Source of the DNA: Gammaproteobacteria bacterium
GTDB lineage: Bacteria; Pseudomonadota; Gammaproteobacteria; UBA4575
Length of the DNA stretch: 64,000 nt
Direction of reading: 5' to 3'
Assembly (NCBI GenBank): GCA_965222615.1
Contig: CBDCUI010000008.1
Coordinates: forward strand, 384,001-448,000
Position numbers and translations under genes: made by a program. The notes under the pieces were generated by a model, which saw nothing but the letters and a program-made list of their open reading frames with translations, was not told where the DNA came from and searched no databases. Positions 1 through 64,000 of this stretch are shown here, one piece after another (the stretch's first letter is position 1; every line of letters starts with the position of its first letter).

Positions 1-95
1 CCACGATGAGCAATAGCTGTGAGCATTTGCTGTAACATTTTTTGTGCGTTATCGATTGTAGGGTTTTGCGAAAACCAACCTGTAATGCCACACAT
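1..95 (-). CDS. asnB: Asparagine synthase (glutamine-hydrolysing)-like amidotransferase, N-terminal fragment running off the window
   Basis: Manual translation of the minus strand from ATG at 95: MCGITGWFSQNPTIDNAQKMLQQMLTAIAHRG. This has the Ntn-amidotransferase MCGI start and HRG(PD) motif. Confidence 0.85.
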   Translation of the reverse strand, partial: MCGITGWFSQNPTIDNAQKMLQQMLTAIAHR

Positions 96-96
96 A

Positions 97-1173
97 TTAA
101 GAAGATAAATGAGTTAATTCAGACCTATAATTCTGTAGTGCTTCGGGGAACCGCTCTATGCAATTTGCTGTAAAAAGAGAGACATCAATTGTCTCGGTAA
201 GCAATTGATCTGCAGAATTTTGCCAGTACTGTGGTGAATTTGTTAAAAGGGTTTTTATTGCGCATTCTAGATTATTCCAATGTAGTCGTTTTACATTTTT
301 AACTAATCCATAGCGGGATTCTAGCTCATCAGTATAACCACGACCTGTTGTCGCTGCGTAAATAGCTGGCACACCCATCACAGCTGATTCGGAAGCCATC
401 GTTGCGCTTTCGCCAATAAATAAACGACAAAACGCCATTAAATGATGTATCTCAGCTACTTTGCCATGATAACGTAGAGACTCGAACTCTGAAGGCAATG
501 TACCTTCAGCTGAAATAATTATTTTACCTTTCGGCGCTAGAAAATTAATTAGTGAGCGTAGTAATTCAGTAGTCCAACCTTGTTCACCTATATCATGATT
601 GGCCTGCCAAGAAACTAAACGGAATAAAAAAGTAGGTTTCGTATTAGATAAGCCATTTTTTTCAGCTAAGTTTCTATCTGCGGTAAAATAGTGAGGATGT
701 AAATAAGATAGCTCGTGATAACCTCGATAGCGAATATGTCGATTCTTAGGCAACCAAGCCGCGTAACATGAAGGAACGATTACACATGATGCAAAAGGGT
801 AGGTTATCGTGTTTTGTAATCCTGCATTTTCCGTATCATAAAAAACCAGAGATTTCGCACTATTAATAATTCCTACATGCGCTATAAATGTTCCACCAAT
901 GGCTGCCATAACGTCTGGTTTAAATTTATTTGCAATTTTCCATAGTGCAATATCTCGTTTGATAAGCTCAGATGCAAAACCTATTAAATTGCCTTTTTTA
1001 TTTAAACTTGATATTGGCTTATGGGTAATCTCAAGTTCATCAAGTAAATCCAATGCAATGTCTTTTTCTCTACTCGTGAATAGTATTGTATGACCACGAC
1101 CACGAAGTATCCTTGCGGGATTCTTAAAAAAATGAACGTGAGCTGGATGTGCTATATCGAATAGTATACGCAA
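97..1173 (-). CDS. DUF354-like protein (GT-B fold glycosyltransferase-like)
   Basis: MRILFDIAHPAHVHFFKN start, YRGYHELSYLHP and FIGESATMASESAVMGVPAIY motifs. Confidence 0.75.
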   Translation of the reverse strand: MRILFDIAHPAHVHFFKNPARILRGRGHTILFTSREKDIALDLLDELEITHKPISSLNKKGNLIGFASELIKRDIALWKIANKFKPDVMAAIGGTFIAHVGIINSAKSLVFYDTENAGLQNTITYPFASCVIVPSCYAAWLPKNRHIRYRGYHELSYLHPHYFTADRNLAEKNGLSNTKPTFLFRLVSWQANHDIGEQGWTTELLRSLINFLAPKGKIIISAEGTLPSEFESLRYHGKVAEIHHLMAFCRLFIGESATMASESAVMGVPAIYAATTGRGYTDELESRYGLVKNVKRLHWNNLECAIKTLLTNSPQYWQNSADQLLTETIDVSLFTANCIERFPEALQNYRSELTHLSS

Positions 1174-1185
1174 TGTAGTGACTCG

Positions 1186-2058
1186 CTAATCACGAGAGGA
1201 TTTATAAAGTAGCACTGTAATTTGTTCCGAGACTAGCCCTATCATAAATACAATCATAGATACTATGAATAAAAGAGCGCTCATGTTGGTAAATCTTCCT
1301 ATGCTCAGGTAAGTATACGCATAATATGCTAATCCAGTTATGAAGAGAAAAGCGCTGAATGGCGCGAATATTTTTAAAGGGGAATATAATGTCCCGATTT
1401 TGAAAATAATTATCAGAAATCTAAGCCCATCTTTAAATAAGCGCAAGTGACTTTTACCAGCTCTTTTATTGGATTCTATTGGTATATAGGTGACAGGGTA
1501 ACCGCTTCTAAAGAAAGCCATCGTAATGGTTGTGGGATAGGAAAATCCATTCGGTAATAAATGCAAGAAACTTTTAAATTTTTTTGTATTAACCGCCCTA
1601 AAACCTGAGGTTAAATCCTTTACATTTTTTCCAATGATTAAGCTGGAAATATAGTTATAGAATTGATTACCAAGCCATCTCCGTTTGCCTGCTTGTGATT
1701 TATAGCCTCTTGCACCTACCACCATTTCAAAGCCTTCATTCATCCTTTCAAGTAGTCTTTTAATATCACACGGGTTGTGTTGCCCATCTGCATCCATGGT
1801 TACAAGTATGTCGCCGGTTGCTGCTCGTGCTCCAGCTTTTATAGCAGCACCGTTTCCCATACTATAAGGATGTGAAATTAGTACTGCGTTATTGTTTTGA
1901 ACGATGTCTGCAGTGTTATCTGTTGAACCATCATCAATAACAATTATTTCTGCACTATGTAGCTCTTGTCGTAGTTTTTTTAACAGCAGACCAATCGATG
2001 ATGCTTCATTTTTTGCAGGTATTACTACACTTAATTTTATATTTTCGTCTAATGGCAA
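1186..2058 (-). CDS. Glycosyltransferase family 2 (DPM1/polyprenol-phosphate glycosyltransferase-like) with two C-terminal TM helices
   Basis: LSVVIPAKNE, IDDGSTD, MDADGQH (DxD) and DLTSGFRA motifs; hydrophobic C-terminus. Confidence 0.9.
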   Translation of the reverse strand: MPLDENIKLSVVIPAKNEASSIGLLLKKLRQELHSAEIIVIDDGSTDNTADIVQNNNAVLISHPYSMGNGAAIKAGARAATGDILVTMDADGQHNPCDIKRLLERMNEGFEMVVGARGYKSQAGKRRWLGNQFYNYISSLIIGKNVKDLTSGFRAVNTKKFKSFLHLLPNGFSYPTTITMAFFRSGYPVTYIPIESNKRAGKSHLRLFKDGLRFLIIIFKIGTLYSPLKIFAPFSAFLFITGLAYYAYTYLSIGRFTNMSALLFIVSMIVFMIGLVSEQITVLLYKSSRD

Positions 2059-2136
2059 TTTGTGTTATCCCTTGATCTGATTTTCTTATACTCATTTAAA
2101 AGTAAATAGATAGTTTATCTTGTAAATTATATAGTA

Positions 2137-4107
2137 CTATGTATTTTGTTCCGCTGTTGTATCAATACGAATTTTCCATGCATCAGCATTAGAAGTAAAC
2201 ATTCCAAATCTATCTTTTGCTCGAATTATCTCAAGTTCATCGAGAGCGTCTTGATATAATTTAGCAGTAGTAAGCCATCTTATTAACACAAAGCGGTAAT
2301 GAATATCTTTAGGCTGTTCTTCAATCGCAATTTTAGTCAGCTGAATAGCTGTATCTAAGTCGTTTAACACCGCAACGTAGTATTCAGACAAAAAAACTAA
2401 TAATAGTGCTAAATTATGTTTATCAATATCTTGGCGTAAAAGAGGGGCATACATTACACCCATAAAATCTTCCGTTGATAGCTTGCAAACCCTTTTAATG
2501 TGACAATGTGATAGCTTTCGAAGTGCTGTGACTGTGCTTGAATCAAGTTTTTTTTCCTGCAATGTAGATACGATTTTAGAATAATCTTCGCGTGGTAGTT
2601 CTTTGTCAAAAGAGCTATATAAAATAAGACGAGCGACATTGGCACTCGAGAAAAAAGGATCTAATTGTGCAGATTTCTTAAAGTGATAATCCGCTTTATG
2701 AAAAATATCATCAGCATCTAATCCATCTTTAGAGCTTACTATCCCAGCATGAAAACCGGCATAAATTCCTACATAGATACCAGCTAAGCTCACGTGTGCT
2801 CGGGCTGAATTGGGGTGATGCTCGACATCCGCAAGCGCTAAATTTAAAGGGTCACTCCATTGTTGTGCTCGGAGAAAAGTTGTATATGAGATTAAGGATA
2901 TCCAGATAACTAAACATATCGATATTACATACCGAATTTTTTCTCTTGATAGTAAGTATTGAAACAAAGAAATTAAGCAAATGAATATACCAAAAGAAGG
3001 TAGATAGTTTCGGTGTTCATAGGCAAGTTCTAGAGGCAAGATTGTAGACTCAAGTAAGTGTGCAGAAAAAAACCAAAATATTCCAAATGCGACGAGTAAA
3101 AATATTTTTCGTGAAATAAATCCTAATACTAAAATAAGCAATATCAACGCGATACTAATTAATGTGGTAAAAGGTTGAAATAGAGATTTCGATAGACTGA
3201 AATCATCTAAGAACAGACTCATTTCAGAAATGTTAGGAGCTATAATCATTTTTAAGTACCAAACCACTACTCTAGATTCAGTAAGCAGCCGTTCAGTCAG
3301 TGTAAAGCTCCTTCGATCAAATCTAACTTCAAGCCATTCTGGGTTAGCAATTAAAAATATGCCAATTGAAATAGCAATAATAATAAAACCTAGGGTGAAA
3401 CAGGTTTTTAGAATAGTTTGATCAGCTTTCCTAAAGGCTGAAAACTTAAATACAAAAATCTCAATTAAAGCCAAGTAGAAAACTAAATTAACAGCAGTTT
3501 CCTTAGTAAATACTGCAAGCAGGGTAAATATTCCTGTGCTTGATACAAGAGGGAACCAATAACTTTTGTGTTCAATTTGCTTTAATCGAAAATGTGCATA
3601 GCACAACATAGCTGAGACGCAAAAGAGTGCGGATAAACTAGTCATTCTCTGTACTACATAAAGAACTCCGGTTAAATTAATTGGGTGTAGTATCCAAATC
3701 CCGTAAATCAGAGCTGCAATTAAATTAACATTTGTTTTTGTTTCATTAGATCGATTAATATAGGTCAGTAATTTCTTGCTTAAGAAAAATAATAATATTC
3801 CAGCCAAGATGTGTATAACTAAGTTAGTAAGCTTCATTGCAACAGCGTTATTTCCGGTAAAAAACCAATTCACACTGAAACTAAAATACGATAATGGCCG
3901 CCCTAAGCGCCCGCTATTGCCTGACCAAGCGGCTTGCCAAAAATTACCAAGAGTAGGGTTTTCTACATGTAATAGAGTGTTATCTACGATATTGATATGA
4001 TCATCAAAATAAAAACCATCGGCTAGACCGGGGTAGTACACCGCTATAGTTAGAATTGAAAAGAAGGTGAGCAGAAAGAAATTGCTTTTTATTATCATCA
4101 TGTACAT
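2137..4107 (-). CDS. Multi-pass membrane GT-C (TMTC/TfpW-like) protein with C-terminal TPR-like region; probable pilin glycosyltransferase
   Basis: GFYFDD, RPLSYFSF, LHPINLTGVLYVVQR, TKETA and YEHRNYLPS motifs; about 11-12 hydrophobic segments; directly downstream of pilA. Confidence 0.7.
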   Translation of the reverse strand: MYMMIIKSNFFLLTFFSILTIAVYYPGLADGFYFDDHINIVDNTLLHVENPTLGNFWQAAWSGNSGRLGRPLSYFSFSVNWFFTGNNAVAMKLTNLVIHILAGILLFFLSKKLLTYINRSNETKTNVNLIAALIYGIWILHPINLTGVLYVVQRMTSLSALFCVSAMLCYAHFRLKQIEHKSYWFPLVSSTGIFTLLAVFTKETAVNLVFYLALIEIFVFKFSAFRKADQTILKTCFTLGFIIIAISIGIFLIANPEWLEVRFDRRSFTLTERLLTESRVVVWYLKMIIAPNISEMSLFLDDFSLSKSLFQPFTTLISIALILLILVLGFISRKIFLLVAFGIFWFFSAHLLESTILPLELAYEHRNYLPSFGIFICLISLFQYLLSREKIRYVISICLVIWISLISYTTFLRAQQWSDPLNLALADVEHHPNSARAHVSLAGIYVGIYAGFHAGIVSSKDGLDADDIFHKADYHFKKSAQLDPFFSSANVARLILYSSFDKELPREDYSKIVSTLQEKKLDSSTVTALRKLSHCHIKRVCKLSTEDFMGVMYAPLLRQDIDKHNLALLLVFLSEYYVAVLNDLDTAIQLTKIAIEEQPKDIHYRFVLIRWLTTAKLYQDALDELEIIRAKDRFGMFTSNADAWKIRIDTTAEQNT

Positions 4108-4126
4108 GAGGTTTAGTAATAGGAAT

Positions 4127-4160
4127 AAAAAAAGCGCCCTAATAAATTAGGGCGCTTTTT
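4127..4160. terminator. Rho-independent terminator downstream of pilA
   Basis: AAAAAAAGCGCCCTAAT-AA-ATTAGGGCGCTTTTT inverted repeat with A/T tails. Confidence 0.85.
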
Positions 4161-4200
4161 AAATTTCGAATTTCAATAAAAATTGAAATTCAAACTAGAT

Positions 4201-4656
4201 TTATACTCTGCAATCAGCAGGTAGGAATCTTGAAGGTATTGGCTGTGCAGCACCTGGTACGCAATCCCAATCTACATTTTGGCCTGGAGCACCAGAACCT
4301 TGCATATCAATGGTATCACTTGCTGCTACACCTCCGCCAATAGCAGTTGTGCTTGCAGCAACGGTAAGTACCGCACTGTTCGCGCTTGGCTTATTATAAG
4401 TAAGAACACTCACATACTTACTACCAACACGGGTGTTGAATCCTGCTGTAGCAGCAGTAGCTGGCATACTACCTTGAGAAATGAAAAACTCAGAAATAGA
4501 GGTTTTAGCAGGCGCCATTGCATTGACTACTTCAGTTACTTTTGCGCGAGTGGTGTAATCCTGGTATGCAGGAATAGCAATCGCAGCTAAGATACCGATG
4601 ATCGCTACCACAATCATTAATTCGATTAAGGTAAAACCTTTTTGCATTTTTTTCAT
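4201..4656 (-). CDS. pilA: Type IVa major pilin
   Basis: MKKMQKG|[27 protein letters not shown] class III signal; C-terminal disulfide loop (C...C); AGGAG SD before ATG at 4656. Confidence 0.97.
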
Positions 4657-4799
4657 GGGGAATCTCCTATCCACATTTTAAAATTTAAGTTGAACGTTAA
4701 AAACCCAGCACTCCTTGCTGATAGAGTCTTTAACGACTCCAACTCCGGAAAAACTGGCGATTGCTACCACAAACAATGGAACAATCATGCTTATAGCTA

Positions 4800-4816
4800 T
4801 ACAGGTATCGTGCCAA
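4800..4816 (-). promoter_or_regulatory. Putative sigma-54 promoter of pilA
   Basis: Minus strand TTGGCACGATACCTGTA: strong -24 element (TGGCACG), imperfect -12 element (CTGT vs TTGC); next to pilR. Confidence 0.55.
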
Positions 4817-4932
4817 CAACCATTGAGTGTGATAACTTACGAGGAAACAGTATGTTCTATGCTATCTGTGATGTAATGTGCCACCAGATGAACGGTAAAT
4901 TGTGTCAACTAGCTGGTGTTCATGTTCAAGAC

Positions 4933-4947
4933 TGACAAATTTTGTCA
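4933..4947. promoter_or_regulatory. Putative PilR upstream activator site
   Basis: Palindrome TGACAAA-T-TTTGTCA about 120 bp upstream of the sigma-54-like motif; TGTC half-sites resemble described PilR sites. Confidence 0.5.
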
Positions 4948-4974
4948 TATTTTAATGCATGCGTTGAATTCTAT

Positions 4975-5004
4975 CTGGATTGCTTCACTGCGTTCGCAAT
5001 GACG
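4975..5004. repeat. REP-like palindromic element (half copy), family also at 11881
   Basis: CTGGATTGCTTCACTGCGTTCGCAATGACG vs CTGGATTGCTTCGTTTCACTCGCAATGACG at 11881. Confidence 0.7.
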
Positions 5005-5012
5005 AAGTTTTT

Positions 5013-6368
5013 TTACTCTAATTCTAGTTTTTGTAAACGATAACGTAGCTGGCGAAAAGTGATTCCAAGGAGTTTGGCTGCAGCAGTTTTATTCCAGCGG
5101 GTTTTTTCTAATGCAGCAATAATTGCTTTGCGTTCTTTTTGGATTAAATAATCTTCTAGCTGGTCCACTGAAAGAGTGATGGAGGATTCATCAGGATTGG
5201 GTTGTTCTGATTCAGCGATTGGCTTAGATTCTGGTAGGTTTAAATCAGTTGCAGTGATTTCATTTCCTTCACAAAGTGTAGCAGCTCTTTCTAGTATATT
5301 TTCCAACTCACGTATGTTCCCTGGAAAGCTGTATTGTTGCAATTTTTCTATTGCGTCCGTTGAAATTTTGTAACTGTTCTCTTGGCTTTGCTTAGAAATT
5401 TTTGCCAACATAAAGTCTGCGAATATCGGTAGGTCGCTCATGCGTTCACGCAAAGGTGGAATAACTAATTCGATGACATTGATGCGATAATATAAATCTT
5501 GACGAAAACTGCCATTCTCTACTTCTTCTGCAAGATCTTTATGCGTGGCACTTAGTAAACGGATGTCTACAGGGATTTCTTTTTGTCCGCCAATCGGTTT
5601 AATGGCTTTTTCTTGTATGGCGCGTAATAGTTTTACCTGCATATGTATAGGGAGTTCAGCAATTTCATCTAAAAAGAGCGTGCCGCCATTTGCAGCTTGA
5701 AATAAGCCTTCTTTGTCGCTAACTGCACCTGTAAAGCTTCCTTTCATGTGGCCAAAGAATTCGCTTTCCATTAGTTCAGTCGGAATGGCGCCACAGTTTA
5801 CAGGTATGAAGTTTGCTGATGCACGAGGGCCCAGTTCATGAATTTGTTTAGCAACCAATTCTTTACCCACACCGGATTCACCTCTTAAGTAAACGGGCGC
5901 TTGACTACGCGCTAATTTTTCAATTTTTTCGCGTAACGACTGCATCGCTTCCGATTCACCCAAAAGCTTCTGCTGTTGTGTTGTATGGGGTTGGTCGATG
6001 GGAGTACTAGCTACTTTTAAAGCGCTATCGACTAATCCGCGAAGCAAATTGAGATCGATTGGTTTCGATACAAAATCAAATGCGCCAGCTTTTAAAGCTT
6101 TAATTGCTGCTTCCATGCTGCCAAAGGCCGTGATCACGGCTACTGGGATATGTGGATATTGCGCTTGAATGTGCTCGACGAGCTCTATGCCATTACCATC
6201 GGGCAATTTCATGTCTGTAAGACATAAATCAAATTGCTCGTTGTTCAATAATGATTTTGCCTCACGTACATTTGCTGCGGCATGCGAGTCCAAGTTCATT
6301 CGGCTCAGTGTGATTTCTAACAGCTCTCGAATATCAGGCTCGTCGTCGACGACTAAAACATTTTTCAA
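5013..6368 (-). CDS. pilR: Sigma-54-dependent response regulator PilR
   Basis: REC domain, GESGVGKE Walker A, GSFTGA loop, C-terminal HTH (LLGITFRQLRYRLQKL); between pilS and pilA. Confidence 0.93.
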   Translation of the reverse strand: MKNVLVVDDEPDIRELLEITLSRMNLDSHAAANVREAKSLLNNEQFDLCLTDMKLPDGNGIELVEHIQAQYPHIPVAVITAFGSMEAAIKALKAGAFDFVSKPIDLNLLRGLVDSALKVASTPIDQPHTTQQQKLLGESEAMQSLREKIEKLARSQAPVYLRGESGVGKELVAKQIHELGPRASANFIPVNCGAIPTELMESEFFGHMKGSFTGAVSDKEGLFQAANGGTLFLDEIAELPIHMQVKLLRAIQEKAIKPIGGQKEIPVDIRLLSATHKDLAEEVENGSFRQDLYYRINVIELVIPPLRERMSDLPIFADFMLAKISKQSQENSYKISTDAIEKLQQYSFPGNIRELENILERAATLCEGNEITATDLNLPESKPIAESEQPNPDESSITLSVDQLEDYLIQKERKAIIAALEKTRWNKTAAAKLLGITFRQLRYRLQKLELE

Positions 6369-7993
6369 GACTTTGACTCCCCAAAATCTGCTGGTGAAGA
6401 AAATTCAATTCTGAAGCAGCTACTGCTGTCAGGAGTATTAATATAGCGTAAATCTCCTCCATTGTTCTTGCATAATTCGCGTGAAAGGTATAGTCCTAGC
6501 CCTGTTCCTGTCTCACTGGTAGTAAAAAAAGGTTCAAATAGCTGAGATCGATGTTCTTCACTTATACCGGGACCGGCGTCGATGACATCTAGATGTCCTG
6601 AGTCATCAGTTTTATCGATTTTTGCAATTAAGCTTACTTTGGCATTGGGATTTTCTAACGCACCATATTTCTTGGCATTTTTGCATAAATTCCATAGTAC
6701 TTGGTGTAAGTGGCTGGGATCCATCGATACGTATGCATCTTGTGGTGAGATATTTACTGAAACCCAGTTTTGAGATAGATCGTTGGTGCGAGTAAATTCT
6801 TCGATAAACTTTGTCAACCAGGCGCGCAAGACTATTTTTTCGGGTTTGGCACTGTCTCGGCGTGAAAGTCGTAATACATTATTGATAATGTTATTTAATC
6901 GTATGGATTGATCTTGAATGATGGTAGCTAAACGTTTGTCGGCTTTATTTAGATCATTAGATTCATCTAGTAATTGTGCGGCATGGCTGATTGCGCCTAA
7001 TGGGTTACGTATTTCATGTGCAATACTTGCGGTGAGGCGGCCTAGAGATGCTAATTTACTTTCTTGCACTTGGCGTTCAATTTCAGTGTTATCACTTAAA
7101 TAAATTACCGATCCTTTGTCGTGTTTTCTTGAGCCAATGGGTGTAATACGTATTTGCAAGTCAGCCTTATTTACACGTTTGAGTTTATTAAGATGACTTC
7201 TGTACTCAGGATTGTTGCTGGCTTTATTCCAGGTTTTAAAGATGTCGAATAAAGGGACCGAGACATCTAATAGCTTTGTCTGTTCGCCAATTTCAGGTTG
7301 ATCCAATAATTTCCAAGCCGCATGATTAATCATTCGTATTGAACTATCGTCATCAATCACCATAATTCCTGAGTCCATTCTATTAATAAGGTGTTCGTTT
7401 AATTTCGCCAGGTTGGCAAGGTCAATGCCACGTTGTGCAGCAAGCTTTGCGCTTTCTGAAGCGCGTTTTGCCATGGTAATGGCAAGTAGTGCAGTGGCAA
7501 ATAAGGCAGCACCAAGTAATCCAGCCTGTGTATAGTAAGTTTTCTCGAATATACCTTGTATATTTGAATAGGTTTCATGTAACAAAATAGCTAAAGTAGC
7601 GAGTGCAGCAAATAACAATGCAGATCTGCCTGGCAATAAAAGACTGCCTCCTGCCACCACTGCAATCATCAAGGTGCCAAAGCCAGTGGAAACGCCACCA
7701 AATAAATGCATCACCAAAGTAATCGCAGCAATATCGAAAATTATAGAAAAGTAAACTTGAAGCCGATAAGGGATCCATCTAAAGTAGGTGCAAATCAGAA
7801 TAGTCACGGAAACCAGCACATAAACTAAACAGATCCATTGCAGCGCGACTGGATTTAAAGAAGTCAGAAAGGATACTTTGTTGGCTAATAGACTTAAGCC
7901 TAAAAATATTGTCGCAACTAATATTCGGTAAAGGCTAAATAACCGTAATGCAGGCCATTGTTGGTTGGTATCGTCTTCTAAAAACCTGCTCAT
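6365..7993 (-). CDS. pilS: Sensor histidine kinase PilS
   Basis: 6-TM N-terminus, PAS-like region, LASLGRLTASIAHEIRNPL H-box, FEPFFTT and GTGLGL; overlaps the pilR start. Confidence 0.92.
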   Translation of the reverse strand: MSRFLEDDTNQQWPALRLFSLYRILVATIFLGLSLLANKVSFLTSLNPVALQWICLVYVLVSVTILICTYFRWIPYRLQVYFSIIFDIAAITLVMHLFGGVSTGFGTLMIAVVAGGSLLLPGRSALLFAALATLAILLHETYSNIQGIFEKTYYTQAGLLGAALFATALLAITMAKRASESAKLAAQRGIDLANLAKLNEHLINRMDSGIMVIDDDSSIRMINHAAWKLLDQPEIGEQTKLLDVSVPLFDIFKTWNKASNNPEYRSHLNKLKRVNKADLQIRITPIGSRKHDKGSVIYLSDNTEIERQVQESKLASLGRLTASIAHEIRNPLGAISHAAQLLDESNDLNKADKRLATIIQDQSIRLNNIINNVLRLSRRDSAKPEKIVLRAWLTKFIEEFTRTNDLSQNWVSVNISPQDAYVSMDPSHLHQVLWNLCKNAKKYGALENPNAKVSLIAKIDKTDDSGHLDVIDAGPGISEEHRSQLFEPFFTTSETGTGLGLYLSRELCKNNGGDLRYINTPDSSSCFRIEFSSPADFGESKS

Positions 7994-8099
7994 GTGTAAT
8001 AGGAAAAGCCTAAAATGAAGCCGTCACGATAAGTCATAGCAAGATAGCATACCCTAGTTTAAATCGTATAATGCAGCAACTTATCTGATACATGACCAC

Positions 8100-9263
8100 A
8101 TGAACATACACGAATACCAAGCCAAAGCACTATTTGCGAAATACGAAATTCCAGTTCTAGCATCACAAGTAATTCAATTGGGAGAGGATGTTGAGTCAAT
8201 TTGCCAAGGGATAGACAATCGAGCTTGGATCGTAAAGGCACAGGTACACGCGGGTGGTAGAGGTAAGGCTGGTGGGATTAAGAAAGTTGACGACCCCAGT
8301 CAGTTGGCTTCAGTGGTTAGCAAGATGTTGGGTACAAAGTTAGTCACCAAGCAAACGGGTGAAGAAGGTTTGCCCATTAATACGGTATTGCTCGAAGAAA
8401 TCGTGAAAATTGAGCGAGAGATTTATCTGGCATTATTAGTTGATCGCGATTCTAAAAAAGTCGCAATTATTGCCTCAGCAGAAGGTGGCATGGATATTGA
8501 GCAAGTGGCGCAGCAATCACCTGAAAAAATTATTACTCAATATATTCATCCGGCTGCAGGGATTCAACCTAATCAAATTAGAAACATTGCCTATGCGTTG
8601 CAATTGAGTAAAGAGCAACACAAACAACTACAGGATATTATAGTCAAGCTATACAGCTTATTTTTAACTAATGATTGTAGTTTGGTGGAGATTAATCCTT
8701 TAATCGTTGATGAAAATAATAATCTTGTAGCCCTAGACGCTAAAATTAATTTTGATGACAATGCACTTTACCGCCAAAAAGAAATTGAACAATATCGTGA
8801 TGTTTCTCAAGAAAAAAAATCTGAGGCAGATGCCAAAGAACTAGGACTTAACTATGTAAAGCTGGATGGTAATATCGGTTGTATTGTCAATGGCGCGGGC
8901 TTGGCGATGGCGACCATGGACTTAGTTAAACATCATGGGGGCGAGCCGGCTAACTTTTTAGATGTAGGGGGTGGGACCACACAAGGTAAAGTTTCACAAG
9001 CATTTAATTTAGTGCTCAGTGATCAGAATGTTAAGTCAATCTTTGTAAATATATTTGGTGGAATTGTGCGTTGCGATTTAATTGCGCAAGGCATACTCGA
9101 TGCAATTAAACAGGTAGATTTACAAACTCCTGTAACTATATTGTTGCAAGGCACTAATGCAGAAGAGGGTAAGGCATTATTAGAAAACCAATCTTCAAAA
9201 ATTTTTCCTGTAAGTACACTAACTGAAGGTGCACAGCAAGCCATCAAATTAGCAAGTGCATAA
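8100..9263 (+). CDS. sucC: Succinyl-CoA synthetase beta subunit
   Basis: MNIHEYQAK, VKAQVHAGGRGKAGG and NGAGLAMATMD motifs. Confidence 0.97.
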   Translation: MNIHEYQAKALFAKYEIPVLASQVIQLGEDVESICQGIDNRAWIVKAQVHAGGRGKAGGIKKVDDPSQLASVVSKMLGTKLVTKQTGEEGLPINTVLLEEIVKIEREIYLALLVDRDSKKVAIIASAEGGMDIEQVAQQSPEKIITQYIHPAAGIQPNQIRNIAYALQLSKEQHKQLQDIIVKLYSLFLTNDCSLVEINPLIVDENNNLVALDAKINFDDNALYRQKEIEQYRDVSQEKKSEADAKELGLNYVKLDGNIGCIVNGAGLAMATMDLVKHHGGEPANFLDVGGGTTQGKVSQAFNLVLSDQNVKSIFVNIFGGIVRCDLIAQGILDAIKQVDLQTPVTILLQGTNAEEGKALLENQSSKIFPVSTLTEGAQQAIKLASA

Positions 9264-9278
9264 CATTAATTAAAATAA

Positions 9279-10154
9279 ATGAGCATTCTGATCAATAAAG
9301 ATACGCAAGTATTGTGTCAAGGTTTAACTGGTACACAAGGCACATTTCATACTGAACAGGCGATTGCCTATGGTACGAGTATGGTTGCCGGAGTTACTCC
9401 TGGTCGGGGCGGGTCAACACATTTAGATCTCCCTGTTTATGACACCATCGATCAAGCATTACGGCAACATGACATCGATGCCAGTGTTATCTATGTGCCT
9501 GCACCGTTTGCCGCAGATGCTATTCTGGAAGCTATCTATGCAGAAATTAAATTAATCGTCTGCATCACAGAGGGTGTTCCCGTTTTAGACATGATAAAGG
9601 TCAATGCAGTTTTGCAAGACAGTGATTCTCTTTTAGTTGGACCTAATTGCCCAGGAGTAATCACACCTGACGAATGCAAGATTGGCATCATGCCGGGTGA
9701 CATCCACCGTGCCGGCAGTGTAGGAATCGTGTCAAGATCCGGGACCTTAACCTATGTGGCAGTGAATCAAACTACTCAGCATGGATTGGGTCAGACAACC
9801 TGTGTAGGAATTGGTGGAGATCCCATTCACGGTTTGGACTTTATAGATTGCTTGCAGTTATTTGAAGACGATGCAGCAACCCAAGGTATTATTATGGTGG
9901 GCGAAATTGGTGGTACCGCCGAAGAAGAAGCGGCAGAGTTTATTCAAGAAAAAGTCACTAAGCCGGTCGTTGGCTATATTGCTGGAGTTACGGCTCCACC
10001 AGGTAAGCGCATGGGACACGCAGGTGCGATTATTAGTGGTGGGAAGGGCACTGCAGAACAAAAGTTTAAGGCGCTGGAAAAAGCTGGAGTATCTACCGTA
10101 CACACCCCTGCAGACATTGGTATACAAATAAGTAAGCTTCTTGAAGCCATATAG
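9279..10154 (+). CDS. sucD: Succinyl-CoA synthetase alpha subunit
   Basis: GPNCPG, GIGGD, GEIGG and RMGHAGA (phospho-His) motifs. Confidence 0.97.
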
Positions 10155-10169
10155 AACCAATAGTTTCTA

Positions 10170-11801
10170 ATGCAAGACACACTAAACATTGCCCTGGCGC
10201 AAGCAAATTTTTTAGTTGGGGATGTAGAAGGCAATACCCAACAAATTATCGATAATATTAATTTTGCACGCAAACATTTGCATGCTGACATTGTAGTATT
10301 TTCAGAATTGTCACTTACCGGTTATCCGCTAGAAGATCTTTTATTTCGTTCTTCGATTTTGCAGCGCGTTGATCAAGCGATTGAAACTATAAAAAAACAA
10401 GTTAAAGATATTTATATTTTATTGGGCGCACCAACCAGAGAAGGTGAGCAACTATTTAATTCAGCACTGCTTCTTTATAACTCAGAGATTGTGGCAACAT
10501 ATCATAAGCAACGCTTACCCAATTATGAAGTATTTGATGAAAAGCGTTATTTCACTCAAGGTGATGATGCATGCGTTATAAAAATTAAAGACATTAATAT
10601 TGGATTTACAATTTGTGAAGATATCTGGTTTCCGGAGCCGCTACAAAAATGTACAAACGCGGGTGCAGAGCTTGTTATCAATATTAATGCCAGTCCGTAT
10701 TGTATAGATAAAACCCTTGATCGTATCGATGTGCTAAAAACGCGAGTAGTGGAGCAAAATATTCCAATAATTTATGTCAATCAAATCGGTGGACAAGATG
10801 AACTGGTATTTGACGGGGAATCCTTATGTATAAATAAGCAAGGTAAATTATGTTTGCAGGCACCTGCCTTTGAGCAAGGCGTATATACGGTCCAATATTC
10901 AAAAGATAAAAATGATTTGTTACCGAGCGACTGTATGTATTCATCTTTGCCAAAATTACAGTCAGTTTATGCTGCCATTGTGCTAGGCGTGCAAGATTAC
11001 GTACGAAAAAATAAATTTGATGGAGTAATTTTAGGTTTATCTGGTGGCATCGATTCTGCTCTAACACTTGTAATCGCAGTGGATGCGCTGGGTGCAGACC
11101 GAGTGCATGCCATGATGATGCCATTTCATTACACTTCGAATATCAGCCTTGAAGATGCACAACAAATGGCTGAGCAGTTAGGGGTACAGTATGATGAGGT
11201 GCCAATTGAGACTGCCTATGAAGCAATTACTACAAGTCTTGCACCATTATTTGTTGGCTTGCCAGAAGATGTGACTGAAGAAAATATTCAGTCGCGTATC
11301 CGTGGATTATTTTTAATGGCAGTATCCAATAAAACCGGCAATATGTTGTTAACTACGGGCAATAAAAGTGAAATGTCTGTCGGCTACGCAACACTATATG
11401 GCGATATGGCAGGGGGCTTTGCTCCACTAAAAGATGTATCAAAAACACTTGTATATGAGCTCGCACAATATAGAAATGAAATTAGTAAAGTTATTCCAGA
11501 ACGAGTGATTACTCGTGTGCCTTCAGCAGAGTTATCCCCGGATCAAGTTGATCAAGACAGTTTGCCACCTTATGAAATTTTAGACCCGATTCTCGAAAAA
11601 TTTGTAGAGCAGGATTTACCCATTGATCAAATCGTAGCGGAAGGGTTTGATAAGCAAGTAGTACAAAGAGTGGCAAACATGGTATTGCGTAATGAATATA
11701 AACGTCGTCAAACGCCCCCAGGGGTTAAAATAACCCGGCGTGCTTTTGGTAAAGACCGCCGTTATCCAATTACATCGGGATTTTTAAGAACTAACAGCTA
11801 A
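10170..11801 (+). CDS. nadE: Glutamine-dependent NAD+ synthetase
   Basis: Nitrilase-fold N-domain (ICEDIW), SGGIDS, TGNKSE and NEYKRRQ motifs. Confidence 0.96.
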   Translation: MQDTLNIALAQANFLVGDVEGNTQQIIDNINFARKHLHADIVVFSELSLTGYPLEDLLFRSSILQRVDQAIETIKKQVKDIYILLGAPTREGEQLFNSALLLYNSEIVATYHKQRLPNYEVFDEKRYFTQGDDACVIKIKDINIGFTICEDIWFPEPLQKCTNAGAELVININASPYCIDKTLDRIDVLKTRVVEQNIPIIYVNQIGGQDELVFDGESLCINKQGKLCLQAPAFEQGVYTVQYSKDKNDLLPSDCMYSSLPKLQSVYAAIVLGVQDYVRKNKFDGVILGLSGGIDSALTLVIAVDALGADRVHAMMMPFHYTSNISLEDAQQMAEQLGVQYDEVPIETAYEAITTSLAPLFVGLPEDVTEENIQSRIRGLFLMAVSNKTGNMLLTTGNKSEMSVGYATLYGDMAGGFAPLKDVSKTLVYELAQYRNEISKVIPERVITRVPSAELSPDQVDQDSLPPYEILDPILEKFVEQDLPIDQIVAEGFDKQVVQRVANMVLRNEYKRRQTPPGVKITRRAFGKDRRYPITSGFLRTNS

Positions 11802-11880
11802 AAAGTTACTTTAATATGGCATTTAATAAATTAGTTGCATCTTCCCTGACGGATATCTTATTTGCACTTTCTTGTACTCA

Positions 11881-11958
11881 CTGGATTGCTTCGTTTCACT
11901 CGCAATGACGAGAAAAATACGTCACTGCGAACAAGCGTAAGCTTGTGTGGCAGTCCAG
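11881..11958. repeat. REP-like inverted-repeat doublet between convergent nadE and bamD
   Basis: CTGGATTGC...CGCAATGACG followed by inverted CGTCACTGCG...GCAGTCCAG. Confidence 0.7.
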
Positions 11959-12029
11959 TATCGTAGTTGTTTTTTCTCTAGCTAACTTTAATTGGTTACA
12001 AAAGTAGAAAAATGCCCCATATATTTTCT

Positions 12030-12932
12030 CTAGTTGCAGTAATAAGTTCTAAGTCGCAACTTCTCAAGCATTTTGCTCCATAAACCTTCTGCACAGCTTT
12101 CCGTTTCGCGTGCAAAATCTTGATCAATAAGTCCAGTTTTGCCTGTTTTGAAATTTTGTACAAATACCCGATTAGTATCTTCAGCCAGGTCATCAATACC
12201 AAGTTTTAAATAAGCTTGTTCTAATATGTAAACTGCTTCAGACATTGCTTCTGCACCCTGATAATTTTCCATGACATACTTTGCACGATTTGCTGAAGCT
12301 ACATAGGCACCTCTGCGCATATAAAACTTTGCTACATTGAGTTCGTATTCGGCAAGCTCATTGCGCAAATAGATCATGCGTAATTTTGCATCATCAGCAT
12401 ATTCGCTATTAGGGAATTTATCGATGAGCAGACTAAAAACATCAAATGCTTCACGTAGAGACGTGGGATCATTGTCTGATGGATTGCGAGGTAATACGTA
12501 ATGTATAAGGTTTTTACCACTATCAAAAGTAATGAGTCCTTTCATGTAATAGGCGTAATCAATGCTTGGATGTAGTGGGTTTAATTTAATAAAACGATTA
12601 ATACTGTCCAAAGCAAGTTCTATATTATTTTGTTTGTAATAGGCATAGGCGAGTTCAAGTTGTGCTTGTTGTGCATAACGCCCAAAGGGGTAGCGCGCTT
12701 CCAAAACTTCAAAATCTTCAATTGCTCCGGTAAATTCTTTGCTTATTAATTGCACATGTGCCTTTTTATATAATCTTGCAGCGGTTTCGTTTGCTGCAAT
12801 TTCAGGGTCTTTTTCTTTTTCGTCTTTACCAAACAGACCAAAAACCGAGCAGCTTGAAAGACATACGATGCACGTTATGACAAAGGTATATCGCCAAATA
12901 GATTCAAATGTTGTAACCATGTACTCTTTCAT
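12030..12932 (-). CDS. bamD: Outer membrane protein assembly lipoprotein BamD (ComL)
   Basis: Lipobox LSSC, LEARYPFG..AQQAQLELAYAYYK, RRGAYVASANRA; divergent from rluD. Confidence 0.93.
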   Translation of the reverse strand: MKEYMVTTFESIWRYTFVITCIVCLSSCSVFGLFGKDEKEKDPEIAANETAARLYKKAHVQLISKEFTGAIEDFEVLEARYPFGRYAQQAQLELAYAYYKQNNIELALDSINRFIKLNPLHPSIDYAYYMKGLITFDSGKNLIHYVLPRNPSDNDPTSLREAFDVFSLLIDKFPNSEYADDAKLRMIYLRNELAEYELNVAKFYMRRGAYVASANRAKYVMENYQGAEAMSEAVYILEQAYLKLGIDDLAEDTNRVFVQNFKTGKTGLIDQDFARETESCAEGLWSKMLEKLRLRTYYCN

Positions 12933-12975
12933 ATTAATTTAAGTATAACCATATTTGGTCTAAATCCGAACTGCT

Positions 12976-13917
12976 ATGACTGAGAAACAGCAATTATGTA
13001 GTGTGATTCCTGATTCTTTTAAGGGTTTACGTTTAGACAATGCTCTTGTGCAATTGTTTCCAGACTATTCAAGGGCAAGATTACAAAAATGGATTCGAAG
13101 TGGTGATGTATCCGTAAACGGTAAAATAATGCGTCCCAAAGATACCGTGCTTGGGGGTGAGCAAGTAATACTGCAAGTCGAGTTAGTAGATGAAGTCTAT
13201 TTAGAACCAGAGGCGATTGACATAGACATTGTGTATGAAGATGAATTTATTCTAGTAATCAATAAGCCAGCAAACCTAGTCGTACATCCTGGTGCTGGTA
13301 ACATTTCTGGAACCTTGGCGAATGCCTTGCTTTATTATGATCCTAGTCTTCGTTCTATTCCAAGAGTTGGTATCGTGCATCGACTTGATAAAGATACTAC
13401 TGGTTTAATGGTTGTGGCGAAACAACTTAAAAGTCACGCTAGTCTTGTGAAACAATTACAGCAAAGAACAGTCAGTCGAAAATATATTGCGCTTGTACAT
13501 GGAGAAGTTATTGCAGGGGATAGCGTGAATGCTGCGATCGGTAGACATCCTGTTGATCGCAAACGTATGGCAGTTACTTCTTCTGGCAAAACTGCAATTA
13601 CTTACTATCGTATACGTCAGCGTTATAATTTATGCACTTTATTGGATGTGCAGCTGGAAACTGGTCGAACTCATCAAATACGTGTGCATATGGCGCATAT
13701 AAAACAGCCGATTGTAGGTGATCCTGTATATGGAAGGAAAGTTAAGCAGACTAATGACGTTAATCAAATTGCATTGGCAAAATTTTCACGTCAAGCTTTA
13801 CATGCTGCAAATTTGTCATTAACCCATCCCAGTAGTAATACAACTTGTGAGTGGAGTGTTTCAATCCCTGATGATTTTCAATCATTACTGGATTCACTCC
13901 AGATGAAAGAAAAATAA
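12976..13917 (+). CDS. rluD: 23S rRNA pseudouridine synthase RluD
   Basis: S4 domain, VHRLDKDTTG, LETGRTHQIRVH and QALHA motifs. Confidence 0.95.
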   Translation: MTEKQQLCSVIPDSFKGLRLDNALVQLFPDYSRARLQKWIRSGDVSVNGKIMRPKDTVLGGEQVILQVELVDEVYLEPEAIDIDIVYEDEFILVINKPANLVVHPGAGNISGTLANALLYYDPSLRSIPRVGIVHRLDKDTTGLMVVAKQLKSHASLVKQLQQRTVSRKYIALVHGEVIAGDSVNAAIGRHPVDRKRMAVTSSGKTAITYYRIRQRYNLCTLLDVQLETGRTHQIRVHMAHIKQPIVGDPVYGRKVKQTNDVNQIALAKFSRQALHAANLSLTHPSSNTTCEWSVSIPDDFQSLLDSLQMKEK

Positions 13918-13922
13918 AGTGT

Positions 13923-14666
13923 ATGTCACAGCTTGACTGGATAAGACCGGATTGGCCAGCCCCAGAAAATGTAGCGGCTTTCACAACGACACGTAATGGT
14001 GGTTGTAGCCAAGGCAACTATTCAAGTTTTAATCTCGGTCATCATGTAGGTGATGATGCGGAGCATGTCAAATTCAACCGTGACGTTTTAAACAAACAAT
14101 TGCACTTACCTAGTGAACCGATTTGGTTAAATCAAGGACATGGCACTGATGTTTTAGAAGTAACATCTTTGAAAACTAGTAACCCAGAAGCCGATGCGGC
14201 ATATACGACTGAAGTTAGAAAAGTTTGTGTAGTGCTAACCGCAGATTGTCTTCCAGTGTTGTTTTGTGATTCACAGGGAAGTTGTGTAGCCGTTGTACAT
14301 GCGGGTTGGCGAGGACTACTTCGAGGCGTGTTGGAATGTACGTTAAACTCTCTACCGATAGAATCTAGTCAGCTACTTTGTTGGTTGGGGCCGGCTATAG
14401 GACCCACTAAATTTGAAGTGGGTGCGGAAGTAAGAGAGCAATTTATTCAAAAAGATCCTGAACATAAGGGAGCCTTTGATAATATTGCTGTGGGAAAATA
14501 TCTTGCCAATCTCTACAAAATGGGGCGACACATCCTAAATACTCAGGGTGTAAAAGCGATTTATGGAGGAGGGTATTGTACTTTCTCCGATGATCAGCGA
14601 TTTTATTCCTACCGGCGTGATGGCCAGACTGGACGTATGGCGTCACTAATTTGGCTTAAATCATAA
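13923..14666 (+). CDS. pgeF: Peptidoglycan editing factor / purine nucleoside phosphorylase PgeF (YfiH)
   Basis: TADCLPV, HAGWRG and FYSYRRDGQTGR motifs; rluD-pgeF-clpB synteny. Confidence 0.93.
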   Translation: MSQLDWIRPDWPAPENVAAFTTTRNGGCSQGNYSSFNLGHHVGDDAEHVKFNRDVLNKQLHLPSEPIWLNQGHGTDVLEVTSLKTSNPEADAAYTTEVRKVCVVLTADCLPVLFCDSQGSCVAVVHAGWRGLLRGVLECTLNSLPIESSQLLCWLGPAIGPTKFEVGAEVREQFIQKDPEHKGAFDNIAVGKYLANLYKMGRHILNTQGVKAIYGGGYCTFSDDQRFYSYRRDGQTGRMASLIWLKS

Positions 14667-14686
14667 TTATTTATATAGCTGTCTAG

Positions 14687-14714
14687 TTGAAAATAGTTAG
14701 GCATGACACCATAT
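14687..14714 (+). promoter_or_regulatory. Putative sigma-32 promoter of clpB
   Basis: TTGAAA-N14-CACCATAT resembles the RpoH consensus CTTGAAA-N13-17-CCCCATNT. Confidence 0.6.
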
Positions 14715-14756
14715 ATATAACAATATTGAATAATTTGTTGATGGGAGAAACCCGGC

Positions 14757-17348
14757 ATGCGAATGGATAAATTAACCACTAAATTTCAGCAGGCGCTACA
14801 AGAGGCCCAATCTTTGGCAGTGGGCCGCGAGCATCAATTTATTGAACCGGTTCATCTCATGTATGCCATGCTGGCGCAGGAAAATAGTACAGTTGCGGCT
14901 TTGTTCATGCGTGCTGGAACTGACGCCAATCAATTAAAGCAGCGCTGTGATGAAGCCATGCAACGTTTGCCAACCGTATCCGGCAATGCAGGTGAAGTTC
15001 ATGTATCGAATGTGCTAGGTAATTTATTAAACGTAACAGACAAGTTGGCGCAACAACAAGGTGATGAGTTTATTGCGTCGGAAATTTTTGCTTTAGCGGC
15101 CCTAGAAGATAAAGGGGAACTGGGTAAAATTCTAAAAGAATTAGGGGCTAATAAATCATCAGTTACAACAGCGTTAAAGGCGATGCGAGAAGGCGAAAAC
15201 GTAAACGATCCGAATGCCGAAGATACCCGTCAAGCATTAAGTAAATATTCGATTGATCTCACTGAACGTGCAGTACAGGGAAAGTTAGACCCTGTGATTG
15301 GTCGGGACGATGAAATTCGTCGCGCGATACAAGTTTTGCAAAGACGCACAAAAAATAATCCCGTGCTGATTGGTGAGCCTGGTGTAGGGAAAACTGCAAT
15401 TGTTGAAGGTTTGGCACAACGAATTGTTAATGGTGAGGTGCCTGAGGGTATTAAAAACAAAAAACTGCTCTCACTAGATTTAAGTGCATTGATTGCTGGA
15501 GCAAAGTTTCGTGGCGAGTTTGAAGAGCGTCTAAAGGCAGTTTTAAAAGAGCTCTCAAAGCAAGAAGGACAAATTATTTTATTCATCGATGAGTTGCATA
15601 CTATGGTAGGCGCAGGTAAGGCCGAAGGTGCAATGGATGCTGGAAATATGTTGAAACCTGCATTGGCGCGTGGCGAGCTTCACTGTGTCGGAGCCACCAC
15701 ACTTGATGAATATCGACAATATATCGAAAAGGATGCGGCATTAGAGCGACGTTTTCAAAAAATCATTGTTGATGAACCCAGTGTGGAAGACACCATTGCC
15801 ATTTTGCGGGGTCTTAAGGAACGTTATGAAGTGCATCATGGTGTAGACATCACCGACCCAGCCATCGTCAGTGCCGCGACACTTTCACACCGTTATATTT
15901 CAGACCGACAGTTGCCAGATAAGGCGATTGACCTTATTGATGAAGCCGCTTCGCAAATCCGTATGGAAATAGATTCTAAGCCCGAAGCTATGGATAAACT
16001 CGATCGTAAATTGATTCAACTAAAAATTGAAAGAGAGGCATTGAAAAAAGAATCAGATGAAGCCTCTAAAAAGCATCTGGCGGAACTAGAAACAGAAATT
16101 GAAAAACTTGAGAAGGAATATGCTGATCTTGAGGAGATTTGGCGATCAGAAAAAGCAACTTTACAAGGTTCAAAGGAGCTCAAAGAAGCACTTGAACAAG
16201 CGCGTATTGAACTTGAAGCCGCGCATCGTGCTGGTGATTTAACCAAAATGTCTGAGCTTCAATATGGACGTATTCCAGAGTTAGAAAAGCAATTGCAGCA
16301 ATCTAGTGATGTGAATAAACGAGAGCATAAACTATTGCGTAATAAAGTTACGGATGCCGAAGTAGCTGAAATAGTTTCGCGTTGGACGGGTATTCCAGTG
16401 GCGAAAATGTTGTCAGGAGAGCGCGAAAGACTTTTGCAAATGGAACAGCAATTGCGTAAGCGAGTGGTTGGTCAGGACGAAGCCATACAAGTGGTATCGG
16501 ATGCGGTGCGTAGGGCTCGAGCAGGAATTTCTGATCCCAAACGACCAAACGGATCATTTTTGTTTCTTGGCCCAACTGGGGTGGGCAAAACAGAACTGAC
16601 TAAGGCGTTAACAGAGTTTTTGTTTGACACTGAAGATGCGCTCATTCGTGTTGATATGTCTGAGTTCATGGAAAAACATTCCGTTGCCCGCTTAATTGGT
16701 GCACCACCAGGATATGTAGGTTATGAAGAAGGTGGTTATTTAACCGAAGCAGTGCGCCGCAAACCCTATAGCGTAGTGTTAATGGATGAAATCGAAAAAG
16801 CACATCCCGATGTATTTAATGTGCTTCTGCAAGTATTGGATGATGGGCGTCTTACAGATGGACATGGTCGTACTGTGGATTTTAAAAATACAGTAGTCAT
16901 TATGACTTCCAATCTTGGCAGTGATGTCATACAAGAACTTGCAGGTACTGAGAACTATGAAAAAATGAAAGCTGCAGTGATGGAGATTGTAAGCGCTCGA
17001 TTTAGGCCCGAGTTTATTAACCGCATTGATGATGCCATTGTATTTCATCCATTGGCAAAAGAGCACATACGTAAAATTACTGAAATTCAATTAGCTCATT
17101 TGCAAACGAGATTGAATGATCGAGATATTAAGCTTGAATACTCAGAAGCTGCACTTGCTAAACTTTCTGAAGCAGGGTTTGATCCAGTCTATGGTGCACG
17201 TCCTTTAAAACGAGCCATTCAAGATTTGGTAGAGAATCCCCTGGCACAAGCATTGTTGGCTGGAGACATTCTTACCGGTCAGGTGATTCAAGTGGATGTA
17301 GATGGTGAAAAACTAATTTTCACACATATTAATTCTATCGCAGCCTAA
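14757..17348 (+). CDS. clpB: ATP-dependent chaperone ClpB
   Basis: Two AAA+ modules ([16 protein letters not shown]), middle coiled-coil domain, GARPLKR. Confidence 0.98.
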
Positions 17349-17349
17349 T

Positions 17350-17381
17350 AAAAAAAGAGGTAACTTAGGTTACCTCTTTTT
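17350..17381. terminator. Bidirectional Rho-independent terminator
   Basis: AAAAAAGAGGTAAC-TTAG-GTTACCTCTTTTT between convergent genes. Confidence 0.85.
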
Positions 17382-17395
17382 AATTTTTCGAAAAA

Positions 17396-17857
17396 TTAAT
17401 GCTTTCGATTAAAACGTTGACCCTTTCGATCTAAGCGTCGGTCGATGCGGTCACCCTTTCGATCTAATCTACGATCGATACGGTCACCTTTTCGATCTAG
17501 ACGATGATCGATGCGATCTCCTTTGCGATCCAAGCGATTATTCGCAATATCACCTTTGCGTTCAAGACGGTCGGCAAGGCCATCTTTGCCTGCGGCACGT
17601 GCGCGATCCGCTTTATGATCAAAACGTCTTTCAATTCGATCTCCCTTTCGATCCAAGCGTCGGTCAACACGATCGCCTTTACGGTCTAAGCGGTGGTCTA
17701 TACGATCACCTTTGTGATCTAAGCGATGTTCAATTCGATCGCCTTTACGATCTAAATAATCTTCGACCTTATCGCCTTTGTCGGCACTCGCGATAGATGT
17801 GTTAAATACTAGTACGAGTGTGGCAAGGATAGAAATTGTATTTACATTGTTATTCAT
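17396..17857 (-). CDS. Secreted hypothetical protein built from 11-residue (RLDRKGDRIDR) repeats
   Basis: Signal peptide ending ASA-D; about 10 repeats with synonymous codon variation. Confidence 0.8.
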   Translation of the reverse strand: MNNNVNTISILATLVLVFNTSIASADKGDKVEDYLDRKGDRIEHRLDHKGDRIDHRLDRKGDRVDRRLDRKGDRIERRFDHKADRARAAGKDGLADRLERKGDIANNRLDRKGDRIDHRLDRKGDRIDRRLDRKGDRIDRRLDRKGQRFNRKH

Positions 17858-17986
17858 ACAGATAACTCCAGTTGTGTTGTAGTTACTGTATTAAACGCTC
17901 GAAGTTGATTTTGGTTGACAATTTTTATTTAATTTGTAACCAATTGAATTAAAATGGATTAAGTTTCTTTAATAAAACTATAGAAT

Positions 17987-18832
17987 TTATTTTCGTTCTA
18001 CCTTTGACGATTTGACCAGCAGGTAATCTAAGCTCTTGGTTGGAAGAATTCTCTTCAAGATCGCAAACAAATAGGTTGGGAAAGTTACATAATATCTTGC
18101 TTTAGGGTTAGCACTTTCGAGTGCATGAATGACTTTTTGTGTCACGGCCTCTGGGTCTAAGGTGAAAGGTACAACCGGTCCATCTTTTTTTAATTTTGCT
18201 TCCGTTGCTTGATAAATTGTATGGAATCGGCTGCTTTTACTATCGATATTTTTTTTAAACAGTTGCAAGCTATTTTGGCGAAAACGACTGGTGATTGGAC
18301 CAGGCTCAATAAGAGAAACATGTATGTTGGTATCAGCTAATTCTAAACGCAAAGTATCTGTAATGCCTTCCAAGGCGAATTTTGAAGCGATATATGCACC
18401 ACGTAATGGCATGGCAACAAAACCAAGTACCGAACTAATCTGAATAATTCTTCCATATCCATGTGTATGCATGGTTGGGATTATTTTATTTGTGAGTTCG
18501 ACTAAACCAAATAAATTGGTTTCAAATTGCTCTTGTAATACTTTGCGAGAAAGGTCTTCTACTGCTCCAGGTTGTCCGAAACCTGCGTTATTAATGAGTG
18601 CAAACAGTTTTCCCTGTGTTTCATCGAGTACTGTTTCGACAGCTAGCTGAATACTATCTGAATCTGCCATGTCTAGTTCAAGGCAATGTAAACCTTTTTG
18701 AGTAAGTGCTTCTACATCTTGTTGTTTTCTTGCAGAAGCAAATATTTTGTAGCCACGTTGTTGCAAAGTTTGCGCAATGTGTAATCCAATTCCTGAAGAG
18801 CAGCCTGTGATTAGAACGGATTTGTCCTGCAT
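17987..18832 (-). CDS. Short-chain dehydrogenase/reductase (YbbO-like)
   Basis: TGCSSGIG, NNAG and YIASK motifs. Confidence 0.92.
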   Translation of the reverse strand: MQDKSVLITGCSSGIGLHIAQTLQQRGYKIFASARKQQDVEALTQKGLHCLELDMADSDSIQLAVETVLDETQGKLFALINNAGFGQPGAVEDLSRKVLQEQFETNLFGLVELTNKIIPTMHTHGYGRIIQISSVLGFVAMPLRGAYIASKFALEGITDTLRLELADTNIHVSLIEPGPITSRFRQNSLQLFKKNIDSKSSRFHTIYQATEAKLKKDGPVVPFTLDPEAVTQKVIHALESANPKARYYVTFPTYLFAILKRILPTKSLDYLLVKSSKVERK

Positions 18833-18918
18833 GGTAGTAAATTACCCTCAATATCGTAACGATAAAAATTAGATTCTATTTAGATGATGCACTTTGAAGA
18901 GTAAATGTATTCAGACAT

Positions 18919-18953
18919 AAAAAAGCCGGACTTCGCGAGAAGTCCGGCTTTTT
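18919..18953. terminator. Rho-independent terminator of the ABC binding-protein gene
   Basis: AAAAAAGCCGGACTTC-GCGA-GAAGTCCGGCTTTTT. Confidence 0.88.
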
Positions 18954-18982
18954 AAATGTTGACTTAAATTTTAAGACTTAGC

Positions 18983-20332
18983 TTATAAGTCAAAATCATC
19001 ATCATTATTATCGGCGGTGCAAGGACGTGCTTCGATCTTGTTATCGGTAGCATATTGCTCTGCACCCGCATCAATGATGGCTTGTGACAAGGGGACATCG
19101 CCCTCAATCCAATCCGATACGATGTTCCACTGACGTGCGCCGGCATCCCATTGCTGGAATTTCGCCAAGTGCCCGCCTACATGGTCCAAACAGGTTAGGT
19201 TGAGTTCTGGAACTAAGCCTGTGGCCCCCAGCTCTTCGATGCGCTTGGCATCTAAGCGTAGGTTCTCAAAGCCCCACCGAGCTTCGGCACTGGTCAAGGG
19301 TCGATTGCCAAAGCGCGCTTGCGCTATGCGCAACGCTTCGGTATGCACCACGCCAGCCAGTACGCCAAGGTTCCAATACACGGAGCCTAAGCGCGACTTG
19401 TCTTGTAAGTCGCCATTGCCTGAGCCGTATACCGTCTTGATGATTTCTTGTACTACGGCGAAGTCGGTGCCCGCGGGATGCGTGGTGATCGCTTGATAGC
19501 CATCCGCAGCTTTTCCGGCGGGGATCACGTCTTCATCGGAGTTACTCCAGATGTTGCCGATCAAGCGGCTTACTGGATAGCCTGTGCGTACCGCTGTCTG
19601 CATCGCTACGGGATTCATCACCCCCCAGCCTCGAAGCAGTACATAGTCTGGCTTGAGCTTGCGGATGTTTAACCATTGCGATTGTTGCTCGTTGCCGGGA
19701 TGCGGCACTTCTAAGGGATGATGGGTACAGCCGTGCTTCTCGCACATGCTGTCCATGAAGTCGATCGCTTCGCGTCCATACGGGGATCCGTGATACAGCA
19801 TCGCGATCTTCTTACCCTTTAAGTTTGCGCGTCCGCCTTCTAACACATCGCCTATGAAGTGCACCATGATGGAGTGCTCGTCATAGGTGTTGATGCCTGG
19901 CATAAAGTAGTACGGAAAGATGTCGCCGCGTTGGCCGGCCGTCTTGCCGTGGTTGACTGCAATAATCGGCATTTTGTCTTTGCGGCCCGTCTCGATCAGG
20001 GCTGTGGAGATTCCCACGGAGAGCGGATCGAAAAATACCGCGCCGCCTTCGCGATCTTTCAAGCGCTTGTAGCATTCTACGCCGCGCTCTACCGAATACT
20101 CGGTCTCACACTCTGACCAGATCAGCTTGATGCCGTTGACGCCACCATCGCGACTGTTGAGTAGATTGTAGTAGTCCAAGATGCCACCAAAATAACCCGT
20201 GCCGCCAGCCGCATAGGGCCCTACGCGATAACTCGGAATCGGGACGTACATGGTGTCTTCCGCCATCACGCTCGTGCTGGTGCCGAGCATCGCGATCGCG
20301 GTCATCAGGACCATCATTAGTTTCTTCTTCAT
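18983..20332 (-). CDS. ABC transporter substrate-binding protein (HAAT/branched-chain amino acid-like PBP1 family), orphan, high GC
   Basis: Signal peptide; YRVGPYAAGG, NSRDGGVNG, ECETEY...GVECY and HPGNEQQSQWL motifs; strong GGAGGAG SD. Confidence 0.88.
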   Translation of the reverse strand: MKKKLMMVLMTAIAMLGTSTSVMAEDTMYVPIPSYRVGPYAAGGTGYFGGILDYYNLLNSRDGGVNGIKLIWSECETEYSVERGVECYKRLKDREGGAVFFDPLSVGISTALIETGRKDKMPIIAVNHGKTAGQRGDIFPYYFMPGINTYDEHSIMVHFIGDVLEGGRANLKGKKIAMLYHGSPYGREAIDFMDSMCEKHGCTHHPLEVPHPGNEQQSQWLNIRKLKPDYVLLRGWGVMNPVAMQTAVRTGYPVSRLIGNIWSNSDEDVIPAGKAADGYQAITTHPAGTDFAVVQEIIKTVYGSGNGDLQDKSRLGSVYWNLGVLAGVVHTEALRIAQARFGNRPLTSAEARWGFENLRLDAKRIEELGATGLVPELNLTCLDHVGGHLAKFQQWDAGARQWNIVSDWIEGDVPLSQAIIDAGAEQYATDNKIEARPCTADNNDDDFDL

Positions 20333-20405
20333 GTGTGCTCCTCCTCTCCTAGATTTAGGAGGTCAAATAAACAACCACTAGATTAACAAGGGTTGAATTA
20401 TGTTT

Positions 20406-20424
20406 TGTGAAAATACTTTTCACA
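20406..20424. promoter_or_regulatory. Palindromic candidate operator upstream of the binding-protein gene
   Basis: TGTGAAAA-TAC-TTTTCACA perfect 8-bp inverted repeat. Confidence 0.4.
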
Positions 20425-20712
20425 TGGTTGAAAAGAAAATAACTTGAAAAAGTTATTGTTTCTTTATAGACCACATAGACTTAGACAAGTTTAAGTTTCT
20501 ATGCGTTGTGGTCAGTGTAGCGATAAAGAATAGGAATTCAAGGTAAAAGTTCAATTAAAAATACACGCAAATCTATATATAAGAATATATTTAAATACTA
20601 AATCATAGAGGTTTTTATGTAATGAACTAAAGTTTAGAGAAATAATATTACAAATAACATTAAGCATAATAATGAAAACGTAACACGACATTTGGAATAA
20701 AAAATGATGTTT

Positions 20713-21054
20713 TTAGGGAATGCACCGAAATACAGCAAAGGTTTGTTGGCCATTGTCGATTTTTGAAATTGCCGAAACTGTATCACCACCCATATTTACG
20801 GCGCTATTACGTGCCAAAATTTGTAGCTCTTTAGCAATTACCGTTTGTTGTCTAGGTACTGTGAGGATAGTTGATTTCACGCTTACCGTAGTGGCCCCAC
20901 GTTTTTTACAATTGGCCACTTCTCCTGAACTTAATACACGTGTTTTTTCTCCACCGTGAGTTAATTTAACGGTCGCACATGCTGTAAGCACTAGTAGTGT
21001 TGCAATAAGAAAGCTCGGAATAAAGATGAAATTTCTATTCATGGTAAGATCCAT
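20713..21054 (-). CDS. DUF4156-like lipoprotein
   Basis: Lipobox LTAC, VKLTHGGEKTRV, LARNSAVNMGGDTV, C-terminal FRC. Confidence 0.75.
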   Translation of the reverse strand: MDLTMNRNFIFIPSFLIATLLVLTACATVKLTHGGEKTRVLSSGEVANCKKRGATTVSVKSTILTVPRQQTVIAKELQILARNSAVNMGGDTVSAISKIDNGQQTFAVFRCIP

Positions 21055-21160
21055 TCGTATGTTGCATAAATTTCTTCATGTAAATGTGTGTATGAACTTC
21101 GACAATATCAAATCAGTATATAGAATCTAATTTTGTGCATAAGTTGCATATAAAATTATC

Positions 21161-22873
21161 TCACATTGATAATTTTTTCTGCAAAAAACTTAATATATTA
21201 TTAAGAGGTATTTGTTGGGCTTGAGTGTTTTGGCGACCTTTATATTCGATTTCGCTATTTTTTAAACCACGCTCACTGATAACAATCCGATGTGGAATGC
21301 CGATAAGTTCATGATCGGCAAATAATAATCCTGCTCGTTGATCTCGATCATCAAATAAAGCTTCTATTCCCAAGTTACGTAGATCGGTATAGAGCTGCTC
21401 ACAGGTTGTACTCACTTGATCAGATTTTTTCAAGTTAATAGGAATAATAGAGATATCAAAAGGGGCTATGGATGAGGGCCAAATAATACCTTGTGCATCA
21501 AAGTTTTGCTCAATTGCCGCGGCAACTATACGGGTCACACCAATTCCGTAACAGCCCATCGTGATAATTTGTTCTTTGCCATCTGCTCTAAGGACATTGG
21601 CTTTAAGCGCTTTACTGTATTTGTCCCCTAGTTGAAAAATATGTCCTACTTCGATACCACGCTTAATCAAAATAGTACCATGACCATCAGGACTATTATC
21701 GCCTTCAACAATTTTGCGTATATCCACACTCTGCAATTCCTTAGATACGTCTCTTTCCCAGTTAACTCCTTGGTAATGAAAACCATCTTGGTTAGCACCA
21801 CAGATGAAATTGGATAGGGCTAACGCAGCGTGATCGATAAAGATTGGGCAATTTAACTGTAGTGGACCAATGGAGCCTATTTTACAGTTCAGTGATTTTT
21901 CAATATCACTTTCACTGGCAAATTCTAACGGGCTTGCTACACCTTGTAGCTTTTGTGCCTTAACCGCATTGAGTTCGTGGTCTCCACGCACTACTAATGC
22001 TACTAATGAATTGAGATCGCCTTTGACGATCAAGGTCTTAACGGTTTGTTGCGGAGCAACACTTAAAAACTTGGCGACATCTTCTATGGTGTGTTGATTA
22101 GGTGTGGCAACCTTTTGCAAAGTTTGTGTTGGAATTGCGTTAGCTTGTTCTATAGGAAAGGTCGGTGCAAGTTCTACATTAGCCGCGTAATTTCCACCTG
22201 ATGAGAAGGCAATTGCATCTTCACCAGATTCTGCCAATACATGAAATTCGTGAGAGGTATTTCCGCCTATACTACCTGTGTCGGCCTCAACGGCACGAAA
22301 CTCTAATCCTAGTTTATTGAATATATTGCTATAGGTGTCATACATTATTTGATAAGTTTTTTCTAGTGACTTTTTATTCGTATGAAAAGAGTAAGCATCT
22401 TTCATGCTGAATTCGCGTGCACGCATTACTCCAAAACGTGGCCGTATTTCGTCACGAAATTTAGTCTGAATTTGATAAAAGTTGATGGGTAATTGTTTAT
22501 AGCTACGGATTTCGCGACGAACAAGGTCAGTGATAACTTCTTCATGAGTGGGGCCATAGCAAAATTCCCTTTTATGTCGATCGTGGATTCTTAGTAATTC
22601 AGGTCCATATTGATCCCAACGTTCCGATTCTTGCCATAGCTCTGCAGGTTGAATGGAAGGCATCAACACCTCTATTGCGCCCGATTTATCCATTTCCTCA
22701 CGAATGATATTTTCTACCTTACGCAACACACGTAATCCTAAGGGTAACCAGGTGTAAAGGCCTGCTGCGAGTCGACGAATCATTCCGGCACGTATCATCA
22801 ATTGATGACTAATGACCTCAGCGTCTGCGGGAGCTTCTTTAAGAGTAAATAATGGAAATTGACTTACACGCAT
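21161..22873 (-). CDS. proS: Proline--tRNA ligase
   Basis: [42 protein letters not shown] and MGCYGIG motifs. Confidence 0.98.
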
Positions 22874-23047
22874 TTTAATTTTGTGATTTAAGCGTATCTT
22901 GCTTATGTAGTGTTATCTGAAGTGATTTAAGTAGTGATAGCTTTTAAACACAACAAGAATATATATTCTTGTTATGGTGTAGAGGAGTAGGAATATAAGC
23001 TGCCAAGTTGAGTCTTGGCAAGTGTAACTTATGAGTAGATTATTAAA

Positions 23048-23502
23048 TTAACCCTGGCAGAACTCATCGATTTGAGCTTGGGTTTCTTGTATTTTGCCTT
23101 GGCGTTCTTCTTCAGTCAGTTTACGATAAATATCGCCCTCTTTACAGTGACTTGGCCGCGGCTAGTTAAGGAGCGCATATTATTTTCAGCGATCTTGCAG
23201 TTTTCTTGTTTAATTCGATTGCTTTCTTCCAGAACTTCTTTCTCTTGCTGTTTTTGCAGGCGTTCTTGGCGGCGTTCTTCGAAGGTACTGCTCGAAGTAG
23301 GAGAACTCGATTTGGCTTTGGCTACTGCAGTTGATTTGCCGATATTTTCTTCAACGATGATCTCAAATTTAACTCCGGGTGGTGGAGGCGTCTGGCTATA
23401 AATGGTTCTTCCGTCTTCGTCCCATTTATAGACGGAACCGGCATTAACAACCAAGCAGATTGCCAGTGTCAAAGAAGTAACTATGAGTGTTTTTGTAATC
23501 AT
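23048..23502 (-). pseudogene. DUF4124-domain secreted protein with a 1-bp frameshift near 23141-23143 (pseudogene or sequencing error)
   Basis: VYKWDEDGRTIYSQTPPP DUF4124 motif. Adding one A restores ...VTVKEGDIYRKLTEEERQGKIQETQAQIDEFCQG* ending at 23048. Confidence 0.75.
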
Positions 23503-23774
23503 GATTTTAAAAATAAACGCAAGATAATCGCTCTAAATTAATGCTCTAGTTTAGCAAAAATACAGGCATAGCATGACTAAAATCTTGATATTGAAAGACC
23601 GGACGGGCGGTTTCTAGTGACGAAATTTAGCTCTTCAGCCTTGGCGCTATTTACAGGTCAAGAGTTTATTTGGGATTCGTCACATAAATTTAGCTGAAAA
23701 CATACCCATAAGTTAACTATTGAAGTGCTATACTAATCCATAAATTTTATGAATGGGCTTCCCTAGTAGCGAAT

Positions 23775-24668
23775 ATGGCAGACCGACGTTTACAGGTTTT
23801 CTACACCGTAGCCAAGTTACTTAGCTTCACCAAGGCTGCTGAGACATTGCATATGACCCAGCCAGCGGTGACTTTTCAAGTACGACAGCTTGAAGAGCAC
23901 TTTAATACACGCCTATTTGATCGTACCCATAACCGCGTCACCCTTACTGAAGCAGGACGCAAATCCTACGAGTATGCTGAAGAAATCTTCGAGCTGTATG
24001 CGGAAATGGAAAATTCCGTTAAAGAACTTACTGGTGATGTAAGTGGAGCATTGACGTTGGGTGCCAGTACTACTATTGCTGAGTATATGTTGCCGAGTCT
24101 TTTAAGCGGCTTCACAAAAAAATATCCAGATATTCAACTGCGACTGAAGGTTTCTAATACGGAAGGCATCGTGTCGATGGTCGAAAATAGCATGATCGAT
24201 TTGGGCATTGTTGAAGGTCCAGTTACCAATAAGAACCTACTCGTGGAAGTTTGTCATATAGACCATTTATTAGTTATTGTTCCAACTGATCATGAGCTCT
24301 CTAAAAGAAAATCAATTTCTATGGAAAAGCTTATGCATTTCCCATTTATATGTCGCGAGGAAGGATCAGGTACTCGAGAGGTAATTATGGAATACATGAC
24401 TGAAATGGGCTTGGACAAAAATAACTTAAATGTATGTTTAGAACTTGGTAGTCCAGAATCAATTAAAGGTGCAGTTGAGGCAGGCATGGGTGTCTCGATC
24501 GTATCAAGATCCACAATTGAAAAAGAGCTTAAATTGAATAGTTTGTGCCAACTCGATCTTGATCCGCCATTAGAAAGGCATTTTTCGTTTGTTCGACAAC
24601 GGCAAAAATTTCGATTGAATGCGATGGAAGAATTACTTGAGTACGCACGTGGCTATTGTAGTCGATAA
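23775..24668 (+). CDS. LysR-family transcriptional regulator (CysL-like)
   Basis: SFTKAAETLHMTQPAVTFQVRQLE HTH; GASTTIAEY and REEGSGTR motifs. Confidence 0.93.
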   Translation: MADRRLQVFYTVAKLLSFTKAAETLHMTQPAVTFQVRQLEEHFNTRLFDRTHNRVTLTEAGRKSYEYAEEIFELYAEMENSVKELTGDVSGALTLGASTTIAEYMLPSLLSGFTKKYPDIQLRLKVSNTEGIVSMVENSMIDLGIVEGPVTNKNLLVEVCHIDHLLVIVPTDHELSKRKSISMEKLMHFPFICREEGSGTREVIMEYMTEMGLDKNNLNVCLELGSPESIKGAVEAGMGVSIVSRSTIEKELKLNSLCQLDLDPPLERHFSFVRQRQKFRLNAMEELLEYARGYCSR

Positions 24669-24835
24669 TATTAGTACTGCTTAAAGTGTTGGTTTCGTTT
24701 TTAGAGCGTTTGCTCCCTAATTAAATCGAAGTTTGTTGAGTATTGTCCTGTTATTTGGATTAACAACTCATTTGAATTCGGTGTGTCGATAGTACCTGCC
24801 TTAAACTTTACGAATTCTTAGTATCGTATTAACAC

Positions 24836-25933
24836 ATGATTAAGTATATTAAAAACTGGTATCAGGATCATTTTTCAGATCCGCAAGTTGTCATACTTGC
24901 ACTGTTTTTAATTATTGGTTTTGCAGTAGTGTTATTGGCAGGAGATATTTTAGCTCCTGTGTTAGCAAGCATAGTCATTGCATATGTTTTAGATGGTGGG
25001 GTAGAAGTTTTAAGGCGTAGCAAAATACCTAGATTTTTGGCATTGATTATAGTATTTGCTGCATTTATGGCATTGTTGTTGCTAATTTTATTTGGATTAA
25101 TTCCTAAATTATCACAACAATTTACCCAATTTTTGCGTGAGTTACCAAACATGATTACGCACGGTCAAACTATACTGATGCAGCTGCCGGATAAGTACCC
25201 AAGTCTTACTCAGATATTTACTGAGGAACAAATTAAAGAATTTATTTGGTCTATTCGCTCGCAGTTAATTTCAGCAGGTCATAATTTTATTAGCCAACCT
25301 TTGGAATCTGTAGTAGGGCTTATTAGCATTATGGTTTATCTCATACTCGTGCCATTGCTTGTATTCTTTTTCTTAAAAGACAAACAGAAAATTTTGCACT
25401 GGTTTGAAGGATTTCTTCCTGAAAATCGCGAACTTACTAATGAAGTTTGGTTTGAGGTAAATCAGAAAATTGCTAGTTATATACGTGGTAAGTTTTTAGA
25501 GATCTTTGTAGTTTGGTCAATAACCTATGTAACATTTTTATTTTTTGATTTAGATTATGCAATGCTACTTTCGTTTTTGGTAGGAATCTCAGTAATAATT
25601 CCCTATGTAGGCGCTGCTGTTGTGACATTACCTATAGCTTTTGTGGCTTATTTTCAGTGGGGTTTCGGATCACAGTTTGCATATGTGCTGATTGCATATG
25701 CCGTAATCCAATTTTTAGATGGGAATATCTTGGTACCCCTACTATTTTCTGAAGTAGTAAGCTTACACCCAGTCGCGATTATTGCTGCAGTCTTAATCTT
25801 TGGCGGTATTTGGGGTGTTTGGGGCGTGTTTTTTGCGATTCCACTTGCGACATTAGTAAATGCCGTAATCAAGGCCTGGCCAAGTAGAGATGCAAAAGAG
25901 GTGGCACAAGCTACATCTGCATCTGACTCATAA
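24836..25933 (+). CDS. AI-2E family transporter (PerM-like)
   Basis: YIRGKFLEI, IPYVGA, LDGNILVPLLFSE..LHP motifs; next to bcp. Confidence 0.9.
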   Translation: MIKYIKNWYQDHFSDPQVVILALFLIIGFAVVLLAGDILAPVLASIVIAYVLDGGVEVLRRSKIPRFLALIIVFAAFMALLLLILFGLIPKLSQQFTQFLRELPNMITHGQTILMQLPDKYPSLTQIFTEEQIKEFIWSIRSQLISAGHNFISQPLESVVGLISIMVYLILVPLLVFFFLKDKQKILHWFEGFLPENRELTNEVWFEVNQKIASYIRGKFLEIFVVWSITYVTFLFFDLDYAMLLSFLVGISVIIPYVGAAVVTLPIAFVAYFQWGFGSQFAYVLIAYAVIQFLDGNILVPLLFSEVVSLHPVAIIAAVLIFGGIWGVWGVFFAIPLATLVNAVIKAWPSRDAKEVAQATSASDS

Positions 25934-26410
25934 GGATTTGACGGTAGCTAGCACTTCCTCGACATGTCCTTTTACTTTAACTTTTCTCCACTCATGTTTT
26001 AGTACGCCTTTATCATTTATTACGAAGGTACTTCTTTCAATGCCGCGAGCTTTTTTGCCATACATATTTTTCATTTTTATAACATCAAATAACTTACATA
26101 ATTTTTCATCTGGGTCGGAAATTAGTTCAAACTGGAATTTGTGTTTTTCCTTAAAATTTTGATGTGATTTTAGAGAATCTCTTGATATTCCGAAAATCAC
26201 CGTACCCGCACGTTTAAATTTAGTGTGCTGATCACGGAAGTCTTGGCCTTCAGTAGTACAGCCAGGCGTGTTGTCTTTGGGATAAAAGTATAAAACTACC
26301 TTTTTGCCTTGAAGATTAGAAAATTTGATGATCTGGTCAGGGGTAGCTACGCATTGGAAGGCAGGTACTTTTTTATTTAAAGTTGCAATTTTAGTTTTAC
26401 GGTTAGCCAT
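25928..26410 (-). CDS. bcp: Peroxiredoxin Bcp
   Basis: LYFYPKDNTPGCTTEGQDFRD and GIERSTF motifs; start taken as the ATG at 26410. Confidence 0.92.
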   Translation of the reverse strand: MANRKTKIATLNKKVPAFQCVATPDQIIKFSNLQGKKVVLYFYPKDNTPGCTTEGQDFRDQHTKFKRAGTVIFGISRDSLKSHQNFKEKHKFQFELISDPDEKLCKLFDVIKMKNMYGKKARGIERSTFVINDKGVLKHEWRKVKVKGHVEEVLATVKSL

Positions 26411-26496
26411 TCTTATTCCTCGGTTTGCTTGTAATGCCATGATTTCATTTGTAATATCGCGAGCTTCTTGGTTCAACAGTCCGTTTGAGGTAGTCG

Positions 26497-27372
26497 GTGT
26501 TTAAAGGAAGCATGGTTGCCATTGCAACGCCTATGCAGCTAGGTGGGGCAGTCGATTACGACTGTCTGGCAAAATATATTGAGTTTCATATTGAAAATGA
26601 ATCTGATGCCTTGGTACCGGCAGGTACTACGGGTGAATCGGCTACTCTTGATCACCAAGAACATTGTGAGGTTATTCGTTTCGTAGTCGAACAGGTGAAA
26701 GGACGTATTCCCGTAATCGCGGGTACTGGCGCCAATTCTACACATGAAGCGATTGAGCTCACTCAATGTGCAAAAGATGCAGGTGCTGACGCCTGTTTAT
26801 TAGTGACGCCTTATTATAATAAACCTACTCAAGAGGGATTAGTGCTGCACCACCAAGCCATTGCTGAAGCAGTAGCGATTCCGCAGATACTTTATAATGT
26901 CCCAGGACGTACAGCTTGCGATATGTTGCCAGAAACTGTGATTCGGCTTTCGCAAATTGATAATATCATTGGTGTAAAAGAAGCCACGGGTGAAATTAGT
27001 CGTTGTGAAAAAATTCTTGCAGCGAGCAAAGGAGATTTTTTGCTGATAAGTGGTGATGATGCAACTGCTATGGATTTTCTATTTGCAGGGGGGCATGGTG
27101 TTATAACTGTCACCGGTAATGTTGCTCCAAAGCTATTTCATGATCTATGTATGGCGTGTCTGGATGGTGATCGTACTAAAGCGCAACAAATCAATGCTAA
27201 GCTGGAACGCTTGAATAAAGACTTGTTTTTGGAGTCCAATCCTATTCCTGTTAAGTGGTGTTTATCTGAAATGGGCTTATTTCCGGAAGGTATCCGTTTG
27301 CCAATGACGCGACTATCTAGTACTTATCATCCTACTTTGCGCGAAGCCTTACGAATTGCAGGCAGCATTTGA
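26497..27372 (+). CDS. dapA: 4-hydroxy-tetrahydrodipicolinate synthase
   Basis: GTTGES, PYYNKPTQEG, LYNVPGRT, GVKEATG and ESNPIPVK motifs. Confidence 0.97.
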   Translation: MFKGSMVAIATPMQLGGAVDYDCLAKYIEFHIENESDALVPAGTTGESATLDHQEHCEVIRFVVEQVKGRIPVIAGTGANSTHEAIELTQCAKDAGADACLLVTPYYNKPTQEGLVLHHQAIAEAVAIPQILYNVPGRTACDMLPETVIRLSQIDNIIGVKEATGEISRCEKILAASKGDFLLISGDDATAMDFLFAGGHGVITVTGNVAPKLFHDLCMACLDGDRTKAQQINAKLERLNKDLFLESNPIPVKWCLSEMGLFPEGIRLPMTRLSSTYHPTLREALRIAGSI

Positions 27373-27389
27373 TCAAAATTTATCTATAG

Positions 27390-28448
27390 ATGAATATACA
27401 AGTACTCAATTTACGCTCTTGGTTAGTAATAATTTTAGGTATGTTAGTACTAAATGGCTGTGGATTTTTTAAAGGTAGAGACTATGCCGATAGTGGTAGT
27501 ACCAACCCACTTGAGGCTCCTCCTGATTTAGTAACCCCAGAATGGGAAGATAGTCTCAAAATTCCAAAAACTGCAAATGATCGCGTCAGTGCATTAGAAT
27601 CCAATAGTCCTGCTCTAGGCGCGGCTGTTTTACCAGAGTTTCTCGATATACGTGTGCGACGCGAAGGGCCAACACATTGGCTGGAAGTAGATACGGATCC
27701 CGTTACCTTATGGCCATTGTTGCGAAATTTTCTTCAAAAAGAAGAATTTCAAATTGCAGCAGATGAACCTGTATTAGGATATATAGAAACGGAATGGAAA
27801 CAAAATATGGTTCGTTCTAATGATGCGAATTCGCAACAAGAAAGCTTTGATGTTACTGGAGAAAAATTTCGTATTCGACTTGAACGCCAACCTAATGCCG
27901 TTACTAATATATTTTTAACGCAACGTGGTGCCGAAGTTGCCGCAATTAATAAAGATAATCAAATCTTATGGAAGCCACAGCCTCCAAATGGTGAACGTGA
28001 AGCAGAAATGGCAATTCGATTGATGGAGTTTTTAGGTACTTCCAGAGAGGATGCCCAACATAAATTCGCTAGCGCAGAATCGCAATTTTTGTTTTTAGAT
28101 ATCAGGGATGTTGGTGGTGTTCCTGTTTTGTTAGTAGGTGATGAATTTTCTAGGGTTTGGCGCAGGACAGGAGTGGCCTTGGATCGTTCTGGCTTATTAG
28201 TAGAAAAGCATAATCGCAACAAGGGTGTGTACTATGTGTCATTGGATCTTGCACCTACTGAAGTGAGTGCTGAGAAAGTTACTGCAGAAAAAACTTATTA
28301 TGAGATTCATTTGCTGGGCCAAGGTAAGCAAACGGTTATCACCGCACATGAAGCAGATGAAGGCGTAAGTGTAATTAAACCCGAAAAGGCTCGTGAATTA
28401 TTGCAGAGGATTGTGGCGGCGTATCCGGGTAGTTACCCTAACGCATAG
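27390..28448 (+). CDS. bamC: Outer membrane assembly lipoprotein BamC (NlpB)
   Basis: Lipobox LNGC, PLEAPPDL, IETEW and RVWRRTGVALDR motifs; follows dapA. Confidence 0.85.
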   Translation: MNIQVLNLRSWLVIILGMLVLNGCGFFKGRDYADSGSTNPLEAPPDLVTPEWEDSLKIPKTANDRVSALESNSPALGAAVLPEFLDIRVRREGPTHWLEVDTDPVTLWPLLRNFLQKEEFQIAADEPVLGYIETEWKQNMVRSNDANSQQESFDVTGEKFRIRLERQPNAVTNIFLTQRGAEVAAINKDNQILWKPQPPNGEREAEMAIRLMEFLGTSREDAQHKFASAESQFLFLDIRDVGGVPVLLVGDEFSRVWRRTGVALDRSGLLVEKHNRNKGVYYVSLDLAPTEVSAEKVTAEKTYYEIHLLGQGKQTVITAHEADEGVSVIKPEKARELLQRIVAAYPGSYPNA

Positions 28449-28598
28449 AGGAAGCTCTGATTTATGGCAATTTTAAAATAATTTAGTATCTTTTCGCTCT
28501 CTCTCAAATTAAATTTACTTTTTTTGAACAGCTCTTTCTTGAGAGTGCTGCTGAAAGCAGTCATTTAAATTATTTCTAATCATTAATCAAAACCACCT
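28449..28598. mobile_element. Degenerate MITE-like element (same terminal repeat family as 45913 and 49649)
   Basis: Starts AGGAAGCTCTGATTTA right after the bamC stop, identical to the reverse complement of 46022-46037; degenerate right end TAATCAAAACCACCT. Confidence 0.45.
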
Positions 28599-28606
28599 CT
28601 TGGATT

Positions 28607-28962
28607 CCCCATTATTTGCTTGACGAGCAAACAGATAAGGCTGCTGACAAATGAACAAGGAGGTTCATTTGAGGCATGTTGAGCATGGATGCGAATTATG
28701 CCGACAGCATAGTCGTTCTGCGCAGCGAGTGAATCCCCGTTCGGTAGATAAGGGGACAAGTAAATTTGGGTGTCTTTTCTTTTGGTTCCCCTAGTTCATT
28801 TAATTAAGGCTTTGGACAAGCAAAGACAAAATCGTCTGGAACGATTTTGAACATCGTCATTTCATGACGATGGCCCGAAGGGCAAAATACAGGGAGTATT
28901 TTGTAAAATGAACAAACTAACTTAATACAAATTATTAATGAGCTGAACGTGCACTTCTTGCC
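28607..28962. repeat. Structured dispersed repeat, copy 1 (contains a nested 79-bp insertion)
   Basis: Shares GGGTGTCTTTTCTTT(T)GGTTC...CTTTGGACAAGCAAAG...AAAATGAAC...CTGAACGT(G/T)CACTTCTTGC with 39072-39318 and 50263-50518. Confidence 0.8.
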
Positions 28963-28971
28963 GAAGTATAA

Positions 28972-30849
28972 TTAAGAAAACGATAGAGTTTTTTGATTAG
29001 TAAAACTTCTAATAGAATTTAATATCGACTCAGCATCTAAACCTGCATCTATTAATAATTCGTCTCGAGAGGCGTGATCTAAAAATTGATCTGGTAGCCC
29101 TAGGTTTTTTACTTTAATTGGTTGTTTAATTTTATTTAACACTTCATTTACGGCACTACCTGCTCCACCCATTACAGAGTTGTCTTCAACAGTAATGATA
29201 TAGTCATGCTGATTAGCAATCTGTTTGATAAGTTGCTCATCAATGGGCTTAACAAAGCGCATATTTATCACAGTTGCATTTAATTCTTCGCCCACTTGCA
29301 AGGCCTCATAGGTAGGGCTGCCAAATGCCAAAATTGCAACGGTATTGCCTTCTCGCAGAATCTTTGCTTTACCTACTTTTACTGCATTCAAATTTGGGTG
29401 TACTGGTGCACCAGGCCCAGTACCACGTGGGTAACGTACTGCGGTAGGATTGTTTTGTAGATATGCGGTATACAGCATACGCCGAGTTTCGTTTTCATCT
29501 GCAGGAACCATGACCATCATATTAGGTATACAACGCAAATAAGTAAGATCGAAACTCCCCGCATGAGTTTGTCCATCAGGTCCAACAACGCCAGCACGAT
29601 CGATTGCAAATACTACTGGTAAATTTTGTATCGCTATATCGTGTATAAGCTGATCGTATGCACGTTGTAAAAAAGTTGAATAAATTGCAACGACAGGTTT
29701 TAATTTTTCGCACGCCATACCTGCAGCCAGTGTTACCGCATGTTGTTCTGCAATGGCCACATCAAAATAACGTTCAGGAAACTTATTAGAAAATTCAACA
29801 AGTCCCGAGCCTTCGCGCATGGCCGGAGTAATAGCAACTACATGAGGATCTTGTTCAGCGATATCACATATCCAATCGCTGAATACTTTAGTGTAAGTAG
29901 TTTTGGGTTTTTTGTTTGATTTAACTACACCAACATTTGGATCAAAAGACGGTACGGCATGATAACCGACAGGATCTGATTCGGCCTTTTCATAACCTTT
30001 ACCTTTACGTGTGACAATATGTAATAAACGAGGACCTTTCAAACGCTTCAAGTTTTGTAATGTTTTAACTAAGCCACTGACATCATGCCCATCAACCGGG
30101 CCAAAATAGTGAACACCCATTTCTTCAAATAGGGTGCCGGGGGCCAACATGCCTTTTACATGTTCCTCGGTACGGCGGGCGAGTTCGTGAATTGGCGGAA
30201 TGGGTTCTAAGAGCTTTTTACTGCCTTCGCGCATGGTGGAAAATACTTTGCCAGACAACATTCGTGCTAGGTAATTCGTCATGGCTCCGACATTAGGAGA
30301 AATTGACATTTCATTGTCATTTAAGACTACGAGTAAGTCAGCCTTGCTGTCTCCTAGATGATTTAGCGCTTCATAGGCAAGGCCGGCCGTTAAACCCCCA
30401 TCACCGATAACGGCGATAACTTTGCGATTGTCTCCTTGTTGGTCACTAGCAATGGCCATACCTAAGGCTGCGCTGATTGAGGTACTAGAATGACCGACTC
30501 CAAAATGGTCATACTCACTTTCATTGCGTGTTGGAAAAGGTGCTAGTCCGCCTTTAGTGCGAATACTAGTGATTTGTTGTTTGCGTCCTGTAAGTATTTT
30601 ATGTGGATAGCACTGATGGCCTACGTCCCACACAATTCGATCATGTGGAGTATTAAACACATAATGCAAAGCTGTAGTGATCTCGATTGCTCCAAGGCCT
30701 GCTGCGAAATGCCCACCGCTACTGGCGACTGAGTCAAGCAAAAAAGCGCGTAACTCCTCTGCTACGGTAGGAATCTGATGAAGATCCAGTGCACGTAAAT
30801 CGGCTGGATAATCAATGCCAGATAGTAATGGATAAGGATGCTCAGTCAT
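28972..30849 (-). CDS. dxs: 1-deoxy-D-xylulose-5-phosphate synthase
   Basis: [30 protein letters not shown] and IAEQHAV motifs. Confidence 0.97.
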
Positions 30850-30895
30850 GTTGGTTAATTATGTTAGTAATTAATACTATAGTAATGCTTTAACG

Positions 30896-31792
30896 CTAGG
30901 AGTTCCGCACTACCATGTATTCACTTATAGCGCGTAGGGTATCTCCTTTAGAATTTAACGTTTTTATTTCATTTAATGCTTCATTGAGCAGTTCGTGAGC
31001 AGTATTTTCAGCTTCCTGAATACCCATAATACTTGGATAAGTAGGTTTATTTTGTGCCGCATCTGAACCCTGTGGTTTTCCCATCGTATTTGTGTCGACT
31101 TGTATATCAAGAATGTCATCACGTATTTGAAACGCTAGGCCGATGCAATCTGCAAAATGTGCAAAACGATTGATGGCTACTGGGTCCTCTATATTACTGA
31201 CTGTTACTGCCATTAATACGCTGGCTTTAATCAATGCACCGGTCTTTAAACGATGCATTTGTTCTATTTCATTTTTATCGAGCCGTTTATTTATAGAAGC
31301 AAGATCTATGGCTTGACCTCCAGCCATGCCTAGTGAACCAGATGATTCTGCAAGCAGTTGGATTAATTTTATGCGTTGTTTTGTGGTACTAGCATCGTTT
31401 GCGAGTATTGCAAATGCCAGTGCTTGAATGGCGTCGCCAGCTAGTATGGCGGTAGCTTCATCAAAGGCCTTATGGCAGGTGGGCAATCCACGTCTTAAAT
31501 CATCATTATCCATTGCAGGTAAATCGTCGTGCACTAGCGAATAACTATGCATCAGTTCTACCGCGCAGGCTGAGGTATCTAACTTCTCCAGATCCGTGCC
31601 TAAAGCCTGCCCTGTTGCATACAGTAATGCAGGTCGTATGCGTTTCCCGCCACCTAAAACAGCATAACGCATTGCTTGGTGTAATTTTTTTGGAGGCTCA
31701 GATTCTTCGGGTAACCAGTTTGCTAGTTGTTGATTGATACGATTGGTAAACTGATCAAGGATCTCTTCAATTGCTTTCAAGCAAGTCTCCAT
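30896..31792 (-). CDS. ispA: Farnesyl diphosphate synthase
   Basis: [22 protein letters not shown] and FQIRDDILD motifs. Confidence 0.95.
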
Positions 31793-32024
31793 CTCTCAGT
31801 TCCGTTTTAACCCAATCTTCTTCTTCCTGACTCAGTAGTGTGATCTTTTGTTCAGCATTTTGCAGTGCTTGGCGGCATTCACGTGTAAGTTTGATCCCTT
31901 GTTCAAACTCTTTAAGCGATTGCTCTAAAGAAAGTTCTCCTTTCTCTAGTTTTTCGACTAAGGCTTCCAGCTGCTTAAGAGACTTTTCAAAATCTATCGA
32001 CTTGGATGTAGTTTTTCTGGCCAC
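31767..32024 (-). CDS. xseB: Exodeoxyribonuclease VII small subunit
   Basis: [35 protein letters not shown]; xseB-ispA-dxs synteny. Confidence 0.95.
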
Positions 32025-32105
32025 TTTTTTTACCTAGACAGTTGCAATATCGGTATATTTTCGTATACACAATAATTGAGCATACTTGATTATGATTGAC
32101 ATATT

Positions 32106-32150
32106 TTTAGACCTGGTCTAAAGTAACACTAAGTTTAGACTCATTCTAAA
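32106..32150. promoter_or_regulatory. Two tandem ICE/Irr-like (Fur-family) operator palindromes upstream of rubrerythrin
   Basis: TTTAGACCTGGTCTAAA (32106-32122) and TTTAGACTCATTCTAAA (32134-32150). Confidence 0.6.
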
Positions 32151-32210
32151 TTATAAAAACCAGTAATTTCACACTGAAATTACCAAACATAATAGCTGGA
32201 GGTAGCGATA

Positions 32211-32630
32211 ATGTCTCTAAAAGGCAGCAAAACAGAAGAAAATTTAAAAGCCGCATTTGCGGGCGAGTCCCAGGCCAATCGTCGATATTTATATTTTGCT
32301 TCGAAAGCGGATGTCGAAGGTTATAACGATGTATCCGCCGTATTTCGCTCTACTGCAGAAGGTGAAACCGGACACGCGCATGGTCACTTAGAGTACCTGG
32401 AAGAGTGTGGAGACCCAGCAACAGGGCTACCGATTGGTTCAACCTCAGATAACCTTAAAGCTGCAATCGCCGGTGAAACGCATGAGTACACGGACATGTA
32501 CCCAGGTATGGCTAAAACGGCTCGTGACGAAAATTTTGATGAAGTCGCGGATTGGTTTGAGACTTTAGCAAAAGCCGAACGCTCACACGCCAACCGTTTC
32601 CAAAAAGCGCTAGATACACTTGACGGTTAA
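32211..32630 (+). CDS. Rubrerythrin (short aerobic type, no rubredoxin domain)
   Basis: [33 protein letters not shown] and AERSHA diiron motifs. Confidence 0.95.
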
Positions 32631-32708
32631 TTGATGAATTTGCATTAGTACAAGTCGAACATTTTTCCGACTTGTACAGTGCACTCAACCCAAACTAAAT
32701 TTATTTAA

Positions 32709-34034
32709 ATGAGAGAAGGTAGCTTAGAAGCGCCTACGCGGCACCCTATTGACTGGCAAGATCCAAAGTTCTATGACGAAGAGGATCTGAATGTCGAGTT
32801 AGAACGTGTGTACGACATCTGTCACGGGTGTCGTCGTTGTGTAAGTCTATGTAATGCCTTCCCAACTTTGTTTGATTTGGTGGATGAGTCTTCTACAATG
32901 GAAGTCGATGGTGTTGCCAAAGAAGATTACATCAAAGTTGTCGACCATTGTTATCTTTGTGATCTTTGTTTTCTAACCAAATGCCCCTACGTGCCACCGC
33001 ATGAATGGAATGTGGATTTCCCACATTTAATGCTGCGCGCCAAGGCAATTAAATACAAAAAGCATGGGGCCACCAAAAGAGACAACATGCTTAGCAATAC
33101 AGATAAGAATGGCAAATTTTTTGGTATTCCCATCGTGGCGCAAACTGTGAATGCGGTTAACAGTAATTCCGTTGCACGCAAGCAAATGCAGAAATCCTTG
33201 GGCATTCACCCTGATGCGTATTTGCCTTCTTATCAAAGTAAATCAGCAAAGAAACAGTTTGGTAATCACCAAACTTCCGTAACTTCTCCAGTTTCTATCG
33301 GCAGTACATCGAGCAAGGTTGCGATCTTTGCAACCTGTTATGGGAATCATAATGAGCCTGAGCTTGTAGGTGATCTTATAAAAATATTTGAGCATAACAA
33401 CATCGCCACTAAACTCATCAAACAAGACAAATGTTGTAGTATGCCAAAACTAGAGTTAGGCGATCTTGAAGCGGTTGCCGTGAACAAGGATCATAATGTC
33501 TCTATCATGCAAGAAGTCATCAATGATGGTTGGGATATAGTCGCACCAATTCCATCTTGTGTATTAATGTTTAAGCAAGAGCTGCCATTGATGTTTCCAA
33601 ACGATGCTGGATTGCAAAAAATACAACAATCGATCTTTGATCCATTTGAATATCTCGCTTTGAGACATAAAGAAGATCAATTACAGACTGATTTTAAAAC
33701 TTCATTGGGGAAAATTTCTTATCACGCGCCTTGCCATTTGCGTGTACAAAACATGGGTAACAAAACTAGAGATATTTTAAATCTGATCCCAGATACTGAA
33801 ATTGAACTCATTGAACGTTGCACAGGTCATGATGGCACCTATGCAGTGAAACAAGAATTTCATGAAGTCTCTATGAAAATTGCACGGCCCGTTGTTAACA
33901 AAATTAAAAAAGCCGAATCTAATTATTTTTCCAGTGATTGTCCATTGGCGGGACATCATTTGGCTAATGGCATGAGAGACAATTCAACACCGACACATCC
34001 AATTACCCTTTTACGAATGGCTTACGGTTTGTGA
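32709..34034 (+). CDS. Rubrerythrin-associated Fe-S oxidoreductase (GlpC/HdrD-like)
   Basis: CHGCRRCVSLC and CYLCDLCFLTKC ferredoxin motifs; CCG-like domains. Confidence 0.88.
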   Translation: MREGSLEAPTRHPIDWQDPKFYDEEDLNVELERVYDICHGCRRCVSLCNAFPTLFDLVDESSTMEVDGVAKEDYIKVVDHCYLCDLCFLTKCPYVPPHEWNVDFPHLMLRAKAIKYKKHGATKRDNMLSNTDKNGKFFGIPIVAQTVNAVNSNSVARKQMQKSLGIHPDAYLPSYQSKSAKKQFGNHQTSVTSPVSIGSTSSKVAIFATCYGNHNEPELVGDLIKIFEHNNIATKLIKQDKCCSMPKLELGDLEAVAVNKDHNVSIMQEVINDGWDIVAPIPSCVLMFKQELPLMFPNDAGLQKIQQSIFDPFEYLALRHKEDQLQTDFKTSLGKISYHAPCHLRVQNMGNKTRDILNLIPDTEIELIERCTGHDGTYAVKQEFHEVSMKIARPVVNKIKKAESNYFSSDCPLAGHHLANGMRDNSTPTHPITLLRMAYGL

Positions 34035-34618
34035 TGCAGAAACTTACTCGACAAGATTTGCATTCACTTGAAGATTACGACGCCATGCGTGATGAATTCC
34101 GTGCGCAAGTCATGCAGCATAAAAAAAGTAGAATTGTACAAGTAGGTCCTAATATCACTATGCACTTTGAAGATCGATTGATCATGCAGTATCAAATCCA
34201 AGAGATGTTGCGTGCAGAACGTATTTTTGAAAGTGATGGGATTCAAGAAGAGTTAGATGCTTATAATCCATTAATACCTGACGGTAGTAACTGGAAGGTT
34301 ACTTTTATGATTGAATTTCCGGACCCAGAGGAGCGTGCTGTAAAGTTACAAGAATTGATTGGAATTGAAGATGTCACCTGGATTCAAGTCAGTGGCTATG
34401 ACAAAGTGTTTCCAATTTGTGATGAGGACTTACCACGAGAAACTGCTGAAAAAACCTCTTCAGTACATTTTATGCGTTTTGAATTAACTCAAGAGATGAT
34501 TAAAGTATTAAAAGACGGAGCAGCATTAAGTATAGGGATTGATCATCCTAAATATCAGCACTCTATAGATGGATTGCCAGGATCTATTCGCGCAGCTTTG
34601 ATAGCAGATTTAGATTAG
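34031..34618 (+). CDS. DUF3501 family protein
   Basis: YQIQEMLRAE, ELDAYNPLIP and KTSSVHF motifs; third gene of the rubrerythrin operon. Confidence 0.88.
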   Translation: MMQKLTRQDLHSLEDYDAMRDEFRAQVMQHKKSRIVQVGPNITMHFEDRLIMQYQIQEMLRAERIFESDGIQEELDAYNPLIPDGSNWKVTFMIEFPDPEERAVKLQELIGIEDVTWIQVSGYDKVFPICDEDLPRETAEKTSSVHFMRFELTQEMIKVLKDGAALSIGIDHPKYQHSIDGLPGSIRAALIADLD

Positions 34619-34649
34619 CTCTAGTATTTTCCCCAGAAGTAAACAACTA

Positions 34650-35060
34650 TTATTCAGTAGGTATTTTAGATAGCATAATTTTTGCATTATGCAACCGCTT
34701 ATAGAGGGGCGCACATTGAGGGAGTATTTGATCAGAAAATTCTGCCTGACTTAAATTGTTTTTAATGGCATATTGTTTTACCAGCCCGATATACATCTCA
34801 CATATCGCGATCTCATTTTCATATCGTTTCTCTTTTCTTGAAAGAACTGCCACTTGTTCAAAATATTTTGGAGAAGGCATAAGGCCTGAATCTTCAGCTT
34901 TTTGAATTTCATCCCTGCAATTTTTAACGACACCGTGAATGTCTATGGATGAAGATTGCATCTTTTTTGCAACTGATGAAGAAGTTTTTTCAATTACTTT
35001 TTTGAGAATAGTGTCCAGCTTACTCATGTCATCATGTGTTCCCTTTATGATGTAAGACAA
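34650..35060 (-). CDS. Hypothetical protein
   Basis: 136-aa ORF with helical TPR-like segment (PSPKYFEQVAVLSRKEKRYENEIAICEMYI); start may be the ATG at 35027. Confidence 0.6.
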   Translation of the reverse strand: MSYIIKGTHDDMSKLDTILKKVIEKTSSSVAKKMQSSSIDIHGVVKNCRDEIQKAEDSGLMPSPKYFEQVAVLSRKEKRYENEIAICEMYIGLVKQYAIKNNLSQAEFSDQILPQCAPLYKRLHNAKIMLSKIPTE

Positions 35061-35356
35061 AATTAGAACAAGTAACTATGAGAGCGACAAAATTCTCGAT
35101 AGACGGCTAATAATAATCTCCGAAATGATACTTGCTTAAGAGAAACTATAATTTATTGGCAAACTGTAAAAAAATGTAAACAACAGATTCTGTGTCTAGA
35201 TGCATGTTTTCAGTAACTTAATAAGCTTTTAATAGCAGCTTATGCCTTATTTTCATACTTTTAGGCAAACTAGTCGAAGTAATTACTTGAACCTAATGCC
35301 AATATGCGGCTCTATCAATTAGATCTACATATGCGATTTTAGTTAAGGGGTGATTT

Positions 35357-35866
35357 ATGTCTAAGCAATTTACGTTGATTATTTTTGCAATGCTATCCAT
35401 GTTTGCGTTTAATAATGCGGTAGCAGACCAACATAAAGATAAACATATCGATAAACAACAGCACAAAGAGATGAAAAAGGCCGCTAAAGACGAGCGAAAG
35501 TCACATAAAGATAACAAACATAAGAAAGACCATGATGATGAAGATGATGATCATGATCATGATAGAGATCATCATAAAGATAAAGACATGGATCGAGAGC
35601 ATGACGATGATGATCATAAAAAAGAACATCGCAAAGATAAAAAACATGAAAAACATCATGATAGAGATCATGGCGACGATGACGATGACCATGACGAGGA
35701 TTATGATGACCACGATGTGGATAAGGATAAGCACAGTAATAAAGGCTTAGAAAAACAACGCGAGAAAAAAGCCAATCAAGAGCGCAAAGAGCTAGGTAAA
35801 GGCTCAGAACAAGGTCAGGCCTCAAGGGAAGCGCACAGTAGAAAATGGTGGAAGTTTTGGGAATAG
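35357..35866 (+). CDS. Secreted His/Asp/Lys-rich low-complexity protein
   Basis: Signal peptide (AVA-D), long HDD/KDH tract, C-terminal RKWWKFWE; GGGGTG SD. Confidence 0.8.
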   Translation: MSKQFTLIIFAMLSMFAFNNAVADQHKDKHIDKQQHKEMKKAAKDERKSHKDNKHKKDHDDEDDDHDHDRDHHKDKDMDREHDDDDHKKEHRKDKKHEKHHDRDHGDDDDDHDEDYDDHDVDKDKHSNKGLEKQREKKANQERKELGKGSEQGQASREAHSRKWWKFWE

Positions 35867-36026
35867 TAAATTTGTGGGTTTAAACTAAAAACACACCTTA
35901 ATTAGGTCGTTTTTTATTGAGTAAGACAAACTTTATATTATTCTGTGAACTAGCACACTTTTTGCATTGATGCTGTTGCCTATGATATTGGCTTGGTTCT
36001 CAGCATTTTTACTATGGAAGGTTTAG

Positions 36027-36290
36027 ATGAAAAAGGATAAGCGTACAACCAAGGCAAGGCGAAAGTTTTTAAAAGCTGCGGGAAAATTTGCGGTATATAC
36101 CCCTCCGGCGCTCCTGATGATGACTAATGCAAGTGCAAAGGGATTTGTAAACTCAATGGGTAAATGTAATCAGGGTGTAGGTGCTCCTGTTGTCAATGAT
36201 GGATGTCAACCTGGCCATTCAGGGGATGTACTCAATAATGACGATTTTCCAGGTGCCGGTGCAGGTAACCCCGGCGCGCGTAACAAGTAA
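36027..36290 (+). CDS. Small protein with twin-arginine-like leader and Gly/Asn/Pro-rich core with two Cys
   Basis: ARRKFLKAAGKFAVYTPPALLMM...ASA; GGAAGG SD; downstream hairpin at 36306-36340. Confidence 0.75.
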   Translation: MKKDKRTTKARRKFLKAAGKFAVYTPPALLMMTNASAKGFVNSMGKCNQGVGAPVVNDGCQPGHSGDVLNNDDFPGAGAGNPGARNK

Positions 36291-36389
36291 TTGACTTAAA
36301 AATTAATGCGCTATCTATTCAGCAGAAATAGTTGGCGCATAGTTGTTCTTTCCTAAAATAAAAAAATATAAAGCTTTTTATTCGCTAGA

Positions 36390-37238
36390 TTATTCAGATT
36401 TAGGTGCATGTTTTGGCAGTGCATCAAATTCAATTTGCTCTTTTCCATTGTAAACAAGAAAGGCTTTGCCTTTGGCGCGAGCAACCATAACGATGCCTAG
36501 GTCACGTGCAAGTTCGAGGCCCATATTGGTAACGCCAGAACGCGATAGTAAAACTGGGATGCCCATACTGGCGGATTTCATGACCATCTCTGATGTTAAA
36601 CGCCCCGTAGTGTAAAAAATTTTATCATCACCTTGTTGGTGTTCTAACCACATCCAACCGGATATGGCATCGGCAGCATTGTGTCGACCTACGTCTTCTA
36701 CAAATTTTAAAATCTCAGTGTCTTTGCACAGTGCGCAGCCGTGTACTGCACCGGCTTTTTTATAAATTTCGTTATATTTTGTGATTGCAGCAAGTAATTC
36801 ATAAATTTTAGATTGTTTAAGTGAAACTCTAGGTAGTTTTGCGTCATAGAGTTTATCGATCGTACAGCTAAATACTGTACCTTGGCCACAACCTGAGGTA
36901 ACTGTACGTTTGCTTAATTTTTCTTCCCAGTCAGTAATTTCTTTGCCGGGCAAAAGTTTTACATTTACAAGCTCTTTGTCCCAATTGACATTTACCGATT
37001 CAATATCCGTAATTTCTTCTAGCAAGCGTTGATTGCGCAAGTAACCGAGCGCAAGCTCTTCTGGATGCGTGCCTAAAGTCATTAAAGTGACAATTTCTCG
37101 ATCGTTTACTTTTAATGTTAAAGGTGACTCGCCAGCTATGTGCACTTCTTTTTTGTCACCAAACTGATTGATTGCAGTTACTGCATGGGTAGGTGCTAAT
37201 CCTTCACGTGACATATGCGGGCGATAGGCTTTATCCAT
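36390..37238 (-). CDS. fdhD: Formate dehydrogenase accessory sulfurtransferase FdhD
   Basis: TVTSGCGQG, GAVHGCAL, EDVGRHNAAD and TTGRLTSEMV motifs; start taken as the ATG at 37238. Confidence 0.92.
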   Translation of the reverse strand: MDKAYRPHMSREGLAPTHAVTAINQFGDKKEVHIAGESPLTLKVNDREIVTLMTLGTHPEELALGYLRNQRLLEEITDIESVNVNWDKELVNVKLLPGKEITDWEEKLSKRTVTSGCGQGTVFSCTIDKLYDAKLPRVSLKQSKIYELLAAITKYNEIYKKAGAVHGCALCKDTEILKFVEDVGRHNAADAISGWMWLEHQQGDDKIFYTTGRLTSEMVMKSASMGIPVLLSRSGVTNMGLELARDLGIVMVARAKGKAFLVYNGKEQIEFDALPKHAPKSE

Positions 37239-37254
37239 ACTTACGTATCTATTC

Positions 37255-38607
37255 TTAAAGGGCTTGTTCGAGAGCTTGGGCAAGTTTATCTACAGCGATA
37301 ATTTCAAGATCAGGAATTTTTTCTTTAGGTTTGTTTGCACTTGGAATAATCGCTTTTTTAAAACCATGTTCTTTGGCTTCTTTCAATCTGGCTAATCCGT
37401 TATAGACGGGGCGAATTTCTCCAGTTAAGCCCACTTCACCGAATATGACTAATTTTCGGTCGAGTGCTTGATCTCTGAAACTGGAATAAGCAGCCAAGAG
37501 TACAGCTAAATCTGCACCTGTTTCTTTTAATTGTACACCGCCTACAATATTTACAAATACATCTTTATCATAAATCGCGATACCGCCATGTCGGTGTAAG
37601 ATTGCTAGCAACATAGTCAAACGATTTTGTTCAATGCCCAGTGACACACGCCGCGCATGTCCAGTGGGGTTATCGTCAACCAATGTTTGAACTTCAAGTA
37701 ATAGAGGGCGCGTTGCTTCACAAGTAACTGTAATAACGCTGCCTGGGGTATGTTCACTACGTTGCGCTAAAAAAATGGCAGATGGATTTTTAACTCCTTT
37801 GAGACCAGTATCTTGCATGGCAAATACACCCAGCTCGTTCACTGCACCAAATCGATTTTTCACAGCGCGTAACACACGATAGCGTCCACCTTCATCACCT
37901 TCAAAATACAAAACCGTGTCGACAACGTGTTCTAAAACTCTTGGTCCTGCTATAGAGCCATCTTTGGTGACATGACCAACCACAAACACAGTGGTATTCG
38001 TCTGTTTGGCAAATTGGGTAATTTGACTGGCACACTCGCGTACTTGTGAAACCGAACCAGCTGCCGAAGGTGTTTTTTCTGAGGATAAAGTTTGAATCGA
38101 GTCAATCACTATAATGTTTGGTCGTTCACGCATGGCATTCGCTAGGATTTCTTCTAAATTATTAGATGCAATAACGCGTAACTTAGATTCTTTATAACCA
38201 AGACGTTCTGCGCGTAAGGCAACTTGTTGTAAAGATTCTTCACCGGTGACATACAAGGCGCGTTCGCGGTCGAGTGAGCTCAATACTTGCAATAGTAAAG
38301 TTGATTTTCCAATACCTGGATTGCCTCCAACTAGAATCACTGATCCAGAGACAATGCCGCCTCCTAGTACACGGTCTAACTCAGCAAGAGGAGTTTTAAT
38401 ACGGTCGTGAGTTTCACAAGTGATCTCACTAATGGTCTGTACTTCATTAATATCACCGGCTAATGCAAACGAACTGGTTTTTTGTTTTTGAAAAACGGCG
38501 GCTTGTTTTTCAATAGAATTCCATGCACCACAATCAGGACATTGCCCAACCCATTTGGTGAACAAACCAGAACACTCTGTGCATATAAAACTAAGTTCTT
38601 TCGCCAT
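37255..38607 (-). CDS. radA: DNA repair protein RadA/Sms
   Basis: C4 zinc finger, GNPGIGKST, KNRFG motif, Lon-like C-terminus. Confidence 0.97.
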   Translation of the reverse strand: MAKELSFICTECSGLFTKWVGQCPDCGAWNSIEKQAAVFQKQKTSSFALAGDINEVQTISEITCETHDRIKTPLAELDRVLGGGIVSGSVILVGGNPGIGKSTLLLQVLSSLDRERALYVTGEESLQQVALRAERLGYKESKLRVIASNNLEEILANAMRERPNIIVIDSIQTLSSEKTPSAAGSVSQVRECASQITQFAKQTNTTVFVVGHVTKDGSIAGPRVLEHVVDTVLYFEGDEGGRYRVLRAVKNRFGAVNELGVFAMQDTGLKGVKNPSAIFLAQRSEHTPGSVITVTCEATRPLLLEVQTLVDDNPTGHARRVSLGIEQNRLTMLLAILHRHGGIAIYDKDVFVNIVGGVQLKETGADLAVLLAAYSSFRDQALDRKLVIFGEVGLTGEIRPVYNGLARLKEAKEHGFKKAIIPSANKPKEKIPDLEIIAVDKLAQALEQAL

Positions 38608-38711
38608 ACGAGTATTGTAATCTATTGTTCAAGCTAGTGAATTAGCCCAAGAGTACGGTATGGATAGTCCATGCTATAAAGATGGGTTAATATTTATTGT
38701 CTATTTATCAG

Positions 38712-38975
38712 CTGGGTATTCGAACCCAGAGTCGAGGAACTTTTGTTTCGGCAATAGCGAGTACAAGGAAGTACGAGTGAGAGTTCGCATTATGGATGTT
38801 GCGTTCAATTAAAGTAGCTGCTTCTTCCAAAACCATTTGCGCCGAACATCACGTATTTCCTCGAATGCTCGGTCTTTTCGGTGGCTCACGAACTCACTAC
38901 GCTCAAACATGCGCTCGCCTTTTTCCGAAAAGCCCTTGCGCTTCTCGGCGTGATGTAATGCGCGGATTAAGAGCT
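38712..38975. repeat. GC-richer multi-hairpin intergenic element (REP/MITE-like), single copy in the window
   Basis: Hairpins CTGGGT..ACCCAG and GTAC-AAGGAA-GTAC; stems CATCACG/CGTGATG and CTTTTCGG/CCGAAAAG. Confidence 0.45.
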
Positions 38976-39071
38976 GCTATATTTAGACCTTAATGACTGT
39001 TAACGACTGCCACCTCAACCGAAAGCAGTCATTCATGATCGAGGTTCATAAACAAAGCGCCTCTTTAACGA

Positions 39072-39318
39072 CCCCATCCAACTTGATGAGCGACATCGAA
39101 AGTAACGGTAGGTAAAACAGCCAGGGATGGCTGTTTTAGGCGTGTTGTGCCTGGATGGTATCATCATGCCGGCCAACGTTACTCGATGTCGTGAGTGAAC
39201 TCGAAGAGCAAGTTGGTAGGGTGTCTTTTCTTTTGGTTCGTTTTCTTTGGACAAGCAAAGAAAATGAACATATATACCTGAGGGGTGCTAATAAATGAAC
39301 TGAACGTTCACTTCTTGC
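39072..39318. repeat. Structured dispersed repeat, copy 2
   Basis: Same conserved 3' block as copies 1 and 3; nested stems CCAACTTG/CAAGTTGG and GACATCGA/TCGATGTC; hairpin AAAACAGCC-AGGGAT-GGCTGTTTT. Confidence 0.8.
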
Positions 39319-39335
39319 AGGGATAAAGAAAGAAA

Positions 39336-40613
39336 CTAAGCGACTTCTTCGTGCTGTGGTAAACGAGGGCTGATACGTACTGTACGTACTGCGTTATTTT
39401 GAATTTGCACAACTTCAATGGGGTAGCCATCAATCAGCACACTAGTGCCAGGCTCTGGAATCGATTCCATATGTTCTAGCACTAAGCCATTTATAGTTTT
39501 AGGACCGTGGTCATGAAGCTCCCAGGCAAGCACTTTATTTATGTCTCGAATATGTGTGCTGCCATCGACTACATACGTGCCATCTTCTTGAGGATGAATT
39601 TCAATGTCATAAGTGGCAGGGTCATTGGTAAATTCACCCACAATTTCTTCAAGTAAGTCTTCTAAGGTAACCAGTCCTTGAATGTCTCCAAACTCATCGA
39701 CGACTAAACTAAAACGACGTTTTTTATTTTGAAACTCGAATAAAAGTTTTTTTAAGTTTGTGCCTTCGGGTATAAAGTAGGGTTCGCGTAAAGCTTGTTC
39801 AAGGTCTTCCAATTCAAGATCTTTATGAACGATGTTTAGCAAAAGTTTTCGTAAATGTAAAAAGCCCACGACATTATCGATGTTGCCACGATACACAGGT
39901 AGTCTTGTGTAAGAAATGTTTTTTAATTGTTTAACTATTTCTTCCCAACTGTCATCTAAGTCGATCCCTACGATTTCATTTTTAGGAATCATGATATCTT
40001 CAACTGTTTCTTTTTCTAAATCTAATACTCCTAACAACATTTTTTGATGTTCGCTGGATATAGATGTGCCTGTGTCATTGACTACGGTACGTAGTTCTTC
40101 ATGTGTAAGTGATGTTAATGGGTTTTCTTTGACATCGACCCCGAAAAGATGTAGCAAGGAATTCGCAAACAAATTAACCGTCCATACAAAAGGATATGCA
40201 AGAGTTAGTAAAGGCGTATAAATAATAGCAGCGGGGAGTGCAAATTTTTCAGAATGTAATGCCGCAAGTGTTTTAGGAGTAAGTTCCGCAAAAATTAGAA
40301 TCGCAAATATTAATATGAAAGTAGCGATAGCAATTCCCACATCACCATGTAAACGATATCCTATATATGCAGAAAGTTGTGCAATTAGAATATTGACAAT
40401 GTTATTGCCAAGTAAAATGAGACCAATTAAACGGTCAGGTTTTTCTAGAAGTTTTTGCGCTTGTTTAGCGCCACGATGACCAGTGCTAACTAAATGACGC
40501 AGGCGGTAACGATTAAGCGCCATTAATGCAGTTTCTGAGCCAGAAAAAAATGCAGAGAGAATAAATAAAATGAACAACACTAAAAATAGTGTGCTTATCG
40601 AATACTCGTCCAA
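39336..40613 (-). CDS. CNNM/CorB (YfjD-like) HlyC/CorC family transporter
   Basis: SAFFSGSETA DUF21 motif, CBS pair (VVDEFGDIQGLVTLEDLLEEIVG), CorC domain. Confidence 0.93.
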   Translation of the reverse strand: MDEYSISTLFLVLFILFILSAFFSGSETALMALNRYRLRHLVSTGHRGAKQAQKLLEKPDRLIGLILLGNNIVNILIAQLSAYIGYRLHGDVGIAIATFILIFAILIFAELTPKTLAALHSEKFALPAAIIYTPLLTLAYPFVWTVNLFANSLLHLFGVDVKENPLTSLTHEELRTVVNDTGTSISSEHQKMLLGVLDLEKETVEDIMIPKNEIVGIDLDDSWEEIVKQLKNISYTRLPVYRGNIDNVVGFLHLRKLLLNIVHKDLELEDLEQALREPYFIPEGTNLKKLLFEFQNKKRRFSLVVDEFGDIQGLVTLEDLLEEIVGEFTNDPATYDIEIHPQEDGTYVVDGSTHIRDINKVLAWELHDHGPKTINGLVLEHMESIPEPGTSVLIDGYPIEVVQIQNNAVRTVRISPRLPQHEEVA

Positions 40614-40673
40614 GGTCTATGCGACCCTCCAGTAATAAACACACATATATTAACTGCCTTGCGGCGAAAATTG

Positions 40674-41501
40674 TCAAGTGACTGGTATGGTGGTTACCCT
40701 ATGCAGTATTATTTCTTGGACAAACATACTGCCTAAATAGGCCAAAATGAGGAATGTGAAGCCGCCTAGTGTCCAGCGTATTGCCATTCGTCCGCGCCAG
40801 CCAAATTGCCAACGGCCCCATAATAATACCGCGAATAGAACCCATGCCATACAAGATAGGATGGTCTTATGTGCAATATCTTGTTCGAACATGTTTTCTA
40901 AAAACAAAAAACCACTCGCAAGTGCGATACTTAATAAGATGAAACCCACAGTAATAGTTTGGAATAAAAATTTTTCTGTATCATGTAACGGCGGTAACGC
41001 ACGGGTAATTCCACCTATACTATGTTTGCGTAAGTGACGATCTTGAGTAAACAACAAGATAGATTGTAATGCAGAAATCGTTAATACACTGAACGCAAAT
41101 AGCGATGTTACAACATGTATCTGTAAGCCGTGTAAATTTGAAGTGGATGCAATTACTTCTGGCTTAACAATCGTCAATGCGACACCCACTATAACAATAG
41201 GTAAAATAATTAAACCTAAAAACTCTGTTTTTTTACTGATCGACAACAAAAAAATAAGCAGGGAGATGAGAAAGAGAACCATCGAAACTGAATTATAAAA
41301 GGTAAAATTCAAGCCGTGTATTGTGAAGGTTTGTGGATAAAGATGGCTGGCATGCAATAAACATGCAATGGCCCATAGAGCTAGCATTAAGCCACGTTTT
41401 TCAGAAATCCCGCTATCAGTAATTCGATGTGTGCGCCACAATATCAACACGAAAGTCAGGGCATAGAATAGGATGGTGCTGTATTTTATGATGCTTGACA
41501 T
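40674..41501 (-). CDS. Cytochrome c assembly family inner membrane protein (YpjD-like)
   Basis: LPPL..TE, HKTILS, LLWGRWQFGWRGR and LAYLGS motifs. Confidence 0.88.
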   Translation of the reverse strand: MSSIIKYSTILFYALTFVLILWRTHRITDSGISEKRGLMLALWAIACLLHASHLYPQTFTIHGLNFTFYNSVSMVLFLISLLIFLLSISKKTEFLGLIILPIVIVGVALTIVKPEVIASTSNLHGLQIHVVTSLFAFSVLTISALQSILLFTQDRHLRKHSIGGITRALPPLHDTEKFLFQTITVGFILLSIALASGFLFLENMFEQDIAHKTILSCMAWVLFAVLLWGRWQFGWRGRMAIRWTLGGFTFLILAYLGSMFVQEIILHRVTTIPVT

Positions 41502-41671
41502 TGCCAGAGTGACTTATTTCACTAAATTAAGAGATTTGTGTGATAAGAAATAGCTGAACTGGGTCAATAGTCTGAATCTCATGGCACAATATACAAATTG
41601 AAGTGAGATAGATTAGACATTTCTGCTCATTTTGCAATGATAACATTAATTGATTTTTTATTATTAATTCT

Positions 41672-42439
41672 ATGAAACTACGCGTCCTGGGTTGCAGTGG
41701 TGGTATTGGTTTAGGTCTTAAGACCACCTCGCTATTGTTAGATGATTCTGTGCTGATTGACTGTGGCACAGGCCTTGGAGAGCTGTCTCTTGAAGAAATG
41801 TCCAAGTTACAGCACGTCTTTATTACGCATAGTCACTTAGACCATATTGCAATGTTGCCTATGCTACTGGATACCATCTATGACCATCTGGTAGTTAGAC
41901 CACTTACTTTGCACTGTAAACAAGAAACTTTTAATATTTTGTCTAAGCACATTTTTAATTGGGATGTGTGGCCTAACTTTTTTGAACTGCCGAATACAAA
42001 GACCCCTGTTATCGTATATGAGTCAATGCAGCCAGGTGATTGTATAGAATTTCAAGATAAAGTCATTAAGATGGTTGAAGTTAACCATGCTGTACCAGCC
42101 TCAGCATATATTATTAATAATGGTCAGGCATCTATGGCCTTTAGTGGCGATACCTTTACAAATGATTCTCTGTGGAATGCATTGAATGAAGAACCACGCG
42201 TGGATGCAATTATTGTAGAGTGTGGATTTACCAATGAAGATGCGAATATTAGTCGCGATGCTAAACATTATTATCCAAATGCACTGGCGGAAGACCTAGC
42301 CAAGCTTAACCACCGTCCTAAAATATATATTTCTCATTTGCAGCCGGGTAATGAAGAAGAGATCGTTAAACAGCTCAAAACAGCTATATCAGATTTTGAT
42401 ATCCAACAACTCTCAAGTGGCGACGTAATTTCGCTATAA
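41672..42439 (+). CDS. MBL-fold 3',5'-cyclic-nucleotide phosphodiesterase (class II-like)
   Basis: LRVLGCSGGIG, THSHLDHI, HIFNWDVWPNF, FSGDT and ISHL motifs. Confidence 0.82.
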   Translation: MKLRVLGCSGGIGLGLKTTSLLLDDSVLIDCGTGLGELSLEEMSKLQHVFITHSHLDHIAMLPMLLDTIYDHLVVRPLTLHCKQETFNILSKHIFNWDVWPNFFELPNTKTPVIVYESMQPGDCIEFQDKVIKMVEVNHAVPASAYIINNGQASMAFSGDTFTNDSLWNALNEEPRVDAIIVECGFTNEDANISRDAKHYYPNALAEDLAKLNHRPKIYISHLQPGNEEEIVKQLKTAISDFDIQQLSSGDVISL

Positions 42440-42502
42440 TACATTTTTAAAACTAATAACCTTTTCGTTAACCATGTTGATTAGATGCATGGTGAATAAT
42501 GT

Positions 42503-43861
42503 ATGTTTGATAATTTATCCAATCGACTATCTGGTACAGTCAAAAAACTGCGGGGTCAAGCGCGACTCACTGAAGACAATATTCAAGATACTTTACGTGA
42601 CGTACGTATGGCTTTGCTTGAAGCCGACGTAGCCTTACCAGTTGTTCGCCAGTTTATTGAAAGTGTAAAAACTAAAGCGCTTGGGCAAGAGGTATTAGGT
42701 AGTCTTACGCCTGGCCAGTCCTTTATTAAAATTGTAAATGACGAGTTGGTTCATTTGATGGGGGAAACCAATGAGTCACTAGCACTTTCTGCTCAGCCTC
42801 CTGTAGTTATACTAATCGCTGGACTGCAAGGCTCTGGTAAAACTACAAGCATTGCCAAACTTTCACGCTGGTTAAGTGAACAACAAAAAAAATCCATTGC
42901 TGTAGTGAGCTGTGATGTATACCGACCCGCGGCGATTCAACAGTTAGAAACACTTGCGAAGGAAGTGGGTGTGGAGTTTGTTCCAAGCGACACTACACAA
43001 TCGCCTGTCGATATCGCAACACATGCAATAGATTATGCGAAGAAACAATTTAAAGATGTCCTATTGATTGATACTGCAGGTCGTTTGCACGTCGATGATG
43101 AAATGATGCAGGAAATTATTGCATTGCATGCAGCAGTGCGGCCTACCGAGACATTATTTGTCGTCGATAGTATGAGTGGACAAGATGCTGCCAATTCTGC
43201 TCAGGCATTCGATCAAGCACTACCTCTAACAGGTGTCATCCTTACTAAAACGGATGGTGATGCACGTGGTGGTGCGGCTTTATCAGTTCGACAAATTACA
43301 GGTAAACCAATTAAGTTTATTGGTACCGGTGAAAAGACAACGGCTTTAGAACCTTTTTATCCTGATCGCATCGCTTCACGCATTTTGGGTATGGGTGATG
43401 TAGTAAGCTTAGTTGAAGAGGTCGAACAGAAAGTTGATCATGCTAAGGCGCAAAAACTTGCGAAGAAAATCAAAAAGGGAAAAAGCTTTGATTTAGTCGA
43501 TTTGAAAGCTCAGTTAGAGCAAATGATGAATATGGGCGGTTTGGCAGGATTGATGGATAAAATGCCGGGTACTGCCGGCTTACCGAAAAATGCCAAGGCG
43601 TTAGCAGACGATAAGGCTTTACCACGCATGATCGCCATAATTAATTCTATGACTCCACAGGAGAGACGTTTTCCAGATATCATTAAAAATACCCGTAAAC
43701 GTAGAATAGCTGCGGGTTCTGGCACACAAGTGCAAGATGTTAATCGCTTGTTAAAACAACATCTGCAAATGAAGAAAATGATGAAAAAGTTTTCCAAAAA
43801 AGGGGGTATGCAAAAGATGATGCAATCGATGGGTGGAAGGTTGCCGCCAGGATTAGGGTAA
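42503..43861 (+). CDS. ffh: Signal recognition particle protein Ffh
   Basis: GLQGSGKTT, DTAGR and TKTDGDARGG motifs; Met-rich M domain. Confidence 0.98.
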   Translation: MFDNLSNRLSGTVKKLRGQARLTEDNIQDTLRDVRMALLEADVALPVVRQFIESVKTKALGQEVLGSLTPGQSFIKIVNDELVHLMGETNESLALSAQPPVVILIAGLQGSGKTTSIAKLSRWLSEQQKKSIAVVSCDVYRPAAIQQLETLAKEVGVEFVPSDTTQSPVDIATHAIDYAKKQFKDVLLIDTAGRLHVDDEMMQEIIALHAAVRPTETLFVVDSMSGQDAANSAQAFDQALPLTGVILTKTDGDARGGAALSVRQITGKPIKFIGTGEKTTALEPFYPDRIASRILGMGDVVSLVEEVEQKVDHAKAQKLAKKIKKGKSFDLVDLKAQLEQMMNMGGLAGLMDKMPGTAGLPKNAKALADDKALPRMIAIINSMTPQERRFPDIIKNTRKRRIAAGSGTQVQDVNRLLKQHLQMKKMMKKFSKKGGMQKMMQSMGGRLPPGLG

Positions 43862-43998
43862 GCGCGCGGGCTATGGCTATGCAGGGGTTATTGCCTCCCA
43901 GGGCAAGGGTAAAAGCTTTTTTGGCTTTATTTTCGAGTGAATTTGCGTACAATGCCCGGCTCGATTTAAATTCAGGTTCATAAACTGATATTACTTGC

Positions 43999-44250
43999 AT
44001 GGTAACGATTAGATTATCTAGAGGTGGAGCCAAAAAACGGCCTTATTACCACATTGTGGTCACGGACTCGCGTAAGCGTAGGGATAGTGGTTATATTGAG
44101 CGCATTGGTTTATTTAACCCCATGTCTAAGGGGCAAGAAGTACGCTTTTCAATCGAAATGGATCGTTACGAGCATTGGCTGGGCCATGGTGCAAAACCCT
44201 CTGAGCGGGTAGCGAGTTTGGTCAAGCAACACCTCAAGCAAGCGGCTTAA
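43999..44250 (+). CDS. rpsP: 30S ribosomal protein S16
   Basis: [25 protein letters not shown]. Confidence 0.98.
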
Positions 44251-44281
44251 TCGAGATTTCCTTTCAAATTCTGTCCAAGTT

Positions 44282-44797
44282 TTGGACCAAAATTCAAATA
44301 TCCAACTTGGTTTGATTCAAGGCGTCTTTGGTATCAAAGGCTGGTTTAAGGTGTTTTCCTACTGTCGTCCTAAGGAGCAAATACTGAATTATGCCACCTG
44401 GCAATTACTCAAGGCGGAGGAAACACACACCTATCGCGTTGAAAATGGCAAACAACATGGAAATGGCATTATCACAAAGCTAAAAGGTATCGATACTCGA
44501 ACACAAGCCGAAAAGCTAGTGGGTGCAGAAATTTGGGTATCAAAAGAGGATCTACTGGAATTGTTAGAGGGGGACTATTATTGGTTTCAATTGACAGGAC
44601 TAAAAGTGTTCACTACTGATGGAGAATATTTAGGAACGGTTACTCGCTTATTAGAGACGGGTGCAAATGATGTCTTGGTGATCGCAAACGAGTCTGCCGA
44701 AGAAATTTTGATCCCATATATAAAAGATGAGGTCGTTAAAAGTGTAGACCTGAATCAGAAGTTAATTACTGTAGCTTGGCAAGCTGATTATATTTAG
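44282..44797 (+). CDS. rimM: Ribosome maturation factor RimM
   Basis: GVFGIKGWFKV, YYWFQLTGL and ETGANDVL motifs. Confidence 0.95.
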   Translation: MDQNSNIQLGLIQGVFGIKGWFKVFSYCRPKEQILNYATWQLLKAEETHTYRVENGKQHGNGIITKLKGIDTRTQAEKLVGAEIWVSKEDLLELLEGDYYWFQLTGLKVFTTDGEYLGTVTRLLETGANDVLVIANESAEEILIPYIKDEVVKSVDLNQKLITVAWQADYI

Positions 44798-44810
44798 TCG
44801 AATAAATGCT

Positions 44811-45548
44811 GTGCACATTGAAATCATAACTTTATTTCCAGAAATGGTATTAAATTTGACTACATATGGAGTCATTGGCCGAGCCATTGAGAATAAGTTA
44901 GTCGATTTAAATGTACTTAATTTGCGTGATTTTTCTGATGATTCTAACCGCCGTGTCGATGATCGACCTTACGGTGGAGGGCCTGGAATGGTGTTGCAAT
45001 ATGAACCGCTAAAAAAAGCGATTCAAAAAGCCACACAAAATACCAGTAAAAGCCATGTAGTTTGTTTTTCACCTCAAGGGAATCGCCTAGAGCAAGCTGA
45101 TGTGAAGAGATTAGGCGCTTATCCGCATGTTGTACTTGTTGCAGGGCGCTACGAGGGCATTGATGAGAGACTGGTAGAAGCTGAAATTGATGAGGAAATC
45201 TCGATAGGTGATTATGTGGTCAGTGGAGGCGAATTACCTGCTATGGTTTTAGTGGATGCCTTGCTACGACAGCTTCCTGGGGTCTTAGGGCATGAGGAAT
45301 CAGCCATACAGGATTCCTTTGTTGACGGGCTGCTCGATTGCCCGCATTATACGCGCCCGGAAAGTATAGATGGACGCAATGTGCCGAAAGTGTTGCTGCA
45401 AGGCGACCATCAGGCAATTGCTCAATGGCGCATGAAGCAATCATTGGGTCGCACCTATTTGCGCCGGCCAGATCTAATCGCTAAAGCAAAGTTAAGCGAT
45501 GAACAGCGGCGATTGCTTGAGGAATTTATACAAGAGCAGCAAGACTGA
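44811..45548 (+). CDS. trmD: tRNA (guanine-37-N1)-methyltransferase
   Basis: [20 protein letters not shown] and [11 protein letters not shown] motifs. Confidence 0.97.
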
Positions 45549-45567
45549 AATTAAAGAGATAAAGACA

Positions 45568-45912
45568 ATGGCGAACATCATTCACGAAATCAATCAACAA
45601 CAACTAAAGAAAGATATCCCCAAATTTAGTGCTGGAGATACCGTAGTAGTACAGGTAAAGGTAAAAGAAGGAAATCGTCAACGTTTACAAGCTTTTGAAG
45701 GTGTGGTGATTGCTATTCGGAATCGTGGCCTTAATTCTGCTTTTACAGTGAGAAAAATATCCCATGGTGAAGGTGTAGAACGTGTTTTTCAAACACACAG
45801 TCCAATGATCTCAAGTATTAAAGTAAAGCGAAAAGGGAATGTGCGACAAGCCAAGCTTTACTATTTGAGAGGTAGGACGGGTAAGGCTGCTAGGATCAAA
45901 GAAAAAATCTAA
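45568..45912 (+). CDS. rplS: 50S ribosomal protein L19
   Basis: [24 protein letters not shown] and AKLYYLR motifs; start at the ATG at 45568. Confidence 0.97.
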
Positions 45913-46037
45913 CTACGAAAACTCTAATTTACTTTGATACTTTGTTAAAAAATGATCTCAAAATGCTCATTTACTAACGTGTAAATTCCGCTTTTTCGAC
46001 ATTTTTTGCCTCGCCTCAAAATAAATCAGAGCTTCCT
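45913..46037. mobile_element. MITE-like element, ~125 bp
   Basis: Imperfect terminal inverted repeats (GAAAACTCTAATTTA / TAAATCAGAGCTTCC); core AAATGCTCATTTACTAA..TGTAAA.TCCGCTTT shared with 49649-49771. Confidence 0.7.
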
Positions 46038-46049
46038 CAAATCATTAGT

Positions 46050-46088
46050 AAACAAAAACGCCTCGATTGACGAGGCGTTTTTGTTTTG
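46050..46088. terminator. Rho-independent terminator of the rpsP-rplS operon
   Basis: AAACAAAAACGCCTCG-ATTGA-CGAGGCGTTTTTGTTT. Confidence 0.85.
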
Positions 46089-46170
46089 ACTGCAGATGTA
46101 TACATGTGAGATGAACTAAGTAAAATGCTATCCAAGTGAATAACTATTAGAGTAGATAGAAAGAGGTGTC

Positions 46171-46647
46171 ATGAATAAAATTGTTACAGCAACACCAATT
46201 GGTAAACTAGCGGTTATCTATGATAGTGATTTTGTGCTTGAAGTAAGGCAAGTATCCTCCCAAAGCCGTATTAAAAAAGGCAAAGAATCATTTGCTCAAG
46301 AAATCGATAAGCAATTACAAGCATATTTCCTAGGCGATTTACAAAAATTTGATATCCCTTTTTTGTTTGAAAACGCAACAGACTTTCAGGCTAGGGTGTG
46401 GGACCAAATCAGAAAAATTCCTTTTGGCTCAACTCAAACCTATGGCGAAATTGCGCAAAAAATTAAATCTGGACCTCGTGCTGTAGGGAATGCGTGCCGA
46501 CGCAATAAGCTATTACTGGTGGTTCCTTGTCACCGTGTTGTGAGTGCTACAGGTCTTGGTGGGTTTATGGGAGATGCAGATGGTAGTCTAGTACGTCGCA
46601 AACAATGGCTATTGAATCACGAACAGGAATATCGCCGTGCCGCTTAG
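46171..46647 (+). CDS. ogt: Methylated-DNA--protein-cysteine methyltransferase
   Basis: FQARVW..IPFG.T.TYG, RAVGNA and VPCHRVV active-site motif. Confidence 0.92.
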   Translation: MNKIVTATPIGKLAVIYDSDFVLEVRQVSSQSRIKKGKESFAQEIDKQLQAYFLGDLQKFDIPFLFENATDFQARVWDQIRKIPFGSTQTYGEIAQKIKSGPRAVGNACRRNKLLLVVPCHRVVSATGLGGFMGDADGSLVRRKQWLLNHEQEYRRAA

Positions 46648-46687
46648 TAAATATAAATAATCGTTTAGGCATCATAAATCAGGATTT

Positions 46688-46843
46688 ATGCACATAGGTT
46701 ATTTAAAGCTTGAATCGGCCAGCAACTGAGTTTAATTAAATGCATATTCACTATCTTAAGCATGAACCAGTAAGCAACCAAGTTTAGTTAGATGCACGTT
46801 CATTATCTTAAGCATGTTCCATTTGAAGGCTTAGGGAGTATTG
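46688..46843 (+). repeat. Three degenerate 52-bp tandem units, each starting like the downstream GATase gene
   Basis: ATGCAC/T at 46688, 46740 and 46792; translations MHIGYLKLE, MHIHYLKHE and MHVHYLKHV. Confidence 0.75.
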
Positions 46844-47493
46844 AGAATATACTTGTTAATAGAGGTTTTGCCTTGTCACATACATGCATGTATCAAGATC
46901 AGTCACTGCCATCGATTCATGATTTAGATGCACTTTTCGTGATGGGTGGACCAATGGGCGTACACGATGAAGATAAATATCCTTGGCTCACTTTGGAAAA
47001 GGGCTTTATTGAGTCGGTGATACAACGCGAAGTACCAGTAATTGGAATATGTTTAGGTGCACAGTTGATTGCCAATATTTTAGGTGCGTCAGTCAAAAAA
47101 AACACCTACGAAGAAATTGGTTGGTTTCCAGTTAAACGCACCAAAGGCTTACAAGATGAACGGGTTCAGGATCTACCCTTAAGTTTTGATGTTTTGCACT
47201 GGCATTCAGATACCTTCGATATTCCCTCAGGCGCATCAAATTTTATTGTCAGTGATGGATGTGCAAATCAGGGTTTTGTCTATGGAGATAATGTATTAGG
47301 GCTACAGTTTCACCTCGAAATGCTTCCCAGCAATGTGCACGCTATCTATCAAGAATGTGGTCAGCCTGAAAAATCAGGTACTTATATTCAAAGTCTTGAG
47401 GAAATGTTGGCGCCAACAGAAAAATTTCAGCAAGCAGGAAAAATTTTAGAAGAATTTCTGCAAGCCTTTATTTTTGCAAAAATGGCCTCATAA
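46792..47493 (+). CDS. Class I glutamine amidotransferase-like protein
   Basis: HVPFEGLG, MGGPM, GICLGAQL, HWHSDTF and LQFHLE (Cys-His-Glu triad). Confidence 0.9.
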   Translation: MHVHYLKHVPFEGLGSIENILVNRGFALSHTCMYQDQSLPSIHDLDALFVMGGPMGVHDEDKYPWLTLEKGFIESVIQREVPVIGICLGAQLIANILGASVKKNTYEEIGWFPVKRTKGLQDERVQDLPLSFDVLHWHSDTFDIPSGASNFIVSDGCANQGFVYGDNVLGLQFHLEMLPSNVHAIYQECGQPEKSGTYIQSLEEMLAPTEKFQQAGKILEEFLQAFIFAKMAS

Positions 47494-47513
47494 AATAGTA
47501 CTACATACTTTTA

Positions 47514-47732
47514 ATGGAGGATCTAATGGAAGATAACAGTCGAAAAGATATACGTGCATTGCTCAAAACATTTGGGGTAAAAGCGGATGAAGCCATAGTC
47601 GGTCACCTGGCGAAACACCCTGATGTATCTAAGCTTAATCTAAAAGTAACGCTTGAAGATTTAACAGATTATGGTACTTCAGCCCCTGGTGAAAAACTGT
47701 CTCTAGAAATTAATGGTGAAATTGATCGATAA
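47514..47732 (+). CDS. Small hypothetical protein (possibly DUF6494-like)
   Basis: 72-aa ORF; GGAGG SD before the second ATG; IRALLKTFGV motif. Confidence 0.65.
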   Translation: MEDLMEDNSRKDIRALLKTFGVKADEAIVGHLAKHPDVSKLNLKVTLEDLTDYGTSAPGEKLSLEINGEIDR

Positions 47733-47756
47733 CGCAAATACCAATAACAATACATT

Positions 47757-49649
47757 ATGAGTACGGAAACACAGAAACAAACCTTACAATTTGAAACAGA
47801 AGTTGCGCAACTTCTACATTTAATGATTCATTCTCTTTATTCAAATAAAGAGATTTTTTTACGCGAGTTGATCTCTAATGGTTCAGACGCATGTGACAAA
47901 TTACGTTTTGAAGCCATTTCTGACGATTCATTACTAAATAAAGACAGCGAGCTCAAAATTCAAGTTGAGTTTGATAAAGATGATCGCACGATTACTGTTC
48001 GTGATAACGGTATCGGAATGAGTCGAGATGAAGTAATTCAAAACATTGGTACCATTGCAAAATCAGGTACTAAAGAGTTTTTGGCGCAGCTAACTGGTGA
48101 CCAAAGTAAAGACGCGCATCTGATTGGCCAATTTGGAGTGGGTTTTTATTCTGCATTTATTGTTGCTGATAAAGTCACGCTTATTACGCGCAGAGCGAGT
48201 CTTGCAAAAGATCAGGCAGTGCGTTGGGAATCTGAAGGAACGGGTTCATATACCATAGAAGAAATAGAACGGGAAAAACGTGGTATGGAAGTGATTCTGC
48301 ATTTGAAAAAAGAAGAAGATGAATTGCTAAATGGTTGGCGTTTACGTTCGATTATTTCAAAGTACTCAGATCATGTACCTTTGCCAATCGAGATGCGTGA
48401 AGAAAATGATAAAGGTGAGCCAACCGCGAAATGGGAGACAGTTAATCAGGCTTCGGCGCTCTGGGTACGACCTAAAAATGAGATTAGTGAGGAAGAATAT
48501 AAAGAATTCTATAAACATGTTGGGCATGATTTTGCGGAACCCTTGGTCTGGACACACAATCGTGTTGAAGGAAAAACCGAGTACATCTCACTTTTATATA
48601 TCCCTAAACAAGCCCCATTCGATTTGTTTGAGCCAAACCCGGCACATGGTGTGAAGCTCTATATTCAGCGTGTATTCATCATGGATGATGCGGAGAAGTT
48701 ATTACCTCGTTATTTACGATTTGTGCGGGGTGTTATCGATTCAAATGATTTGCCTTTAAACATTTCAAGAGAAATTTTGCAAAGCAATAAAGTCATCGAC
48801 AGCATACGCTCTGGTTCGGTCAAGAAAATTCTTGGCTTGCTTGAGAATCTTGCCAAGAACGAGTCTGTCAAATATCAGGAATTTTGGTCTGTATTCGGCA
48901 AAGTGCTGAAAGAAGGGCCAGGTGAAGATTTTGCCAACAAGGAACAAATTGCAAAATTACTTAGGTTTTCTTCAACACATAATAAAGATGATGCGCAGAC
49001 AGTTTCGCTAGAAGACTATATCGCGCGTATGAAGCCTGAACAGGAGAAAATCTATTACATCACAGCTGATAATTATGCTGCTGCAAAAAATAGTCCGCAT
49101 CTAGAAATCTTTCAAGATAAAGATATAGAAGTGTTATTACTTTTTGATCGTGTCGACGAATGGTTAATGAGTCACTTAACAGAATTTCAAGAAAAATCTT
49201 TTGCCTCGGTTGCCAAAGGTGAACTAGATTTAGGAAAAATGGGCAGTGAGGAAGATAAAGAGCAACAAAAGAAAATAGAGAAAGAAGCAAAAGACTTAAT
49301 CAGGCGCATTAAAGATGTACTTGAAGATAAAGTTGAAGATGTGCGCGTGTCTAGTCGTCTTAAATCATCGCCAGCATGTATTGTTTTAAGTGAACATGAG
49401 ATGGCCTTATATATGCAACATTTAATGCGTCAAGCGGGACATGATATGCCATCTACTAAGCCAGTATTAGAAGTTAACCCAAGTCATGCCCTAGTAAAAC
49501 GTATGGAAAATGAACAGGCTGAAGATAGATTTGCGGATTGGGCAAAAATTTTATTTGATCAAGCTATTCTTGCCGAAGGTGGGCAGCTTGAAGATCCTGC
49601 CTCCTTCGTAAACCGTTTGAACCAAATGATCAACGAAATTGCTGGTTAA
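47757..49649 (+). CDS. htpG: Molecular chaperone HtpG (Hsp90)
   Basis: [32 protein letters not shown] and DLPLNISRE motifs. Confidence 0.98.
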
Positions 49650-49771
49650 GGAACCCCTGATTTCTCCTAATTCGGCGTTAAAAAATTGCTTTGAAATGCT
49701 CATTTACTAATTTGTAAACTCCGCTTTCCAAACAATTTTTTGCCTAGTATTAGAAAAAATCAGAGATTCTT
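49649..49771. mobile_element. MITE-like element, ~123 bp
   Basis: Terminal inverted repeats AGGAACCCCTGATTT / AAATCAGAGATTCTT flanked by TA-containing sites; core shared with 45913-46037. Confidence 0.7.
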
Positions 49772-49798
49772 TTAGTCCGACCAATTATTCAACCTTAA

Positions 49799-50239
49799 TT
49801 GAATATGTCTAAAAAACAATTTTGGGAATCTAAATCACTTGATGAAATGTCTCAGAAGGAATGGGAATCACTTTGTGATGGTTGTGGGAAATGTTGTTTA
49901 ATTAAATTAGAAGACTCCGACACAAAAGAGTTGTTTTATACAGATGTGGCTTGTCACCTTTTAAATGCTAAAACCTGTAGATGTAAAAATTATTCTAAAC
50001 GAAAAGAATTTGTCGATGATTGTTTGCAGTTAGTTGCGGATGATGTAGAAGAATTTAAATGGCTGCCAAAGACATGTGCGTATCGTTTGCTATACGAGGG
50101 TAAGGAGTTACCGGATTGGCATTATTTAATAAGTGGTGATAAGAAGACTGTGCATAGTCAGAACATGTCAGTTAAAGATCGGGTTGTAAGTGAAGCTGAT
50201 GTGTTAGAAATAGCAGAACATATTGTTTATTGGATCTGA
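49799..50239 (+). CDS. YcgN family cysteine cluster protein
   Basis: EWESLCDGCGKCCL.KLED, WLPKTCAYR and WHYLISGD motifs. Confidence 0.92.
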   Translation: MNMSKKQFWESKSLDEMSQKEWESLCDGCGKCCLIKLEDSDTKELFYTDVACHLLNAKTCRCKNYSKRKEFVDDCLQLVADDVEEFKWLPKTCAYRLLYEGKELPDWHYLISGDKKTVHSQNMSVKDRVVSEADVLEIAEHIVYWI

Positions 50240-50262
50240 TTTTTCTAATTTTTTTATACACC

Positions 50263-50518
50263 GCAAGAAGTGAACGTTCAGTTCATTGGCTGACAATAAT
50301 TAGGTTTGTTTGTTCATTTTCTTTGCTTGTCCAAAGAAAACGAACCAAAAGAAAAGACACCCAAATACCTTGATTTGCAGCTACGCTGCAAATTTCCTGC
50401 AAAGAATCCTTGTTTTAATCGGCACGCTGCGAATCGACATCCTGTCTCACGCAGCTTGGTAAACATCCTTGTTTACAAACCAACAAACAAGAATTCTTAT
50501 CAGCAAGGCATAATGGGA
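50263..50518. repeat. Structured dispersed repeat, copy 3 (inverted orientation)
   Basis: GCAAGAAGTGAACGTTCAGTTCATT...GTTCATTTTCTTTGCTTGTCCAAAGAAAACGAACCAAAAGAAAAGACACCC is the reverse complement of the copy 2 block. Confidence 0.8.
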
Positions 50519-50561
50519 GAATAAGAAGCGTGCAGTGAATGATCGCTACGGCCTATAGCGG

Positions 50562-50906
50562 TCATTCATACGGCTGAGTAGATAATGAATTTTGGAGTCG
50601 CTGTTGTTTTTTTTCTAGTTGGTAACCTATTTTTCCATGTATATGACTAATCGCTACTACTGTAATTAAAATAATTATATTAGCGATAGTGATAAGCGTT
50701 GTTTCTGGTTTGCTAATATATTCTCGATTTAGGTAAATCATGAAAGGGGCAATAATTATCTCAATACAACCAATTATTGCGAGCACTAATATCAACAAAA
50801 TAAACCCAGAGAATACCGAAGATTCAAAAACACTCCAATATATGAAAGATGCCAATAAAAAAAATGCTGTTAGAATAAAGATCTTAGAAACTATAGATAG
50901 ACGCAC
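50562..50906 (-). CDS. Hypothetical membrane protein (3 TM)
   Basis: 114-aa hydrophobic, AT-rich ORF; start uncertain. Confidence 0.5.
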   Translation of the reverse strand: MRLSIVSKIFILTAFFLLASFIYWSVFESSVFSGFILLILVLAIIGCIEIIIAPFMIYLNREYISKPETTLITIANIIILITVVAISHIHGKIGYQLEKKQQRLQNSLSTQPYE

Positions 50907-50969
50907 GTTGATGTTTCTGTTTGAATGCCTGTTTTGGGTCGTTTGCAGCCATAAATATATAAAGGCTAA

Positions 50970-51626
50970 TTACAAAATACTTGCTAAATGTCCGTTTTGG
51001 CCTTTGATTTTGTTGGTGTAATGTAGTTCAAAGTCGTCGATTATGGATTTTTGCACAGAATCTAAATTTAGTAGATTGTGTTTCCACTTATTTAGCTTGG
51101 GAAAGTCGTTCCAGTCTAATAACTTCAGTTTCTCGTTCATGAAATCTAGTCGAATTAATAACGGTGCATAAGCAGCATCGATTAAAGCCAGCTCTTCACC
51201 ATTAAAGTAAGTTGAATGGTCTAATGTATCTTCGACACGCTGTAAACGTTTCACACATTCACTCATTTGAGTTTTCATATCTTTTTCATCTTTATGATTA
51301 GCGATCATATAAAGATCAGCTAAACAAGTACCGCCATATTCAATCCAAGCCCGATTTTTTGCCAGTGTAAGCGGATCAGAGGGCTTTAACGTCCCTGGGG
51401 TTACATCGTCAATAAACTCATTAATTACTGCGGATTCAAATAACACTTCGTGGTCATCTACTTTCAATACAGGTACTTTGCCTAATGGTGAAATCTTCGA
51501 GAACCAATCGGGAGGGCTATTTAAATCAATAAAGGTAATTTTATAGTCGCAGTTTTTGTGGTTTAGTGTAATAACACTGCGTTGCACAAACGGACATACA
51601 TTAAAGCTGATTAGTTCTAAGTCCAT
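50970..51626 (-). CDS. Glutathione S-transferase family protein (omega-like CPF motif)
   Basis: CPFVQR, ISPLGKVPVL and LFESAVINEF motifs. Confidence 0.92.
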   Translation of the reverse strand: MDLELISFNVCPFVQRSVITLNHKNCDYKITFIDLNSPPDWFSKISPLGKVPVLKVDDHEVLFESAVINEFIDDVTPGTLKPSDPLTLAKNRAWIEYGGTCLADLYMIANHKDEKDMKTQMSECVKRLQRVEDTLDHSTYFNGEELALIDAAYAPLLIRLDFMNEKLKLLDWNDFPKLNKWKHNLLNLDSVQKSIIDDFELHYTNKIKGQNGHLASIL

Positions 51627-51687
51627 AATTATTAGTATGAATGATTCACAAGTGCGGCATTATACGCAATACAAGTAGAATAGAAAT

Positions 51688-52077
51688 ATGAGTGCAGGCG
51701 AAAAAATTCGAATAGACAAATGGCTATGGGCCGCACGATTTTTCAAGACGCGGGCATTAGCCTCAAATGCTGTAAATGGCGGTAAGGTGCATGCAAATGG
51801 GAAACGAGTTAAATCTTCGCGGTCGGTGTGTGTTGGAGATAAATTAGAAATTAGTCGTAGCCACTCCCATGTCACTGTAATGGTAAAAGCTTTAAGCGAA
51901 AAACGTGGCCCTGCAAAACAAGCGCAAATGCTTTATGAGGAAACTAGTGAAAGTATAGAGAAACGTGAGTTAAATGCTCAGCAAAGAAAATTGCTAAATG
52001 CGGGACTGCCACAAACAAAAACTAGACCGGATAAACGTCAAAGACGCCAATTACGCAAAGTAAGCGGTAAGCTGTAA
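51688..52077 (+). CDS. hslR: Ribosome-associated heat shock protein Hsp15
   Basis: RIDKWLWAARFFKTR, RGPA..AQ.LYEET and RPDKRQRRQL motifs. Confidence 0.95.
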   Translation: MSAGEKIRIDKWLWAARFFKTRALASNAVNGGKVHANGKRVKSSRSVCVGDKLEISRSHSHVTVMVKALSEKRGPAKQAQMLYEETSESIEKRELNAQQRKLLNAGLPQTKTRPDKRQRRQLRKVSGKL

Positions 52078-52348
52078 TAAAAATATAATCGATAATTCAT
52101 TTGTCACATAAGTAGTTAATAATAACCTACTAATCTTTAATTAAATTATTGCCGTAACTAAAGATATATTGATTATTTTTGTGTAATAAACTTCACTTGA
52201 CGCAAAGATGACGTTAAGAGCAATATGGAAAAAAACAAAAAGGTCGTGTTTCGATCAAGAAAACCATGTTTCAAATATGGTTATAAGTAAATTGTTCTGA
52301 ATGCGATAAGTTTTAGTATAAATACATTCAAAAAAACAAAGGCAGTCG

Positions 52349-52948
52349 GTGAATTTTGTGAGTTGGGTAAACAGTTCATTGCATATCAATAAACTTTTAT
52401 TTGCGTGGTTAATTTTTCTGTATGGTACATGCCTTTGTGCCGACTTCAGTGGTACGACTCAGTTCAAAGCCTATACAACTGAGTCTCTGAAACCTGGGTA
52501 CAAACTGTACACCGATAAGCAAGATCGATTCAGTGCAGCGCAACCGCTTGGATGGGATGTTAATTTTCCAAGTCCTCCCTCGGATGGAGTGATTTTCTCC
52601 ATACAACCCTCTACTGATAGCAATGAAAATGTTGCGGTAAACGTTTTGGTTACACCTCCAGCAACAAATATTATCGAAGTTGCAGAAGCGACTGAAAACT
52701 ACTTGATTAATCAATCTGGTGTTGAAAAATTTGAACTGAAAAATGATCAAGATATTTCGCTATCAGGAGCAATAGGTGTTGAGCGAAGCGTTACCTTTGA
52801 ATTAAATGGTATACCGCTCTATGTGCGTACTTTGTATTTGCAACATTCTGCATACACGTTTGCACTAAGTTTTACTACTGGGGCAGATAATGTTGATAAT
52901 ATGAATTCTACTTTTGAACACATAATTCGGAATTTCACAATCATGTAA
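52349..52948 (+). CDS. Secreted PsbP/Mog1/DcrB-like fold protein
   Basis: Hydrophobic N-terminal leader; Y...RFS...P.GW motif; C-terminal beta-strand pattern ending TFEHIIRNFTI. Confidence 0.6.
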   Translation: MNFVSWVNSSLHINKLLFAWLIFLYGTCLCADFSGTTQFKAYTTESLKPGYKLYTDKQDRFSAAQPLGWDVNFPSPPSDGVIFSIQPSTDSNENVAVNVLVTPPATNIIEVAEATENYLINQSGVEKFELKNDQDISLSGAIGVERSVTFELNGIPLYVRTLYLQHSAYTFALSFTTGADNVDNMNSTFEHIIRNFTIM

Positions 52949-52956
52949 TTTAGTTT

Positions 52957-53169
52957 ATGAATACTGGTTATATTATTGGTCGCATAGTTGGTTTATTTAT
53001 TTTTCCTTTAATAGTTATGGGAATAATAGGTTTATTTCAATATGTGCGAACTAAAGATAAACAGCTTGCTAAGCGAACCATGTTTTCATGGTGGTCAATA
53101 GGATTGGGTATTGTGTTGCTAGTACTTGGGGTAATTGGCCAGATGGCAAATAATGTTGGGGAATTGTAG
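52957..53169 (+). CDS. Small 2-TM membrane protein
   Basis: 70 aa with two hydrophobic helices; 8 bp after the previous gene. Confidence 0.7.
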   Translation: MNTGYIIGRIVGLFIFPLIVMGIIGLFQYVRTKDKQLAKRTMFSWWSIGLGIVLLVLGVIGQMANNVGEL

Positions 53170-53213
53170 AAAGCATTTTGAAAAATTTATTTTATTAAGA
53201 TTATACGAAGATT

Positions 53214-53702
53214 ATGAAGGTTGATTTTCTAGAATCGCAATCAAACGTTGGTTATCTGAATATGCCTATTCCTATGGAACGAGATAATCAAATTGCAGAA
53301 GTAGTTGGAGCAATAGATTCAGTTGAAGATTTTGCGCGAGTTAATTCGACGATTGAGAATCAACACGACAAGGTTTTGCGTGTATTCGCTGAAAGAATGG
53401 CGATGCGAGCAGTGCGGGAAAACAACCCATCCTATATTAAGCTAGGTTTTCTCGCAGTTGTACTTAGTTGTAACTCTTATGAAGAACGTGAAGCACAACT
53501 GATCCTACCATTGCTTTCTAGAGCAGCAGAGTTAATAGATCTCAATCCCGATTCAATTACTGAGGAGGTCATTAGTTTAGTAGACGGAGAGGCTCAGCAG
53601 TTTTTGCAGTCTTTTTTATCACGTAAGGACAAGTCTATTGAGTCAATGGGGTACTGTGAAAAAATGGATGATGATGGGTTCAAGTTTGTACGGCAGTGGT
53701 GA
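53214..53702 (+). CDS. Hypothetical acidic helical protein; candidate toxin immunity protein
   Basis: 162 aa, no signal peptide; FAERMA..AVR and SIESMGY...DDGFKFVRQW motifs; directly upstream of the toxin gene. Confidence 0.55.
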   Translation: MKVDFLESQSNVGYLNMPIPMERDNQIAEVVGAIDSVEDFARVNSTIENQHDKVLRVFAERMAMRAVRENNPSYIKLGFLAVVLSCNSYEEREAQLILPLLSRAAELIDLNPDSITEEVISLVDGEAQQFLQSFLSRKDKSIESMGYCEKMDDDGFKFVRQW

Positions 53703-53724
53703 TCAATCAATAGTCAACAAAAAA

Positions 53725-55353
53725 ATGATTTTAGTTAAAAGCAAACATCGAAACCTAGGCACCGTCAGCGTTGAGTATTCATTGGTGATGGCGATTACAC
53801 TTACAATCGTAATTGCTGCAGCTCAAGCGATGAATCCAAATATGGAGAGTTTCTTTGAGGCCGCTGCGACTAAAATAGAAAACTTTCTTGGTGGTGGTAG
53901 TAGCAATGTTAATTCTACTCCAGATTTAGATACAGAAACCTATGACTATGAAGTTAAAGCCGCCGATGCCAGGGCGCTAGAGCAACAAAGATTAGAAGCG
54001 GCTCAAGGTGGACAAGACACTGGTGGGGGTGGTGGATTCTGGAGTAAAGCTTGGGGGGCTACCAAACAAGTTGGTGGTTTTTTCAAAGGTGTTGGTGAAC
54101 AAGGTTGGGATACCGTAGTAGGTCTTGGAACACTTGCCTACGATGTACAGAGATTAACAGGGCCTACAGCACTTATATACGAAGTTTTCGATCCGGAAGG
54201 CCAGGCTGCTCTTAGGAATAAATACGCTCAGGTAGGGCAGGCAATTTGGAATAATCCTGGAGATGTAGCCTATGCCATTGTCGAACCTATTGTTACCGAC
54301 TGGAAAAATGGTAACTATGGTGAAGCCATCGGCCGTGGTACTTTTGAAGTGGCTACTGCCATATTTACGCCTACCAAACTCGGCAAAGCCGGAAAGATCG
54401 GTGATGCGGTCGAAGACATTGCCGGTGCCGCCAATGCCGTAGATAACGTTGTTACCAAGGCGGATGACATCAGTGATGCGGGACAGGTTGCGGGTAAAGT
54501 TGACGATGTAGGTAGGCTGAATGTCGATGATCTTTTAGGTAATCCAGATGACATTGTAGTGCTTGGTCGCCAGCCAGATACTGCAGTGGCTAAAGACTGG
54601 CCTGGTCATGTAATTTTAGATGTTCCGGCAGATCAATGGTCTATCGCACTAAATGATGCGTTTATCGAAGCTGCCATTAAACAACGTCGACGTATATACA
54701 TTGGAAGTCCAACTACTCGCCCAAATCTATACGATGATGTTGCTGAACGTCCTACAGTATTTGGTCGCGAGATGGAGCAATTACGCAACGCGGGTTATCG
54801 GCAAGTTGGCGATTATATGGAACCTCCAGATACTGGGGGTGTTGCATCTAGAATTGATAATTCTTTAACGGATGAAGCTTTACCTACTGATCCGCCCTAT
54901 AACCCACGAGAAACAAGAGACGCATTAGAAGAGCGATATGGTGCTGAAAATGTAGAATCTACTACTGTTCCAAATGCTAACGCCAAGAATGTAGAGCTTG
55001 CTGGTCAAAGACATCCTGAAACGGGGATTGTGTTTGATCAACGTGGTTTTCCAATATTTGATGATGTAGCAAAGTACGATACTCGTCTGTCAGCTGATGA
55101 GTTTTCTTCTGCAAGTTATAGAGGTCAAATGCGTATGGCTACTCGCGAGCTTCGTGATGCGATTGATAATGGACAAATTCCTGCTTCTCAGTTTACTAAT
55201 GTGCAGTTGAGAGCAATTCGAGCAGGGAAAGATAAAATTCCAGGCTATACTTGGCACCATCACCAAGATATTGGAAGAATGCAACTAGTGCCTGAAGATA
55301 TTCATCGTAGAACTGGTCATATAGGTGGAGAAAGGATGGCTCAAGGAAACTAA
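53725..55353 (+). CDS. Polymorphic toxin: N-terminal Flp/Tad prepilin-like segment, pre-toxin helical region, unknown toxin-like domain, C-terminal WHH (HNH/EndoVII) nuclease
   Basis: Start taken as the ATG at 53725 (542 aa). KSKHRNLG|TVSVEYSLVMAITLTIVIAAA; HPETGIVFDQRGFPIF...YTWHHHQDIGRMQLVPEDIHRRTGHIGG; SMI1/KNR4 gene immediately downstream. Confidence 0.85.
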   Translation: MILVKSKHRNLGTVSVEYSLVMAITLTIVIAAAQAMNPNMESFFEAAATKIENFLGGGSSNVNSTPDLDTETYDYEVKAADARALEQQRLEAAQGGQDTGGGGGFWSKAWGATKQVGGFFKGVGEQGWDTVVGLGTLAYDVQRLTGPTALIYEVFDPEGQAALRNKYAQVGQAIWNNPGDVAYAIVEPIVTDWKNGNYGEAIGRGTFEVATAIFTPTKLGKAGKIGDAVEDIAGAANAVDNVVTKADDISDAGQVAGKVDDVGRLNVDDLLGNPDDIVVLGRQPDTAVAKDWPGHVILDVPADQWSIALNDAFIEAAIKQRRRIYIGSPTTRPNLYDDVAERPTVFGREMEQLRNAGYRQVGDYMEPPDTGGVASRIDNSLTDEALPTDPPYNPRETRDALEERYGAENVESTTVPNANAKNVELAGQRHPETGIVFDQRGFPIFDDVAKYDTRLSADEFSSASYRGQMRMATRELRDAIDNGQIPASQFTNVQLRAIRAGKDKIPGYTWHHHQDIGRMQLVPEDIHRRTGHIGGERMAQGN

Positions 55354-55354
55354 A

Positions 55355-55828
55355 TTGCGTGACGATATAATTTGGGATTCATATTACGGTGAAGGAGATA
55401 TTGGTCTAGTTCAAGACTTTGAAAAGAGTATCAATCAAGTATTACCTACCGAGTATAAAAAAATTGTTAGTAAATACAATGGTGCAGTTCCTGAGCCGGA
55501 TGCACTTAAGTTTTACAGTCGCCTTGTAAAAAAAGAAGTGGTTATTGGTGTTGGGGTATTTCTAGCTTACGGCAATATTGAGTCACCATCTGAAACCATG
55601 GAATGGAGCTACACGAATCGACCAGAAAACTTTCCTAAGAATTTTATTGCGTTTTCTCTTGTTGGAAATGGTGACATGATTTGTTTTGATTATAATGACG
55701 TGAGCCAAAATCAAGAACCGAAAATTGTGATATGGCATCATGAAGCAAGTCAACCTGAAGAGCTCTTTTCACCATTAGCGGATAATTTTTCTAAATTTCT
55801 GGATGTGATATTTTTTGAGGAGGATTAA
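55355..55828 (+). CDS. SMI1/KNR4 (SUKH) family immunity protein
   Basis: FEKSINQVLPTEYKKIVSKYNGA, GNGDMICFDY and EPKIVIWHHE...LADNFSKFL motifs; TTG at 55355 follows the toxin stop (the ORF is open from the GTG at 55325). Confidence 0.88.
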   Translation: MRDDIIWDSYYGEGDIGLVQDFEKSINQVLPTEYKKIVSKYNGAVPEPDALKFYSRLVKKEVVIGVGVFLAYGNIESPSETMEWSYTNRPENFPKNFIAFSLVGNGDMICFDYNDVSQNQEPKIVIWHHEASQPEELFSPLADNFSKFLDVIFFEED

Positions 55829-56107
55829 TCGGGAACTTCGTATCCAAAGGTAAAAAAACTTATGCGCTTTTTAAAGTGTTCAATGGGCTGACTACAGATG
55901 GAAATCTCGCATGTTATGCGGCTGCACCGTTAATCAATGAGGATTTCGATCTAAGCTATTATTTTGAATTGTAGTAGCTTGGTAGGTTATATGTGTTAAC
56001 TAATATGGTAGTACTAGTAGCCAGACGAGCATTAATGTCGAAAGACATCTGAGATAATAGGTTTAGTAAACGTAAATTGAGAGGGTAGGGTCTAAAGACC
56101 AGTCAAT

Positions 56108-56941
56108 TTATTCAAGTATTTTAAATTGAATAACAGATTTTTTGCCATCTCTTACGGGTTCCCCCATACACATCACACCATCAGAGATAAGAGTTTGTTC
56201 GTTTTTAGACACATGAATTTTTTGACCGTTATTAAATTTTATATATGTGCCATTGTAGCTTTCATCTTGAAGCAGGAATTTGCCTTCTTTACGTATAATT
56301 TTTGCATGTGCTCTAGAGACATATTTGCCTTGTACGATAATGTCACAGCTTGGGTCTCTGCCTACGTGGAAAACATCTTGTTCCTCAGATAGTACGTGTT
56401 TGTCACCTTTAAAGGATAGTTCAATGGTGGCTTTATTTTTTTTCTCCTTCTCCTTCTCCTTCTCCTTCTCCTTCTCTATTTCTAGAGGTGGTAAATTTTC
56501 TTTAGCTATAGGTTCAGCATCCAGTTGTTCAGGTTGTTTGGTTTCGATGGCATTTTTATTGGCATTCGTTTGTTTTTCCTTAGCATCAGAACTATCAGTA
56601 TCATCTGTTTGAGTAAGAATCTGAGATTCTAGGTCTTTTATAGAAGCATCGATTTGAGACGCTGGGCCTTTTTCTTCCTGAAGTGCTTCTTCCAGTTCTT
56701 GCACCTTGGATTCACTAATATCTAAAGAGGGTTGTACATCACTTAAAGTTGGCGGTATAGGGCGCTTTGAGGACTTAGAATTTTCCCCTGCAGCTTTTTC
56801 TTGTTCTGTATCAGTTTTTGCGATGCGACGATCTACAAGTCTGCGACGATTTTTTGTAACAAGGACCCCGTCACTATCAATAAAAGGATAGGTGACTTTT
56901 CTGCCCCACTTGCGTCGTTCACTATTTCTACGTTCAGCCAT
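56108..56941 (-). CDS. FHA domain protein with N-terminal Arg-rich (ERR..DRR) motif and acidic linker
   Basis: VGRDPSCDI...VSRAHA...DESYNGTYI FHA signature. Confidence 0.85.
   Translation of the reverse strand: MAERRNSERRKWGRKVTYPFIDSDGVLVTKNRRRLVDRRIAKTDTEQEKAAGENSKSSKRPIPPTLSDVQPSLDISESKVQELEEALQEEKGPASQIDASIKDLESQILTQTDDTDSSDAKEKQTNANKNAIETKQPEQLDAEPIAKENLPPLEIEKEKEKEKEKEKKNKATIELSFKGDKHVLSEEQDVFHVGRDPSCDIIVQGKYVSRAHAKIIRKEGKFLLQDESYNGTYIKFNNGQKIHVSKNEQTLISDGVMCMGEPVRDGKKSVIQFKILE
56442..56476. repeat. Hexanucleotide tandem repeat (TTCTCC)5+, in frame, encoding an EK tract
   Basis: TTCTCC x5 plus TTCTC; protein IEKEKEKEKEKEKK. Confidence 0.85.
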
Positions 56942-57122
56942 GGTGCTTTAAAGTATATAGAAAAGCTTACAAAGTATGCGGAATCGGCTAACAGTTTAAA
57001 TACCTTAAATTACACATATAGCCAGATGGTAGAAATCTACCGATAATGCGATATGCAGATGGCTATATTTTGAGAATTAACCATTCTGGAGTTTAGCAGT
57101 TTGAAGAATCTGGCGAATAGAG

Positions 57123-57623
57123 CTAAGGACAGAAATAGTGGATAAAATCTTTCTCTACGTACTCGATTGGGGTGCCTAGGCTTACAATGCCACTACCATG
57201 TAAGGTTAATTTTTCACCCATTAAAAATATTTCACCTTCGTCGTTTTTTATATAAGTACCGTTTGTACTGTGATCGGTAACCGTAAATTCTTCATTATCG
57301 TATTCAAATCTTGCATGTTGGCGAGATGTATAGCGGTTTTGAAAGACTAGCTCACAATTTGAAGCTCGACCAACGATTACAGAAGGGGAATCAATTAATA
57401 ACTCACACACGTCATCTTTGTACCAAAGAAATAAGCGCGATTTTGTTGTATCACTTTTCTCGCCACTATGAATTTCTATATTATTAATCCTGCGATCAGG
57501 TATTCGACGCCTATCTTCTCTGACTAAGGTTTGCTCACTATCAAAAAAAGGAAAAGCTGGGCTGTGCATCTGTGCACGGCGATCGCCATGTGTCCTACGT
57601 TCGATTCTTACTTGTGAGCTCAT
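57123..57623 (-). CDS. FHA domain protein, paralog of the neighbouring gene
   Basis: VGRASNCEL...TSRQHA...DHSTNGTYI; N-terminal ERR..DRR...PFFDS...DRR..DRR. Confidence 0.85.
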   Translation of the reverse strand: MSSQVRIERRTHGDRRAQMHSPAFPFFDSEQTLVREDRRRIPDRRINNIEIHSGEKSDTTKSRLFLWYKDDVCELLIDSPSVIVGRASNCELVFQNRYTSRQHARFEYDNEEFTVTDHSTNGTYIKNDEGEIFLMGEKLTLHGSGIVSLGTPIEYVEKDFIHYFCP

Positions 57624-57741
57624 ATTTGGTCCGCAATCGTGAACTGAATTTTATTGTTGGTATAGATAAATTATACAGACACACCACACTTCGTAAAGTA
57701 TACGAAGAGACGATTATTTGGTTGAATTATAGTTATGTGAT

Positions 57742-57905
57742 GATCAACAGTGACTGGGTAAGCTGGGGTGCCCAAATTTTGAACATTGCATACCCGTATG
57801 TAGTTAGACCTAGAAGTAGCCAAATGGCTAGTAACACTACAGGGGAAATGCGTTGTTCTACAAAACTCGGGATACCTACGCTCTCAACAAGCTGTGTCAT
57901 CGATC
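57742..57905 (-). ncRNA. Candidate structured RNA (long imperfect hairpin) upstream of the FHA genes
   Basis: Minus-strand nested stems GAUCGAU/GUUGAUC, CCCGAGUUUUG/CAAAAUUUGGG, GAACA/UGUUC, GCAU/AUGC, UGUAGU/ACUACA and UAGCCA/UGGCUA. Confidence 0.4.
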
Positions 57906-58170
57906 TTCCTCTAAAGCTGTATATTGTAAAAATATGTTAAGAATTTTAACACGTTAAACATTAACTTGGTATTAAAGAAAAGTGCATTTTCTGTTCATTG
58001 CTATGCTTTTAGAATAAGGTAAATATTAATAAAGTATGTGATTATGACGTTTGATCTTGCTAATGCGCTGAAAGAAATTCCAGTTCAAACTACAGAAACT
58101 AGATATAAATGTTATTATAACCCAAAGATATTATTAAATAATTTATACAATATTAGTTCCAGCTACAGCA

Positions 58171-59460
58171 ATGAAATGGATTAAAGATAATAAGGGAATA
58201 TTCGACTCTAAGCTTGCTGCAGCAACCTCTATCGATCCAACACAAATTAGCCTGGGCGCAATGCAAGTAATTTCTGTACTTCATAAAGCTGGGTTTCAAG
58301 CCTATCTAGTAGGCGGGAGTGTTAGAGATTTATTGCTAGATTTGCACCCAAAAGACTTTGATATTGCCACTGATGCTCATCCCGAAGATGTGCGTGGACT
58401 ATTTGAAAATAGTCGTATAATCGGTCGGCGTTTTCGTATCGTGCATGTTTATTTTCCTGAAGGCTATATTGAAGTTGCAACGTTTCGTGCATCAGATCGA
58501 GCAGATGTAAATCAATCGGGTCGTATTATCACTGACAACACCTATGGAAGTATCGAAGAAGATGCATTTCGACGGGATTTTACAGTGAATGCCTTATTCT
58601 ATGACTCCGATTCTAATCAAGTGCTGGACTTGGTTAATGGTAGGCAGGATATAGCAGCAAAGTTACTGCGTGTCATCGGTGATCCTGATTTACGTTTTCG
58701 TGAAGATCCTGTGCGAATGTTACGTGCAATAAGATTAGCTAATAAACTCGGTTTCAATATTGAGCAGCAAGCACAGGATGCGATATATCGTTTGGGTCAT
58801 CTGCTATCTGAAGTACCTTCAGCTCGTTTGTTTGATGAAATGCTTAAGTTATTTCATGGTGGTTTTGCAGTGCAGACATTTAATTCATTGCGTAAATTTA
58901 CGTTATTTCAATATATGTTCCCATTTACTGAAAAGATACTAAATGATAGTTCATCGGACACTTTCTCAAAACTTGTACAGTGCGCACTCCAAAATACTGA
59001 TGATCGTATTCATTCAGGAAAGTCTGTAACCCCTGCATTTTTATATGCTATTTTTTTATGGGGTCCAATGCGTAAGCTATCAAGACAATTAGAGTTAGAA
59101 GGTTTATCGCCTAAGGTTGCGCATGAAGCAGCAACAGAGGATACGATACTTTCGCAATTACAATATACTTCGATTCCCAAACGATTTGGATATCCGATGC
59201 GCGACATATGGAATCTTCAATATCGGTTTTATCGTAGACGAGGTAGACAGGTTTTTCGTCTATGCGAGCATCCACGTTTTCGTGCCGGGTACGACTTCTT
59301 ATGTCTGCGTGCTGCAGCAGGTGAACCAGTAGATGAATTATGTGAATGGTGGACAGTCTTTCAAGATGTAGATCAAGATACGCAAAGAAAAATGTCAAAA
59401 ACCGCAAAGAATAAAAACAGCAGAATGCAACATCGACCTAACAAGAAAACTTATCACTAG
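58171..59460 (+). CDS. pcnB: Poly(A) polymerase I
   Basis: LVGGSVRDLL...KDFDIAT, IIGRRFRIVHV PAP signature, RRDFTVNAL, HPRFRAGYDFL; upstream of folK. Confidence 0.95.
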   Translation: MKWIKDNKGIFDSKLAAATSIDPTQISLGAMQVISVLHKAGFQAYLVGGSVRDLLLDLHPKDFDIATDAHPEDVRGLFENSRIIGRRFRIVHVYFPEGYIEVATFRASDRADVNQSGRIITDNTYGSIEEDAFRRDFTVNALFYDSDSNQVLDLVNGRQDIAAKLLRVIGDPDLRFREDPVRMLRAIRLANKLGFNIEQQAQDAIYRLGHLLSEVPSARLFDEMLKLFHGGFAVQTFNSLRKFTLFQYMFPFTEKILNDSSSDTFSKLVQCALQNTDDRIHSGKSVTPAFLYAIFLWGPMRKLSRQLELEGLSPKVAHEAATEDTILSQLQYTSIPKRFGYPMRDIWNLQYRFYRRRGRQVFRLCEHPRFRAGYDFLCLRAAAGEPVDELCEWWTVFQDVDQDTQRKMSKTAKNKNSRMQHRPNKKTYH

Positions 59461-59491
59461 GTTATTGGTCAAATAATTGAATTAATAATAC

Positions 59492-59983
59492 ATGCAGGAG
59501 GTAGTTGCATATATTGGTTTTGGCAGCAACTTGCAAAATCCTAAATTGCAAATAGAGAAAGCCTTTGTTGAATTGCAAGAGTTAGATAGCACAAGGCTCT
59601 TAGTAACGTCTAGTCTGTACAAAACTAAACCAATGGGACCAACAGATCAGCCTGATTTTATTAATGCTGTAGCAAAAATTTTAACTTCATTGTCTCCAAA
59701 AGAATTATTAACAGAACTGCAAGAAATTGAGGCGCGGCACCGTCGCCAACGAGGCACTCAACGCTGGGGACCCAGAACCTTAGATTTGGATATTCTGCTC
59801 TATGGAAATCTACAAATGGATACTAAACAGCTGCGAATACCTCATTATGGTATTGCAGAACGTGAATTTGTATTAATCCCTTTACAAGAGATAGAAGCTG
59901 ACCTCATTATTCCAGGTAAAGGGATATTGAGCGAGCTGATTGAACAATTACCTCAGTATGAGATGATGAAAATTGAAACATAA
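59492..59983 (+). CDS. folK: 2-amino-4-hydroxy-6-hydroxymethyldihydropteridine pyrophosphokinase
   Basis: YIGFGSN, QPDFINAV and RWGPRTLDLDILL motifs. Confidence 0.96.
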   Translation: MQEVVAYIGFGSNLQNPKLQIEKAFVELQELDSTRLLVTSSLYKTKPMGPTDQPDFINAVAKILTSLSPKELLTELQEIEARHRRQRGTQRWGPRTLDLDILLYGNLQMDTKQLRIPHYGIAEREFVLIPLQEIEADLIIPGKGILSELIEQLPQYEMMKIET

Positions 59984-60634
59984 ATGTCGAGTCATAAGCT
60001 TAAATATATAGTGGTAGAAGGTCCAATTGGGGTAGGAAAAACTAGCCTTGCTCAACGTCTTGCAGATGAATTTGGTTCTTCATTGTTGTTGGAGCAAGTA
60101 GAAGAGAACCCCTTTCTTGAACGTTTTTACCAAAATCCACGAGAAGCCGCACTATCAACACAGTTATATTTTTTGTTGCGACGTACAAAACAACTGCAAG
60201 AATTTAAACAAGCCGATATATTTTCACCTGTAAAGGTTGCTGATTTTTTGATTGAAAAAGATCGTTTATTTGCGCAAGTTACGTTAAATGCAAGTGAATA
60301 TGAGTTATATGATCAAGTTTATTCACATCTAACGATCGATGCGCCTATACCTGATCTGGTGGTTTATTTGCAAGCACCTGTAGAAGTATTATTACAGCGC
60401 ATTCGCAAACGAGGTCGTGGATTTGAGCGCTTAATTGAATCGGCTTATTTGGAACAACTTAATGAAGCCTATGCAAGATTTTTTTATGATTATTCAGATG
60501 CACCGTGCTTGATTGTAAATGCGAGTGATATTGATTTTATTAATAACGAAAAAGATTACGAGCAGCTATTGCATGAAATTGTAAATACTGAAGCAGGGAA
60601 GCGTTACTTTAATCCACTGCCATTCGTAAGTTAA
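59984..60634 (+). CDS. Deoxynucleoside kinase
   Basis: VEGPIGVGKTSLA, NPFLERFY and PDLVVYLQA motifs. Confidence 0.9.
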   Translation: MSSHKLKYIVVEGPIGVGKTSLAQRLADEFGSSLLLEQVEENPFLERFYQNPREAALSTQLYFLLRRTKQLQEFKQADIFSPVKVADFLIEKDRLFAQVTLNASEYELYDQVYSHLTIDAPIPDLVVYLQAPVEVLLQRIRKRGRGFERLIESAYLEQLNEAYARFFYDYSDAPCLIVNASDIDFINNEKDYEQLLHEIVNTEAGKRYFNPLPFVS

Positions 60635-60656
60635 CGCACCTAATTAAAGCATTTTT

Positions 60657-61454
60657 ATGAGTATTCAAGCACACCGCAAAAATATTACGCTTTCGCGTTT
60701 ACATGCAATGAAAACTAATAATGAAAAAATTGCATGTCTTACTGCATATGATTCAAGTTTTGCGGCGTTATTAGACCAAGCAGGTGTTGAAGTAATATTG
60801 GTTGGTGATTCTTTGGGCATGGTGGTGCAAGGCCAAGACAGCACTGTATCCGTGACAATGGAAGATATGATCTACCATAGCCAATGTGTAAGCTCTACAG
60901 TTAAACAAGCCTTTATCATGACCGATATGCCATTTATGTCATACACCAACATAGATCAAGCACTGAATAATGCCACCGATTTGATTCAGTTGGGGGGTGC
61001 GCAGATGGTTAAGTTAGAAGCCTCAACACGCCAGGTCAGTATTGTTCAGGAGTTAAGCGAATGTGGCATACCTATTTGCGCACATTTAGGTTTACGGCCT
61101 CAATATATACATAAATTGGGTGGCTATTCCATGCAGGGCAATGATGAGGCAAGTGCCAAAGAGTTGTTTGATAGTGCAGAAAATTTACAAGCAGCCGGTG
61201 CCGATATGCTGTTACTTGAGTGTGTGCCGAATGATTTGGCAAAAAAGATTACTCAAAATTGTTCAATACCGGTGATAGGGATTGGTGCGGGAGCAGATTG
61301 TGATGGGCAGATTTTGGTGTTACATGATGTGTTAGGAATTACTCAAGGGGTGAAACCAAAATTTGCCAAGGATTTTCTAGCCGATGCAAAAGATATTTCT
61401 TCAGCCATTACGTCTTATGTGCAAGATGTAAAAAATCAGCGCTTTCCCAATTAG
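60657..61454 (+). CDS. panB: 3-methyl-2-oxobutanoate hydroxymethyltransferase
   Basis: LTAYD, LVGDSLGM, VKLE and IGIGAG..CDGQILV motifs. Confidence 0.96.
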   Translation: MSIQAHRKNITLSRLHAMKTNNEKIACLTAYDSSFAALLDQAGVEVILVGDSLGMVVQGQDSTVSVTMEDMIYHSQCVSSTVKQAFIMTDMPFMSYTNIDQALNNATDLIQLGGAQMVKLEASTRQVSIVQELSECGIPICAHLGLRPQYIHKLGGYSMQGNDEASAKELFDSAENLQAAGADMLLLECVPNDLAKKITQNCSIPVIGIGAGADCDGQILVLHDVLGITQGVKPKFAKDFLADAKDISSAITSYVQDVKNQRFPN

Positions 61455-61479
61455 AGTTAAAATTATATAAATTATTTAT

Positions 61480-62331
61480 ATGCAAACGATTGCTACGGTT
61501 GCCGCACTTCGTGAGCAAATTTCTGGGTGGAAACAAAACGGAGAAAAAATAATTTTTGTTCCGACCATGGGTAATTTACATGCGGGACACTTGGCACTTG
61601 TCAATTTTGCGAAAACACTTGGTGGAAAAGTCATTTGTAGTATTTTTGTCAATGCTCTGCAGTTTGATCGTGAGGATGATTTACAAGCGTATCCGCGTAC
61701 ACCACAACGTGATATAGCTATTTTAGAGAAGGTTGGTGTTGATCTAGTATTCATGCCTGAGCATGAAGAAATCTATTCCGAGCAAATCAAAAGTCAGATT
61801 AGTGCTCCTGAAAACCCATTAAATCAGCAATTTTGTGGAAAATTTCGGCCTGGTTTTTTCCAAGGTATTGTCGAAGTTGTTACCAGGCTGTTTCACATCG
61901 TGAAACCCGATGTTGCAATATTTGGCGAAAAAGACTACCAGCAATTAGTCATCATCAAGCAACTGGTTAAAACTCTTGGATTACCTGTACAAATTGAACA
62001 AGTCGCAACTCAGCGTGAAGGAGATGGTTTAGCATTAAGTTCGCGGAATTCATACTTGACTGAAGCAGAACGCCATATAGCCCCACGTTTGTACTCAGTA
62101 CTGTTAGGAATTAGCAAACAGATCGAAGAAGGTTGTCGGGATTTTGCCGAATTAGAAGCTCGGGCTGCAAAGCAGCTTACCAAGGTTGGATTTCAACCAG
62201 ATTATATTGCGATTCGAGATGCGAAAAATCTTGAAGAGGTTACTTATGACACTGATTTTATTGTGATTTTAGCAGCAGCCTGGTTAGGCAAGGCGCGTCT
62301 CATTGATAATGTGCTGTTACAAAATCCTTAA
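61480..62331 (+). CDS. panC: Pantoate--beta-alanine ligase
   Basis: VPTMGNLHAGH, FGEKDYQQL, REGDGLALSSRN and RLIDN motifs. Confidence 0.96.
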   Translation: MQTIATVAALREQISGWKQNGEKIIFVPTMGNLHAGHLALVNFAKTLGGKVICSIFVNALQFDREDDLQAYPRTPQRDIAILEKVGVDLVFMPEHEEIYSEQIKSQISAPENPLNQQFCGKFRPGFFQGIVEVVTRLFHIVKPDVAIFGEKDYQQLVIIKQLVKTLGLPVQIEQVATQREGDGLALSSRNSYLTEAERHIAPRLYSVLLGISKQIEEGCRDFAELEARAAKQLTKVGFQPDYIAIRDAKNLEEVTYDTDFIVILAAAWLGKARLIDNVLLQNP

Positions 62332-62376
62332 ATCAGTATACTTTATGCAAAGAGTTATGTTCGTAAGGAGACAAAT

Positions 62377-62505
62377 ATGTGGGTCTTAGTCGTACTTTGC
62401 TTTGCGTTGGTGTTTATCATTACTGTAATTGGCCAATTAAGCGTATTTAATATGAGTGTTACCGAGCTTATAACATTCAAACGTGTGACGGATGAAAATT
62501 CCTAA
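62377..62505 (+). CDS. Small (42 aa) single-TM protein, not in the ORF track
   Basis: AAGGAG SD 6 nt before ATG; MWVLVVLCFALVFIITVIGQLSVFNMSVTELITFKRVTDENS*; followed by a terminator. Confidence 0.6.
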   Translation: MWVLVVLCFALVFIITVIGQLSVFNMSVTELITFKRVTDENS

Positions 62506-62527
62506 CCAATAAACAACGCATATTATA

Positions 62528-62557
62528 AAGGGCGCTTTACTAGCGCCCTTATTTTTT
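62528..62557 (+). terminator. Rho-independent terminator
   Basis: AAGGGCGCT-TTACT-AGCGCCCTT followed by ATTTTTT. Confidence 0.8.
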
Positions 62558-62578
62558 GTGCATTACTATTGTTTTATT

Positions 62579-64000
62579 ATGCGCAAACCACTTCCTCAAT
62601 TAGTTAGTTACCAATCTTTGCGCCAACATGCGCTTGAAATTAAGTCGCAAACATTGCGCGAGATGTTTGCACAAGATTCAAATCGTTTTAGTTCATTTTC
62701 ACAAGAATTTAACCAGCTATTGTTAGATTATTCTAAAAACAGAATTACAAACGAAACGATTGAAAAACTCATTTTGTTATTAGAGGAATGTGAATTTGAT
62801 GCGTGGCGAGCAAAAATGTTTGCAGGAGAGGCAATCAATTTCACTGAAAATCGTGGTGTACAACATGCAGCTTTAAGAAATTTAGATGATCATTCATCTT
62901 CTTGGGGTAAAAAACAGCATGAAGTTTTGCAACAGATGCAAAAATTCGTTGATGAGGTTCATGCTGAGAATTTTACAGATGTTGTTAACCTAGGTATTGG
63001 AGGTTCGCATCTGGGGCCTATGATGGTCTGTGATGCCCTAGTCGATTTCGCCAAGCCTGGGCTAAATGTTCACTTCGTGGCAAATGTGGATGCCACTGAA
63101 ATCAACCGAGTGTTAAATAAACTCAATCCAGCTACGACGCTTTTCATAGTAACTTCAAAAAGTTTCACTACCCAGGAAACACTGGCTAATGCAAATACTG
63201 CAAAACAATGGTTGTGTAGTGATGAGCAAATAAAAAATGATCTAGCTAAACACTTTGTTGCCGTATCAGCGAATGTGGATAAGGCAAAGTCATTTGGAAT
63301 TTCACAAGAAAAAATATTTCCCATGTGGGATGAAGTTGGCGGACGATTCTCGTTATGGTCTGCGGTAGGCTTATCCATTGCTCTTTATATAGGGATGTCT
63401 AGCTTTAAAGAATTATTACGAGGTGCCAATGCAATGGACACGCATTTTAAAAATACCTCTGCAAAAGAGAATATACCTGTGTTACTGGCATTGTTAGAAA
63501 TTTGGAATCAGCATTTTTTAGATGCTTCAGTGAATGCTGTTTTACCTTACGATGTACGGTTGACATATTTACCGGCTTTTTTGCAGCAACTTGTTATGGA
63601 AAGTAACGGTAAATATGTAGATCGAGAAGGAAATGCCCTAGAAGTTCCAAGTTCACCCATCGTATTTGGAGATGTTGGCACAAATTCACAACATAGTTTT
63701 TTTCAACTTTTACATCAAGGCACACATAGCATAAGTTGTGATTTTATAGGGATTGCAAAAGCGAATCACAGTAATGAACATCAGCACAATATGCTATTGG
63801 CGAATATGATTGGGCAAACCCAAGCATTAATGCTGGGACAAACTCAAGAAGAAGTGCTCACACAGGGTGAAGAACAGTATCCCGCACATAAATTTTTTCC
63901 AGGCAATCGCGTTAGTAACATCATTTTATTGAAAGAACTAACGCCTCATACATTGGGACTATTGATCGCGATGTATGAACATAAAGTGTTTGTACAAGGG
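62579..64000 (+). CDS. pgi: Glucose-6-phosphate isomerase, 3' end beyond the window
   Basis: Manual translation: LLDYSKNRIT, NLGIGGSHLGP, SKSFTTQET, WDEVGGRFSLWSAVG, QQLVMESNGK and GTNSQHSFFQLLHQGT motifs. Confidence 0.96.
   Translation, partial: MRKPLPQLVSYQSLRQHALEIKSQTLREMFAQDSNRFSSFSQEFNQLLLDYSKNRITNETIEKLILLLEECEFDAWRAKMFAGEAINFTENRGVQHAALRNLDDHSSSWGKKQHEVLQQMQKFVDEVHAENFTDVVNLGIGGSHLGPMMVCDALVDFAKPGLNVHFVANVDATEINRVLNKLNPATTLFIVTSKSFTTQETLANANTAKQWLCSDEQIKNDLAKHFVAVSANVDKAKSFGISQEKIFPMWDEVGGRFSLWSAVGLSIALYIGMSSFKELLRGANAMDTHFKNTSAKENIPVLLALLEIWNQHFLDASVNAVLPYDVRLTYLPAFLQQLVMESNGKYVDREGNALEVPSSPIVFGDVGTNSQHSFFQLLHQGTHSISCDFIGIAKANHSNEHQHNMLLANMIGQTQALMLGQTQEEVLTQGEEQYPAHKFFPGNRVSNIILLKELTPHTLGLLIAMYEHKVFVQG

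Follow-up and report, generated by a model that had tools for sequence, protein, structure and literature searches.

A WHH-type nuclease toxin gene with an N-terminal Flp pilin module, a candidate for delivery of a polymorphic toxin by a Tad-like pilus

The window analysed here is the whole stretch of 64,000 nucleotides from a gammaproteobacterial genome, and the locus of interest within it is an accessory island bordered by hslR (51688–52077) and by an FHA-like gene on the minus strand (56108–56941). A DNA search found three related genomes (G001, G005 and G007) in which both flanks are kept and the segment from about 52080 to 56100 is wholly missing. The distance between the flanks is about 200 bp in G005 and about 800 bp in G007, and in G001 the flanks are separated by about 1.8 kb of other genes. 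On a metagenome contig, position 52001 is joined to position 56190 via 651 other letters; the other contigs in this comparison contain the island, and a search for expression data found none. The features of the island, including the segments of the protein that is the subject of this article, are as follows.

52080–56100, no strand assigned: accessory island of about 4 kb with five same-strand genes, corresponding to a gap in three relatives
52349–52948, plus strand: first island gene, 199 aa, hydrophobic N-terminus, PsbP/DcrB-like
52957–53169, plus strand: second island gene, 70 aa, two hydrophobic segments
53214–53702, plus strand: third island gene, a 162-aa orphan directly upstream of the toxin
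53725–55353, plus strand: Flp-fused polymorphic toxin, 542 aa plus stop, from sequence, Pfam and homologs
53725–53760, plus strand: leader peptide, residues 1–12 (MILVKSKHRNLG), basic, the last residue being Gly−1, from the sequence
53761–53892, plus strand: Flp pilin module, residues 13–56, with TVSVEY, a hydrophobic helix and an amphipathic helix, the last residue being G56
53893–54039, plus strand: linker, residues 57–105, with Gly/Ser-rich ends and one predicted helix at 75–93
54040–54396, plus strand: shared helical pre-toxin domain, residues 106–224 (QVGGFFKGxGE ... EPIVTDWxxGxYGEAIGRG), absent from Pfam
54547–54828, plus strand: domain X, residues 275–368, a second, unnamed toxin-type module
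55030–55350, plus strand: Colicin-DNase/WHH (HNH/EndoVII) nuclease domain, residues 436–542, Pfam PF12639 and PF14414
55355–55828, plus strand: SUKH-1 (SMI1/KNR4) immunity gene, SMI1_KNR4 E = 1e-18 and SUKH_6 E = 1.1e-17

The toxin gene starts with ATG at 53725 and ends with the stop codon at 55351–55353 (ORF reading). Its translation, which runs from the leader directly into TVSVEY and ends in ...YTWHHHQDIGRMQLVPEDIHRRTGHIGGERMAQGN, has Gly at −1, Glu at +5 and Tyr at +6, exactly as an earlier note on this DNA had placed them. The same frame is open back to TTG at 53638, and the gene call in the database (P0002) starts at 53668 and comprises 561 aa; no Shine-Dalgarno sequence is visible upstream of TTG 53638, 53668 or ATG 53725. 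We favour the start at 53725 because the three closest homologs of the toxin have equally short leaders. The GC content of the gene (0.42–0.49 versus 0.39 for the genome) is raised because of amino-acid composition, the third-position GC of 0.20–0.39 being genome-like, and the idea of a recent import, suggested by composition, was dropped for the same reason. Elsewhere in the island, the first gene matches PsbP (E = 4.7e-5, 23.9 bits, cut-off 23.5) and DcrB (E = 0.19) in Pfam, and all Pfam and NCBIfam matches of the second gene are below threshold. The third gene belongs to no Pfam or NCBIfam family, has Atlas scores below 0.9 and has no homolog besides itself among 45 candidates; it is an unproven candidate for a second immunity protein or a helper.

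The C-terminal part of the toxin is recognised by two Pfam families, namely Colicin-DNase (residues 436–534, E = 3.7e-21, above the cut-off) and WHH (residues 502–541, E = 9e-16, 57.8 bits versus a cut-off of 25.1, profile positions 2–42 of 43), and WHHH is found at residues 510–513. The closest solved chain is that of an Rhs toxin (8bd1_A, E = 2.9e-4). The reading of this end of the protein as WHH, made in the earlier note, is borne out by the two family matches, and the C-terminus is a predicted DNase of the WHH/colicin type. Pfam lists no RHS, PAAR, VENN or LXG family for the toxin, in agreement with what had been noticed before. The SMI1/KNR4-like gene said to follow 1 base past the toxin stop does so when its start is taken as TTG 55355, which has AAGGAA 8 nt upstream; the alternative start, GTG 55325, overlaps the toxin gene. 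The two genes constitute a polymorphic toxin with its predicted immunity gene.

Domain X lies inside an insertion of 118 aa (residues 258–375) relative to the closest homolog, P0003 (alignment A2), and its matches in P0146, P0170, P0116, P0181, P0109, P0040 and P0044, with E-values from 6.6e-25 to 4.4e-5, lie at the very C-terminus of those proteins; RHS repeats were seen by eye in P0146. It matches no Pfam family. Further searches and modelling used a piece starting at residue 286, and their blanks are weak because this piece lacks the first 11 conserved residues (275–285): comparison with PDB sequences gave chance matches only, a word-based homolog search returned only the query, and the AF2 model (pLDDT 69.7) had no Foldseek match at E ≤ 1e-3 and a VIA-wide best Z of 4.2. 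An Atlas lead obtained with the same piece, ADP-ribosyl cyclase at 0.77, was below any useful score and was rejected. A complex prediction that paired domain X with the 162-aa protein encoded upstream reached a score of 0.02 and no verdict.

The pre-toxin domain has 207 representatives at E ≤ 1e-3. The AF2 model that contains it has an overall pLDDT of 65.6, and the domain itself is a helical bundle with pLDDT 80–94 over residues 120–210; Foldseek found no match to this fold, and the VIA-wide best Z of 5.2 refers to generic helices. A G-x4-E motif with a hydrophobic helix is present in 42 of 180 family proteins. Counted independently of alignment A1, whose members were picked by the motif, 36 of the 180 have an uncharged hydrophobic 17-mer starting within the first 80 residues, which is abutted by G-x4-E in 32 cases and by Q or another variant in 3, the single remaining protein being Sec-like. 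In the 118 other family members, the domain that stands ahead of the pre-toxin domain is Tox-PAAR-like in 21 and WXG100 in 18. Since PAAR-like (T6SS) and WXG100 (T7SS) modules precede the pre-toxin domain elsewhere, the Flp module occupies the slot of a trafficking module.

What follows the pre-toxin domain is variable. Pfam identifies PT-HINT in 11 of the 42 motif-bearing proteins, WHH in 4, Colicin-DNase in 4, Endonuclea_NS_2 in 2, EndoU in 2, and RNAse_A_bac, AHH, DddA-like, Tox-SHH, Ntox46, MafB19-deam, CdiA_C_tRNase and XOO_2897-deam in one case each; at least 15 toxin families occur among the 42. Among individual homologs, P0003 ends in WHH, P0004 in a DddA-like deaminase, P0047 in a MafB19 deaminase and P0005 in an unknown domain. 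The variation of homolog C-termini anticipated in the earlier note is therefore present, with G−1 and E+5 kept while the toxins differ. Further Pfam matches among the 42 are Flp_Fap in 4 (P0005, P0045, P0047 and P0048, at 17.6–24.8 bits and thus under the 32.2 cut-off) and DUF4244 in 2. A search for relatives found 1 locus in genome contigs and 6 in metagenomes, 2 of the latter being of the Flp type; one metagenomic relative, L024, is frameshifted. No Tad genes were found around three other Flp-type toxins, in L011 (6.2 kb), L024 (12 kb, scanned with Pfam) and L027 (4.8 kb, by ORF list only).

The central result concerns the N-terminus. Residues 8–56 of the toxin align without gaps to residues 33–81 of P0182, the genome's own Flp, with 26 of 49 residues (53%) identical and 76% positives (BLASTP, E = 1e-18); the toxin matches P0182 over its whole mature length. 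P0182 comes from the Tad-like locus described below and is itself above the Pfam Flp_Fap (PF04964) cut-off (33.9 bits versus 32.2). A comparison of seven toxins with P0182 by hhalign gave a probability of 98.1% and E = 8.7e-14 over 50 columns. By sequence comparison, the homology of residues 13–56 with the genome's own Flp pilin extends from one end of the module to the other. The N-terminus described in the earlier note as prepilin-like is thus more than a motif, comprising a whole Flp module in which basic leader, Gly−1, Glu+5, an aromatic residue at +6 and a hydrophobic helix are all present. Beyond this module of 44 residues the protein continues for about 480 more, and we therefore refer to it as an Flp fusion rather than an Flp.

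A profile HMM built from 42 toxin N-termini, with the full set of 26,620 frames of the genome as search space, ranks the toxin first, Flp next (2.2e-7) and another Flp-like gene third (0.28), with no further match below 0.8. When the query clade is left out of the HMM, Flp is still the top match (5.6e-4) and the toxin itself is unlisted at E ≤ 10. The only PDB sequences that match the toxin module at E ≤ 10 are 8u1k_A (0.1) and 8u2b_A (0.55), both of them Tad pilins, in a register where query residues 15–52 correspond to residues 3–40 of the pilin chains and mature residue 1 falls on T13. The AF2 model has helices at 13–36 and 38–55; in the linker, pLDDT is low at 63–68 and 99–103 and the region is variable in alignment A2. 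Alignments A1, A2 and A4 show no variation at G12 or E17, and positions 5–70 of the A6 profile also recover free-standing Flp pilins in Chloroflexota. A regular expression for the motif has 80 matches when the genome is translated in every frame (1,538,221 residues), about 30 of which are real pilins; on the sequence evidence, chance occurrence of the motif is excluded. The Flp_Fap or TadE match that the earlier note had in mind was not obtained: neither family matches residues 1–60 or 1–250 in Pfam at E ≤ 10, the sole Pfam match of the N-terminus being Class_IIIsignal (E = 0.21). NCBIfam likewise gave no Flp or TadE match for the N-terminus, and the toxin is not among the matches of genome-wide Flp_Fap and TadE scans.

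The Tad-like locus is at 122–142 kb of contig C9, and the toxin gene is on contig C8. The locus encodes two Flp genes, CpaB, a secretin, TadE/TadG-like pseudopilins, a PilB/GspE-like ATPase and one platform protein, as well as three FHA proteins and one Ser/Thr kinase. The scores are 2.6e-8 for Flp_Fap, 161.5 bits for the CpaB equivalog (cut-off 71), 1.7e-22 for Secretin together with T2SS-T3SS_pil_N, 4.9e-9 for Tad (PF13400) and 1.8e-4 for TadE, the last being sub-threshold. The machine is atypical because its ATPase, which contains an MshEN domain and has its best scores with PilB/GspE-type models (545.7 and 505.4 bits, both under cut-offs), is not TadA/CpaF-like, and because there is one T2SSF gene in the locus instead of two platform proteins (TadB, TadC). 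As for processing, PF01478 at E ≤ 10 has one real match in the genome, a 297-aa frame at C8:370057–370383, and a second match (0.267) that is interrupted by a stop; we read the sole A24 peptidase as PilD-like from its size, and the same search found no peptidase of the TadV/CpaA type. The earlier note had pointed to a tad/cpa cluster and a prepilin peptidase as what the genome should contain; a Tad-like locus and an A24 peptidase are indeed there, but the peptidase is not of the TadV/CpaA type and the toxin gene is unlinked to the locus.

RcpC/CpaB and an A24 peptidase are both present in 3 of the 3 genomes seen with an Flp-type toxin (G000, G056 and G343), two of which may be kin. As base rates, RcpC occurs in 8 of 56 genomes of the query's order and in 185 of the 401 that make up a Chloroflexota sample, the latter count taking in 4 unpublished genomes (G187, G392, G259 and G224). 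Flp-type toxins occur in 2 of the 401 Chloroflexota genomes, too few for a test of co-occurrence.

Several known systems resemble parts of this arrangement. The WHH/SUKH polymorphic toxins of Zhang et al. 2012 (PMC3482391) are alike in the C-terminal WHH/Colicin-DNase with an adjacent SUKH-1 gene, in the conserved N-terminal part with swapped C-terminal toxins and in the presence of PT-HINT in relatives; the query differs in having an Flp pilin as trafficking module and two toxin-type domains in tandem. The words pilin, pilus, Flp and prepilin have 0 occurrences in the first 300,000 of the 357,715 characters of that article. Flp/Fap pilins, e.g., Caulobacter PilA (8u1k; Sonani et al. 2023, PMC10710030), share G/xxxxEY followed by a mostly hydrophobic helix of about 45 residues. 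According to excerpts of the same paper, however, Flp pilins have 40–60 residues and no further domain, whereas the toxin has its long C-terminal extension, lies outside the Tad locus and misses the Pfam model. A connection between the two kinds of protein appears in one sentence, which describes ARC (CD38-like) polymorphic toxins as "associated with ... Flp pilins" (J Biol Chem 2025, PMC12605009; bioRxiv 10.1101/2025.07.23.666440); the toxin domain is a different one, and neither the Flp module nor delivery is analysed in the available parts of that article. Apart from this sentence, we found no mention of Flp pilins as N-terminal elements of polymorphic toxins in the accessible portions of the literature. 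The earlier note's remark that the delivery route is uncharacterised is a fair one, but there is one mention of the architecture in print.

A functional parallel is Kil of Myxococcus xanthus (Seef et al. 2021, PMC8460266; Herrou et al. 2025, PMC12075869), a Tad-like pilus involved in contact-dependent killing. In the available excerpts its toxin is still unknown, and variable minor-pilin "Tips" are put forward as carriers or recruiters of that toxin. Kil loci are rich in FHA-domain proteins, as is the Tad-like locus of the query genome with its three, a likeness of FHA abundance only; unlike the situation described for Kil, the query toxin is covalently part of Flp. Pilin N-termini that display a C-terminal module are exemplified by Streptococcus sanguinis PilB (vWA module) and PilC (lectin module), which excerpts of PMC12075869 cite and which are type IVa-like pilins with adhesive modules, whereas the query is an Flp pilin with a toxin. 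Finally, T6SS toxins with PAAR-like (PF13665) modules and T7SS toxins of the WXG100 type have the pre-toxin domain (106–224) and variable C-terminal toxins, including domain X, in common with the query, which lacks either module; the T6SS sheath gene (VipB) was not found in the 99.8%-complete genome.

The fusion of an Flp pilin to a nuclease toxin is confirmed as an observation, and almost all sequence-level predictions of the earlier note turned out as predicted or stronger; its interpretation as a whole is partly supported. On balance we favour the explanation that the protein is a polymorphic antibacterial toxin with an immunity gene, that a complete Flp (type IVc/Tad) pilin serves as the trafficking module, and that a Tad pilus probably provides the route. 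The toxin would insert in the inner membrane as a prepilin would, the genome's only A24 prepilin peptidase would cut it after Gly12, and the Tad-like machine encoded on the other contig would recruit it through the Flp helix. The cargo of about 480 aa would then hang outside the filament on the Gly-rich linker, because a Tad pilin exposes its C-terminal end at the surface of the filament, and the toxin would most plausibly be a rare or tip subunit. Upon cell contact the nuclease would enter a neighbour that has no SUKH protein, and in the 11 of 42 relatives with PT-HINT this domain could free the toxin by cutting. How a DNase crosses the target envelope is supported by none of the observations made here, which counts against the explanation.

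One alternative, which we regard as unlikely, is that the Tad-like machine is a type II-like exporter. The Flp module would then only dock the toxin to a short pseudopilus, which would push it out by way of the secretin, and the toxin would be released or held at the surface rather than carried on an extended pilus. Such a machine agrees with the ATPase of the locus, best classified as PilB/GspE-type, and release of the toxin fits the self-cleaving PT-HINT of the relatives just mentioned. However, the whole Flp is kept, including the surface-forming C-terminal helix, which exceeds the needs of a docking tag, and a free DNase in the medium would have no evident entry to the target cell. Moreover, we know of no T2SS substrates that are themselves fused to pilins. 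Also in favour of the exporter, a T2SS-like mode is weighed for Kil as well, in the available parts of both articles on that system (PMC8460266, PMC12075869).

We consider it rather improbable that the Flp-derived segment is a mere membrane anchor or signal, independent of the Tad-like machine, with the toxin staying in the inner membrane or periplasm and reaching competitors by lysis, vesicles or some other route. The unlinked position of the toxin gene with respect to Tad genes, here and at three other loci, and the failure of the query to match the Pfam Flp_Fap and TadE models would both be expected of an anchor. Against it, G−1 and E+5 are retained in 32 of the 36 family proteins with an N-terminal hydrophobic helix, compared to 1 of 36 that is Sec-like, and the similarity to the genome's own Flp extends over the second, non-membrane helix up to the last residue of the pilin. 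An A-x-A site (AQA/M) follows the hydrophobic helix, as A-x-A does in that region in 16 of the 42 relatives, but it is unconserved and genuine Flp has one too (ANA/M). The PAAR-like and WXG100 modules that sister proteins hold in the same slot are trafficking modules, which also argues against a simple anchor. Least probable by far is a gene without function, either a product of chance recombination or a relic in decay. Its location in a variable hot spot, the in-frame insertion of 118 aa that contains another toxin-type domain and the frameshift in L024 could be taken as signs of decay, but no stop interrupts the 542 codons, third-position GC is genome-like, the nuclease and immunity domains score well above their cut-offs, and the architecture is repeated in 42 proteins with many toxins.

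Polymorphic toxins are classed by their N-terminal module, and to our knowledge every such module studied so far leads to T5SS, T6SS, T7SS, phage-like particles or another secretion machine. The recurrence of a complete Flp pilin in the trafficking slot, with many toxins, predicts a further route, through Tad-type pili. Two of the domains described here are new relative to Pfam, namely the pre-toxin domain shared by T6SS-, T7SS- and Flp-type toxins and the small C-terminal toxin-type domain X. Tad pili are widespread and known mainly as adhesins. As a tentative generalisation, about which we are slightly more doubtful than hopeful, Tad/Flp pili may be a general, unrecognised delivery route for polymorphic toxins in several phyla, parallel to T5SS, T6SS and T7SS, in which the toxin is a pilin subunit that would be polymerised into or onto the filament and carried by the pilus to the target; this could explain how Kil-like killing pili intoxicate prey. 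Because the toxin is covalently joined to the pilin, the fusion offers a direct handle on the question of the missing Kil toxin. It suggests that some bacteria, by a delivery route so far unstudied, arm their Tad pili with toxins.

The toxin gene and its surroundings have the following features (window coordinates, with residues of the toxin in brackets).

52349..53702, same strand as the toxin: three small island genes that precede the toxin
53725..55353, plus strand: Flp-fused toxin, an open frame of 542 codons
54040..54396 (aa 106-224), plus strand: helical pre-toxin domain, QVGGFFKGxGE ... DWxxGxYGEAIGRG
54547..54828 (aa 275-368), plus strand: domain X, the ~95-aa core of a 118-residue insertion
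56108..56941 and 57123..57623, minus strand: two neighbour genes with C-terminal FHA-like domains (by eye) and Arg-rich N-termini

The toxin N-terminus reads MILVKSKHRNLG|TVSVEYSLVMAITLTIVIAAAQAM and the C-terminus closes with a WHH motif, as an earlier note based on the sequence had correctly described together with the frame and the SMI1-like neighbour. Profiles bear out the nuclease end: residues 436-534 match Pfam Colicin-DNase (E 3.7e-21) and residues 502-541 match WHH (E 9e-16), and Pfam lists no RHS, PAAR, VENN or LXG family for the toxin, in agreement with the note. The gene directly 3' of the toxin is SMI1_KNR4/SUKH (Pfam, E 1e-18), and these matches identify a nuclease toxin and SUKH immunity pair. 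The reading frame of the toxin is already open from 53638, one database gene call (P0002) begins at 53668, and no ribosome-binding site is visible ahead of the toxin start; position 53725 is the likelier start because the leaders of the three nearest homologs are equally short. The SUKH gene could start at TTG 55355, one base past the toxin stop and with AAGGAA 8 nt before it, or at GTG 55325, overlapping the toxin.

The identity of the N-terminus is carried by comparison with the genome's own Flp pilin, P0182, a genuine Flp that is encoded on contig C9 and was found by genome-wide scans (Flp_Fap 33.9 bits, cut-off 32.2). Residues 8-56 of the toxin align without gaps to residues 33-81 of P0182 (BLASTP, 26/49 identical, 76% positives, E 1e-18), a match that spans four residues ahead of the Gly through the final residue of the pilin. 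Alignment of seven toxins with P0182 by hhalign gives a probability of 98.1% (E 8.7e-14, 50 columns), and P0045, a toxin of different origin, shares 40% identity with P0182 across 45 residues. A profile HMM of 42 toxin N-termini, run over the complete set of 26,620 stop-to-stop frames in the source genome, matches the toxin (1.2e-12), P0182 (2.2e-7) and an adjoining second Flp-like gene (0.28), with no other score below 0.8. An HMM made without the query and its six nearest relatives still ranks P0182 first (5.6e-4) and does not list the toxin itself at E <= 10, a point against the Flp claim. The first 60 residues are likewise unrecognised by Pfam and NCBIfam, the sole relevant line being Class_IIIsignal (E 0.21); the comparison with Flp_Fap and TadE profiles that the earlier note proposed gives no match, and genome-wide scans with these two profiles do not list the toxin site. 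Of 177,635 distinct PDB sequences, only two match at E <= 10, both of them Tad pilins: 8u1k_A (0.1) and 8u2b_A (0.55); toxin residues 15-52 align on residues 3-40 of the Tad pilin chain, and T13 would therefore be residue 1 of the mature pilin. Helices are predicted by AF2 at residues 13-36 and 38-55. The alignments thus identify the toxin N-terminus as a complete Flp pilin module, on stronger grounds than the earlier note had first stated.

Homology searches that used 260 or 300 N-terminal residues of the toxin returned 43 proteins, and 207 representatives (150 among the matches listed); the family set consists of 180 distinct proteins, including the query, among the matches listed, most of which align to residues ~106-250 only. 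The pre-toxin domain (207 representatives at E <= 1e-3) has no Pfam model and is helical in the AF2 prediction, with pLDDT 80-94 across residues 120-210; speculatively, its glycine-rich hydrophobic helices might act on membranes. A regular expression for the prepilin motif (within the first 70 residues, a G and an E separated by four residues and followed by a 16-residue stretch that allows no more than one charged or polar residue) matches 45 of 181 entries among the matches listed, or 42 once two internal chance matches and the query's longer gene call are set aside. Its background in the frames of the source genome is 80 matches in 1,538,221 residues, about 30 of them real type IV pilins or pseudopilins. 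Because the set of 42 is defined by the motif itself, a second, motif-free count was made: an uncharged hydrophobic 17-mer starts in the first 80 residues of 36 of the 180 proteins (among the matches listed), and is abutted by G-x4-E in 32 and by Q or another variant in three, the last one (P0181) being Sec-signal-like.

The variable C-termini predicted by the earlier note are found. Cargo of the 42 motif-bearing proteins (Pfam, among the matches listed) includes PT-HINT (11), WHH (4), Colicin-DNase (4), Endonuclea_NS_2 (2), EndoU (2) and eight further toxin families with one case each; Flp_Fap (4) and DUF4244 (2) also appear, all below the cut-off. The PT-HINT domains in 11/42 fit a toxin that would be cut from its anchored N-terminal part. 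Among the 138 other members (among the matches listed), the 118 of <=600 aa were scanned and the 20 longer ones left out; their N-terminal modules include Tox-PAAR-like (21), WXG100 (18), eCIS_core (3) and PAAR_motif (2). Since the pre-toxin domain stands behind T6SS-, T7SS- and Flp-type N-termini, the Flp module occupies the position of a trafficking module. In all, toxins of four types (PAAR-like, WXG100, eCIS-core and Flp) share the pre-toxin domain.

Residues 258-375 of the query, 118 in all, form an in-frame insertion that P0003, its closest relative (79% identical), lacks; domain X is the core of this insertion. Seven other proteins carry a match to domain X at their very C-terminal end (E 6.6e-25 to 4.4e-5), namely P0146, with RHS-type repeats by eye, P0170, P0181, the Flp-type P0116 and the WXG100-type P0109, P0040 and P0044. 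It belongs to no Pfam family, and searches for its fold or activity were blank; these blanks are weak because the searches began at residue 286, leaving out the first 11 residues. Since domain X forms the end of polymorphic toxins with several kinds of trafficking module, it is most simply another toxin domain, probably an undescribed one that is here kept in frame before the WHH nuclease, and the query would carry two toxin domains in tandem. The 162-aa orphan gene upstream, for which no homolog was found, is a candidate immunity gene for domain X.

Flp-type toxins with the same central domain occur in a Roseiflexus MAG (locus L011; N-terminus ...ERG|GEAVES..., C-terminus WHH) and in a Chloroflexota genome, G343 (...ECG|AEAVEA...), and both genomes have Flp-like genes, RcpC (CpaB) and an A24 peptidase. 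RcpC is present in 3/3 toxin-bearing genomes, compared with 185/401 sampled Chloroflexota (a count that takes in four unpublished genomes) and 8/56 genomes of the query's order, which is suggestive only. In the Chloroflexota sample, the toxin profile also picks up small free-standing Flp pilins via its first 70 positions, and nine further loci have the central domain behind WXG100-like N-termini (by eye). The stretches examined around the toxins of L011 (6.2 kb), L024 (12 kb) and L027 (4.8 kb) contain no Tad genes. The metagenomic Roseiflexus-kind toxin at L024:1112-2670, also Flp-type, is interrupted by a frameshift that separates the N-terminal part from the central domain; after it come immunity-type genes (HEAT-repeat, SUFU and DUF4261).

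The toxin belongs to an island of five same-strand genes (52349..55828) between hslR and an FHA-like gene, and the third-position GC of the toxin gene is like that of the genome. The genes ahead of the toxin include those for a PsbP/DcrB-like protein with a hydrophobic N-terminus and a 70-aa protein with two hydrophobic segments; the two FHA-like neighbours are placed outside the island because they are conserved in relatives. The island is wholly missing from three relatives, which keep both flanks and have ~200 bp (G005), ~800 bp (G007) or other genes (G001) at the site, and a relative's metagenome contig likewise bridges it. The hslR/FHA-gene site is a hot spot for insertions. In the sister species (L035, G001:C1:1745400-1747900) the site holds a small lipoprotein-like ORF and a 236-aa ORF that by eye resembles a REP-associated tyrosine transposase. 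The N-terminal part of the toxin occurs in 1/56 genomes of the order (the source genome only), and the genus's one other species has neither this part nor RcpC/CpaB.

The source genome encodes a machine of the kind that the earlier note's reading involves.

Contig C9:122000-141900, outside the window: Tad-like locus L010, with
a secretin with a T2SS-T3SS_pil_N domain
CpaB, passing the equivalog model
one TadG-like and two TadE-like proteins
two Flp genes
a PilB/GspE-like ATPase with an MshEN domain
one T2SSF protein
three FHA proteins and a Ser/Thr kinase
a pentapeptide-repeat protein and a thioredoxin-like protein

By its gene content the locus is Tad-like but atypical: it departs from typical Tad loci in its PilB/GspE-like ATPase, its single T2SSF protein, its FHA, kinase, pentapeptide-repeat and thioredoxin-like genes, and its lack of TadV. 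The abundance of FHA proteins is reminiscent of the Myxococcus Kil clusters. Of the tad/cpa cluster and prepilin peptidase that the earlier note proposed to look for, the genome thus has a Tad-like locus and one A24 peptidase, encoded by a 297-aa frame at a distance of 67 kb from the toxin; neither a TadV-type gene nor a T6SS sheath gene was found in it. Some 30 pilins and pseudopilins of the G|F(T/S)LIEL type are encoded in several clusters on contigs C7, C8 and C9, and type IVa pili, type II secretion and the Flp-type proteins would all depend on the one PilD-like peptidase.

In the proposed mechanism, the toxin would insert in the membrane as a prepilin, be cleaved after G12, be taken up by the Tad-like machine and show its cargo on the outside of the filament, for delivery on cell contact. 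[quoted passage not shown] A full-text literature search for Flp-toxin fusions found only a single sentence, present both in a 2025 paper (PMC12605009) and in its preprint, which names 'Flp pilins' among elements fused to ARC toxin domains; the words pilin, pilus, Flp and prepilin do not occur in the first 300,000 characters of the 2012 polymorphic toxin survey (PMC3482391). Kil is described as a Tad-like pilus killing on contact, with its toxin stated as unknown (PMC8460266; PMC12075869). The interpretation of the earlier note is supported as far as sequence goes, with delivery by a Tad pilus as a putative route, and the protein is best read as a polymorphic toxin with a pilin as its trafficking module.
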